A program made the position numbers and the translations under genes. Below the pieces are notes generated by a model, which did no database searches, was not told the origin of the DNA, and was given only the letters and a program-made list of their open reading frames with translations. A stretch of 64,000 nucleotides of DNA from the human T2T-CHM13v2.0 reference genome, Homo sapiens: assembly GCF_009914755.1 (NCBI RefSeq), contig NC_060929.1; one strand, given 5' to 3'. Position 1 is the stretch's first letter; the number at the start of each line of letters is the position of its first letter. Below are positions 1-64,000 of the stretch, piece after piece.

Positions 1-489
1 TGGATTAGCTCAAAATTCTAAACGAGCACCCATCCTTGTGCCATCAGGGTGTAAGTCTCTATCTAGCAAGACCTTCACCCTCCAACTTTAGGGATGGCAT
101 CCACAGTTTATGCCTAAATGGTCCCAGGGCCAGCTACTATATCAGAAGATTCTGGTTACCTGATGCTCTCTATAAAATAGCTGAATCCTGCCTTTGGAAT
201 ATTGTCTGCTGTGCCTTCAGTGAGCTGTTCATGCAATTCATGGCCTGAGCACCCAAAAGGATGAAGACTTAAACTTACAGAACAGGTCAACTATTTTGTG
301 CCTACTTATAAATAAATAACTAATAAATGTCACAATATATGTGTCACAGAAATTTCCATAAACTGTTAATGAGGTTTCTGGGATGCAGCTGACCCTCAGC
401 AACCTCTCATTATAATCAATACCCAGTATATATCAAAAAGAACTTAATACTTATGCCTACAACTCAGCATACAGGTTGGATAAGGTCAG

Positions 490-979
490 TGTGGCAGGCA
501 GCTTCTGATGTGGCTCCTAGTGACCTGTGCCTCCTGGTATTTATGCCCCTGTGTAATCTCCTTTTTAGTGTGGGCTGTGACTTTCTTCTAATGAAAAGAA
601 TACAGAAAATAAAAGGATGTCACTTCAATTAGTTTATAAAAAACTGTGATATTTCACCTTGGTAGCACTCTCTTGCTCTCACGCTCACTGCCACATTCTG
701 AGATCATCTATACAGAGGCCCATGTGGCAAGGAACCAAGGGAGGCCCGCTGAATCCTACCAGCAACCATGTGAGTTTGGAGATGAAGCTTCCCCACTGAG
801 CCTTCAGATGAGTTTGCAGCCCCAGCTAAAACCTTGATTACATCCCTGTGAAACCTTGAAACAGATCCAACTAAGCTGTGCCTAGACTCCTAATCTACAG
901 AAACAGAGGTAATACATATGTGTTGTTTCAAGCTGCAAAGTTGGGGCAATTTGTTACACAGCAATAAATAACTAATACA
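490..979 (+). mobile_element. MLT1-family MaLR LTR
   Basis: tgtggcaggcag...cctcctggtatttatgccc start and ...gcaatttgttacacagcaataaataactaataca end. Confidence 0.8.
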
Positions 980-1810
980 GTTACTTTACAAAAATAATGC
1001 CACCAAATGTCTCAAGGTTTTTCAAATGCCTACTTGAACTACATTTGTAGTATCTCCACTTTTTTCTTGAGTCCCAGGAAATTATCTCCCACTACTAAAA
1101 TGGATTTCTATAAGGCTAAAATAACAAGCATACACCCCAAGGAAACTGCATATTCTGATTTCTTTAGCTGTAGCATGTCTAGGCCAGACCTTCTTAAAAG
1201 CGATGTTCAAATTGTTTGACTTGCCCGCATTGTTTCAGTGACAAATATTTCACACACTGTTGAATTCAATCGTTCTCTGCTTCAGCCTCCTGATCACAAT
1301 AAGAATAATGATGGAACTAATAATGGGGCCTTGCCAGGAGAGTGGCTGAAATAACAAATTATTTCATCACACATTGAAAATGTATTTCACAAACTCAAAA
1401 ACAAAAAACAAAACAAAACAAAACAAAAAACACGTCTATGCGATTGCATAATGAGAGCTCTGCATTTCCACAGCATTTGTAGTACTCTCTAAAGATTCAG
1501 ACAAACTAGGCTAAAAAAAGAATGCTTGCATAACAAGACTGTTATCACCCATGTTATCTCCTAAGCCTCCCCAGAGAAGCAAAATGTGGAATTTGTAAGC
1601 AACTATGTGGGGGTTCACCAAAACGTTCTTTTGCTTTGCGTTTGGAAATTTTTGGTTTGAGATTTTTGGGGAGTGGGAAGCTAGCAATTTTTTCACTTCA
1701 CACGGAAGATGTCAATTTGGAGGAGTAGAGACAAAAGCTCCCTAAATAGTATGCCCAAAATAGTAAATGGCATGCTGTCTCAACAGGGCAATATTGAAAA
1801 GAGGCAACAA

Positions 1811-2138
<328 letters not shown>

Positions 2139-2877
2139 TAGTATATGAACAAATAATCAGTCTATCTATGGTCTTAAAATTTCATGGTGAAAAGAGCAAT
2201 TAGGGGAAAATTGTCTAAAAAGGCTCCTGAAGGGAGTAATAATGAAAAAAGGGTTGAGAAACACTGACCTAAGGAAAGCCCTCCCAAACTGGTGAGCACC
2301 TGCAGAGCATCAGTGATGTCTCTGTTTCCTCCTCTTTGGGTCCCTGAGGTCTGAGATCATGACTTGACTCTGGCCTGGGTGTCTTCCAGCTCTGCTTCAC
2401 ACAGTGGTTGGGCCATCTTCCAAGGCTGTAGAAATGTATATGAAGCCTTTCATGTGTCCCAGATTTCCACCAACCACTATTTTCCTTCAGATCTTTATCT
2501 TTTTGATCTGCTTTCTGAATGTACTTACTTATCTCAAGGCCTATTAAAAGCTAACTACATATTTTAGCATGACTTGAGATAAGCAAATACTTGTCTTCAG
2601 CATGTTTTTGGCACTTCCAACATACTATCTTCTATTGGCCACCATGGGTCAAAAGTGTCCACCAGCACATGAAATCTAGGCTGAGAGAGACTATGGCACG
2701 GTCAAGAGATGAGTGAATGCCTCCCAGGTTGAGGAACGCACTGTATGGCACACCCACCAGTGCTCATTGGCTGATGGTATATATTCATTCTTCTGTATAG
2801 AATTGAGAAAAATTCACAGAAATGGTATACCCCATTGCTGTCATGCACACAGATAGACAACTATCTCAAAAGAAGTG

Positions 2878-4963
2878 GCCCACTCTCGCCACTTCTATTC
2901 AATGTAATACTGGGAGTTTTGCTAGAGCAATTAGGCAAGAGAAAGAAATAAAAGGCACCCATGTAGAAAAGAAAGAAGTAAAATCATCTATGTTTGCTGG
3001 CAACATGATCTTATATATATATATAAAACCCTAAAGACTCCACCAAAAAATGGAACTGATAAATGAATTCAGTTAAGTTGCAGGATACAAAAATCAACAT
3101 ACAAAAATCAGTATCATTTCTATATGCTAACAACAGACTATCCGAAAAAATTAAGAAATCAATCTCATTTATAGTAGTTACCAAAGAAATACTTAGGAAT
3201 AAATTTAACCAACGCAGTAAAAGATCTCTACACTGAAAAGTATAAAACATGGACAAAACTGAAGACACAAATAAATGGAAAGACATCCCATGATCATAGC
3301 TTGAAAGAATTAATATTGCTAACTTATCCATAATACCCAAAGCAATCTACAGATTCAATGCAATCTCTATCAATATTCCAACAACATTTTCCACAAAAAT
3401 AGAATAAGCAATTCTAAAATTCACATGGAACCACAAAAGACCTCAAATAACCACAGTAATCTTGAGTAAAAAGAACAAAACTGGAAGCATCACACTCTCT
3501 CTTTTCAAAATACATTACAAACCTATAGTAATCAAAATGGCACAATACTGGCAAAAAACAGACACATTGAATAATGGAATAGAATAGAGAGACCAGAAAT
3601 GAACCTGCGCATTTACAGTCAATTGATTTTCACGGAAGATGCCAAGAACACACAATGGGAAAAAAACCAGTCTCTTCAATAAATGGTGCTGGGAAAACTG
3701 AATATCCACATAGAATAATAAAATTGGACCTGTATCTCACACCATATACAAAAATCAACTCAAAATGAACTAAAGACTTAAACATAAGAACTGAAGCTAT
3801 AAAATTACTAGAAGGAAATACAAGGGAAAAAATCCATGACATTGGTCTGGGCAATGATTTTTTGGATTTGGCCTCAAAAGCACAGGGAACAAAAACAGAC
3901 AAATAAGATTGCATCAAACTAAACAGCTTATGCACAGCAAAGGAAACAATTAATGGAGTGAAGAGACAACCTGCAAGTTGGAAGAAAATATCTACAAATC
4001 ACACATCTGATATGGGGTTAATATCCAAAATATACAAGGGATTCAAACAACTCAATTGCAAGAAAACAAATAACCCAATTAAGAAATGGGCAAAGAACCA
4101 GACAGCTATTTCCCACAAGAAAATATACAAATGGCCAACAGGTATATGAAAAAAAGAAGGTTCAACAGCACCAATCATTAGAGAAATGTAAATTAAAACC
4201 ACAATGAGATATCACCTCATACTTGTTACAATGGCTGATATCAAAAAGATGAAAGATAAAAAGTGTTGGCAAGAATGAGGAGAAAAGGATGCCCTTGTAC
4301 ACTGTTGGTGGAAATGTAAATTGGTATACCCATTATGGAAAACTATATGAAAGTTCCTCAAAAAACACAAAATAGAACTACCATATGATCCAGCAATCCC
4401 ACTTCTGGGTATTTATCCGAAGAATTGGGAATCAGTATGTCAAAGAGACAGCTGAACTCTCATGTTCACTGCAGCATTATTCACAGTAGCCAAGATATGG
4501 AATCAACCTAAGTGTTCAACAATGGATGAATGGACAAAGAAAATGTGGTATAGTACACAGTGGAGTACTAGTCAGCCTTAAAAAGAAGCAAGTTCTGTCA
4601 TTTGTGACAACATGGATAAACCTGGAGAACATTATGTTAAGTGAAATAAGGCACAGAAGGACAAATACCTCATATGTAAAATCTAAAAAAGTTAAACTCA
4701 TAGAAGTAGAGAGTAGAATGGTGGTTATCTGAGGCTGGGGGAGGTGCGAGAGAATAAGGAGATGTTGGCCAAAAGGCAAAAAGTTTCGGTTAGACAGGAG
4801 GAATAAGTTTTTAGATCTATTGTATAGCATGTTGACTATAGTTAATGAGAATATATTGTAAATTTCAAAATTGCTAAGAGTAAACTCCAAATGATCTCAC
4901 CACAAAAAATGTTAAATATGTGAGGTGATAGATATTTTAATAAGCTTGAATTAATAATTCCAC

Positions 4964-5022
<59 letters not shown>

Positions 5023-5105
5023 CAAAATGCCACATTGTATCCCGTAAATATATACAATTATAATTTGTCAATTAAAAATAAAAAATTAACTTAAAAATTT
5101 AAAAA
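2878..5105 (+). mobile_element. 5'-truncated L1 (L1MA-like): degenerate ORF2 3' half, 3' UTR and A-rich tail
   Basis: ORF2 remnants (ARAIRQEKEIKG; [12 protein letters not shown]) with many stops and frameshifts; L1MA-type 3' UTR; (TG)n(TA)n at 4966-5022. Confidence 0.92.
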
Positions 5106-5114
5106 ACCTTTTAA

Positions 5115-6045
5115 ATGAGTCCTCAAAATATTAAACATATAATTAATCCAGCAATTTCACTTCTGGGTATATATATATATATATATATATACCAAAAAGA
5201 ATTGGAAGCAGGGACTCAAACAGATATTTACATACCCATGTTTATAGCAGTATTATTCACAATAGCCAAAAGGCAGAAGCAACCCAACAATCCACCAATG
5301 GATGATGTCTGTTTTCACACTGCTAATAAAGACATACCAGCCACTGAGTAATTTATAAAGGAAAGAGTTTTAATTGACTCACAGTTCCACATGGCTAGGG
5401 AGGCCTCACAATCATGGCAGAAGGCGAATGAGGAGCAAGTCACGTCTTACATGGTGGCAGGCAAGAAAGCTTGTGCAGGGGAACTCCCATCACTACCAAG
5501 AGAACAGGATGGAGGAAACAGCCCCCATGATTCAATTATCTCCACCTGGCCCCACCTTGACACGTGGGGATTATTACAATTCACGTAAGATTTGGGTGGG
5601 AACATAGCCAAACCATATCAGGTGACCAGACAAACAAAATGTGATATATACAAACAAGGAAATATTAGCCATAAAAAGAAAGGTAAGTCTGACACATGCT
5701 ACAATGCAGATGAACACTGAAAACATATGCTCAGTAAAATAATGCCAGTCACAAAAAGACAAATACTGTATGAGTCCACTTATATGACATAACCAAACTA
5801 GCCAAGTTCATAGAGACAAAAAGTAGAATGGTGGTTGCCAGGGGCTAGGAGGTGAATGGGATAGGAAGTTATTGTTTAATGGCTAAGGAGTTCCTGTTTG
5901 GGAAGAGAAACAAAGTTCTGGAGATGGATGATGGTGACGGCTGCACAACAATGTGAGTGTACTTAATGCCACTGAACTGTACACTTAAAAATGGTTAAAA
6001 TGGTAAATTTTATGCTACGTATATTTTGCCACAATAAAAAACAAA
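5115..6045 (+). mobile_element. L1MB-like 3' fragment interrupted by a THE1 LTR
   Basis: ccagcaatttcacttctgggtatat...gggactcaaacagatattt...aatgccactgaactgtacacttaaaaatgg. The L1 sequence resumes after 5620. Confidence 0.8.
5306..5620 (-). mobile_element. THE1 solo LTR with internal deletion
   Basis: cacactgctaataaagacatacc...gactcacagttccacatggct...gccaaaccatatca; approximate 5-bp TSD gatga/ggtga. Confidence 0.85.
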
Positions 6046-6469
6046 CTTTTAATATTATTTTTAATACAAAGGTATTTTCAAAGCAAATAACAATACATCT
6101 GCAGTACACAGAAAAGCAGAAAAGAGGATACGTCATTACAGTAAAAATGGGTGAAACGTTAGCTAACACACTGTCAACCTGCAAGGCACTGTGGAGTTTA
6201 GGTCAGCTGTAGTGTAGACGACAGATGCTGAGGCCTCTGAACAGAAGGGAAGATATTCACTTGCCCCTCATAGGCCGTTTCAAGTAGCATGGCCGCATTC
6301 CTCTGGCCCATTCCAAGCTCCTCTCTTGTAACTGAGCTCCCTACGTTTGCATTCCTCCATCATTACCGTGTATCACATCGCCTCACTCTGGTTATATCAA
6401 GAACACCCAGCTTGCCCCACGCAAGTGGCTTAAGTGCACAGATCATGGATGCAGCACTGTGATGCAGAA

Positions 6470-6700
6470 ATCAAGAGCACTCTGGGGTCAGACAAGCTTG
6501 GGTTCAAATCCCCGGTTCACCATTTACTAATTCTGTGACCTTGAGAAAACTACTTTGCCACTTGGGACCTCAGTTTCCCTATGCATAAAATGAAAATAAC
6601 ATTTCCTATTTCATTATGTTGTCCAGAAAATCAGATAAGGTAATGCGTGCCAAGGACAGTGCTTGGCATCTACTAAGCTCTTGCAAGCACTAGCTGTTAT
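6470..6700 (+). mobile_element. MIR SINE
   Basis: gggttcaaatccc...tgtgaccttg...cctcagtttcc...taaaatg core. Confidence 0.75.
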
Positions 6701-9700
6701 TTTAATATGCTTCTCAGCACTGATCATAGTGCTGGCACTGAACACCAAACAAGGCTCAATAAATTTTCTGCATCAGCAGATGTTCATTCATTGTCTGTCC
6801 TGCTTTCCACCCTGAGCTAGATGTCCCAGAAGTAAAGCTACTTAAGGCACAGTCTCTATCTTGTGAATTATGTCTTAATTCTTACTTGTGTCTCCAGCAT
6901 TCTACCCAATGCCTGGCACATAGGTGACACCCAAAAAGTGCTGGTGGAATTGAACTTAAAATCTAGTTGTCTAGACTGTATGTGTTTACATGAATTTGAG
7001 GGAGAGAAAAAAAAACATATAACCATAAAAAGAAAATATGTTAAAGAAGTATGTGGCAGTGATTTTTCTTAATTCTTGAAAACTAAAACATATTTTGTAT
7101 ATTTGACCTGTGTTTACTAAGTTACAGAAAGTTATCAAACTTAGTTTTCACATGTACCTGTGGGAACACATTAAAATCCCCATTTTGCAGACAATTAAAC
7201 TGAGAATAGGGAGGGCCAAAGTGATTTGTGCTGGGTCACAAAGGTGAGGAGAGCAAGTCCAGAGGACTGTAAGTTCAGAACCACTCCGTTTCAAGGATAC
7301 ATCTGTCAACTTGGCTGCCAAACGGAAATCCCAGTTCTCCTGCCCACAGATTTCCACTCCAGGAGGAAGGAGGGGTCTGACTGGTGTGTGAAAAGTCAGC
7401 ATTTGTGACACAAAGGCTCCCAAATTCCAAGTTACCTCCCTTTAAGAGTGATGAAGGAAGGAGAAAAAAGCAATTGAGCCAGTCCCCAGAGGCACAGAAT
7501 ACGTATGACCTCAGCTTGGGGATCCATGGCTAAAGCCAGCTTTTAATTTACAAACATAAAAATATAAAGTTTGTGAGTACCTAGTTTTGATTTTTCTGGA
7601 AAAAAATAGATATCAGATCCCATCATTACCACTACTAAACAGACTCAGCAATAAGTCCTAAAGTGAAAATAAAGTCACCTAAAACACTCTTATGGTGACT
7701 TCCACAGAAACCATTTATGCAGGCTCAGCTGTGAAGGTTTATCAGGAAGTCAGGCTGATACCAGAAAAAATGACCACTTGGATAAAACAAAAAAGACACT
7801 CAGGCCTAAATGGCTCCTAAAATCAAAAAGCTAATTAAACGTGGCCTCTTCGAAAAGAAAAAGTAAGTCAGAAAAGGCAAAAGCTAGCAGGAAAAATATA
7901 TTCTTACTTCTAAGCATAATAAATGAGAATAAAAAGGAATCACTTTAAGAAGTTGAAGTCACCTAATTATTTCCAGGTAATATTCATCAGAAACCAACTG
8001 TGAACCTCCCTGGGCATTTCCTTTCTACTCATTCCCACACGAATGGATGGAACACTGTCCAAGGTACTATAGGTTGGGAGAAGGGAATAAGAATTAAGGT
8101 GAATGAAACCACTTCTGCCATCAAGGAACATAAAATCAAAGTGGGATCATGCTAGAAACTTTGGGGAGTATATATCCGCCCCACAACCCCTTCCCCTGAG
8201 AAGTGGCCCCTAACCCTGGTCCATGTGGTCATGGCAGAGAATGAGCCATAACTGGACAACTTGACTTCCACCTTCCTGGTGGTGCCTGACCTATAGGAGG
8301 CCAACGAGAGTCCCTCCCAAAGAATTAATAAAGAAAAGAAATAAGCTATTTTATTATTAGTGAGAATTCTATTAATATATAATATGTATGCTTGACAATG
8401 GAGGCCCATGTCCCATTATATAGCCTGGGGAGCAGAGAAAACCAGACTACACAGAAAGAGTGGAATAAAATAGACACATAGTCTTACAGACAAGAGCTGA
8501 AGAAGGAATACCACTTGGTTGCTGGCAGTGTTCAGTTCCCAGTGAAGACCTTTCTGAAGGCTGCCAGCCTCACCACCCTTGTACACTTAGAATGAGCTAG
8601 CCTGAAGTGGTTTCTGTTACTTGCAACCAAATAGTCCTAATAAATCCAAAGGGAGTAAGACCACAACACAAATTCATCTAACAAACACAAGTATTAGTGA
8701 AGTTCGTGATGCTAGGTAGGCAAGGATTTCACTTCATTCATCTGAGGGCTGCACAGTAAAGTGGCAAGAGGGAACTCTTATTGACAAAAGATAGGGATTT
8801 AAGTCCAGACTCCACCCTTTGCTAGTTCTGTGACCTTGAAGAAACACATTTAGCCCACACTTAGCACAGTGCCTAGTGCAAAGCAGGTACTCAATATATA
8901 TCTGTAAGAGGAAGGAAGCAGGGAAAGCAGTTACCACGTATCGGGTATGCTTATCTTTTAAGTCAAGTCATTTCTCATTAATGAAATGGGAATTCTCATT
9001 CTCATTAATAAAATGGGAATAAAAATTTCACTTTATGTGTCTCACAGGATCAGAATGTACATAACCACTGTGCAATTAAAAGTCATTATTAGGTTCATCA
9101 GATTAATTGATGCATCAAATACAGACCAACCTCAGTTAATGAAATAATATTTATCTGAAATAGGGGTTAGCTATACCCTACAAGCCAAATCCAGCCCACC
9201 ACCTGTATTTATATGGCCTGCAAGAATGGTTTTTATAAATGAACATTTGCAATCAATTTGATAATAAGGAACACGAATTTTGAACGCTGCTTCACCTAAA
9301 TGTTATCCCTCCCCCTCAAAAAAATCCCATTCTTCTAGTGAATATAGCTGTATTATAAAAAAATTCAATTTATTATTACTATTATCATCATACAGAGTTT
9401 AAAGGATGCACAAAAAGTCAACTCAGTAAGAAACATGGCAATGAAATTACTTTTCTCATCAGTTCCACTATTTTTAGAATGCAATGCTGCAGAACATGGG
9501 AGTTTTTACAAACGCATAAATTGCAATATAGCAGAAAAATTTGCAATAATGTCTGAGTGAGTAAAGGTGACATAAGATCTTCCGGAAGTTCAACTACTCC
9601 CTTCAAGTCCAGGTTTAAAGAGGCTGGACCAGTCTGAATATGTGCCAGGAACCACCTCAACTGGAGCAAGAACACATCATCAATCACAACAGTATGTCTA

Positions 9701-10703
9701 TGGTGTACAGAACGGTACTGAATATTCATTCACCGCCCTCAGCCTCCTAGATGAACACCTCCTAGTACAGGTTCATCCTTGAACCTAGACATGCAAAAAT
9801 GAAAACAAGGGTCCATTGCCAGGAAGTCTCTGAGGGTCATAACAATGGTTCTTTACACCAGCGGTTAATTCTATCCCACAAAACAAAATGAGGTAAACTT
9901 ATACAAAAAGTCCTGAGTAAAATCTGGAAATAAATGAGTATAATTATCATCGTAATTAATAACAATAATAAAACACTTAGGAGCAACTGCTTTATACTGA
10001 GCACTGCAATAAGCACATAAAAATGCATAAGCAATGGGTTTTGACATGAAGTTTTAAAAATAATGCTATTAAGGAAAGAAAATAGAAGATATAAATGTTA
10101 TATGGAATACCATAGAGGACAGATTAAAATGGAAAAGCTCTACTTAAAATAGAGCACACAGGACCTTAGAACTCCAACATGGCTTCTGAATCACTTTCAT
10201 GGAAGCCTAAGCTCCCTTGAGAATAGAGTTTGAAAACTATAAGAGTGGACAATTGGGGTCTCTGTATTTTCCTCATCCATAATATTAGGACAACAATAAC
10301 AGCTCCTGCAAAGGTTTGTGAGGATTCAATGAGTTAATAATACAAATTCTTTTAGCAGTCAGTAGTACATAGTAAGTGCTCAATAAATATTAACTATCAT
10401 TATCTTTATTAAATAGTTGTCATCATACTATACATTATTATTCATTCTGATTATTTCTTTTAATTAGATTATAAGTATGCTCCAAATTTTCACATACTCT
10501 TCATTGGCATATTTTTAATTTAATGAGCCATAAATGCCACTTTAGTTTTACTTTGATTTGAATTTATGTAATAATTTTGAGGTTGATTATTTTTGCATAT
10601 ATTTGTTTATTAACTATATGTTTTTCTCATTATGTCTGCTCATGAGTCTTATTCAATAACCCTATTGGAACTCCTATTGTTTTTTAAAATTAATGTTGGT
10701 TCA

Positions 10704-10859
<156 letters not shown>

Positions 10860-11449
10860 TCATTCTATGCTTGGATATGTAAACGACAGACATTTCTAGC
10901 TGCATAATTACCACTTATAATCAATAAAAAATAATATTCTTAATAATTCAATAACTACCTATTATAAGAAGATTTTGTTAAAAGTAACTTATAGTTTATA
11001 TAATATTAACAGTCTTATTCAAATTAAAGAATATTCATTTCATGCTGCAAAATCTCTTTTTAAAATTGAGTCTGAGGTAATTATCAATGATATGACCTTA
11101 GGTAAATTATTTAGACTCTCTATAACTCGGTTTCCTCACATGTAAAATGGGAACGACCATAGTATCTTTCTTTTACAACTACTGTGGCAAGTAAATGAGT
11201 TATCACACATCACAGGAATATGAAGAGTTCCTAACACATAAGCATTTACTAAATGTTAGCTACTATTACTAAAGAGAGTCAGATAGAGACAAGATTGGAA
11301 AGCCAGACACCTGGAATGACTTTTTCAATCCTCGATTGGAGAAGGGGTGAGACAGAAGAGATATGTCACCATCTCTACCAATTTTCATTACCAAAATTAT
11401 ATCAATATTAATTATCTTCATGTCATAAAACAGAGATCTAGATTACACT

Positions 11450-13640
11450 TAAGAGTGATAGAAGTAAGATGGCTGAATAGGAAGTCCCAAGCCTTCATTA
11501 CCCTGAGAGACAATGACTTAAGAACAATATACAAACCAAATTGCCTTTATGAGAACTCCCTCAAGAATTAGCAGCACCCAGGTAGGTGCAAAGCCAAGAA
11601 GAGCCACATCAAAGCAGATAAGAAACTTTGTTGCTTTTACCTATGATAGCTCCCTCCCACCCAGCATAGTGTAACGCAATCAAGAAAAAACTCCCAGCTT
11701 CTGGCTTCTCCCTCAGTAGGGATAGAAAAGTGCTAACTGTGCATCCAACATCCTGTCTTTAAGAGGGGCATGACTCAGAGTGCTAAAGGAAATGGCAATA
11801 TACTTTCAAAAGCAAGCATGGTGGCTTGTTACACTAGAGAGCCTGCAGTACCTCAGACAGACAACAAGGGTAACAAAAGATCATGGGCTCTTGAGAACAG
11901 GGGCAGTCCTCTGTGACTGGGAAATTACACACAAGTCCAGAGAAGATGCATCCCTCAAAAAGGTTTGAGAGGCCCCCAGAATCTCAAGCTAGGCTGACTA
12001 GTGAAGGTCTTCCCTGTATGAAGCCAGTCCATAAGACTGGGAGAAGTGGCTGTTTTTTTATATACCCAAACCTCAACAAAAGATCACAATGCATGCAAAG
12101 AAACAAGGAAACATGGCCCAATCAAAGAAACAAAATAAATCTCTAGAAACCAACACTGAAGAAACAGAGATCTATGAATTACCTCACAAAGAACTTGAAA
12201 TAACCATCTTAAAATGCTCCATGAACTAAAATAGACAACTAAATGGATCAGGAAAAATAAAGCGCAAGAATAAAATGAGACTATCAACAAAAAGAAACTA
12301 TGAGAAAAATGAGAACCAAGCAGAAATTCCAGAGTTGAAGAATACAATAATGGAACTAAAACACAATTCACTAGAGTGGCTCATTCAATAGCAAACTTGA
12401 TCAAGCAGAAGAATCAGCAAACTTAAAGATAGGTTATTTGAAATTATTGAGTCAGGAACCAAAAAACAAATAAAAAGAATAAAGAAAAGTCAAGAGAGCC
12501 TAAGGGACTTATAAGACATCATCAAACAGATCATTATCCACATTACGGGAATCTCAGAATGAGAAGAGAGTGAGAAAGAAGCAGAGTGAGTGCCTATTTG
12601 AAGAAATAATGGCTGAAAATTCCCCAAATTTGAGGGAGGAAATTGGCATACAAATTGAGAAAGCTCAATGAACTTCAACTAGGATAAATACAAAAAGACT
12701 CACATCTGTGCAAATTAGTTCAACCATTGTGGAAGACAGTGTGGTGATTCCTCAAGGACCTAGAACTAGAATTACCATTTGACCCAGCCATCCCATTACT
12801 GGGTATATACCCAAAGGATTATAAATCATGCTACTATAAAGACATGTGCACACATATGCTTATTGCAGCACTATTCACAATAGCAAAGACCTGGAACCAA
12901 CCCAAATGTCCATCAATGATAGACTGGATTCAGAAAATGTGGCACATATACACCATGGAATAGTATGCAGCCATAACAAAGGATTAGTTCATGTCCTTTG
13001 CAGGGACATGGATGAAGCTGGAAACCATCATTCTCAGCAAACTATCATAAAGACAGAAAACCAAACACCACATGTTCTCACTCATAGATGGGAATTGAAC
13101 AATGAGATCACTTGGTCACAGAGTGGGGAACATCACACACCAGGGCCTGTCAGTGGGTGGGGGCCTAGGGGAGGGATAGCATTAGGAGAAATACCTAATG
13201 TAAATGATGAGTTGATGGGTGCAGCAAACCAACATGGCACATGTATACCTATGCATCAAACCTGCACGTTGTGCACATGTACCCTAGAACTTAAAGTATA
13301 ATAAAATATATATATATATATAAAAGACTCACACCAAGACACATTATAGTCAAACTGTCAAAAGTCACAGAAAAAGGGAGAATCTTGAAAGCAGTAAGAG
13401 AAAAGCAACTCATCACATTAAGCTCCTATAAGATTTTCAGTAGATTACTTGGCAGAAACTTTGCAGGCAAGAAGTGAATGGAATGACATGTTCAAAATAC
13501 TGAAATTAAAAAAAAAAAAAAAACTACAAGACAAAAATACTACATCCAGCAAAACTATCCTTCAAAAATGAAAGAGAAATTAAGATGTTCCTAAATAAAC
13601 AAAAGCTAAGGCAGCTCATCACCACTACAGATTTGGATTA
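11450..13640 (+). mobile_element. Old L1M 5' UTR/ORF1 fragment, interrupted by a younger L1PA 3' end
   Basis: aagatggctgaatagga start; ORF1-like segments (gaagaaataatggctgaaaattcccc; aaaactatccttcaaaaatgaa). Confidence 0.8.
12707..13321 (+). mobile_element. L1PA 3' end (~0.6 kb) with TSD
   Basis: Canonical primate L1 3' UTR (gggagggatagcattaggagaaatacctaatg...agaacttaaagtataata). TSD aaaagactcaca at 12693-12704 and 13322-13333. Confidence 0.93.
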
Positions 13641-14575
13641 CACTTAACTTTGCCTCATTCATTCATTTGTTCAACACACTGACTGCATGGCTACTATATG
13701 CTAAGTGCCATACTGACTGCTAGAGGCCCACAGAGAAGGAGATGGTCTCTCTCCTCCAGGATCTCACTGGCTAGTGGAAAAGGCACACAGGCAAGTGGGA
13801 GTGTGTCAGCAATTGGAGGTGAAGCATTCCATCAGAGGAAAACCACAAGGACCCAGGTAAGGAGGCGTGAAGGAAGAGAGATGTCTGAGGAGCCACAAGT
13901 TATCTAAAAATGCCCAGTACATGGTATGGGGCTTGATAAATTCTTCCCACAGGAATGACTGGAGCATAAGGTGGGTGTGGGAGATGTTAGGGTATGAGGC
14001 TGAAAGGATAATTGAAGACAAGATTGCAAATGGCCTCAGGCTGAGAAGTTTAGGCTTTACCCTGAAGGTAACGGTGGCTTGTCTTCTGAGGACACCAAGT
14101 ACTCGGTATAGATTAATAGTCACATCTGCGCCACTGACTAAAACGCTCCTTGCCATTCCTTAATGCTTTTAGGCAATCTCCTATTCCCCATTTTCACCAT
14201 AGTGCTTACACTGAATGAGTTCAATGAGCATTTGTTAAATGAATTAATTCAATTTCTTTGTAATAAAAAATATTCAAAACAGAAAACATTTTCTCAACCT
14301 TACATCTCTGTGGAAAGGAAATGAGAGCCACGTCTCCTGTATGTATAGTTGGCATGTGTTTATATGCATGCATATGTGAGCACATGCACTGAAACAATCA
14401 AAAAAAATCTGAGAAAATACTGGATCCAACAAACTGTCATTTTGGTCAAAATGGTTATTAAAACCTCTTAATTAGACCTCACTAATAGCAGTAGCCTCTA
14501 CATTTAGATCATGCATACAATAAAAGGAAGCCTTCAGAATTCCTCTCTCCCTCTCCCCCTTCCCTTTCCTCCCCT

Positions 14576-14581
<6 letters not shown>

Positions 14582-14617
<36 letters not shown>
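14582..14617. repeat. (CA)n microsatellite
   Basis: About 18 perfect AC units. Confidence 0.95.
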
Positions 14618-14620
<3 letters not shown>

Positions 14621-15247
14621 TTATCCCATCCACTCTGACATAAATACCTTCCGTCTAAGCAGTTTTCACCCCTTAGATTTAAGCCTATTTAAAATGATTT
14701 GCTCATGTAAAACTATATCCTGGTGACACTAATCTTTCCTGTCTTTATTCTGGATTAGTCAGAATAGAATTTTACAGTGATTTTAATATTGAGAAATGAA
14801 AAGTTGAGCAGTCTCACACTCTTGGGAGAGATGAACTCTTCAGTCCTCAGTCCTGAAGGCAAATGTAGGTGAGGGATTAATAAGAGTCTCTTACATCATA
14901 TTCTAACCAATATTTCTTTCTGCCACTTTTGGGAGAAGTAAGTCCTCAGAAAAGCACTCTTGGGTTTTGTCCACATATCAGAGAATAACAGAGCAGTAAA
15001 GCAGGGTCATGCCCTTGCCATCAACGAGATGAGAGTTTATCCTACTATATTTTAAGACTGCCAGAGAAGAAAATATTGCACTTTCCCTCAATAACTCATT
15101 GATAAAGCACATCAGACACTCTTCTTACTACAAATAGCTAACCTAAATCCCTCACACTAGAATTAATCTCCATTTAAGTTCTGTGCAAAACACAGCAGTT
15201 TACACAACACATGGTTTAATTTCAGCTTCATTTAAAAAAAAAGACAA

Positions 15248-15308
15248 GATGGATGGATGGATGGATGGACAGACGGACGGATGAACAGATGGACAGATGG
15301 ACAGATGA
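15248..15308. repeat. (GATG)n/(GACR)n tetranucleotide repeat
   Basis: gatggatggatggatggatggacagacggacggatg... Confidence 0.85.
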
Positions 15309-18300
15309 GTAAGTGAACAGAGCTAAAATGTTAACATTAGGGCATTAGAATTATATATGTTATTTACTTGCTTTGGTCTTCTTTTTAGTAGTTTATAAAT
15401 TTTCTATTTAAACAATATGTATTCCTTTGGCCATCACCAAAAAGTCTATTGAGTAATAAGACCCTGAGTATCACTTTTATGTAAATAAATAAAGCATTTT
15501 ATAAATGGCTGTGCCTTTTAAACCATTTTCAGCAACAGTACCTGCTAACTTCTGGCTTGCTCTTCATTTAAAGTCTTGTTAAATCACCTCTTGGCTTTCC
15601 TTTTCCCACGTTATGTAATCTCGTTTCTTTGTAGCTTGTGTCTTAAGACTTTCTCCCCACCCTGTACTTGAAGTACATAGTGTTTCATCATCCTCAAGAC
15701 ATATAAGGATGACTCAAGTTTTCCTTCACCTGTCTTTCATCTCTGAGAAGCCTACAGAGAGGACTCTCCATCACATTTATGATATTACAAATTCAGGGTC
15801 ATACTTACTCCTCGAAACCCAGTATCGTAACAATGTACATTCTATATCAGACATTGTATTACCTTCTGAGGTTGCTATGCTTTGAAAATTATTTTCTCTC
15901 TTTTATACAAGAAGAAACTATGGCAAAGAGATGTTAAATAACTTGCCCAAGGTCACATATCTTAATGTCATGAGGATTCATTAGCTATCACCTCAAAATC
16001 CTAGTCTTCCTCTGTTCTTAGTGAATGACACAACTGTTCTTCTAGTGCACGAGATTAGAAATCTTAGCAACATGTTAGATGGTCCCCTCTCTAGAATCAA
16101 TCTAAACATCCAGTAAGTCACCTGATTGTGCTTATTTCGCTTGTAATGTCCCTCAACAATCCATGTTACTCTCTTCCTTGCTACTGCTACTGCCTGGGCT
16201 TGGCATAGAATTTTCTCTCTCCAGGACCATTGCAAAGTGCCTCCCAATGGGGTCCCTGTCTCCAGCATGAATTCCCTAAACTCCGTACTGACAAAAGTCA
16301 ACTTCCTAAGCACACACTGATCATGTCACTGCCTATTAAGGCAGGGTGAATAATGCCCATGTGCTCAGTCTTATGTGTATAAGACTCATCCACAATGTTG
16401 CATGTAGTTGTTGTTTGTTCATTTTCATTGCTACATAGTGTTCTACTGATTGAAAACACTCCAAATTAACCACTCTACAGAAGATATTTAGAATGGACTC
16501 AGTTTATGGCTGTTATCAACAGTGCTGTTATGAAAATGCTTATAATGTAACCAGATATATATGTGCACAAGTATCTCTGGAGTATCCAGCAGTCAAGTAC
16601 CTGGGCCATAGCACATGCACAGTTTCAACTTTAACAGATCAGGCCAAATGTTTTTCTAAATGGTTGTATCTATTTTTTCTTCATTGAATCCTCAATTTCA
16701 ATTGCAAAGACTAGCGCACGGTAGGAAATCAATAATGCACTTAGGAAGGAAAGAATGAAGAGATGGAGGGAGTATAGGGAAGAGAAAGTGAAGAAGCAAA
16801 AGAAGGCAAGAAATATATAATACATCTCAATACTTGTGTCATGGAAAATGAACCAGATATCACAGGAGTTCCACTGGCTCAGGTCAACAGAAGACAACCT
16901 TCACCTGATTGTGGGATGAGCCACCTAAAAAATCTGAGAGTGAGGCTCACCCACTCAAGCAGTGCCTGTATCTGAGTCTCGTCTCTTGCTTTGTCCACTT
17001 AGTGGGTGTGATTCAAAACAAAACCCAATGGAACTGTGACAGAGAAAGCACAACTCAAATCCCAGAACACCTTTGTGAAAATGAAGGGCAGCTTATACAG
17101 TCATTTAAAAATTTGTTTTCTTCTGGATTTGAGAAAATAAAAAAGTTCAGGGGAAATATGGATCAGGAATTAATCCCCAGAGCACGCAGTCACCAGTGCT
17201 GAATCCTCAAAACGGCAGTTTCCGGGAAAGCAAAAGCTCTTAATGAGATCCTGTCCTTGAATTATTGACTGGTTAGGTATGGCAAATCTTGCCTAATTGT
17301 TTTCATGATGGGAATCTAATTAAAGTGTCTTTGAGGGGCAAAAAAAGCTTCCACAGATACTCTTGTTGTGATGACCTCAGTTCTAATCATGTTTTTAGCA
17401 TTCTCCTGTAAGCACACAGAAATAAGGGTCCCAAAGGAAACACGGGGTCTTCAAGTCAGACTGCCCACTCACTCCTGACCAACTCCCTGGCTCTGCTGCT
17501 GCTGCAGAGACTTCTTGACTCACTGCTGCTCCAGGATGGCAGACTATGTAGTCTCTCCCATGCTGTCTGTCTGAACCCATTTACATAACTGCCTCCACAG
17601 AAAACCAATGCAATTTGCAGAGCTCTCAATACATGCTATGTAGTTTCAGCCTTAACATGAACATGTGTATTTATACGTGTAAAATCACACACACACACAC
17701 ACTATATATACATATACATGCCTTTAAGACAGGGAACGAAGGCGCGGCTCCTGGAATTAGACCATTTACATTCACATCTTGTTTTAGCTTGCCTACCCAC
17801 CCACGTAGTAAGTTCCTGAAGCTCTGTGAAGTTCGCTCTTCTCTAAAATGGGGTTAATAATACCTATTTCATGAGTTCTCACAAGGTTGAATAAGGCAAT
17901 ATGCGGAAAGCACTCAAAGTACTATGTGTAAGCACCCAACAAATGTGAGTAAACAGTACTAACATTAGTAATAATTATGCTGTTCTACTACAACCACCAT
18001 TATTATTCCAATTTAAAGTAAAAAAAAAAAAAAAAAAGCACAGTGGCTGAGAAGTCAAATAACCACTGTGAAAATCCAGCCCGAGGCAACTCCAAGACTC
18101 TGTAATTCATTAACTTCTAGGTGGAACTCAATCACCATAAACCACTTGGCAATGAAGGGAATGAACCCCTTCCCCACCCCAGTTTTAACATTCAAAGCTC
18201 TTGGAACAGAAGCCTCCCAACTTCCCAGACTCCTGTCCCACCCTGCTACCACACACTCTGCACTGTGAAACCAAACATTCTACCATCCTTCTCTGACCTC

Positions 18301-18528
18301 CTCTCCTAAGCGCTTTCCCTCTGAGCTGTTCTTCTAACCCATCCCAGAAACCAACAGGTTGTTACCTAAATTATTAACAATGAGCATCAACAGGGTATGC
18401 CATAACATTAAGAAATAAATTAAATGATAGAATCTCAGAGGCTCAGCAGGTTAGTACAAGTATACATTTCAGGACAGTCTGGCTCTGTCCCTTAAAACAT
18501 GGTATTTAAGAATTGATTATTAATATAC

Positions 18529-18895
<367 letters not shown>

Positions 18896-19936
18896 TTAAT
18901 TCTCACAACAGCCTTATAAGGTATATAATATTAACCCGATTTTACAGATTAAAAAAACTGAGGTTCCAAGAGGCAAACTTACTTATGGTCATATAAAAAT
19001 AAGTGACAGGGCCACTATTAACACAGTTAACCTCAGATCCCATGTCCCTTCCCACAACCCTATTACCTAGAAAAGTGTCTATTTAGTGAAAGCTTACGGG
19101 CATCCTGAGTTGATGGCGAAGCTTCAAATTACACAATGGTTTGTAAACTAGCTTAGGTGGAGGCTTGTCTTGGGATATCAGGCCCAACAGTGCATGCATC
19201 CCACTCACAGCTGGTGTTGATTGTCTGCCCAGTGGAGGAGGTAGACCCTGAGTCTAGATTGTCACCAGGTTCCTCTCTATTGTCTCGAGATCTTTAGGTT
19301 ATTCTGCATTATCTCAATGCCTGGTTAATAAAGTATCATAATTTTTAATACCAAAATTCTTTATTTCCTATAGCTACAAAAGCTAACCAAACAAAAGAAA
19401 AAAATTTAACTGGCATCTGTGTTTCCTAAGAGCAGAAAATGCAATATAGTTTTGACACTAATCATACTTACTGAAGTCTCCCCTCCTCATCCCTTATTTC
19501 CATTGATCATTCTTCTTGCATAAATTCAGTAGAGCCTTCATATGAATTTTGACTTTTCAGCAGGTGTTTCCACTGAAAAGTGTTTAGCGTTTGCTAGATA
19601 GCCAGAATATTAACTGATCATGCTTTATAAGATTAACAAGAATTTTGCAAAAAATGAAGTTCCAAAAGGGCTGCCAGCTGTATGTATGCTTACCACTGGG
19701 ACCATGGGATACTTACTATTTATCAGGGATTCCAAATCTAGCTACTCAACAGATTCATCAGGAGAACTTTAAAAATGTCGATTTTTCATGAGCCAGCCCA
19801 GGGATACAAAACTAGAATTACCAAGGTGAATCTACATTTTTAACTCCGCCCCTGAATCTTGGGCCAATATACAACTCAAAACAACTCAAAGGAAAAGGAG
19901 GATGAAAAACAATGTCAACAGGCATCCACTAAGATA

Positions 19937-21540
19937 CAATTGTGTATCACCTAACAATGAAGATATGTTCTGAGAAATGCATTATTAGACAACTTCATCG
20001 TTGTGCAAACATCATAGAGTGTACTTGCATAAACCTAGATGGTATAGCTTACTACACACATAGGCTAGATGGTATAGCCTATTGTTCCTAGACTACAAAG
20101 CTGCACATCATGTTACTATACCGCATACTGTATGCAACTGCAACACAGTGGTATTTGTGTATCTAAACATATCTAGACATAGAAAAGGAACAGTAAAAGT
20201 GCAGTATAAAAGATATATACCATGTATATACCGTTTATACAAAATGAAACACACTTACCATGAATGATGGAGCCTGCAGTACCGAGGTCACTCTGCATAA
20301 GTCAGTGAGTGAGTGGTGAGTCAATGCAAAGGTCTAGGATATTACTGTACACTGCTGTAGACTTTATAAATACTGTACACCTAGGCTACACTAAATTTAT
20401 TTTTAAAATTTTTCTTTTTTCAATAATAAATTAACCTTAGATTATTGTAACTTTTCTACTTTATAAACGTTTTCATTTTTAACTTTTTCACTCTTTTGCA
20501 ATCACACTTAGCTTAAAACACAAACACATTGCATAACTGTACAAAAATATTGTCTTTTAAATTCTTATTCTATTAACTTTTTTCAATTTTTAATTTTTTA
20601 CTTTTTAAATATTTTTGTTAAAAACACAAAAACACACACATTAGCCTAGGACTACACAGGGTCATGATCATCAATATCACTGTCTCCCACCTCCATATCT
20701 TATCCCACTGGAAAGTCTTCAGGGGCAATAACACACATGAAGCTGCCATCTCCTATGATAACAATGCTTTCCAGAATACCACTTAAAGTACCTGCCTAAG
20801 GCTGTTTAACAGTTAACTTTTTAAAATATTTTATAAGTTAGGAGTACACTTTAAAACAACAATAAATGGTATTGTAATTACATAAACCAGTAACACAGTC
20901 ATTTATTACCATTTATATGGTTTGGCTCTGTGTCCCCACCAAATCTCATCTCAAATTGTAATTCCCATGTGTCAAGGGAGGGACCTGGTGGGAGCTGATT
21001 GGATCATGGGAGTGGTTTCCCCCATGCTGCTCTCCTGACAGTGAGAGAGTTCTCATGAGATCTGATGGTTTTAAAAGTGGCAGTTTCCCCTGCACTCTAT
21101 CTCTCTCCCGCCACCTTGTGAAGAAGGTGCTTGCTTCTTCTTCACCTTCCACCATAATTGTAAGTTTCCTGAGGCCTCCCCAGCCATGTGGAACTGTGAG
21201 TCAACTAAACCTCTTTCCTTTATAAATTACCCTGTCTCAGTTATTTCTTGATAACAGTATGAAAATGGACTAATACACCATTATCAAGTATTATGTACTA
21301 ATACATCATTATCAAGTATTATGTATTGTATACACTACACGTTTACACAACTGGCAGCACAGTAGGTTTGTTTACACTGCCATCACCACAAACACATGAG
21401 TAATGCATCACGCTATGATATTAAGATGACTATGACGTTACTAGCCAACAGGACTTTTTCAGCTCCAATACAATCTTATGGTACCACCTTAATATATGCG
21501 GTCTGCCATAGACTGAAATGTTGTAGGCAGTGTTGGACTG
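19937..21540 (-). mobile_element. Tigger3 (Golem/MER7)-type non-autonomous DNA transposon
   Basis: Flanked by TA at 19935-19936 and 21541-21542. Characteristic gttctgagaaatgc...aacatcatagagtgtactt and caatcttatggtaccacc...atatgcggtc ends. Confidence 0.85.
20914..21277 (+). mobile_element. MSTA/THE1D-type solo LTR nested in Tigger3
   Basis: atatggtttggctctgtgtccccacc...atggactaataca; TSD ccatt at 20909-20913 and 21278-21282. Confidence 0.9.
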
Positions 21541-22887
21541 TATCTCAAAAGCTCCTACTTATGTCATCGAATGCTCTCTTAGCTAAACATGATTGTTTCT
21601 AGCTCAATTATCATTTCCCTTTTCAACAAAACAGCTTACTCTACTTTTCAAAATTAGTAACTTTAAACAGTCACCACACTTTGAAAACAACATTTAATCC
21701 CATTAGTTCTAACAACTTACATTTATTCGGTGCTTCATAAATGCGCAGAGCATGTCTATTTTTTATCTTATTAAGTCTTCACATCACTCTGTGAGGGAGC
21801 TCAGGCCAGCTTTATCCCTTTTCCCAGAGTCAACGAGCACATAAAATGACCAAGCAGAAACAAGAAGAGAAGCTCCCATATTACTGGCTCAATGTAGAGA
21901 TTCTCTCTACATGGCATTTCCTACCAAATCCTACTGGGCTTCCCCTGCACTTACCCTGCAGCAAATTCCTTCTCTTTTCCTTTCCTACCCACAACCCCCC
22001 GACCCTGCCATTCCCATTTCACCCCACAAGTACTGTCTGCATCCCCTTTAGCAGATTTTCATTCATCATTCATTAGACAGATGGTGATGAAGCATCTTCT
22101 GGGAGCCAAGCACTGTGCTACATACAGGGGATACAGTGGTAAACTGTGACCTCAGTGCACAGCCACCACAAAACAATTAGTACAGGATACAAAAACAGAG
22201 GAGACTCTGATTATATGAACACAAACATCAAATGGCAAATGAGTATCTTTTGGAGGGCAGTCTTATTAAGCCAAAAATAAAGCTCCAGCCCAGATCATTA
22301 TATTTGTATAGAAAAGGCCTCACTGCTTGGCTCTTCATAATTGGTGGTGCTTTCTGCTAATTGTTTGATTATCCACTGGTGCACTGGAAATCAAGGTTAA
22401 TATGAGCAGAGGGAGTCATGTTTTGGGACGAATACAGTAGTATTTATTTAGGCTATTAGTTAACTACACCCTCAAGCCCTTTAGCTCCAGGACTGGGCTT
22501 AGAAATAATTCCTAAGTCAGCAGAGCCAGAGTGTTTTAATACTTCAGTAAAAGCAGGTATGGAGGTCAATCAAAAATGCCAGTGCCAATCTTAAAAACAC
22601 ACAGAAGTCACCAGACTACCGAATTTACTCATGGAAAAAAAACCAAAAAGACTCTAGAGCAGGGTGAAAAAATGGGACACACCAAAAAATATGCCCAATT
22701 AGCCCTCAGCACATGCAAATTATACTATTTGTGATTTTTCAGATGAACACTTGAGACTTAGGATGTTTTAATCCAGAAATTCAAAAATAAAACATTTAAA
22801 AAGTTGTATCCATATCTATTAGAGAGTGAAGAATATTCATGAGTAATTTCAGTAGTAATGAAAATGTATTGACCCAACAATAGTGGC

Positions 22888-23192
22888 GGTCAGGCGCAGA
22901 GACTCACGCCAGGAATCCCAGCACTTTGGGAGGTCAAGGCAAGAGGGTCACTTGAGGCCAGGAGTTCAAGACCGGCTGGACAACACAGTGACACCCTGTC
23001 TCTACAAAAAAGAAAAAAAAATTAGCCAGGCATGGTAGCACACACCTATATCTCAGCTACTCAGAGGCTGAGGTGGCAGAATTGCTTGAGCCCCGAAGTT
23101 CAAGGCTGCAGTAAGCTGTGATTGTGTTACTGCACTCCAGCCTGGGCAACAGAGGGACCCTGTCTTACAAAAAAAAGGAAAAGAAAAAAAAA
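22888..23192 (+). mobile_element. AluJ
   Basis: Full dimer with A-rich tail. Confidence 0.92.
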
Positions 23193-23309
23193 GAACAGTT
23201 TCTCATCTCATTAATGTAATCTGTGTTTAAGTTTGATTTTGACTTGTTTTTTACTATATTCCACGAGGGATATATTCAAATTATTAACACACACTTCACT
23301 AGGCTGAGC

Positions 23310-23707
<398 letters not shown>

Positions 23708-23820
23708 TAAAATGGTTTTCATGTAATGAGGCTATAAGCACCTGGAGACAAAGAGCCAGCCTCCAACCTGGCCATGGGCCTATGCAGGGCCCTGGGAGAG
23801 CTTTTGCTTTTCCACCTTTC

Positions 23821-23870
23821 CCGGCCTCCCGTAGTGCTGGGATTACAGGCATGAGCCACTGTGCCCAGCC
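23821..23870 (-). mobile_element. Alu 5' head fragment (~50 nt)
   Basis: cggcctcccgtagtgctgggattacaggcatgagccactgtgcccagcc is the reverse complement of the first ~50 nt of Alu. Confidence 0.9.
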
Positions 23871-25189
23871 TGGCTGAGCATTTTTAATGTCAAAAATAAG
23901 CAGCAGAGGATAAGCAGAAGCTTTTAGACATAGAAAGCTGAAGACATGGCCATTGAGATGCTGTGCTGAGTGTAGAAGAATAATCTTGTTACTCAAATGC
24001 AGGAAAAACCCGGTTTGACAACATCGTGAATAGGTCTCCATTGATGGTAGTAACTTGAAGATACCAGAAAGTTTTTACTTAGCATAAAAACACATATGCT
24101 GGAAGAGTAAAGCTGAAGAAAATGCTTTTACTAGGTGATTATCTTCCAGAATTACATTGCAGTACTCGGATAAAGCAAATGTCAATTACTAAAACCAAAT
24201 CAAATGCATGTCAATTATATTCCCACATGGCATAACAAATACCTATTAAGAGGAAAAGGGTAATAAATAAGAACCAGAAACTCACAAATACATATATTTT
24301 AAAGACCAGACACAAACACAAGAAATTAACAAACCTATCTCAGAACATAAGGTTTTGGAGGGTAAAAACCATGACTTTTTTCTTCCTTCTGAAAAGTCTA
24401 AAACAATACACTTCAGTCTCCATTTTCCAAAGTAAATGTGTGTGTCCTGCTCTACATAATAAAGCATATTCCCACAAAAGCTGACTTTAATTTTTTCCTC
24501 TTTTCAGATTAAGATTCACTTTTCTTTTTTCTGATTTGGCCCAAGTGTCTTAAGGCAAAATAGAGCATGAGCATGGCATCTCTCATTCTACACATTCAAG
24601 CAGTGCATCAGAGGACCCTATGTGATGCCCCTGAATCTACAACTGCCAAGATCACTGCATGAACCTAGAAGAAAACCAGAAATGTGAGCAGATTCAGTCC
24701 ACGCCAATTGCTTGCATTGACCCTGAATACTATTCTTTCCAGAGCTTAAATTTCATTCCGAAACTAAAATACAAGTTTCCCAGTCCCATGCCTCTCAAAT
24801 TGAGGCACTCATAGCCCCAAAGATGTGTACTGAGGGAATGCAAAACTCCAAAATGAACATATTTCTGCAGTGTAACAGTAAATCATTACAAACACTGTTT
24901 CTATATTAAATACATTCTGAGAATTAGAATCAAAAGTTATCAGAATTTTTATTATGAAAATAACAACTGTAAAAGTAATAATACAAAACACTAATATCTG
25001 CTGACCACTATGGGCTGGCACTATTTTAAGCTTTCTCTATGTACGACTTCATTTAATTCATACAACCACCCTCTGGGAAAGGGTTATCACTCCCATCATA
25101 CAGATGAAGAAACCGAGGAGTAGAGAAGTGACACAAATTGTACAAGGGCACATAGTTACAGTTTCAGAGGCAGAATTCTTCTTTTTCCT

Positions 25190-25364
25190 CTTTTTTTGTT
25201 TGAGACAGAGGTTGTATTAGTCCATTTTCATGCTGCTGATAAAGACATACCTGAGACTGGGTAATTTATAAAGGAAAGCGGTTTAATGGACTCACAGTTC
25301 CACATGGCTGAGGAGGCCTCACAATCATGGTGGAAGGCAAAAGGCACGTCTTACATGGCAGCAG

Positions 25365-25395
<31 letters not shown>

Positions 25396-25860
25396 CAAAT
25401 TGTGCCAGGGAACCCCCCTTTATAAAACCATCAGATCTCGTGAAACTTATTCACTATCACAAGAACAGCATGGGAAAGACCTGCCCCCACGATTTAATTG
25501 CCTCCCACTGGGTCCTTCCCATGACATATGGGAATTGTGTGAGCTACAACTCAAGATGAGATTTGGGTGGGGACACAGCAAAACCATATCAGGGGTCTTG
25601 CTCTGTTGCCCAGGTTGGAATTCAATGGCAGGATCACAGCTCACCGTAACCTTGACCACCCAGGCTCAAGCGATCCCCCTACCTCAGCCTCCTGAGTAGC
25701 TGGACTACGGGCATGTGGCACCATGCTCGGCTAATTATTTTATTATTTGTAGAGACAAAGTCTTGGTATGTCACCAGGCTGGTCTCGAACTCCTGGCCAC
25801 AAGATACTCCCACTTTGGCCTCCCAAAGTACGGGGATCATAGGTATTGAGCCATGCCTGG
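25190..25860 (-). mobile_element. AluJ split by a THE1 LTR
   Basis: ttttgtttgagacagaggt [LTR] ggggtcttgctctgttgcccagg... continues as Alu. Confidence 0.88.
25213..25591 (-). mobile_element. THE1 solo LTR inserted in the Alu
   Basis: tgtattagtcc...aaaccatatca; TSD gaggt/ggggt; internal A-run at ~25367-25394. Confidence 0.92.
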
Positions 25861-28800
25861 AGCAGAGGTAGGATTCTAAACGCAGATGCCTACTCAGTTA
25901 CTGTGGCATAGGACATGAGAGGAGAGACCCTGTGCAGGCCTGGAGGGAGTCAGGTTGGCTGTGTAAATAAAGCAGATCTGTAAATTACTAGACAAAATAG
26001 CCAGACACAGAAAAATAAGAGACTATGAGGCTGCCTTAGGCCTTGCTGGCTTTCCAATTCCTGGTTCCTATCCCTTAGGAGGCCTGATCACTGGTACAGA
26101 AATATCCCTGTAATCATCTGCAGTAGTGAGTTTCCATTACTTCCAAAGCAAAATAAAGACAATGGGCAACATAGTGCCAAGAAAACATGAAGAGGAAAAA
26201 AGGTGTGCTGAGTCCCCTTCTACTATGTCCCAATTATTTCTGTTCAGGTGCCTACCCATCCCCCATGCAGCCCATGTGCTTCAGAGGGAGATGACCTCAT
26301 CCCCAGCTCCAAGGGCAGATCTTGACTGGATCTGCCAATACACCTATATCATTCCTCTGAACACGCTGATTGGTCTGGGGGAGCAGGTGTTCTAAGTTGA
26401 CTCAATCACCATCAGGTGAAGGGCTTTTTTCCTCATGGCTAGGAGACAGGTTCCCTCCTCTACATAGCTCTTTCTCTCATTAAATGTGGACAAATTAGTA
26501 CGCTGATCCTAGATGATGTTGACAGTCATGAGGAATCCAAACTTGAAAAAAAAAAAGTGGACATACAGAGAAAGGTAGAGCCAAAAGAATAAGAGCTATG
26601 GAAATACTGCCCACTTGGCTATGAGATAATGCAGTTCCTTAGTGAGAGGAAGGGCAGTGTCACTGCCAACCGCTCAGATTCTAAAGCTAATCAGCCCATG
26701 TTTGAATCTGGTGCTGCCACTTACTGGCCATCTTACTTCATACAAGTCACTTGACATCTCTAGCCTCAGTCTGTAAAACAAAGATAATAGTTCCAACCTC
26801 ACATGGTTATTATGAGGATTAAATATAGACACACATTTACACACACACATATACATACATACATCAAGCACTTAGAGCAGAGCCTGCACATAGTAAACAC
26901 ATGTAAGGGATGGCTGGTATTGTCTGAGTCAGGGTTTCTGCTACTTGCAGCACAAGGCAGCCTAACTGATACAGGAGGAGGGATAAAGTAAGTACAGGAG
27001 GGCTTCCCTGAGGCATGGAGTGCCAATCTGGGTTCTGGGAGAGTCAGATGAGTGAGAAACAGGACATCACCCTATCTTCCCATACCTATTATGGAGAGAA
27101 TAGAAATTCCATTCCATAAAAAACTACAGGAAGACAATGTCGGATAAAATCAGTGAAGGAAGAAAGCATATTAGAGCTATCCAGTTGTGTGACAGTACAG
27201 ATGGGGGAAAGCCCAATGTAGTTCTCTCACCCAAGAAGATGCCACGACTGTAGAGATGTCAGTGGGAAGCCAAAATCAGATCTATGTAAAGAGGACATAG
27301 AGCAAGGCTTAGTTTCTAAAGGAAACTTATTCTGAGCCCATCTCTGAATTGAGCCAACAGGCCATGCACAGGGACAGAGTGACATCTGGTTTCTAGTCAC
27401 ACACCCACACCTGCTAACCAACACACAGCTTGAAAGTCTAATTTTACACTTAGTAGCCCTGACAGCTTTTTTATTCCCTTTAAAAAAACTTGTCCCTATT
27501 CTGGGTGCAGTGGCTAGCCATTACTCTCAGATTTCCTTAGCAAAGGGAAGAAATTAAAGTAATAATGAATCTTTCTTGGATGCCCCCACCCCATCCCATT
27601 ACCCATTCATTTAGAATGTCTGCCTAAATGCCTTTCTAAATCCATGTCAAGAGCTAAGGAAACATAAGTTCTCTGGAATGTGGATCCCAGCTTTCAGCAT
27701 ATCAACCCCTAATCAGAAACCTTTTTGTGGCTGCTTGTTGCTGAAGGGACAAAACCCATTCTTCATACCTGGGATCCAAAGCACTCTACAGAACAAGATA
27801 AACCCATCCTTTGTAAATGTTCATATTCCTGCCTCACCACTGTGCTCAAGGTGGAGTCTACAATATCTGCATTCGTATCTTGGCTTAGCAATCTACTGAC
27901 TGTATCACCTTGGGCAAGTTATTTAACCTAAGCCTCCAAAGAATACACATGAAGGATATAGCTTTGACCTTGACATAGTAGGCATCAATAAATGTTAGCC
28001 TGCTGTGTCAATGATAGAAAAGGCAGTGTTTTGGAGAGGACTGGAACATAACAAACCAAAGGAAGAAAAAAAAAAATTTAACTGGTCAAACCTTCTTATA
28101 CAGAAGTCTGGTCATATGTACCAAAATATAAAATGCATACAACCTTTGACCATGAAATCTCACTTTGCTCAATCTACCTTAAATGGTAACAGAATAAGTG
28201 GGAAAATATGTAATCATAGAGACTTTCATCACAACACTGTTTGTAAGAGCAAAAACAAACAACCTAAGTTTCAATGAGGAACAGACCAAGAAAATCATGT
28301 AAACAAACAATATCTCCAGGTATGATTAATTTTCCTTTTTTTCTCAGAACTGGTTTTTTTACAAGACACATGCATTATTGTTTCTAGAATCAGAATGACT
28401 ATTTTAAAATAATTTTTGAAAAACACTCAAAGGAAAATTGTTCCTAAAGGATGTCCTCCCTGGATTTTCAGAGCTAATTGTCATTTTACATATCACAGAT
28501 GAAAGTTTAGTTCACCTTTTAAGACTAGCTAATAGCTCAAATATGTGCAAAAATTAAGGCTAACACGAAGTAGATGAAATGATTTTTTTGCACAAAATCA
28601 GCCAATTCCATCCTTTTGCTATTTCTACATACAAAGAAAGGAGCTCTATTCTCTGGCCACAGCCTTTACACTTAATCCCAAACATCTATGCCCTATGTGA
28701 AACTCTTATCATGAGAGAGACTAAGAAAGAAAAACTAGCGGGTGGTTCAGAGCAAGCCCACCTCTGATGCCAATAAGACATGGCTTCACACCCACTCAGC

Positions 28801-29254
28801 GGGCTGCTGCAGCATCCTAAAATTATCACTACAGGACCAAAGTTATGGAGAGCAGTAATGATCTGGACAAGGGTTTGGGCTTAAGAATGGATTTTAAATT
28901 TTCGGTTTATAGTTGTTTGGGCTTGAGGGCTTTACTATTTCCATAAAATGATAAGTATATAATAAAAAATTCAAACCACACAGAATAATAACAAAAAAAA
29001 ACAGATAATTATCCAGTTCACAGCAACCACAGTTCACAGCAATAATCACTATTAACATTTAGTGCTTATATTTTACTTGTTTTTAAATGTATCTCAAAAA
29101 AATTAATCATTTTTCACCCATTATACTGGCAAAAGTTAAAAAGCATGTGAATAAGTGCTGACGCTGTTGTAAGGGAATGAACACGCTCATGCGCTGTTGA
29201 TCAGTGTAAAATGTGCATATTAACACATTGGAAGGCAAAGTGACAGAATCTGTA

Positions 29255-29630
29255 TGTTACGACTGCATGTCGGTGCCCTCCCCTGCCACCCCCAATTCAT
29301 GTGCTGAAACTTTAACCTACAATGGGATGGTACTAGGAGACTGAGACTTTGGGAGGTAATTAGGTTTTCATGAGGTCATGAGTTAGAGACTGCATTTTGG
29401 GATTGGTGTCCTTATAAAAAGAAACCAAGACTAGAACTCACTCTATCCACCATGTGAGGCAATGATGAGGAGGCAGCATCTGCAAACCAAAAATATGGCC
29501 TTCACCAGACACTGGAAAGGCCAGTGCCTAGATGGTGGATTTCCCAGCCTCCAGGTCTGTGAGAAATTAATGTTTACTGTGTAAACCACACAGTCTATGG
29601 TATTCTTGTTATAGCAGGCAAACTAAAACA
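29255..29630 (+). mobile_element. MLT1A-like LTR
   Basis: tttgggaggtaattagg...cccagcctccagg...tgtgagaaattaatg...gttatagcaggcaaactaaaaca. Confidence 0.8.
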
Positions 29631-29689
29631 CTATATAAACTAATAAAAGTATGCATGTCCTGAGAATCAGCTATATCGTTTTCTGTATT

Positions 29690-30990
29690 GAGATATAATT
29701 CACTTACCATAAAATTCACCCTTTTAAGGTACACAATTCAGTGAGGTTTAGTATATTCGCAGAGTTCTGCAACCATCAACACTAATTCCAGGACATTTTC
29801 ATCACCCCAAAAAAGAAACTCCGTACCAACTGGCAGTCACTCATCACTCCCCTCTCCCCGTAACCCATGGAAACCAATAATCTACATTCTGTCACTATGG
29901 ATTTACACATTCTGGACTTTTCAAATAAATGGACCCATACAATATGTGGCCTTTTGTAACTGCCTTCTTTCATTTAGCATATTTTCAAAATTTGTCCATG
30001 TTTAACCATGAATCAGCACTCCATTCCTTTTTGTAGCTAAATAATATTCCATTTTGTGGATACATTACATTGGGCTACATATTTATCAGTTGATGGACAT
30101 TGGCTTGTTTCTACATTCTGGCTATTATAATGCTATGAAAGTTTTGTACAAGTTTTTGTGTGGACATATATTTTCTCATTTTTCTTGTAGTATCTAGGAG
30201 TGAAATTGCTGGGTCAAGTGGTAATTCTACGTTTAACTTTTTGAGGATCTGAAAAACTGTTCTCCAAAGCAGCTGCACCATTTTATATTCCCATAAGAAA
30301 CATGTAAGGGTTCTAATTTATCCACATATCCACAACCAATCCTTGTTATTGTGTGTCTTTTTTTTTTTTTTTTTTTTTTTTTTGAGACAGTCTCGCTCTG
30401 TTGCCCAGGCTAGAGTGCCATGGTGCGATCTCGGCTCACTGAAACCTTCGTCTCCTGGGTTCAAGCTATTCTTGTGCCTCAGCCACCCATATAGTTGAAA
30501 CCATAGGCATGCACCACCACACCCGGCTAATTGTTGTATTTTTAGTAGAGACGGGATTTTGCCATGTGACTAGGGTGGTCTCAAACTCCTGGACTCAAGT
30601 GATCACCCCGCCTTGGCCTCCCAAAGTGCTAGGATTACAGGCATGAGCCACCACGCCCAGCCTGTTTTTCACCTTCTTGACAGTGTCCCTTGAAACACAA
30701 AAGTTTCTAATTGATGACATCAATTTTATCTATTTTTAATTTTGCTGCTTAAATTTTTGCTATCATATCTAAGAAATTACTACCTAACCCAAGATGACAA
30801 AGATTTATACCCATGTTTATTTCTAAGTGTCTTATAGTTTTAACTCTTTCATTTAGGTATTTGATCTATTTTGAGTTAATTTTGTATTCTACATGAGGTA
30901 GGGATCTAAATTCATTCTTTCGTATGTGGATATCCAGTTATCTCAGCACCATTTGTTGAAAGAAATATTCTTTCCCCATTGATTGGTCTT
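29690..30990 (-). mobile_element. L1MB-like 3' fragment with a nested Alu
   Basis: ttgagatataattcacttaccataaaattcaccc...tggatatccagtt...cagcaccatttgttgaaaga. Confidence 0.85.
30358..30662 (-). mobile_element. Alu (AluS/J)
   Basis: T-run plus full reverse-complement dimer. Confidence 0.93.
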
Positions 30991-31159
30991 GTAATATTAA
31001 CTGTTTTAAATCTATCTAAAATGTTCTATAGTTTAATTGTGGCAGTGGTGGCACAACTATATATTTGTCAAAACTCAAAGAACTATACACTAAGAAAAGT
31101 AAGTTTTATTGTATGCAAATAATATCTCAATAAACCTGATATTAAAAAATTCTACTCTA

Positions 31160-31475
31160 GGCCAGGCACAGTGGATCAGGCCTGGAATCCTAGCACTTTG
31201 GGAGGCTGATGTAGGAGAATCACTTGAGCCAGGAGTTTGAGACCAGCCTGGGCAACATAGTGAGACCCCGTATCTGAGAAACAAATTTTTTAATTAACAA
31301 GGCATGGTGACACATGCCTGAAACCTTCATCTCCTGAGGCACATGCCTGTAGTCCCTGCTTCTCAGGAGGCTGAGGTGGGAGGATCACTTGAGCCCAGGA
31401 GGTTGAGGCTGCACCGAGCCATGATTACACCACTGCACTCCAGCCTAGGTGACAGAGCAAGACTGCATTTCAAAA

Positions 31476-31526
<51 letters not shown>
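31160..31526 (+). mobile_element. AluJ with a (TA)n-extended tail and an internal insertion
   Basis: ggccaggcacagtgg...; tail A-run then (TA)n at ~31484-31526. Confidence 0.9.
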
Positions 31527-31527
<1 letters not shown>

Positions 31528-31720
31528 TTTAGATAAACAACTCATATAACATAAAGGATCATATACAAGGAAGATATGCTTCACAAATGTTGTAATATTG
31601 TTTGTAAAAAAGAACTTAGATACCATCTGTCTATCAAAAAAGTAGTAGCTACATAAAATGTCATATAGTCACAGGATTGAATTATATGCAATAAAGGAAT
31701 AAGCTAGTTTTATATATATA

Positions 31721-31751
<31 letters not shown>

Positions 31752-32195
31752 CACATGGTTTAAGCTCAGAAACAGTCCATTAAGTAAAAAAAAAAGAAGT
31801 GCACAATTTACAAACTAATTTATAACTTACAATACATGTTTTAAAATATATACAAAACCATACTATACAGGCTCTATGAGTATATATATAAGGATCTAAA
31901 GGTATCTCTTTAAGGTCTGGAAGAATATTCAGCAAACTGATAACACTCACTACTTCTCAAGAGGGTGAAAAAGACAACAGGATTGGGGGAGATGGTGAGA
32001 CAGAAGGTGAACTCTATCATTTCCTGACCTCCCTTGCAAAAAATTCATTAATTACTGTGATTAAAAAATTAATAATGTGGAATTTGTATGAGTTATAAAC
32101 AGTGGTCATAAGTATAGAACCATAGATTTTTAATGTATGTACTCATGTGTTCATCCCTGCAACCAAAACACACACACATATACACACGAGTCTTA

Positions 32196-32384
<189 letters not shown>

Positions 32385-33158
32385 TCAATTTAGGAAGAGC
32401 AGGCAACATAATGACTGCATCCAGAGTTACTCTCAGTCTTGGATAACCAAGAGGACAAGTAATCCTGATACATGGATGATGGCTCACCAGTGGCTGTACG
32501 TTTTTGATAATCAAACATACTATGACCTTACTAAGTGCTGGTGAGGACATGCAAATGACCCAGGATTTATGTAGGCTATACAGTCTCTGGCCTAATTTAC
32601 CTAACTGCTAAACACTAAGCAAATTATCAGCCTCCTTCGCGTCTCCTCTAAGGCTGGTTATGGCCTTCTTAAATTGATGGATTCTAATCGAGCCCACTTA
32701 CAAGCTCACATGCAGAACAATATCAGGTAAAATATTTTCTTCATTTTAAACTCTGTCCAATACCTAGAAATGTATGGTTTCCTAGGTGAAGACATGGAAA
32801 ACTACAAAGGCAGAATTGTACAAGTCAGAGGTGTCCTTAAATTATTTAAGAATTGAGACACAAGACAAAGTTGAATGCCTTTTTAAATAATAGATTCAGA
32901 GTGAGTATATAGGGCAAAGGCAGGGTACACACTCTGGAAAAAGCCAGTAATAATTTGCTGCTACACTGCAACAAGTTTTACCATCTGGAAAATAAAAGAA
33001 AGTTCATTTTCATTGTCATATCAGCTTTATTACACTGAAGAATGTGATAGTCTTTTAATTCATGATAAGGAAGTGACGGAAGCTGCCATTTGTTCCACAT
33101 ACAGCACAGCAATTTAATTTGCAAGCTAATCGGCAGGAGCCAAGCTGGGTTCCACATC

Positions 33159-33522
33159 TGATATGGTTTGGCTGTGTCCCCTCCCAAATCTCATCTTGAA
33201 TTGTAGCTCCCATAATCCCCACATGTCATGGGAGAGACTCAGTGGGAGGTAACTGAATCACGGGGGCGGGTTTTCCTGTGCTGTTCCCATGATAGTGAAT
33301 AAGTCTCACCAGATCTGATGGTTTTATAAAGGGCAGTTCCCCTGCACACGCTCTCTTGCCTGCTGCCATGTAACATGTATCTGGGCTCCTCCTTCACCTT
33401 CCACCATGATTATGAGGCCTCCCCAGCCATGTGGAACTGTGAGTCCATTAAAACTCTTTTTATTTATAAATTACTCAGTCTCAGGTATGTCTTTATCAGT
33501 AGCCTGAGAATGGAGTAACACA
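33159..33522 (+). mobile_element. THE1 solo LTR
   Basis: tgatatggtttggctgtgtccc...taacaca; perfect TSD acatc at 33154-33158 and 33523-33527. Confidence 0.94.
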
Positions 33523-33681
33523 ACATCACACACAGAATCTCTCTCGGGTTGAAACTACCCTCTGAGACCTGTTTAAAGGGCATATCCAGATGCTTTCCTC
33601 TGACTTCCTCATAGCTCTAAAAGGACTCCCACTGAAAATCCCTCTATGGGTCAAGCAATGTGATTAAAAATTTCCACTCAC

Positions 33682-33717
33682 CTTTTTCCAACAAAGAATC
33701 ACCAGAGTGCTTAAGGA
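33682..33717 (-). CDS. PRELID2: PRELID2 36-nt in-frame cassette exon (SLSTLVILCWKK)
   Basis: Acceptor tctctctttgaag|TCC, donor AAG|gtgagt, phase 0-0. The peptide matches the 12-aa insert of the long PRELID2 isoform as recalled. Confidence 0.85.
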
Positions 33718-34234
33718 CTTCAAAGAGAGAAAACAATTTGCTATCATGAAGATTTCATCATCAATGATATTACTTTAGAGAAATACACATAAAGACTTAC
33801 AGAGGGTGTGGAGAACCTTATACTCTGGGAAATAACTGTTATCTCTGATAGTGAATTAGAAACTGAAGTTTTTCTCTTTCTTATTAAAGATGAGACTAAA
33901 TATTTACATTCTTCCCATTTCTGATCATTCTCACCTAAGAGTAATTTCTAATCATGAACAGATTAGATAGTCACTTCATGCAAAATGCCAAAAGTATCTT
34001 TAAAGTAACTGCACAATATCTCTATGTCCATTAAGAGTTCTTCACAAGACAGAGAGACAAAGTATCTCCAGTGGCATCTGCTAAAAGTGAGGTTGGATAA
34101 GAAAGAGCTTTCTTCCTCAGAAGGTTCTGAGGTAAAAGGAGTAGGAAGTTTCTAACGCTCCTTTACATCAAAAATGCTGTTCCTTTTCATGACTATTAAA
34201 AATTACTCAATGTTACAACTGTGATTACATTTTA

Positions 34235-34525
<291 letters not shown>

Positions 34526-34933
34526 AATGAATCTTTTAAAGTCAGTATCAATTTTCTATTTGCAAGATTCCTACAGAAAATGTTTAACTCAAAATTCAGT
34601 TTCCCTGACACTTTTCAGGGCCGAATCAGGTATTCCTTATCTGGGATGAAGGAATAAGGGTACAACAGTAACTCAGAATGCACACTCCAATGTCAAGGAT
34701 GAAAGAATCACAACCGTTCGCTGCTCTGGACTATCCGTGTCAGTACTCCAATGACGATGACCAGTGGGACTCCTGCTCAACTCCAAAGAGAATGTTTCAA
34801 CAAAAAGGGGGAGAACCTGATGCTGCTACCTTTTGTACCGAACTTTCAAGCACAGATTTCTGGCTGCAAAATTTAAACCCATAATTAATTATATTAGCCA
34901 CATTTCTCTCTCATAAGGGAGTAGACTTCCTAT

Positions 34934-35447
34934 TGTTACCGGCAGCAAACCTGTACGGTTCTGCAGCAACCTCAATTATGGTCTCCTCAGAAGAAGAAGG
35001 AATTCGACTGAGGGGCATAAGGCAGAAGGAGGGACCAAGACAAGTTTTAGAGCAGGAGTGAAAGTTTATTTAAAAAGAATAGGAAATGGCTATTCCTGTT
35101 CTTTTTATAAACTTTCCTAAACAGGAAAAAGCTATTCCGCTTCCTTTAGAATGGGAATGAAAGGAAGGAAAGTACCAGTTAGAAGACAGCCAAGCGGGCA
35201 ACCTGAAAGGCAAGCGTGTGGTCTGACCTTTCGACTTGGGGTTTTACACATGTTGGCATATATCCGGGGTCTTACATCACTTCTCCCAACTCCTGAGATC
35301 TTATCAGGAAGCTGCTGATCATCAGTTTCAGGTGTTTTCTATCTATTAGAAGCGTGCCTTTGCCTGGTGCCAGCTGTGACCAATTATTACTTTAGAGAGA
35401 CAGTTAACAACCGCCTGACCGTCACCTGATGGTCATCCAACTCTCCT

Positions 35448-35505
<58 letters not shown>

Positions 35506-35745
35506 GTCCTCTTCTGTGTGTGTGTGTGTGTGTAAGTCCTCTTCTGTGTGTGTGTATGTGTGTGTAAGCCCTCTTCTGTGTGTATGTGTGTGTAAGCCCT
35601 CTTCTGTGTGTTTAAGCTCTCTTCTGTGTGTGTGTATGTGTGTAAGCCCTCTTCTGTGTATGTGTGTGTAAGCCCTCGTGTTTGTGTGTGTGTGTGTAAG
35701 CCCTCTTCTGTCCTGCTCATACCTGACTAGCTACCTACTGTAACA
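34934..35745 (-). mobile_element. ERV1 solo LTR (MER50-like)
   Basis: TG...CA ends (tgttacc...ctgtaaca); 4-bp TSD ctat/ctag; ctgcagcaacctcaatt...gaattcgactgaggggcataaggcaga motif; minus-strand AATAAA at 35070-35065. Confidence 0.8.
35449..35711. repeat. Composite (TG)n + TAAGCCCTCTTC minisatellite inside the LTR
   Basis: A long (TG)n run followed by 8 units of TAAGYYCTCTTC-like spacer plus TG tracts. Confidence 0.92.
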
Positions 35746-36632
35746 CTAGGACTGCAACCATTTTGTTCTGCGGTGAAGTTTCCAGAATTAAGCCAGGGAT
35801 GTAAAAAACAATGTTAGTTAAGAAAAAGAAAGGCAGAGGCAGAGAAAAGAATAAATTCTGAAGTGCAGTCTTCTGCTTTGTGAATCACTGTGACTTAGCC
35901 ATGCTGTTACAGGTTTTCTCAAAGCTCTGGCTATAGTAGTCCCAACCCTTGATGCAAAAACCCTGACTGCCCAGAAGCTGTTGATAGGGTGCAAACCCCT
36001 CTGCCCATTGGCCCTCCCTTTGGCCATCTCATCCAGTGTTTGCTGCACACATACTCGAAATGGATTAGCCACTCCCAAAGGCAAAGATGCCCCTGACGAT
36101 GACAGAAATTATAATTAACATTTCAATTTAGAATATGCACAGTGTTCTCTCATTTGATCTTCCTAACAACCTAAAAACAAGATTATTTTCCCGTTTGACA
36201 GATGAAGAAACTGAGGCTCCAAAAAGTTGGGTCACCAAGGTAGTAATGAAATCAAGATTTGAAATCCAGTTTGTCTGATGACAAATAATAAGTTTCTCTC
36301 ACACTGCAGGTACATGAGAAAATATTTTTAATATATCTATATGGTTATAGAATTACAGAAAATGCATATACAAGCAAAAGGCAGTTATGTTTACCAAGCA
36401 CAGAGAGGGCTTCAGAGTCACACACAATGAACAGTAGCATCTCATGATTCCTAAGAAGGGTAAAGAGCATGCTGGACCTAGGCCCCAGTGTCCCCAAAGC
36501 TTTGTACATTGACTATGTGCATTGTCACAGCTTCCTGCATTGCCCAGTTCTCAAGTTTAAACACTGACACTAATAATGGTTTTTGCTGGAGATGGGGATA
36601 ACACAGAACAGAAGAGATTCCTATGCTCTAGA

Positions 36633-36840
36633 CCAGGAATCAGTAAACATTTTCTGCAAAGAATCAGATGCTAAATAATTTAAGTTTTGTGGGCAATAAA
36701 GTCTCTGTGGCAACTGGTCAACTCTGCTGTTGTAGTGAGGAAGCAGTCGTAGATGACATGTAAACAAATGTGACTATGTTCCAGTCAAACTTTATTTACT
36801 AAAACAGGCAGCACAAGCCATAGCTTGTCAACTCCTGATT
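36633..36840. mobile_element. MER58-like hAT MITE
   Basis: caggaatcagtaaacattttctgcaaag...aaactttatttactaaaacaggcagc...gtcaactcctg with short terminal inverted repeats. Confidence 0.7.
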
Positions 36841-37401
36841 TAGTCAATGCTAAACCACACTGCCTAGTAGTTGTGATTCCATAAGCCATCACTTTATAGT
36901 CATATCTCGTATTTAATCATATGCATTTTGCCTTCTACAAAATGATATAATAGGCTACAGCCATGTGACCTTGAGCAAGTCACTTAACTTCTCTGTATCC
37001 CAGTTTCTCCATTCATTAAATGAGTAGTCTAACACCTATTCCAAACATTGTTCTGAATATTAAATGAATTAATAAGAGTACCTGCCACATATTAAGTGCT
37101 CAAAAATGTTAGCAGTTACAATTATATATAGCTCAGTGTTGTCATCAATTATTAGTTAGAAAGTGACAAAAAGCATCAGCAGGCCTTTTACTATCACAAA
37201 TCCTGGTGCTCTACCTGCCACATCTTTCTAAGTCACCTCAAGTACAGAAATATACCTGTTTAAAAACTAATAATGGAAGAAACTGCAGGTGAACAATTTT
37301 TTAAAAAAAACCTAATAGGCCACACACACACGTACACACATCTTTACAAAAATCACTATCATTTAATGATCATTACTGAAAAAACTGTACAGAGAACTTA
37401 C

Positions 37402-37459
37402 CTCTTTTTTCCTCCATGATTTTTACTGAGATGACATTTTTATCCATGGGGTTGGGGTA
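37402..37459 (-). CDS. PRELID2: PRELID2 coding exon 2 (YPNPMDKNVISVKIMEEKR), 58 nt
   Basis: Acceptor ttttgtttag|TAC, donor G|gtaagt. Completes the PRELI-family KYPNP motif in frame with exon 1. Confidence 0.96.
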
Positions 37460-38748
37460 CTAAACAAAAATATATAAAAAAGAATTACCATTAATCTTCT
37501 ACCAAGGTGAACTATTTAGAAGTAACCACAGCTGTCTGCAGGACTAGTAAATATTTTCCAAGAAACTTCTAAACAAAGCCCAGTTTTGAATCATGGATCT
37601 TAATTTTATAACTTGGGCCTAGATAAGTGAGATGCTATCATCATCTTGACTTACATGAAATCTGGGGAAAACCTTCTTTAGATCCAACTAGCCCTGAGGG
37701 GGATGAGATTAAGCTAATCAGTAAATAATAATACTATTAATATTGAACCAGCCTAACATAAATCAAGAGTGTTCTTTGTGCTAGGCACTGTACTAAATGC
37801 TTTCCTTGCACAATCTTGTCTAAATCCAACAGCCTCTCTGTTATAACTGATTTATGTGATACCACCATCCCCATCTTTCAGATACGGAAACTGAATGAAG
37901 ACTGGATTGCTTAGGGTCACCCAGCTGGCTCCTGGTGGAGCCAGGGAATTAAACCAGGCCTGTTTAATACAGAGTGGACCTCTTCACTGTGGTCTAATAT
38001 CATTGTCTGGTGGCTGGGTTAGCATCACAGTAGCATAGTCATAGAAGTATGCTTTGCTAGGCACATAGTAAATACTCAATAAATATTTAACATGTTAATT
38101 TAATTCCCCTGAAAAGCAATTTGGCTGTGACAAGGTTGATAATAGCCACTGCTTTTGTCTTAGGCAATTTAAATACTTTAGATACATTAGCTCAGTTAAT
38201 TCACAAAACCATTCTATAAGGTATGTGTTATTTTTTCCACTTCATATATGAAAAATAAGGCTTAGACAAATTAGATAATTTGCTCAAATTGTCCAGCTAA
38301 TGAATAGTGTATCTGGGGGGTAACATAATTTACCCCCGATACTTTCTGCCAGCCTGCAAAGCCTGCCCACCTAACCTACCACCAAATCACCTAAGAGTTA
38401 AATTAACACAATCCTTTCCACTACTCAGATGTGAAAAGAGAGACACTGGGAGCAGAAGTGACCTCCTAGAAGCCACAGGACAAGGTAGCTGCTGACCAAA
38501 GCCTACTGAGCCCCCTTGGACTCTCTTCCCTGAGGTTTACCGACGTATCATGTGATCAAATCTGAAAAGAAAATTGGCAGGAAGTCTTATCCATGACATC
38601 ACAAAGTGCTGAGCAGAAGGCAAAAGCAGCAGGCAGGCTGAGGGGAGAAAGAAGAAAGGCCCCTCACTTTGCAAACTTGAGCTTTAAGTTTTCCGAACCC
38701 TAGGAAGTGAAATACAAAACTCTGACTGTGGGTCTCCACCCACAGCAG

Positions 38749-38750
<2 letters not shown>

Positions 38751-38802
<52 letters not shown>
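38751..38802. repeat. (GT)n microsatellite
   Basis: About 26 perfect GT units. Confidence 0.95.
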
Positions 38803-38805
<3 letters not shown>

Positions 38806-39250
38806 ATATTGATTTATTAATGGATTTTTCAGGGAAAGGGGTTCATCATTTTAACACATTCTTAAAGATATCTGTGACCCAAAAAGACACTAGATTAGAA
38901 CACAGGCTCTCTGAGGGCAGGAATACTGTCTATTTCAGTTACTCCTGTATCTCCAACAGCCAGCGTAATGCCTGGCACATAAAAAGCACTCAGTCAATAT
39001 TTTCTGGATAAATAAAAAATTGGGAATATAAACCTCAATGACCTCAGGGATCAATTTGGAAAATGAGCCTGCCTTCAGTCAGAAACCAATCTATGAAGAG
39101 AGCAGTGGCTCAGCTTTCAGCAACCTCAATATCTCTTCATGTTTCATGTTGGTAAACTCTGTCATTCACACTTCCATCCTGGAAACTGAAATCTTGATAA
39201 CTGATGAAAAACTTGGTTTTTAAAAATCTATTTATTTATATATTCATTCA

Positions 39251-39628
<378 letters not shown>

Positions 39629-40201
39629 TTACATGCCCATGACAGAGGGTCAGGTTTAGATACTCTGCTCCTCAGGAAAGGAGACTTTCGCTTACACAGT
39701 ACCCCTAAAGCAAGGGAGATATTTGAGACTCACACAGGTCCTCTGAATTGTGATTATATGTGTATAAATTATAACTTGTACACTAAAGTAAAATGTGCTT
39801 ATCTCGTTTACTACAGTTCTAGTTTGTTCATTACATACCCATAAATATATATTGACTGAATATTACAAATTCAACATAAGTTGTAGAAAGATAACTAAAC
39901 TATAAAAGACGTTGAAAATGTAAACACCAGGGAGACATGATGATCAAATTTTTCAAGTTCTGATTACTTCACTAAGCTATCAGAGAAATTCTTAAACATT
40001 ATAAACTCAAATACTTCACACTTACATAATTTTTGGAGTTGAACAGCCAAGAGCCTCAAGTTTCCATAGAAGAACAGTAGAAGAAAGTAGGGGTTTATTT
40101 GCAATAGCTAACTACCATACTATGAAAGGCACATATTTCAACCTCTTTAAAGATTTATTGAACTGAGGCTCCCCCTACCTGGCATTACTTGAAATGATCT
40201 G

Positions 40202-40217
40202 ACGCCATCTTGTGGTA
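40202..40217 (-). promoter_or_regulatory. Candidate CTCF core motif overlapping a YY1 motif
   Basis: Minus strand reads CCACAAGATGGCG: near-match to CTCF CC[AG][CG][CT]AG[AG][GT]GGC (one mismatch) and contains the YY1 core AAGATGGCG. The CpG is retained in AT-rich DNA. Confidence 0.5.
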
Positions 40218-40320
40218 ACTTGAATATTCATGTTTTAATGCATGAAAATTTACCAAAACTCCCATGAGAAAAAGTTGAAAGAGGGAAGGCTTCTCAGAGG
40301 TCAATACCAGGAACACTTAC

Positions 40321-40523
40321 CTGGGAAGACAGGAGGCAGATGGCCAGGTTTTTCTGGACACCTTTTCAAACACAATCCAGTATGACTGCAGAATTGATCA
40401 AGCTGAATCAGGATCACACCCATCAAAGACTTAACTGAGCAGCTACTGTGTTCACGCAGGGTGCTATCCTAGAGAAGCTGCCATGCGCATGATCTCATTC
40501 AGTCCTTCTCAAAGCGTGGAAAC
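40321..40523 (-). other. PRELID2: Probable 203-nt alternative exon of PRELID2 in intron 1; carries an early in-frame stop
   Basis: Consensus donor CAG|GTAAGT at 40321/40320 and acceptor tacttgatag|GTTTCC at 40524/40523. Read in frame from exon 1 it gives GTT TCC ACG CTT TGA. The donor is strong; the acceptor choice is less certain (another AG lies at 40387-40386). Confidence 0.65.
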
Positions 40524-43155
40524 CTATCAAGTATTAATATACAGAGTATTTCTGCTATAAATATAATAGTGTAAAGCCCGCAGACAAGCAGGTTCACATG
40601 GGATTCTTCAATCCCCATTTCATACTAGAGACTCTCATGAAAGCAATGTGATCTGAAGACCCAGATATCTGCCAAAAGCCCTTGTCTTTCTTGATCCTGG
40701 CTTAGCTGATCACAAACTGCAGTGTGCAAGAGAACGATCCCACAGGCTGCATACATATGCCATGTATGCTATACTACTTTATGGATGATTTAAGGGATTT
40801 TTAAAGGTATATTTGACTTCATTTTGCATTTCCTTATAATTTTTAATTTCTTCACAGAACGTGTAAACTAACTCCTTTTCCTTTCCCGAAGACATGAAAC
40901 TACTACAAATACCACTGTATATATCATATGTATGTAACAGTCTAACAAGGGTAAAATGTAGACGTGCCTAAAGCTGTTGTATCTGCTTGCTTTAGTTTTT
41001 ACATATTAAAAGATAAGCCAAGAACTCCATAATATTGGGGGGGAATATGCATTAAAGCAAACACATATATATAAAAAGTTAGAGGCAAGAAACTGAATCC
41101 ATCTAATTACAGAATATTCAATATGTTTCTGGGAGAAGCTTCATGAAGATATAACATTTTGCATTCATATTTGCCGAGGGAAAAAAAAACCCATAAGCTT
41201 TCAGAAAGCCTACTCTTAAAAGAGTTATTAAAATATGAACTTTCCAAAAAGCTCAAAAGCCAATGCCTTTTTTTAATAACATTTGCTTCCCCTCTCAGAA
41301 ACAGTCAGTGACATCCAAAGGAGTCACTGTCTACCAATTTACAAATGAGGTTACCAGAGAGAGTACAAGGAAGCAGGTGACTGACAGATCTGTCTGAAGA
41401 GTCCTTCAAAGAAGGCAAAGAAGACCTACAGTAAGTCTGGTATATTAACATACCCGTGTTATAAGCATTAAGGGAATCTGTTATCTAGGCTGCTGCCAAA
41501 CATGTACATGCAAAGAGATGGGGCTGCTGAAAAGAGATTTGGTGTTTAGCAGCAGAAAGAAATCACCATGAGCTATGCCAAATTCCTTTTATGAGCTCCA
41601 CACCATAGTCTATCTCAGAAGAAAAGCAAAGTTGATTTTACACCAAGACGAAACGAGTTATAAATTAATCAAAATTTCAATGATCAAGGACAAAACGTAC
41701 TTAAGTTGAAAAGTATTTGGAATGGCTGTTCATTGGTCTTTCAATAGGATGATGAAATAGAAAGAACAAAGGGCAACGAGCCAAGACATGCAGACTACAA
41801 CGCTGCCATCTGTGAGGTCGGGGTGATGAACCACCAGGTGATCATCCAAGATCCTTCTGGCCAGGAAAAGCTATGGTTCCAAACAAAGGCCAACCAACAG
41901 CACATCAGCCTCTTTCTTTCAAAAATGACCCAATAATCAGCAACGGCATAGTGAAGGTTTTGAAAAGACAGTTTTTCATTGTAACACAGAGGAAAATCCT
42001 CTTATCACAACATCAAATGTATGCATAAACCCAGTGCAGCTAAAGATACACTACAAATAACTGCCCAGCACTCTTCAAAATCACCATGGTCCGGAAATGC
42101 AAGGAAAGACTGAGGAACCGTCCTACACTGCAGGACACTGGCAGCTAAATGCAATGTGGGGTCCTGAATTGGATGCTAGACTGGAAAAACGATACTAGTG
42201 GACAATTGACAAAATCTAAATAGGGTCTATAGGTTAGTTAATAGCATTGTATCAGTGTTAATTTCCTGGTTTTAAAAAGTATACTGTGGTTTGGGGAAGC
42301 TGGAAAAAAGTATGTGGGAATTCTTTGTTTCTGCAATATTGTTTTTGAAATGTTTTATAAGTCAAATTATTTATAAATGAAAAGAAATAAAAAACAAAAT
42401 TAAAGACACGATGTTAGAAAACAGTGAATTTTAGAGCCCAAGAGATCTGAATTGGAATCCTATCTGTGAGAAGCTTGGACAAATCACTTTAATCTGCCCT
42501 AGTTTCTTCATCTGTAAAATGAGAATAAATACTTACCTCAAAGAGTTGTTATAAGAATTAAAGGAAACAATTTAATTACAGTATAATACCTAGCACTGTG
42601 CAAGTAGAAAATAAATGTAGCTGGTTTTGCTACTAACAAATGAATCAACACTTTTGAAGACTTAAAAAGTTTCAAGATTTTGGTTTTTATCTTGCAATTT
42701 ACTGTGGTGTGGCATTAAATACATTGCTGGCATCTATCTGCAATCCAAAAATACTTACACAATGATTTTAAAATGATTAGAAGATAATATATCTGATTTT
42801 CCTAGACTAATAAAAAACTCAGAAGCTCGTGCTTTACCAGTTCGGAATTTGTGTAAGATACAAGGCCTCCCTGACACTTCACTCCACACTAGCATTAGGG
42901 AAAGGGCTGCACCAGAGAAGTAAGAGTGCTGGAGAGAATATTTACTTGTTTTTAAAAAGACAACTGTTTCTAAATAGTTTAAATGCTTTCATGGATTTAT
43001 AATTAAAATATAAATCTTGCCCCATACTACAATGTAATGTCTGCCATATGCCCCCAAGAAAGCCTTTATCATGAAAATTAATATATCCTCCTCTGTCCCT
43101 TTTGACAGTGAACTCCTTGAAGACAGGTCCATGTACTTAGATAGTGAAAAAAATC

Positions 43156-43522
43156 TTTTTTTTTTTTTTTTTTTTTTTGAGACTGGGTCTCACTTTGTCA
43201 TCCACGCTGGAGTGCAGTGATGCAATTACAGCTCACTGCAACCTCTGCCTCCCGGCTCAAGCGATCCTCCTAACTCAGCCTCCCGAGTACCTGGGACTAC
43301 AGGTGTGTGCCACCATGCCCCGGCTAATTTTGGGGGTTTTTTGTTTTTGTGTCTGTGTGGTTTGGGGTTTTGTTGTTGGTGGTGGTGGTGGTGGTGGTGG
43401 TGGTAGAGATGGGGTTTTTGCCCTGTTGCCCAGGCTGGTCTTGAACTCCTAGGCTCAAGTGATCAACCCAACTAGGCCTTGCAAAGTGCTTGGATTATAG
43501 GCATGAGCCACCATGCCTGGCC
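43156..43522 (-). mobile_element. AluJ with a (GGT)n-expanded middle linker
   Basis: T-run, reverse-complement dimer, (GGT)n at ~43378-43404. Confidence 0.92.
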
Positions 43523-46057
43523 AATATCTTCTGTCTTTTATACACTGATTAAGCCACAATCTCCATTAGATAAGTTTCTAAGTATACTTTACAATTGTTC
43601 AAATGGCATTTAGAAAATATTCCTAATTCAAATGTGTACCTTTATTCATGCTCACTCTCTCCTTTATTACTCTAAGTTAGTAATGATTTCTGAGGCCACT
43701 TCTCTCAGCTTTTTATTTTCAGGTTCATGAAATAAATGCAACAAATTATTGTTGTTGTTATCATTATTCAACAAGTACTTTAAAGGAGCCTGCGGTGTGC
43801 TGAAATTAAGCTAGGTATATTACATATAACTGTAAGCATTATCCAATTTAATTTCTCCAACAACTCCAGAAGACAGTGATTATTATTCTCATTTTGCAGA
43901 TGAGGAAATCGAGGCACAGAAAAATGAACTGACCTGTCCAAGCTCACAGGGCTAACAGCGCTCCATCCCTGTCTTCCCCACCCCATCCAATGTCAGAGCC
44001 CACATTCTGCACATCTGCACCATTCTCCTTTACATCATGCCTAATCTTCTAGTGGAACTGAGGACAGGAAGACAAAAGTGAAGAAAGACTAGTACAGCAT
44101 GTGACAAAAGATAACATGTAAGTGTCAGATTTGCAAGGGAGAAAAGATAGGATCAGAAATGGAAACATTATTAATTACTCAATCAACTTTCTACTCTAAA
44201 TGGAAATAGCCCTTCATAAATCCCCTTTATGAGCTTAAGAGTAAACATTCAAACCATTTTGTTCAGCACACCAGGCTCCCAGCCAAAATAAATAACACCC
44301 AGGGTCATTCTGTCAAAGCAAAGAAATTACCAATATTTTAATCTGTCCATTTTATTACAGTATCCAAAGTAAGGACATGTTTCTGAATCCCATACTGACT
44401 TCAATCTAAAATTGCACAGGGCTAATCCCCAGAAGAGTCAGTTCATTCATTCATTCAGCAAGGATTTGCTGAGTACCTACTATGTTCCAGGATCTCTTTG
44501 GGTAATTGGGATACATCAGAAACAAATAACAAAAATCACCACCTATGAAGGTGATATTCTATTCACTATGACTCTTTTGACCACAGCATAAAAAGAAAGT
44601 CAACCTTCTGAAGGTAAGAAAAATCTTTACTTCTCTGGCCTCATTTAGATATAAACAAGAAAATCCAGTCAATATAATAGCTCTCTGGATCCTTTTTAAT
44701 GAGTTTAAATTTCAGGCAGATGAAATTTAAGAAGTTCTCTGAATCCAGCTCATGAAAGGCAAGCCCATTAAAAAGGTCTAAGTGAGATTCCAGAGAAGAT
44801 CCACTTTCTACACTGCTACATTCATCTATGCAACTTTGTGTTCTCTTTGTAGATGATTTTAAGTAAAAGGAAGGAAACAGTGGTAAGTGATAAGAGCTAG
44901 AAAGCTAAGAATCACACAAAGAAAGAAACCAAAATACACTGTCAAGTGCATTGACATTATAGTTCTTGGAAAGTACATACAGTTCAGCATCCAATGAATA
45001 AACTATTTTGGGTTTCATAACATTCCTCCATGAAGAGTTTATTGAGAAATACTGTATTTTAGGAACAAAGAGTATCATATTGTTTGTTTTCACAGTGTCA
45101 CTTAGCTTTGAAAGCATGCAGCTAATATTTTGCCTGTGGTATTCAACAGGCAGATGTAAGAAGAGCAAACATTCTTCAGGTTTTAAAAACCGTAGTATAT
45201 TATAACTTGGAAGGCAACTCCTAACAAACCAAAAGCCATAGATCAGTGGATCTGATTTAAAATAGAACTTCCTCAGTGCTAAAGCAGCTTCAAACATACC
45301 ATTGTGCAAAATCAGATTAAATGCTTCCCAGTGATCCTCATATGATTGTCCCTTCTGCCAAGTGCTTTCCTTTGAAAAAAAAATCATAAAGACTGAAAGA
45401 AAAATAGAAGTGTATTTTGCCAAAAAGATAATTCTTACTACCTTAGGCTTATAAAAAAGCTTATGCTTTTCAAACTGTTAACACATGTGACATCCTCACA
45501 ACAACCCTGGAAGGTAGGTGGGGTAGGTGGCATTACCATTTTCACAGAGGAGAAACTAGGGCTTACACAGTTGTGATGCTGCTGACTGCACAAGGGCTCC
45601 TGGTCAAGTGGGCCTGTGGGCACAGGACTGCATCCACCTAAAGGAAGGAGTAACTTTTTCTAATTTGCATAAATAGTCTCATTTGCTTTCCCCTAGCCCT
45701 ATGAACTGTGAGCTTATGGAGTGGACCCCTAAAAGATGCCTTTTCTAATTTGCACAAGGACACAGTATAGGATGGTGAAAATTGTTTCCCATGGCCACCC
45801 AACCTAACAGTGAAAGCATAATGATCAAGATCCAGGTCTACTGACTTCCAGTTCATGGCTTTGAATAACATAAAGGGAAAATTCACCCAGCAAATGGGTT
45901 TACTGACATCTTAGAAATAGTCACATAGTTCCTCCCAAGGAATCTCTGAAGGATTCCTTTATGAATGAATAGAAAGAAAGGAAGTACAGTGACATGCATG
46001 ATGTTAACACTGTCCCATCACTAGACCTTTAGTCTCCAAATGTTTGTCTCTCATTTC

Positions 46058-46130
46058 CCCAGTTCTGCCTTCCATTTCCCAGTTCTGACATCCCCAGTTC
46101 TGTTTCCCAGTTCTGCCCTTCCCAGTTCTG
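46058..46130. repeat. Five dispersed copies of CCCAGTTCTG
   Basis: Copies start at 46058, 46078, 46093, 46106 and 46121. Confidence 0.85.
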
Positions 46131-46493
46131 CCTTTTCATAGTACTTATTCACTATGTACCAGGTACTTTGCTAAATATTTTATAAGAATTACAACAGGTT
46201 CTAACTGAATACAGCTACATAAGTGACCTCAGCTATACCACACAGCACACAAAAATCAACCACATGAGTTTAGTCAACTCACAGAATTGTGAAAATTAAA
46301 AGCCTGCCATTGGTTTAAGTCACTACGTTTTGGAGTGGTTTGTTACATACCAATAGATAACTTAAACATTCTGTGTTCTCACCCTAACACACATCGAAGT
46401 TATATCTTTATATCAGGGTCAACAGGTCCACTTAGCTGAGCAAACCCTGAGAGAAGACTGTGAACAAAAGAAAACACCTTCAGCACAGCAAAG

Positions 46494-46806
46494 TTTTTTG
46501 GGTTTTTTTGTTTGTTTTTGTTTTTGAGATGAAGTCTTGCTCTGTCACCCAGGCTGGAGTGCAATGGCATGATCTCGGCTCACTGCAACCTCCATCTCTT
46601 GGGTTCAAGTGATTCTCATATTAGCCTCCCGAGTAGCTGGGATTACAGGCATAGGGCACCACACCTGGCTAATTTTTTGTATTTTTGGTAGAGATGGTAT
46701 TTCACCATGTTAGCCAGGCTGGTCTTGAACTCCTGACCTCAAGTGATCCGCCCGCCTCGGCCTCCCAAAGTGCTGGGATTACAGGAGTGAGCTGCCGTGC
46801 CCAGCC
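46494..46806 (-). mobile_element. AluS
   Basis: Full reverse-complement dimer flanked by gcaaagtt on both sides. Confidence 0.93.
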
Positions 46807-47085
46807 GGCAAAGTTGATTCTGAAACCCTGTATTACCTCAATAATCGTTGAAGTGCCTATTATATGCAATGCAGCACAGCCGGGTGGCTAAGGGTGTGAG
46901 TTTTGGATCCATGTGTTAAAATCCTGGCTGTCCTACCTGCTAGCTGTAGGAACTTGAGGAAGGCACTTGGACTTCTCTGGTCCTCAGTTTCTCTATATTG
47001 TAAAATGGAAATTAATCATAACTACTTCCTGAGGGTGCTGGCAGCAGTAAACATGATAAAGTATGGAAAGCACACATGAGCGCAC

Positions 47086-47133
47086 ATACACACACCACAC
47101 CACACCACACACACCACACCACACACCACACAC
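47086..47133. repeat. (CACAC)n low-complexity repeat
   Basis: cacacaccacaccacaccacacacaccacacc... Confidence 0.85.
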
Positions 47134-48539
47134 CCAGCCTTCCTAGGAAACTTCTATTCATGCTTCAGCCATCATTTCACAAGTGCCACTTCTTCAGGAA
47201 AGCCTTTCCTAAAGATCACCCTCTCTGACTTCAGCAGGCCTCCCTGCTATATTCAAGCACCATGTATTTTCCTTTCGTAAGTACACATCATCAATTTGAA
47301 TTTTGTGTTCATTTGCGCATCATTTATTTATGTTAATCTCACCCACTACACACCATCAGTTCCATGAGAACAGGGTCTGCGGTGACCTCCCACATTTTTC
47401 TAGCACTTAACACAAATCTTGGCACACAGAAGATAAGTATTCAACAAAAGAAAAGCATTTACCAAAAGCTGACAATGCGCCAGGACCTCCGTAAATAAGA
47501 GTTTGGCATTGTGTTATGTGCTTCTGCAGGAGTGAGTCTCGCCTTTAAAAACCTTAGAGTCTAACGGGAAACACAACACATACAGAAGTCACCATCTGAC
47601 ACTGCAGACGGTCAGCAATGCCTAGACAGAGTGCCCTGTGAGTTCTGAGAAGGTGGAGATCAACTGACTCTTGATGATGACAATCCAAAAAGACTTTACA
47701 AAGGAGCAGTGGCTTAAGGGTACCCAGACTCCAAAGTGCCAGTTCTAACAAAAAAATTGGGTGTTGGCTGTTACTTTTTGGGCCCAGAAGCCTGGCCTAA
47801 GGCAAAGTCTACAACAGGTCTGTAAATCATTCTTTCATTCATTTATTCATTGCTCAGGTTTTTATTAAATACCTAGTAGGTGCTAGGCACTAGTCTAGAT
47901 ACTGAAAATCAACGAACATATCAGCAAGCTGACATTCCTTCTAAAGAGGCCCCCTATAGCAACAAAGTGTTAACCAGTGTCCTCCTCACTCCTCTGTGAC
48001 CAGGGCCACCGTGTCACCTCCTCTAACGGAGGCTACACCTTATCGTTTAACAAATGACCTTCATCTTCCCAGCATCTCCCTTAGTTTGGCTTCCAGGTTG
48101 CATATGGAGTTCAATGTCCCGTGGCTGCTAACCAAGGCAAATTGCAACTGTTGCAAATTTTGCTTATGAAAACCGAAGGGGACCTTCAAAGATCATCTGG
48201 TACAACCCCTTCATCTTATAGATGTGGAAACTAAGGCCTAGAGAAAAGACCCTCAGCCAAGGTCACCCAGAGAACTAACCACGCATAGAACCAGATCAGA
48301 GTCCAGGAGTCCTGCCTCCCAGGCCTGGGCGCTTTCGATTTTTCAAAGACATTTCCCATTTTCCTATTATCAGGACCCACAATCCTAGAAACAGTCTTTG
48401 GGATTCAGGGCTCCTCAGTATTGAGGAAGAGTTCATTATCTGTATTGAAATCGGTTGTAGTAATACAAACAACAATAACATTTTAGAGCCCTAACTAAAC
48501 ATCAGTAGCAGTGAGAAAAAGAAAAATAGCTCAGAGCAG

Positions 48540-48940
48540 ATTGTGTGAGTTACAGTGAAATATGCAAAATCAATCAAGCCCAGAGAGACAAGAGTATAGG
48601 ACTTTAGTGGTCCCCTCCTCACCCAACCCATTCCTGGGAGCAACTGGTTAAAGGCATTTTGTTCCTGACCAGCTGCCTTACCCATTATCTTCAAGTTCCT
48701 GGAATTTGTGATACAAAGAACAATGTACAGACAATCAATAGTTTATGTTATTTTAATATAAATTCTTGGTAAACAACTTAGGAAGTGCTTCTTATTCTCC
48801 TTTAAAAACCCACTTTCGACTTCTGCTCATCAGAATGTATACTCAGGGCACCTTCACTCCCAGGATGCAGCCCTCAAACTTGGCTCGAATGAACTCTCTT
48901 TTTATATTGATTTTGCCTCAGTTTCTTCATTTAGGTCACA
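48540..48940 (+). mobile_element. Old ERV1-type solo LTR (MER34-like), just inside intron 1
   Basis: gttcctggaatttgtgatacaaagaacaatgta...tttaaaaacccact...gcagccctcaaacttggc...tttaggtcaca end. Family name from memory only. Confidence 0.6.
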
Positions 48941-49229
48941 ACTGTGCTAAGCACTTTACACAAGTTACCTCATTTGGATCCTCACAACAACTCTATGAGT
49001 CGGTACTATTATTTTCCCCATTTTACAGATTAGCAAACTAAGGCACAAAGAGAGTAAGCAACCTGCACGATGTCCCACAGCTGTTTAATAAGGAGCAGCG
49101 GATGGGGCAGCAGAACCATCATGCTGAGTAAACCAGGATGACTGCCCAATGGCCTCCCCTCGCTTTTAAGGGGTCAGTGATGAACCGGAAAGCTCCACAC
49201 GTCGGTCATCTGCAACTCCACGGAGCTCA

Positions 49230-49990
<761 letters not shown>

Positions 49991-50672
49991 ACAGAATAAG
50001 CCGTGGTTGGCAGCACGGGAAAAAAGTATTAATAAGGAAGGCCTGGTGTGACAAAGGCCAGCATTACTCATGCCACCAGGCAGCTGCCTCTGAGGCTTGG
50101 GTTTGGGCCTCGTGTAAGGTAAAGATTGCCTCGGGAATAAGAACCGCGTTTTAGTGCACCAAAACCTGCAGGTAAGTTCCTTTGCTCGCTAAGGTTAAAC
50201 ACCACGGAGCAAGGAACTAGAGGATACAAAAGAGTTGCGAGTATTATTATTTACTGCAACCAACAGATGTTAGGAGAACCAGCACGTTAATCCGTGTATT
50301 CAGCACGGTTCTGAGGCCTCCTATGCCCCAGCGCTGTAGTGGGCACTGCGGATTCCGCAGGGAGGAAACACCAGCTCTGCTGATGAGCCGGCTGATTTCA
50401 CACCCAATCAACAAGCTGGGAAAATAAAAACAATAATCGGTTAAAGTGACACGGGCGCGGACATGATTTTAGTGAGGGTGATTATGGAGGGTCTCTGAGG
50501 TGATGACTTTTACGATTTTGCCATCTCGCTCGCCCCTGCCATACGCAGTCACACTGGTCTGGCAAAACCCTAGCCTTGTGTAAATCTAGGTCTCCTCTGA
50601 CTGTCTCTACCCAAGCCACCAGAAGGGGCTGAAGGAAAATACACACCCACTGTGCATCTTTTAAGTTCATAA

Positions 50673-51034
<362 letters not shown>

Positions 51035-51596
51035 GAGAGTACTGAATTTCTCTAATCCACTTACTCTCCCGCATTCCTCCACACCTCTGACACCTTTGTT
51101 CCCAGCCTTATACTCCAGTCATTACCTTACTTCCATTTTCACTTAGTCAATAGGTCACATCGCTCTGCCACCTCTCTACCCACCAGACCAAATGCCTTGC
51201 CTTCACTCTTGTTCCTGTGGGTGAACTGTCAGCACTTTGTTTTAGCACCAGTGTCTCCATTTGTCCACTGAATCCTGAGGTGAACTGAAAAATGTTTAAC
51301 AAATAGCTGTCCTTTAAAGTATAAATCAAGCAAGGCCCTGATTTCCAAAGGTTGCTGATTCCTGTGGTGTAAATACTCCTACCATGTTTAAAGATGCCAA
51401 CTCGATGTCACTAAACACAAGTTGGGGATTTAGCAACATGGAGTTGAGTGAGGAGTGGGAGTTGGGGAGGGAAGCACAGAAGCACACCATCACATAGTAT
51501 TTCCACCACCCACATACGACAGCCATAAAGAACCAAAAACATAAATAATGGAAAATGTAGCAGGAAGGGATGAGTTTTCAATGTTTATTACTCTTT

Positions 51597-51892
51597 GGCC
51601 AGGCTCCTATGGTTCATGCCTGTAACCTCAGCACTTTGGGAGGCCAAGGCAGAAGGATCACTTGAGGCCAAGAGTTTGAGGCCAGTGTAGGCAACATAGT
51701 GAAACCCCATCTCTACAAAAAATAAAATAAAAAATTAGCCAGGTGTGGCAGTGCACACCTGTAGTCCTAGCTACTTGAGAGGCTAAGGCCAGAGGCTCTA
51801 TTAAATCCGGAAGTTCAAGGCTGTAGTGAACTATGATCGTGCCATGCACTCCAGCCTGGGCCACAGAGTGAGACCCATCTCAAATAAATAAA
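51597..51892 (+). mobile_element. AluJ
   Basis: Diverged dimer with (AAAT)n tail. Confidence 0.9.
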
Positions 51893-54265
51893 TATTTATT
51901 AATTTTTATATGTGATTGTAAATTTATATACTTTAATAATAGCTGTGTTGAATGGCCAGCTCTAGTACATCACTAAAAGTTCCTGTCCTCTTTCTTGTTC
52001 AAGGCCATCTCTCTAGCAATATCCCCCTTCCTTTCTGTATCATCAGCTTTTGTCTCTACTGGGCCATTCCAGCCAGCACAACAAGTACACTGTAATTTCT
52101 TCCATCTAAAAACAAAAACAGAAACAATACAAAAAAAACAACTCTTAACCCCCTATCTTCCTCCAGCTGTATTCCGAGTCTCTGGTCCACTGATGCTCCT
52201 CAAAAGAGCTGCCTGTAATCTCTTGAGCCCATTCCAATCAGTATTTGCCCCCACCACTTCACCGAAACGACTGTTGTCAAGGTCACCAATGACCAAATTG
52301 CTAAATCCAATAATTAATTCTTAATCCCCACCTTACTAAGCCTGTAAGCAGCATTTCCTTGAAATACAGAGGGAGGAGTGGAGAGGAGAATGAGATGCAA
52401 ATGCTCTTACATGTGTTGGATGCATGTTTAAAAGCCACTCCACTATATCACCAATCCCTCCTTACAGGAAAACAAAAAGCAGTCTTCCAGGGAGACTACA
52501 CAGGTCCACAAAGGAGAGATCAATTACCTGCAGAGTTTATGGTATTTTGTATCTGCCTCTTTTACCAGAGTAGCTGGAGACCAGATGTGACATACAAACC
52601 CCCTGCTAGCGTAGGTCCTGGGCCCTGTATCCTCAATCCACTCTGACCATCAGTTTCTCCCAGAGTGTATCTTTAAGCAGGACTTAATCTCCGGATTAAG
52701 TAACCATGAAAGGCCAATGGTGTGTCCTGAAAGATTAAAGGCCCCACCACCTGCAACCTCTACTTGGGGCTGGTTGGCTGAGTGACTTGTGTAAGAACAA
52801 ATGTGACCTGCCCATTCCAAGGACGTTGGGGCTTTCTGAAACGTGTGCCAGACTTGACAACATGAGCCTATTATCTTGTAGCTCTGAATCACAGCCAGTT
52901 TGCACAACAGTAATCTTACTTGCTGGGTCCTCTGAGGGAGCGAGAAGAAACTGTGAAACAAATTTCCATCGCTTTGAAATTGGTTGGCTTAACTGGGCAG
53001 GGACTTGAGGGTGGAAATTTGCTGGCAAACCTTAGAAGTTCATGACCTTATTTGGTCTTTAAGATACCAAATATCTTACTAAAGAACTTTCATAAGATAT
53101 CAAATACCTTTTGTATCTTCACAGGGAGGCACAATAGTTTAAACATGGTAGACATCCAATACATTTAGGTTGAATGAATGAATGAATGAATGATTGTAAA
53201 TGCTGCAAGATTTAAGTGACACAGAACTCCAGCCCTGACCCTGTCTCTCTGCTTTTCTCACCTTCTTCATGTTGGTTCAATTCCCTCTTCTGACCATCCT
53301 GACCATCTCTCTATCACTGATTTTTTGTATCCAGTCTTATAATTATCTGTATATATAAATCACTGTTACTGTGACATTCTCAAGACTGGAGGAACTGCAT
53401 ATATTATTCACTCCTCTCTATCCAGTGCCTAGTAAAATGCTTGGCACCTAGTATATGTTGAATAAACTCACGAATGTACTTAATATAAAATATGACCTTG
53501 AACAAAATCCTTCCTGCCCCTGCAGCTCAGTTTTTCCGTCAACAAAAACTGAAATGCAGGGGCAGAAACTGAGTGGGCCAAGACTGTCTCTAAAATCCAG
53601 CAACCTGACATTTGAGATGTGAGCTAGAGACACAAGCCAAGGCAGGGAACAGGGATATAGTTATTGAAACCAGGGTACAGAATGAGAATTTGCAAGGAAA
53701 ACAAAGCAAAGTATCAGAATAGATTCAAATATGTAAAATATCATGTATGATAAGTAAGCGTGGGTACTAAGGAGACAAAAACTGGAGAAGAAGGATGAGA
53801 AGTGATGGCAGGGCAGGGGAGAGAGGAGCAGTGTTAAAATTTTTTAAAAGAGCTAAGGAAGACCTCTCTGAGAAAATGACATTAAAGTAGAAAAGTTGCA
53901 AGAAGAGGAGGGCAAGTCATGCTCGTATTTGGAGGAGGATCATTCCACGTAGAAGGAATGGCAGGTTCCAAGACCTGAAACAGGCATTCTCCTGATACAT
54001 TTCAGAGCTACAAGGAGGCCAGTATGGCTGTTGCAGAGTTCCTGAGATATAAGGTCAGAAAACATGAATCTAGGTCACATAGGGTCCTCCAGGCCATGGT
54101 AAAGATGTTGGCTTTATCTGTATGAGATGGGAGGCCATTGAGAGTTTTGAGCAGAGGAGAGACATGATCTCAACTGTATATTTTAACAGAATCATTCTGG
54201 CTACTTACAGTTTGGAGAAGTGACTATGGGGAGGCAAAGCAAAGAAAGAGACCAATTAAGAGGTA

Positions 54266-55526
54266 TGATATTTTACATATATATATGTAAAATTTCCTCC
54301 CCAACTCCCACTCCTCACTAAACTCCACTCCTCCACGTATAAATATAGATTCATGGTTCCTGGCTGATAACTCCCATAGCCCTTGCTACAGTCTTTTGCT
54401 ATAGTATTGGGACACTTTAGGCCTCAGAAGCAGGCTTTTCTCTCTCCGACCTTCTTCTGACTTCCCTTCACCTGCCCAAGGCAGGACTCTAATCTTTCCT
54501 GGCTTTTCTGATTGATTTCTCATTCCAGAGAGTGTCCCACCCCATACCCTGCAGGAAGAAATGCTGCACAGGAAGGCCAAGAAGAATCTAGACAGGCGGG
54601 CCTTACTAGGTTTCCTGACTCAGTCTGTTAGTATTATATCATATCCTTTTTTGCCTAATCGTATTTCTACCTGGTTATCTTCAATCATGTCTATCCAATG
54701 GAGTCTTGCTAAGAGACCCAAAAGAACAGGGTTCAGAGAGCTCCCAGCTAGCCAAACATATGGAGATTCCTGGAGGATGGTGCATCCAGGGAGGGCATGG
54801 AAGCTCCATGCCTCTTCCCCTATACCTTGCCCTATGCATCTCTTCAGCTACATCCTTTGTACTATCCTTTATAATAAACTGGTAAATGGAAGTAAGTGTT
54901 TCCCTGAGTTCTATGAGCTGCTCTAGTAAATTAACTGAATCCAAAGAGAGGATCATGGGAAGCCCATCTTGAAGTGGGTCAGTCAGAAGTTCTGGAGGCC
55001 AAGACTTGCAACTAACATCTGAATGGGGGACGGTGGGGACAGCGGAGTGATCTTGTGGGACTGAGTCCTCAACTTGTGGGTTCTGAATTATCTCCAGGTA
55101 GTGTCAGAATTGAATTGGAGGACACCTGGCTGGTGTCCACTGCAGACCTGAGTGCTTGCTTGCTGTGTGGGGAGAAACCACACACACATTTGTATGTGTG
55201 CTGGCAAACCTTAGAATTTCATGACCTTATTTGGTCTTTAAGATAGCAAATATCTTACAAAGATATTTCATCATACATGAGGGCCAAAAATTGCAGTTGT
55301 GATGGTACTGCAGATAACATTATTAATAATATTATGTATTAGTTTATTTGACTCTCACCACAATTGCCATTACTGAAGGAGGGCAGAGGAACTCAGGAGT
55401 TTCATACTGACCTAGGCAACATGGTGAAACCTGGTCTCTACAAAAAATAGAACGTCTTCTGTGTTGATGATTTTTGTAATGTGAGAGCACAGGAAAAAAA
55501 CATGATTTGAGCTTGTTCTCCCCTCA
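54266..55526 (+). mobile_element. MER21-like LTR carrying a foreign mosaic insertion; sits in an L2 remnant
   Basis: catggttcctggct...ctttataataaactggtaaat...aattggaggacacctggctggtgtcc...gtcttctgtgttg; agaggt repeated on both sides. Confidence 0.75.
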
Positions 55527-55734
55527 AGAGGTGATTGCCATAATCTAGATAAGAGGAAATGATGGCTGAGACCACAGTGGTATCAGTGGTGATCAGTTTT
55601 TAGGTTCTGGATCCCTTGTGAAGGTAGAGCTGGAAAGGTGTGCTGAAAGATCAGAAGTGGGAAGAAGAAGAGCCAAGGCCCAGTCTGGCCACCATCTAGA
55701 GAAAGCCTGTCTGACTGTAGAGGGAAATAAAGCC

Positions 55735-56530
55735 AGATGTGTTCATTTTCAAAGTGCCACAAATGGATGGCTTGAAAAACATAAATTTATTGTCTCACAG
55801 CTTTGGATTCCAGAAGTCATAAATCAAGGTGTTGTTGGCAAGATGGATTCCTTCTGAGGGTTCAGAGGGAGAATCTGTCCCATGCCTCTCCCCTAGCTTC
55901 TAATAGCCCCAGGCATTTCTTAGCTTGTGGATGGTCTTCTTGTGACTTCACATTGTCTTCTCTCTACACTTGTCTGTTTTTGTGTCCAAATTTTTATAAG
56001 AACTTTAGATTAAGAGCCACCCTAATGACCTCAACTGTTATACACAAAATTGTGTCCCTAAAATTTATATGTTGAAGTGCTAACACCCTGTACCTCAGGA
56101 TGTGACTGTATTCAAAGACAGGAGCTTTGAAAGGGTAACTAGGTAACTAACGTAAAATGAGGTCATACTGCTGGGCCCTAATAACCCATATGATTGGTGC
56201 CCTTATCAGAAGAAGAGCTTAGGACACAAACATGCACAGAGGGAAGACCATGTGAAGAAAGAGAGAGACGAAGGCCACCAACAAGGCAAGGAGAAATCAA
56301 TCCTGCTGATGCCTTCATCTCAGACTTCTGGGCTCCAGAACTGTGAGGAAATGAATATCTGTTATTTAAGCCAAACAGTCTGTGGTACTTTGTTATGGAA
56401 GTCCTAGCAAGCTAATACATCATTTTAACTTGATCATCTGATAAAACTTTCTTTCCAAATGAGACCACATTCATAGGCACTGAGGGTTAGGACTTCAACA
56501 TCTTTTTGAAGGACACAATTTAACCAATAA
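55735..56530 (-). mobile_element. MLT1C-like LTR interrupted by an oppositely oriented MLT1B-like LTR (56036-56419, +)
   Basis: aaatttattgtctcacag...ctaatgacctca [tgttat...gctaataca] tcattttaacttgat...gggttaggacttcaaca. Confidence 0.75.
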
Positions 56531-58526
56531 TATCAGACACAAGCAGAGACAAAAGATGAAGAGAGATTCTGGAGGCACTGGACCTCCAGTTCTGGTCCCT
56601 GAATCCCATGAATTGCCATGTTTCCTGCAGCTCCTTCTTGGATTATCTGAGCTTGGTCAGGATCCTTCCAGGCAATCTCCTTTTGTGCTTAGCTTAATTT
56701 GAGTTGAGTTTTCTAGCACTTTGAACTGAGACTCCTATCTAGTATGACGTGGAAGAAAAATTTAGCTGCTGTGAGTTCATGTGCCCAAAGAAAAAGAAGA
56801 GAAAAGGAAAGAAAAAAGATTCTTTATTGCCCACTCTTTTTCCATCTCCAAATCAGCCCAGCTCTTGAGATCTTTGAAAGTTGAGCTGCCTTTTACATTG
56901 ATGTTTTCAACTCTCCATATTTACCCTCTTCACCTTGATTGTTTAGAAATCCAATAAGAATTTTATTCATCTTGTTTGTTTGGTAAAATTGCATCCTTTA
57001 AGGCCAATTCGCCTCACCATATGAGTACAAAAGGGGAAATTTTCTTTGTAATAGCAGGTAGCAATTAGTGGCATGCATTTTATTTTATCTTAATGGCATG
57101 CATTTTATTTCTTTTTTTTTAAATTTCACTGACTTGAAGCTCATAATGGCATGCATTTTAAAAGCATCTATTTAAGATGCTTCTTATCTGGGAAGACCAA
57201 TTTTTAAAAAATGATCTCACAATAGACTGAAGGCCAAAAATTACAGAAGGGCAGTTGTGGTACTGCAGATAATAATAATAATAGTAATAATAAAATCAAA
57301 GGCATACAGAGAGAATTTCAGATGACATATAACTTAGAAAGTTAAGGGATAACACATTGAAACTCCAATGTGAGTAAGTTTAACAAGTCCTTTCCTTTCC
57401 TACATATTTTTCCAGTGGGGGAGGCCATGAGCAGATACTGAAGGGTTGGAATGGGTAGGAGAAGGGGAAAGGAGAGAAGGGGCAGGGAAGGCGGCAGCCA
57501 TGAAGGGCCCCAGGGCAAAGGAAGAGTAAACTAACAGAAAAATAGCAAACTTAACAACTTTCCTTGGGCTAGTTATTACATTATTTTTCCAAAGGACTAT
57601 CTGATTGATGAGATAAGCAGAAATGGTAATGTTATCAATCAGTGAAGTACAACCCAAGAATAATGACAGCTATCAAATGATAAATTATTCCCAAACCCAA
57701 GTGCTGTCTGAAGGGCTTTATATAGACACTCAATCTTTACAACAATCTGAAGAAGCAGGTATTTGTCTCAGATTGGGTTCCTTCGAAACAGACTATGAGA
57801 CAAGGATTTATATACAGGGATGAGGATGGGGGTACTTTAGAGCGATACACCCCTGAGGAAGTGAAGAATGGAGTGTTGGACAACAAGACAATCTGCTCCA
57901 AAATTTGGTGCCAGTTGAGTCCTCAACCAATCCTATAGAAATCCCTGGAGCTGGGTGGCCCCCAATGAGGTAAGGAGGCTGGGTGACAAGCCTCAGAAAG
58001 GAGCACAGCTTTGAGGAGGGTGGGGAGCACAGGCCCTAAAGAGGGGGCATTAGTGAAGCACTGCCACATTCATTACCATTATTATCCACAGTTCACAGAT
58101 GAATAAACTGAAGCATGGAGGGGCTAATTAACTCATCCAAAGGGATAGACTCCCATTTCACTAAATTTTATTTGCAAAGATGTAAACTAATAGATTCAAA
58201 GTCAGTACATGAAAACTGGAATTATTTGAAACCACAACACACAAGAGTATCCAGATTAAAGACACTGATGTTTCCTTAAAAAAGAAAAGGCAGTCAGAAG
58301 AGGTGCTGGCCACTATGAAATAATGGGAAAATAACATTCAATAGGTAAACATGGATATTGGGGAAATTATACCTAGAAATAGAAGATTCAGGTAAGGACT
58401 TTCATTATTTTCCCATTGAAAAAAAAAATTATTTTCCTAAAATGGTCACATCAAGATTAATGAAGCCATTCTCATCTTAATCTGTTCCAGAATTAAAATA
58501 ATAATAATAATAATAAAAGATTAACC

Positions 58527-58816
58527 AGGCGAGCTTGGTGGCTCACACCCATAATCCTAGCACTTTGGGAAACTGAGGAGGGCAGAGGAACTCGGGAGTT
58601 TCATACTGACCTAGGCAACATGGTGAAACCCGGTCTCTACAAAAAATAGAAAAATTAGCTAGATATAGTGGTGTGCACCTGTAGTCCCAGCTACTCAGGA
58701 GGTTGAAGTGGGAGGATCACCTGGGCCTGGAGAGGTCAAGGCTGCAGTGGCTGTGACTGTGCCACTGCACTCCAGCCTGGGCGACAGAGTGAGACCTTGT
58801 CTTAAAAAAAAAAAAA
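58527..58816 (+). mobile_element. AluJ with a private left-arm deletion
   Basis: TSD-like aaaagatt(a/g)acc at 58515-58526 and 58813-58824. Confidence 0.9.
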
Positions 58817-61267
58817 GATTGACCCATGCGGATGCGCCTTCAGAGCAGTAAAACAAGTAAGTGAATACATAAGATTAACCTCATTCATCGTTTGGAGCTT
58901 GAGATAAAACAAAATTTTTTAAAAAGATTTACCTCAAGCAACCGCCTGATTCCTGTCTTGGTCAGCTCACCAAACCAACTGTTCTTATCAATAAGAAAGT
59001 TGCTAACTGGTAATTGGTACAGTAGTAATGCCTCAGAATGAATAAAGTGGTTCCTGATTTTGCTTCAGCTTCCCAATATCCTGAATGGCTATTGTGTGTG
59101 ATATTATGCATTGATTGTATGTACTTGGTTTTCCTGCATCTACTCCTAAGACATAGACCCTCTCTTAGAAGTGAGAAAAAACAGATGCTGAGCATGACAG
59201 TCGAAAGGTTAACTTCTGAGAAGTTACAACTTTCCTGTGTCAAATGCACCCTACCATTATCATCCTACCATGACCAGACATGACAAACTTGCTTTTCTTT
59301 ACTATAGCTATTGCCATTGTGTTATATATGGTGACCAGGAGTCAGGCCAGCCTGTAGTTCTGCATGAAATAATATTACAGTGATGCTCTAAGAATCTCCC
59401 TGAGACAACTGCTTATTCAACTGTTAAAGGATAGGAGATCATTCTTAGTCCCCCTAAAATGCTAATTAGTCCATCAATAGCTGTTTCCCTAACCTCGGAG
59501 CTGGAATAAAGAGAAAGCTTAAATGCCAATTTTTCTGGGCACAAATCTTAAAAGATTCATTCATCTACTACAACATATGATACCAAGCAGCCAAAATGTG
59601 CCCCTTGACTTGGGAATGAATTACAAATATCACAGCTTATGATCAATCAACAAGGGGGACTCCAGAAGAAAAGGGCAATCCCAACTGCCCCTCCAGCACT
59701 CTTGGGACTAGATGGAGTCTACGGTCATGTTGCTGAGAGAGAGGGCACTTAAACAAGAAAAAAACTGGTAGTGCCAATTCCTAGGACAAATATTTCTGGG
59801 ATTCAGAGACTTATGTAAGGTGGATAAATAATTCTTTGGTAGGTCTATTTACTCTCCACTCTTTCTGTAGTATTTATTAAGCATTTTCTGTACACTTGGC
59901 TCAGAACATGTTAGAACATAAAAGTAAGAGATCATTCTCCCCTCAAAGAGTAGACTGGGAATTGTTGATTATCTGGTCACCATTCATTCTGCCTTCAAGT
60001 TTTTATCGTAGCCCTAATAAGCACTAGCACAGGGACCTGAAAGGAGGTTGACTCACTCCCAGTTTCCAAAGTGGGCCTGATTGATCCAAGGATAATCTCC
60101 ACTCCTAGGAACTGGCAATAGAACAGCCATATGGCACAGATTGGACCAATGAGACATGAAGAGAGGTTTACTGGGGGATTCTGGAAATTAGCTCCCCTCC
60201 CCTAGATATGAACAAGGAAATGCCCCAAGCTGAGGCTAGTAGACATCCTATGGGTAGATAGCCTTGGTTTGATGTCATCCCTGTGATGAGAGAAGCCAAT
60301 AGCTGGGGAAAAGTTGGGCTTTCAGTGAACACTGTGGAGATCCTGGACCCACCATTCCTAAAAGACACACTCTTTCCATTGCCCCATACTAACAAGTCCA
60401 CTTTGTTGTTTAAGCTACTTTGAGTTGGATTCTGTTACTTGCAACCTAAAGAATCCTAATTGGTAAAAATCTAGCAGTCTATATTTAGCTCCCCTGGAGA
60501 TGTATTTTCTAAAATCAAGCCATAGCAGGAAATACTGTTGGAACTATGTTGCAAATTTCTGAAAGACGGAACTCGGTCTCATGTTTCTTTGTATATCTAG
60601 CACTCAACAAATACTAAATGCTTAACACCTCGTGCAATTCAGATAAGATAATGTGAAAGTAAGTGTTCTGGCAGTAGAAGCTGCTACTCAAATAAAATAA
60701 TAAAGGAAATAAGCTCTTAATAATAACAGCTAAAATTTATTGGGCACTTAATATGTGGCAGGCACTATTATTTGTGTAATTGCTTTGAGTAATTTATGTG
60801 TATTAGTTCATTTAACTCTTACCACAATTGCCAGGTATAGTTATTATCCATAGTTTACAGGTTGGGAAGCTGAGGTACAACACATTTACTAAGATATAGA
60901 ACAGTAGTTAGATAACTAATGACTTACAAAAATAGAATTTTAAAGTCTCATGCCTCAACCAGTAGGTCTTATTTAAGCCAGTTCAAAACAAGATTGTGTT
61001 TCATCTTCTAGACAAAATAAGAGGGTGAAAAATATAGATTTGCTTAGTTTTTTACAACATTTTAATATGTCATGTTGATTTATAGATTCTTGGAAACCTA
61101 TTTTTTTCATTTTGCTGCAGTCTAAAGGTTATTGTAGAAGCATTTAATAATACATACTTTTATTAGCCGAATCTGTTATCTTTACTGTCTTACTAAAATT
61201 TATCTACTTGTTAACCTAGACATACTATGCCATGTATCTTTGAGCTAAAACCCCCAATATTCAAATC

Positions 61268-61450
61268 TGTATTAGTCAGGGTTCCCCAGAAAAACAGAAT
61301 TAATAGGATATATAGAGAGATACATAACAGGGATTTATTTTAGGAATAGGCTCATATGGTTATGAAGGCCAAGACGCCCAATGACCTGCTATCTGCAGCT
61401 ATGAGCATCTCTTAATCCATTTAAGTTGACACATAAAATTAACCATCACA
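61268..61450 (-). mobile_element. Internally deleted MLT2 (ERVL) LTR
   Basis: tgtattagtcagggttccccagaaaaacaga...gttgacacataaaattaaccatcaca. Confidence 0.75.
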
Positions 61451-63789
61451 TGTTCCCATCTTTATCTTAAAACCAGTAGATATCCAAAATAGGTAGTATT
61501 TACTGTTGCTTCTTTCAATAAATATTTCCTGGGAGCCTACCCCATTCTAGGCATTTTTCTAGATGCTGAACAAACATCAATGAACAAAACAGGTAGAGTT
61601 ATTGCCCTTAAGGAGCTTACCTTCTAGTGAGGGAAACAGACACTAAACAAATCATCACACAGGTAAATACAAAATTACATATTTTGCCTTGAAAGAAAAA
61701 TAAAAGGAATGCTGAGAGAGAATAAAAGGTGTATCTAATTCAGTTTCCGTGTGTGCCCAAGGAAGACACCTGAAGAAGTGACACTAAACAGAGACTTGAA
61801 AAAAAAGACCCATAGATGTCTTGTGTTTTGTCTTATCCAACAGCCATTCACATTCTTCTATAACCATAGCCCAAGTCTTCCTGGAGAAAATACTCTACCA
61901 CATTCTCAGCCTCAGTGTTTTGGAGCTATTTCTTCCATCTCTGGCTGCTAGGGTGGGGCCAAGATCTAGGCTCAGCCAATCAGTGTATTTCATCTCCCTA
62001 GCCACAGTAATGATTCCGTTGATTCAGGGATGACCATATGACCTCTGTTAGGCCAATAACAGCAGCAAGGTTCCATTTAGAATCTTTGATCTAATCTATC
62101 AGGGAAGCAGATTATCTTCTTCACTGCACTGAGTCTTGTAAAGATACAACCTTGACACTAAAAGAAAAGAATGACATGTAACTGAAGGACACCTTAGTCA
62201 AGAAATATATCCTCTTGCCATCATTTAAACTCTGATTTAAGTTCTGCCTGACCATATCCACCCATGAACTGTTCAGTCATGAGTCACCACACATTCCCTT
62301 ATGCGTAAAGCGTGGTAGTCATTAGTGCTAGTCATTTTTTTTTTCTTCTGGTTCTGCTCCTCTGGACATATGGTAGGACTGCACTTCCTCAGTCCTTGAA
62401 GGTAGACGTGGGACTTGGTTTGGCCAATGAAATGTGAGCAGATGTAATATGTGTCACTTTGGGGCAGAAGCCTTTAAGAGCTGGGGCACACTCCACCATG
62501 TTTTCCACCCCTGCCATGGCAATCAAATAGATTCCAAATGGTGGGGATTCGGTCAACCTAAAGATCCTGACTGAGCGTGACATGGAGCAGAGTTCCCCAT
62601 CAACCAAGATGCAGAAATGAAAGCACTGACATTTTAGAGTTGTTCTTTACCACAACATAACCTAGCTCATCCTGACTTATATTTACCAGTTTCAATTGTT
62701 TTTCTGCCTTTTGAAGCAGAAAAAGCCCTAACTCATATAATGAGTACAAGGAAAGTGGTGAAAAATAAAAGAGAAAGCATTCCAGTGAAGAACTTATGTG
62801 AAGGGAAGCAACTGAATTGGAGGAAGAAATGGAATTGGAGGTTGAAATGGAGAAGACCTGTTTTGAGGCTATTGCAGTGGTCCAGGTGGTGTTGATTATG
62901 TCTATAGTGTTAGGAAACATAGAAAAGAATAGATAGATTCAAATTTTATTTTAGAGAAAGAAAATGATAGGAAATTATTTTTCTCTGCCAAAACCCATTG
63001 TTTCTCACTTTGACTTTATGTTAAAAGGTCAGGGGGCAGAATGGAAAAGGCATAAGCTGTGAATAAGGAGACTCCAGTTCTGGGACTAAGTTGCTTAATA
63101 AGTAGGATGTGACCTTGGACAAGTCTTTTGCCTGCTCAGACCTTCACTTCTTCAGCTCTGTGAGCAAGGGGGAACTTACTCCCCCAACTTTAGAGGTGTC
63201 TCTCCTTTTCCTTTAAGCACTGACATTCTATGGAGGCTAATCATAGGAAGCTACCACATCAAAACAGTTGAATGGGATACATGTTCCTGACTCAATTAGG
63301 GAAATGCAGGAATGATAACCCACAAGACCTTGCCATAGTCTAGTCAATTTGTGAATGAAGAGAGTAAAATAACACTCACTGACATGAGGACTAGAAGCTT
63401 TTGATTATGATTTTGTAGTGGTGGTTTCTTTAACAAAAGCGTCTGGAAAATGGCCAAGATGGTATATGTGACACATTGTCAATGTGACTCACTCTGACTT
63501 GGATTCAGACAGACTCTTCTACATCAGATCTGTTCCTCTACATACAGCAATCTGAGATGCAGAAAAGGTAACCAACAATATTTGACAAGGTGAACTTCAC
63601 AGGCACTTTATCATAGCACTGTTCACTATAGCAGAAATTCCCAAAAAGTATACTTGAGGTGTTTTGACACAATAAATGAACAAACATGTATTCTTGGTAG
63701 TTATTCCCTGATTTTGCATTTTAACTACTGGAATGTTCATTAGCTTAATGTCACACCTGCCCAGTTGGTGAGTTTGAAGGAATAACTAG

Positions 63790-64000
63790 ATGTGGCCATC
63801 AGTGGATGAATAGATAAAGAAAATGTGGTATATGTACACAATGGAATACTATTCAGCCTTAAAAAAGAAGGAAATCCTGTCATTTGCAACAACATAAATG
63901 AAACTGGGGGACAATATATTAAGTGAAACAATCCAGGGATAGGAACATAAATGCTGCATGATCGCACTTACATGTGGAATCTAAAAAAGTTGAATTCATA
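63790..64000 (+). mobile_element. L1M 3' fragment running off the window end
   Basis: gatgaatagataaagaaaatgtggta...atggaatactattcagccttaaaaaagaaggaaatcctgtc. Confidence 0.88.

What the first reader, a model, noticed from the sequence alone, without database searches (positions are those of the whole stretch)
55193..55452. Four-part mosaic insertion assembled from scattered neighbouring sites (fossil serial template switching)
Seen: the MER21-like LTR is interrupted by ~260 bp made of consecutive same-strand copies of four separate loci. A: 55199-55271 copies 53020-53093 (~69/74 identical). B: 55278-55331 copies ~57228-57285 (ggccaaaaatt...gcagttg..tggtactgcagataa, with indels). C: 55335-55369 copies 60799-60833 (32/35). 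D: 55372-55452 copies 58572-58651 (2 CpG transitions and 1 indel), including that Alu's private 'ggcagaggaactc.ggagtttcatactgacc' variant. The donors lie at -2.2, +2.0, +5.5 and +3.2 kb, i.e. out of linear order. The insert opens with a small fold-back (cacacat-ttgt-atgtgtg). Inference: a single germline break was repaired by repeated template switching (FoSTeS/MMBIR or Pol theta-type templated insertion) among physically close DNA, then fixed. The 4-9% divergence suggests an old primate event. Repeat annotation would split it into unrelated scraps.
Basis: partly seen in the sequence, partly recalled or inferred. Interest (0 to 1): 0.85.

Follow-up and report, generated by a model that had tools for sequence, protein, structure and literature searches.

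The report
Four-donor local patch in an LTR
A 260-base insertion in an old repeat is stitched together from copies of four nearby DNA stretches, a scar of sloppy DNA-break repair of a kind already catalogued in primate genomes, here with unusually many donor pieces.

Summary
Window 55193-55452 interrupts an old interspersed LTR-type repeat. In 10 of 11 other genomic copies the repeat runs straight from the base matching 55192 into the sequence matching 55447-55455 onward. The insert is four same-strand copies of sites 2.0-5.5 kb away: A 53020-53093 (69/74), B 57228-57289 (three exact blocks with indels), C 60799-60833 (32/35) and D 58572-58651 (78/81). Genome-wide, each local donor is the only or clearly best match. 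There is no target-site duplication, poly(A) or splice-site pattern. The junctions carry 2-6-nt fillers, one 3-6-nt microhomology and a small target deletion. Substitution divergence is uniform across the pieces: 10/225 = 4.4%, homogeneity P = 0.50.

Best reading: one germline break or stalled-fork repair that copied several nearby templates in turn. This is a chimeric "repair-mediated duplication", the class Pace et al. described in 2009 (824 proximal cases, 20 with two donors). So it is a complex new member of a known kind, not a new mechanism. Timing and single-event origin need primate orthologues, which I could not get.

The parts
54349..55192 (+). Left part of the interrupted LTR-type interspersed repeat (acceptor)
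   Evidence: It aligns at 73-79% identity to 11 other genomic copies, and the alignments end at 55143-55192. The first ~35 nt of the repeat seen in copies L020 and L022 were not found in the window.
55193..55198 (+). 6-nt filler (TATGTG) at the repeat-to-A junction
   Evidence: It matches neither the other repeat copies nor the sequence upstream of donor A. With the next 2 nt it forms the right arm of a 7-nt inverted match to 55183-55189. That match is weak and low-complexity.
55199..55271 (+). Piece A, a copy of 53020-53093
   Evidence: 69/74 identical. The only other genomic match at E<=10 is the local donor.
53020..53093 (+). Donor A, in unique sequence 2.2 kb upstream
55272..55277 (+). 6-nt filler (CATACA) at the A-to-B junction
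   Evidence: No significant match to the sequence downstream of donor A or upstream of donor B. Tests of a leftward extension of B fell within shuffles (169/500, 269/500 and 476/500 shuffles scored at least as high).
55278..55334 (+). Piece B, an error-laden copy of 57228-57289
   Evidence: Three exact blocks of 11, 7 and 15 nt with gaps of 8 and 3 nt, then an AT-rich tail. The core scores 50 against 25 for the next best site, and 60 shuffles reach at most 32.
57228..57289 (+). Donor B, 2.0 kb downstream
   Evidence: A genome-wide search with 57190-57300 found only itself, at that tool's limited sensitivity.
55335..55369 (+). Piece C, a copy of 60799-60833. A gapped alignment allows it to start at 55327, overlapping B's AT-rich end.
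   Evidence: 32/35 identical. Genome-wide there are exactly 2 places with <=3 mismatches, itself and the local donor, and 0 for the reversed control pattern.
60799..60833 (+). Donor C, inside a longer element that continues on both sides
   Evidence: I identify that element as MIR by eye, from recall. The donor's context continues past the copied part and the insert's does not.
55370..55371 (+). 2-nt filler (TT) at the C-to-D junction
   Evidence: boundary comparisons.
55372..55452 (+). Piece D, a copy of part of the neighbouring Alu
   Evidence: 78/81 identical. It shares a 5-nt deletion and several private variants with the donor Alu against 5 of 5 other Alus. Other Alus genome-wide reach at most 89% identity, and only one (81%) aligns upstream of query position 197.
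58572..58651 (+). Donor D, an internal part of a full-length Alu (about 58526-58812), 3.2 kb downstream
55447..55452 (+). Microhomology (ATAGAA) shared by the end of donor D and the resuming repeat
   Evidence: Donor D ends with this hexamer. Other repeat copies read ATAGAA, AGAA or ATGGAA at the homologous place.
55453..55538 (+). Right part of the interrupted repeat
   Evidence: In 10 of 11 copies the sequence just after the base matching 55192 aligns to the window from 55441-55455 onward, scoring above each copy's 30-shuffle maximum. Alignments are shown. The repeat ends near 55538.

Best explanation
In a primate ancestor's germline, a DNA break or collapsed replication fork inside an old LTR-type repeat was repaired by copying rather than simple rejoining. 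A free 3' end, or the two ends of the break, primed DNA synthesis on nearby sequence and came off after 35-81 nt. It re-primed at another site within about 8 kb and did this four times (53.0, 57.2, 60.8 and 58.6 kb). The product then rejoined the repeat through a short ATAGAA-type match. The result is a 254-260-bp mosaic duplication with all donors left intact, about 3-5 bp of the repeat lost, and 2-6-nt fillers at three junctions. It later became fixed.

This is a four-donor chimeric 'repair-mediated duplication' (synthesis-dependent repair with repeated template switching; the FoSTeS/MMBIR family of models).

Shown: the anatomy, the donor identities, the direction of copying for C and D, the absence of retrotransposition marks, and uniform divergence. 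Inferred: that it was a single event, that the templates were DNA, and which polymerase or pathway acted.

A two-ended version is possible. The left end would copy A then B, the right end D then C, and the two products would anneal in the AT-rich B/C overlap. I cannot tell this apart from a one-ended chain.
For: - The repeat is truly interrupted. In 10 of 11 other copies the sequence right after the base matching 55192 aligns to 55441-55455 onward.
- Four same-strand local donors exist, each the only or best genomic match. For B the evidence is.
- Copying ran from donor to insert for C and D. These donors sit inside longer elements that continue on both sides, and the insert holds only fragments.
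- There is no target-site duplication abutting the insert, no A-run longer than 6, no AATAAA, and no consistent AG/GT or AC/CT at donor edges.
- The junction features fall within the ranges reported for proximal repair-mediated duplications: microhomology 2-9 nt, filler 1-68 nt, deletion 1-15 nt, donors mostly under 5 kb, mean length 162 bp (PMC2671141 sections 6-7).
- Substitutions are homogeneous across the pieces: A 4/73, B 1/37, C 3/35, D 2/80; P = 0.50.
- Three of the only five short high-identity pairs in 64 kb converge on this 260-bp stretch.
Against: - Single-event origin and age rest on divergence alone. With 10 substitutions the homogeneity test has little power.
- Clear microhomology exists at only one junction (D to repeat, 3-6 nt) and probably at a second (B to C, AT-rich, ambiguous). 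The other three have fillers, which also fit end-joining of ready-made fragments.
- Piece B has three gaps (8, 3 and 3 nt; the last opens the AT-rich tail) and an unalignable AT-rich tail. These could reflect sloppy copying, but equally later indels in a microsatellite-like donor.
- Nothing excludes RNA templates.
- If orientation were random, all four pieces matching the chromosome's orientation has chance 1/16. The DNA model does not by itself predict this.
- The fold-back at the left junction is not statistically supported.
Confidence: 0.65

Rival explanations
1. RNA-templated patch. A break was filled by reverse transcription of a local nascent transcript (class 2 templated-sequence insertion, or endonuclease-independent LINE-1-type repair), with the reverse transcriptase jumping four times along or between RNA fragments from the same 8-kb region.
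For: All four pieces come from the same strand, as expected if one RNA species was the template. There is no target-site duplication or poly(A), and there are fillers and microhomology. These are the features listed for class 2 templated-sequence insertions (PMC5110952, parts 1-2 of 4 read). The donors lie 3-11 kb upstream of the PRELID2 start, where divergent transcription is conceivable; this is inference from the hub's gene table.
Against: No transcript is annotated across 52-62 kb in the hub's table. No splice junctions are present. The pieces are out of linear order (C before D). In Pace et al., 0 of the 39 inspected proximal (<5 kb) duplications had poly(A/T) tracts, and the authors attribute them to DNA-templated repair. 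Class 2 insertions were described from distant, not adjacent, loci.
Confidence: 0.12
2. Fragment capture. Four short double-stranded DNA fragments, released from the sister chromatid or homologue or from over-replicated local DNA, were ligated end to end into a break by non-homologous end joining.
For: Three of the five junctions have 2-6-nt fillers and no clear microhomology. The small target deletion is typical of end joining.
Against: Random ligation gives all four pieces the chromosome's orientation with chance 1/16. The gaps inside B and the 1-nt indels in A and D look more like error-prone copying than ligation of ready-made fragments, though later mutation could have produced them. Donor D's private ATAGAA coincides exactly with the repeat's resumption point, which suggests annealing.
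Confidence: 0.1
3. Several independent insertions landed at the same fragile spot at different times (nested repair-mediated duplications).
For: The point estimates of divergence differ (D 2.5%, A 5.5%, C 8.6%). The same LTR has a further local patch near its 5' edge, so the region may be prone to such events.
Against: The divergence differences are not significant (P = 0.50). Four hits abutting within 260 bp, with nothing between them but 2-6-nt fillers or an AT-rich overlap, would be very improbable given only 1-2 such pairs elsewhere in 64 kb.
Confidence: 0.08
4. Chance similarity, generic repeat matches or an assembly artefact.
For: C and D lie in common repeat families, and B is only 74% identical.
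Against: Genome-wide, C has exactly one other match at <=3 mismatches. D shares a private deletion and variants with the local Alu only. A is unique apart from its donor. The B core lies far above shuffles. A divergence of 4.4% between copies is not what a misassembly would give.
Confidence: 0.02

Closest known systems
[quoted passage not shown]
   Same: A transposable element is interrupted by a duplicate of nearby unique DNA. Donors lie within a few kb on the same chromosome and stay intact. There is no poly(A). Breakpoints carry microhomology, filler and a small deletion. The total length (260 bp) is within their range (mean 162, maximum 619 bp). They report chimeric acceptors.
   Different: Their chimeras have 2 donors (20 cases, only 5 with both donors local). 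This one has 4 local donors plus fillers, and the pieces are 35-81 bp, so two are shorter than their 50-bp minimum insertion. One donor is 5.46 kb away, just over their 5-kb cut-off. Their pipeline dropped acceptors found in more than two matching pieces, so a case like this may have been filtered out.
FoSTeS / MMBIR complex rearrangements and MMBIR-type templated insertions (Osia et al. 2021, NAR, PMC8421209; found passages read)
   Same: Serial template switches join several short copied segments in one event. The events exist as germline variants, and the paper states that germline events can copy from up to five templates.
   Different: The insertions that study detects are inverted copies of templates within 100 bp of the insertion. 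Here the templates are 2-5.5 kb away and all in direct orientation. Classical FoSTeS/MMBIR cases (recalled, not read here) involve larger copy-number changes.
Class 2 templated-sequence insertion polymorphisms (Onozawa and Aplan 2016, PMC5110952; parts 1-2 of 4 read)
   Same: A patch inserted at a break, with no target-site duplication or poly(A), and with microhomology, microdeletion and non-templated bases.
   Different: Those patches come from distant loci and are argued to be RNA-derived. Here all donors are within 5.5 kb, and no evidence of RNA origin was found.
Short-range template switching in great-ape genomes (Walker et al. 2021, PMC7954356; search listing and start of abstract only)
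   Same: Template-switch mutations fixed during primate evolution.
   Different: As I recall, those are single, very local events that produce inverted copies over tens of bases. They are not four direct copies from kilobases away.

Membership tests
Repair-mediated duplication (Pace et al. 2009) | A transposable element split by >=50 bp of foreign sequence, with the element resuming at about the same position | tested here: met
   In 10 of 11 other copies the element continues from the base matching 55192 into 55441-55455 onward, with only 3-9 nt between. No family consensus was used, only copy-to-copy comparison.
Repair-mediated duplication (Pace et al. 2009) | The inserted sequence has one identifiable parental copy elsewhere in the genome | tested here: met
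   This holds piece by piece: A, C, D, and B at lower sensitivity. As a whole the insert has four parents, which the original pipeline would not have accepted.
Repair-mediated duplication (Pace et al. 2009) | Donor within 5 kb on the same chromosome (proximal class) | tested here: inconclusive
   A is 2.18 kb, B 1.95 kb and D 3.20 kb away, so these qualify. C is 5.46 kb away, just over an ad-hoc cut-off.
Repair-mediated duplication (Pace et al. 2009) | Breakpoints with microhomology, filler or deletion and without a poly(A/T) tract | tested here: met
   Fillers of 6, 6 and 2 nt, a 3-6-nt microhomology at D/repeat, about 3-5 nt of the repeat missing, and a longest A-run of 6.
FoSTeS / MMBIR | Two or more template switches within one event | tested here: inconclusive
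   Four donors abut in one insert and their divergence is homogeneous. That it was one event is inferred, because no orthologues were available.
FoSTeS / MMBIR | Microhomology at the switch points | tested here: inconclusive
   Clear at 1 of 5 junctions, likely at 1 (AT-rich overlap), and fillers at 3.
FoSTeS / MMBIR | Origin at a stalled or collapsed replication fork | not testable with these tools
   No replication or experimental data were available. The hairpin-prone CA/TG sequence at the break is not significant.
Pol theta-mediated end joining with templated insertion | Short inserts copied from templates very close to the break (recalled: tens of bases) | tested here: not met
   The pieces are 35-81 nt, from 2.0-5.5 kb away. 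Only the 6-nt left filler might be a snap-back copy of the adjacent 7-mer, and that is weak.
LINE-1-mediated retrocopy / class 1 templated insertion | Target-site duplication, poly(A) tail and a polyadenylation signal | tested here: not met
   No shared word abuts both flanks, there is no A-run longer than 6, and AATAAA is absent.
Processed (spliced) transcript copy | Piece boundaries at GT-AG introns and pieces in transcript order | tested here: not met
   None of the 4 donors has AG just upstream. Only C has GT, one base past its end. The minus-strand pattern is also absent, and C and D are out of genomic order.

The most novel reading that the evidence does not exclude
All four pieces come from one strand of one 8-kb neighbourhood and are joined out of order. 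This may be because the template was a single-stranded local molecule: a nascent or looped RNA tethered near the break, copied by a reverse transcriptase that jumped along it. That would make this a fossil of RNA-templated break repair in cis in the primate germline. A related bold reading is that the mosaic and the inverted 35-bp patch with its 24-nt perfect palindrome at the other edge of the same LTR are scars of one multi-break replication collapse.
Probability: 0.12. Interest if true: 0.65.

Novelty: new member of a known kind. Interest (0 to 1): 0.35.

Why it matters
It is a clean, fully resolved example of a single-locus repair scar built from four nearby templates. It shows that germline break repair in primates can chain more template switches over kilobase distances than the two-donor chimeras catalogued so far. 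Events like this are likely to be missed by repeat annotation and by pipelines that expect one donor. The fixed order, the single orientation and the mix of fillers and microhomology could constrain repair models if the pre-insertion allele is recovered from other primates. There is no sign of any function for the insert itself.

Tried and rejected
- **Spliced-transcript retrocopy:** rejected. There is no AG/GT or AC/CT pattern at donor edges, and C and D are out of order.
- **LINE-1 type insertion:** rejected. No target-site duplication, poly(A) or AATAAA.
- **Leftward extension of piece B into 55226-55277**, suggested by one local alignment: rejected. Scores fell within shuffles (169/500, 269/500 and 476/500 shuffles scored at least as high).
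- **Hairpin or fold-back at the break as a significant structure:** not supported (z = -1.88; 9 of 200 shuffles fold as well).
- **Better donors outside the window:** none found. The 100 kb to the right gave only generic Alu hits at <=83% for D and nothing for A, B or C. Genome-wide searches gave only the local donors. The genome-wide DNA search is insensitive, though. It missed even the local B and C donors, so for B the genome-wide claim rests on score statistics.
- **Further local patches elsewhere in the LTR (54150-55110):** only the inverted 35-mer and a palindrome were found.
- **The missing 5' head of the LTR upstream of 54349:** not found.
- **Literature:** searches turned up no paper describing this locus or a four-local-donor fixed insertion. 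That is not proof that none exists.
- **Not done:** no primate orthologues, no other human assemblies, and no test of the repeat-family name, because no tool offered these.

Full report
**What is there.** Window 55193-55452 was read directly and compared with the rest of the window. It consists of four consecutive + strand copies of sites in the same neighbourhood.

| Piece | Insert | Donor | Match |
|---|---|---|---|
| A | 55199-55271 | 53020-53093 | 69 of 74 columns (4 mismatches, 1 gap) |
| B | 55278-55334 | 57228-57289 | 73.8% of 65 columns |
| C | 55335-55369 | 60799-60833 | 32/35 |
| D | 55372-55452 | 58572-58651 | 78 of 81 columns |

B has exact blocks of 11, 7 and 15 nt separated by gaps of 8 and 3 nt, then an AT-rich tail. 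Both mismatches in D are CpG in the donor and TpG/CpA in the copy, and D also has a 1-nt indel. The donors lie at -2.2, +2.0, +5.5 and +3.2 kb, so C and D are out of genomic order.

**More than chance.** A self-BLAST of the whole 64-kb window gives only 5 non-self pairs at >=90% identity and >=30 bp. Three of them (A, C, D) end in this 260-bp stretch. A rough calculation gives a Bonferroni-corrected P of about 0.002. B is weaker, but its 40-nt non-repetitive core scores 50 at the 57.2-kb site. The next best place on either strand of the window scores 25, and 60 shuffled queries reach at most 32.

**Local donors are the best donors genome-wide.** The window's own assembly could be searched.
- The whole insert finds the local Alu as the best match for D (96%, covering query 180-260). 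The other 37 scored Alu matches are at most 89% identical, and all but one (81%, from query 183) begin at query position 197 or later.
- An alignment shows that insert and donor Alu share a 5-nt deletion and several private variants, including the terminal ATAGAA, against 5 of 5 other Alus.
- A has only one other match at E<=10, the local donor.
- The C 35-mer has exactly two places in the genome with <=3 mismatches, itself and the local donor. The reversed control pattern has none.
- A 100-nt query spanning B and C found only itself, and the B donor region found only itself. That tool did not detect even the local B and C donors, so its sensitivity for short or gapped matches is limited.
- The 100 kb to the right of the window holds only generic Alu matches (<=83%) and nothing for A, B or C.

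**The acceptor is an interrupted repeat.** The left flank (54800-55192) belongs to a large family: 2,903 first-look candidates, of which 40 were scored at 73-79% identity. I compared the window with 11 of those copies.
- BLAST shows the right flank following directly in three of them.
- A more sensitive local alignment shows that in 10 of 11 copies the sequence just after the base matching 55192 aligns to the window from 55441-55455 onward, each above its own 30-shuffle maximum. The exception is L017.
- The printed alignments for 7 copies show the repeat reading through the point matching 55192, then 3-9 nt, then a hexamer of the form ATAGAA, AGAA or ATGGAA, followed by the sequence seen at 55454 onward.

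So the insert is 254-260 bp, about 3-5 bp of the repeat is missing, and the last six bases of D (55447-55452) could come from either donor D or the repeat. That is a 3-6-nt microhomology. The repeat ends near 55538. I did not test the family name 'MER21'.

**Junctions**.
- Repeat to A: a 6-nt filler (55193-55198).
- A to B: a 6-nt filler (55272-55277). A suggested leftward extension of B was within shuffle scores and is rejected.
- B to C: an ambiguous AT-rich overlap (about 55318-55334). A gapped alignment lets C start at 55327.
- C to D: a 2-nt filler.
- D to repeat: the microhomology above, then one extra C.

It lies in CA/TG-rich sequence, and the local DNA fold is not significant (z = -1.88; 9 of 200 shuffles fold as well).

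**What it is not.**
- No shared word abuts both flanks, so there is no target-site duplication.
- The longest A-run is 6 and there is no AATAAA.
- None of the four donors has AG just upstream. Only C has GT, one base past its end, and the minus-strand pattern is absent too.

A LINE-1-type retrocopy and a spliced-RNA copy are therefore rejected. Copying ran from donor to insert at least for C and D. Those donors sit inside longer elements that continue on both sides (a full-length Alu, and an element I recognise by eye, from recall, as MIR), whereas the insert holds only fragments.

**One event or several, and when.** Substitutions are 4/73 (A), 1/37 (B blocks), 3/35 (C) and 2/80 (D). That totals 10/225 = 4.4% (95% CI 2.1-8.2%). 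There is no heterogeneity (P = 0.50), but power is low.

From recalled primate divergence levels (human-orangutan about 3%, human-macaque about 6%), this points to an event somewhere around the ape/Old World monkey splits. This is inference. No primate orthologues were available to me.

Indels in the well-aligned parts number 4-5. That looks high for this divergence if the indel-to-substitution ratio is about 1:8 (recalled), which would fit error-prone copying. It could also be later mutation.

**Mechanism.** The anatomy fits a break or stalled fork repaired by synthesis primed on nearby DNA, with repeated dissociation and re-priming, and final re-annealing to the repeat through the ATAGAA match. 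All four pieces are in direct orientation, so the same strand (the minus strand) served as template on both sides of the break. The chance of that under random orientation is 1/16.

I considered a simple two-ended resected break. It would expose the needed template strand only on the side opposite each end. That does not explain A sitting next to the left flank together with B-D, unless a sister chromatid or homologue, or lagging-strand gaps, supplied the templates. This part is inference. A two-ended version (left end copies A then B, right end copies D then C, and the products anneal in the AT-rich B/C overlap) is equally possible.

Rivals, in order: RNA or cDNA templates, ligation of captured fragments, and successive independent insertions.

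**Comparison with what is known.** The closest described class is the 'repair-mediated duplication' of Pace et al. 2009 (PMC2671141; abstract, sections 6 and 7 and found passages read). Their catalogue reports:
- 824 of these with the donor within 5 kb, with mean length 162 bp and maximum 619 bp;
- breakpoints with microhomology of 2-9 nt, fillers of 1-68 nt and deletions of 1-15 nt;
- none of the 39 inspected proximal cases with poly(A/T);
- 20 chimeras of two donors, 5 of them with both donors local;
- events dated across primate evolution.

The present case meets the class features piece by piece. It differs in having four local donors, pieces as short as 35 bp, and one donor at 5.46 kb. 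Their pipeline discarded acceptors found in more than two matching pieces, so this locus may not be in their list. I could not check Table S1.

Osia et al. [quoted passage not shown] Their method finds inverted templates within 100 bp. Class 2 templated-sequence insertions (PMC5110952, parts 1-2 of 4) share the junction features but come from distant loci and are argued to be RNA-derived. Four literature searches showed no description of this locus or of a fixed four-local-donor insertion.

**Verdict.** The phenomenon belongs to a class known since 2009, so this is a notably complex new member of a known kind. It is not a new mechanism. Interest is about 0.35.

Noticed in passing
window 54293-54327 and 51439-51473; palindrome 54270-54293: A fifth local patch. 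54293-54327 is an inverted copy (33/35) of 51439-51473, 2.8 kb away, and this pair is the only match genome-wide. It directly abuts a perfect 24-nt palindrome (54270-54293) and lies about 20 bp left of where the same LTR's homology begins (54349). The first ~35 nt of the LTR seen in other copies are missing. It may be a second repair scar on the same repeat, or part of the same event. The direction of copying is not settled.
   Followed up: partly
window 53511-53568: A near-perfect hairpin with 25-nt arms, 88% complementary, and an 8-nt loop (I2), about 420 bp downstream of donor A. Its origin is unknown.
   Followed up: no
window 56069-56104 and 56466-56501: 36-nt inverted repeats, 78% complementary, 361 nt apart (I1). 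By eye they look like the terminal inverted repeats of a small DNA-transposon relic.
   Followed up: no
window 54567-54717: The LTR copies fall into two groups. Four copies match 54349-54566 and then resume from 54716-54755. Seven copies start matching only at 54672-54721. About 110-150 bp in between has no counterpart in the first group. This is either subfamily structure or another old insertion. No local donor was found.
   Followed up: partly
window 51367-51521 and 51895-51949 vs L029 (contig C12): A low-copy similarity to a locus on another chromosome (71-84% identity) flanks and partly overlaps the 51.4-kb member of the inverted patch pair. Window 51427-51459 has no counterpart there.
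   Followed up: no
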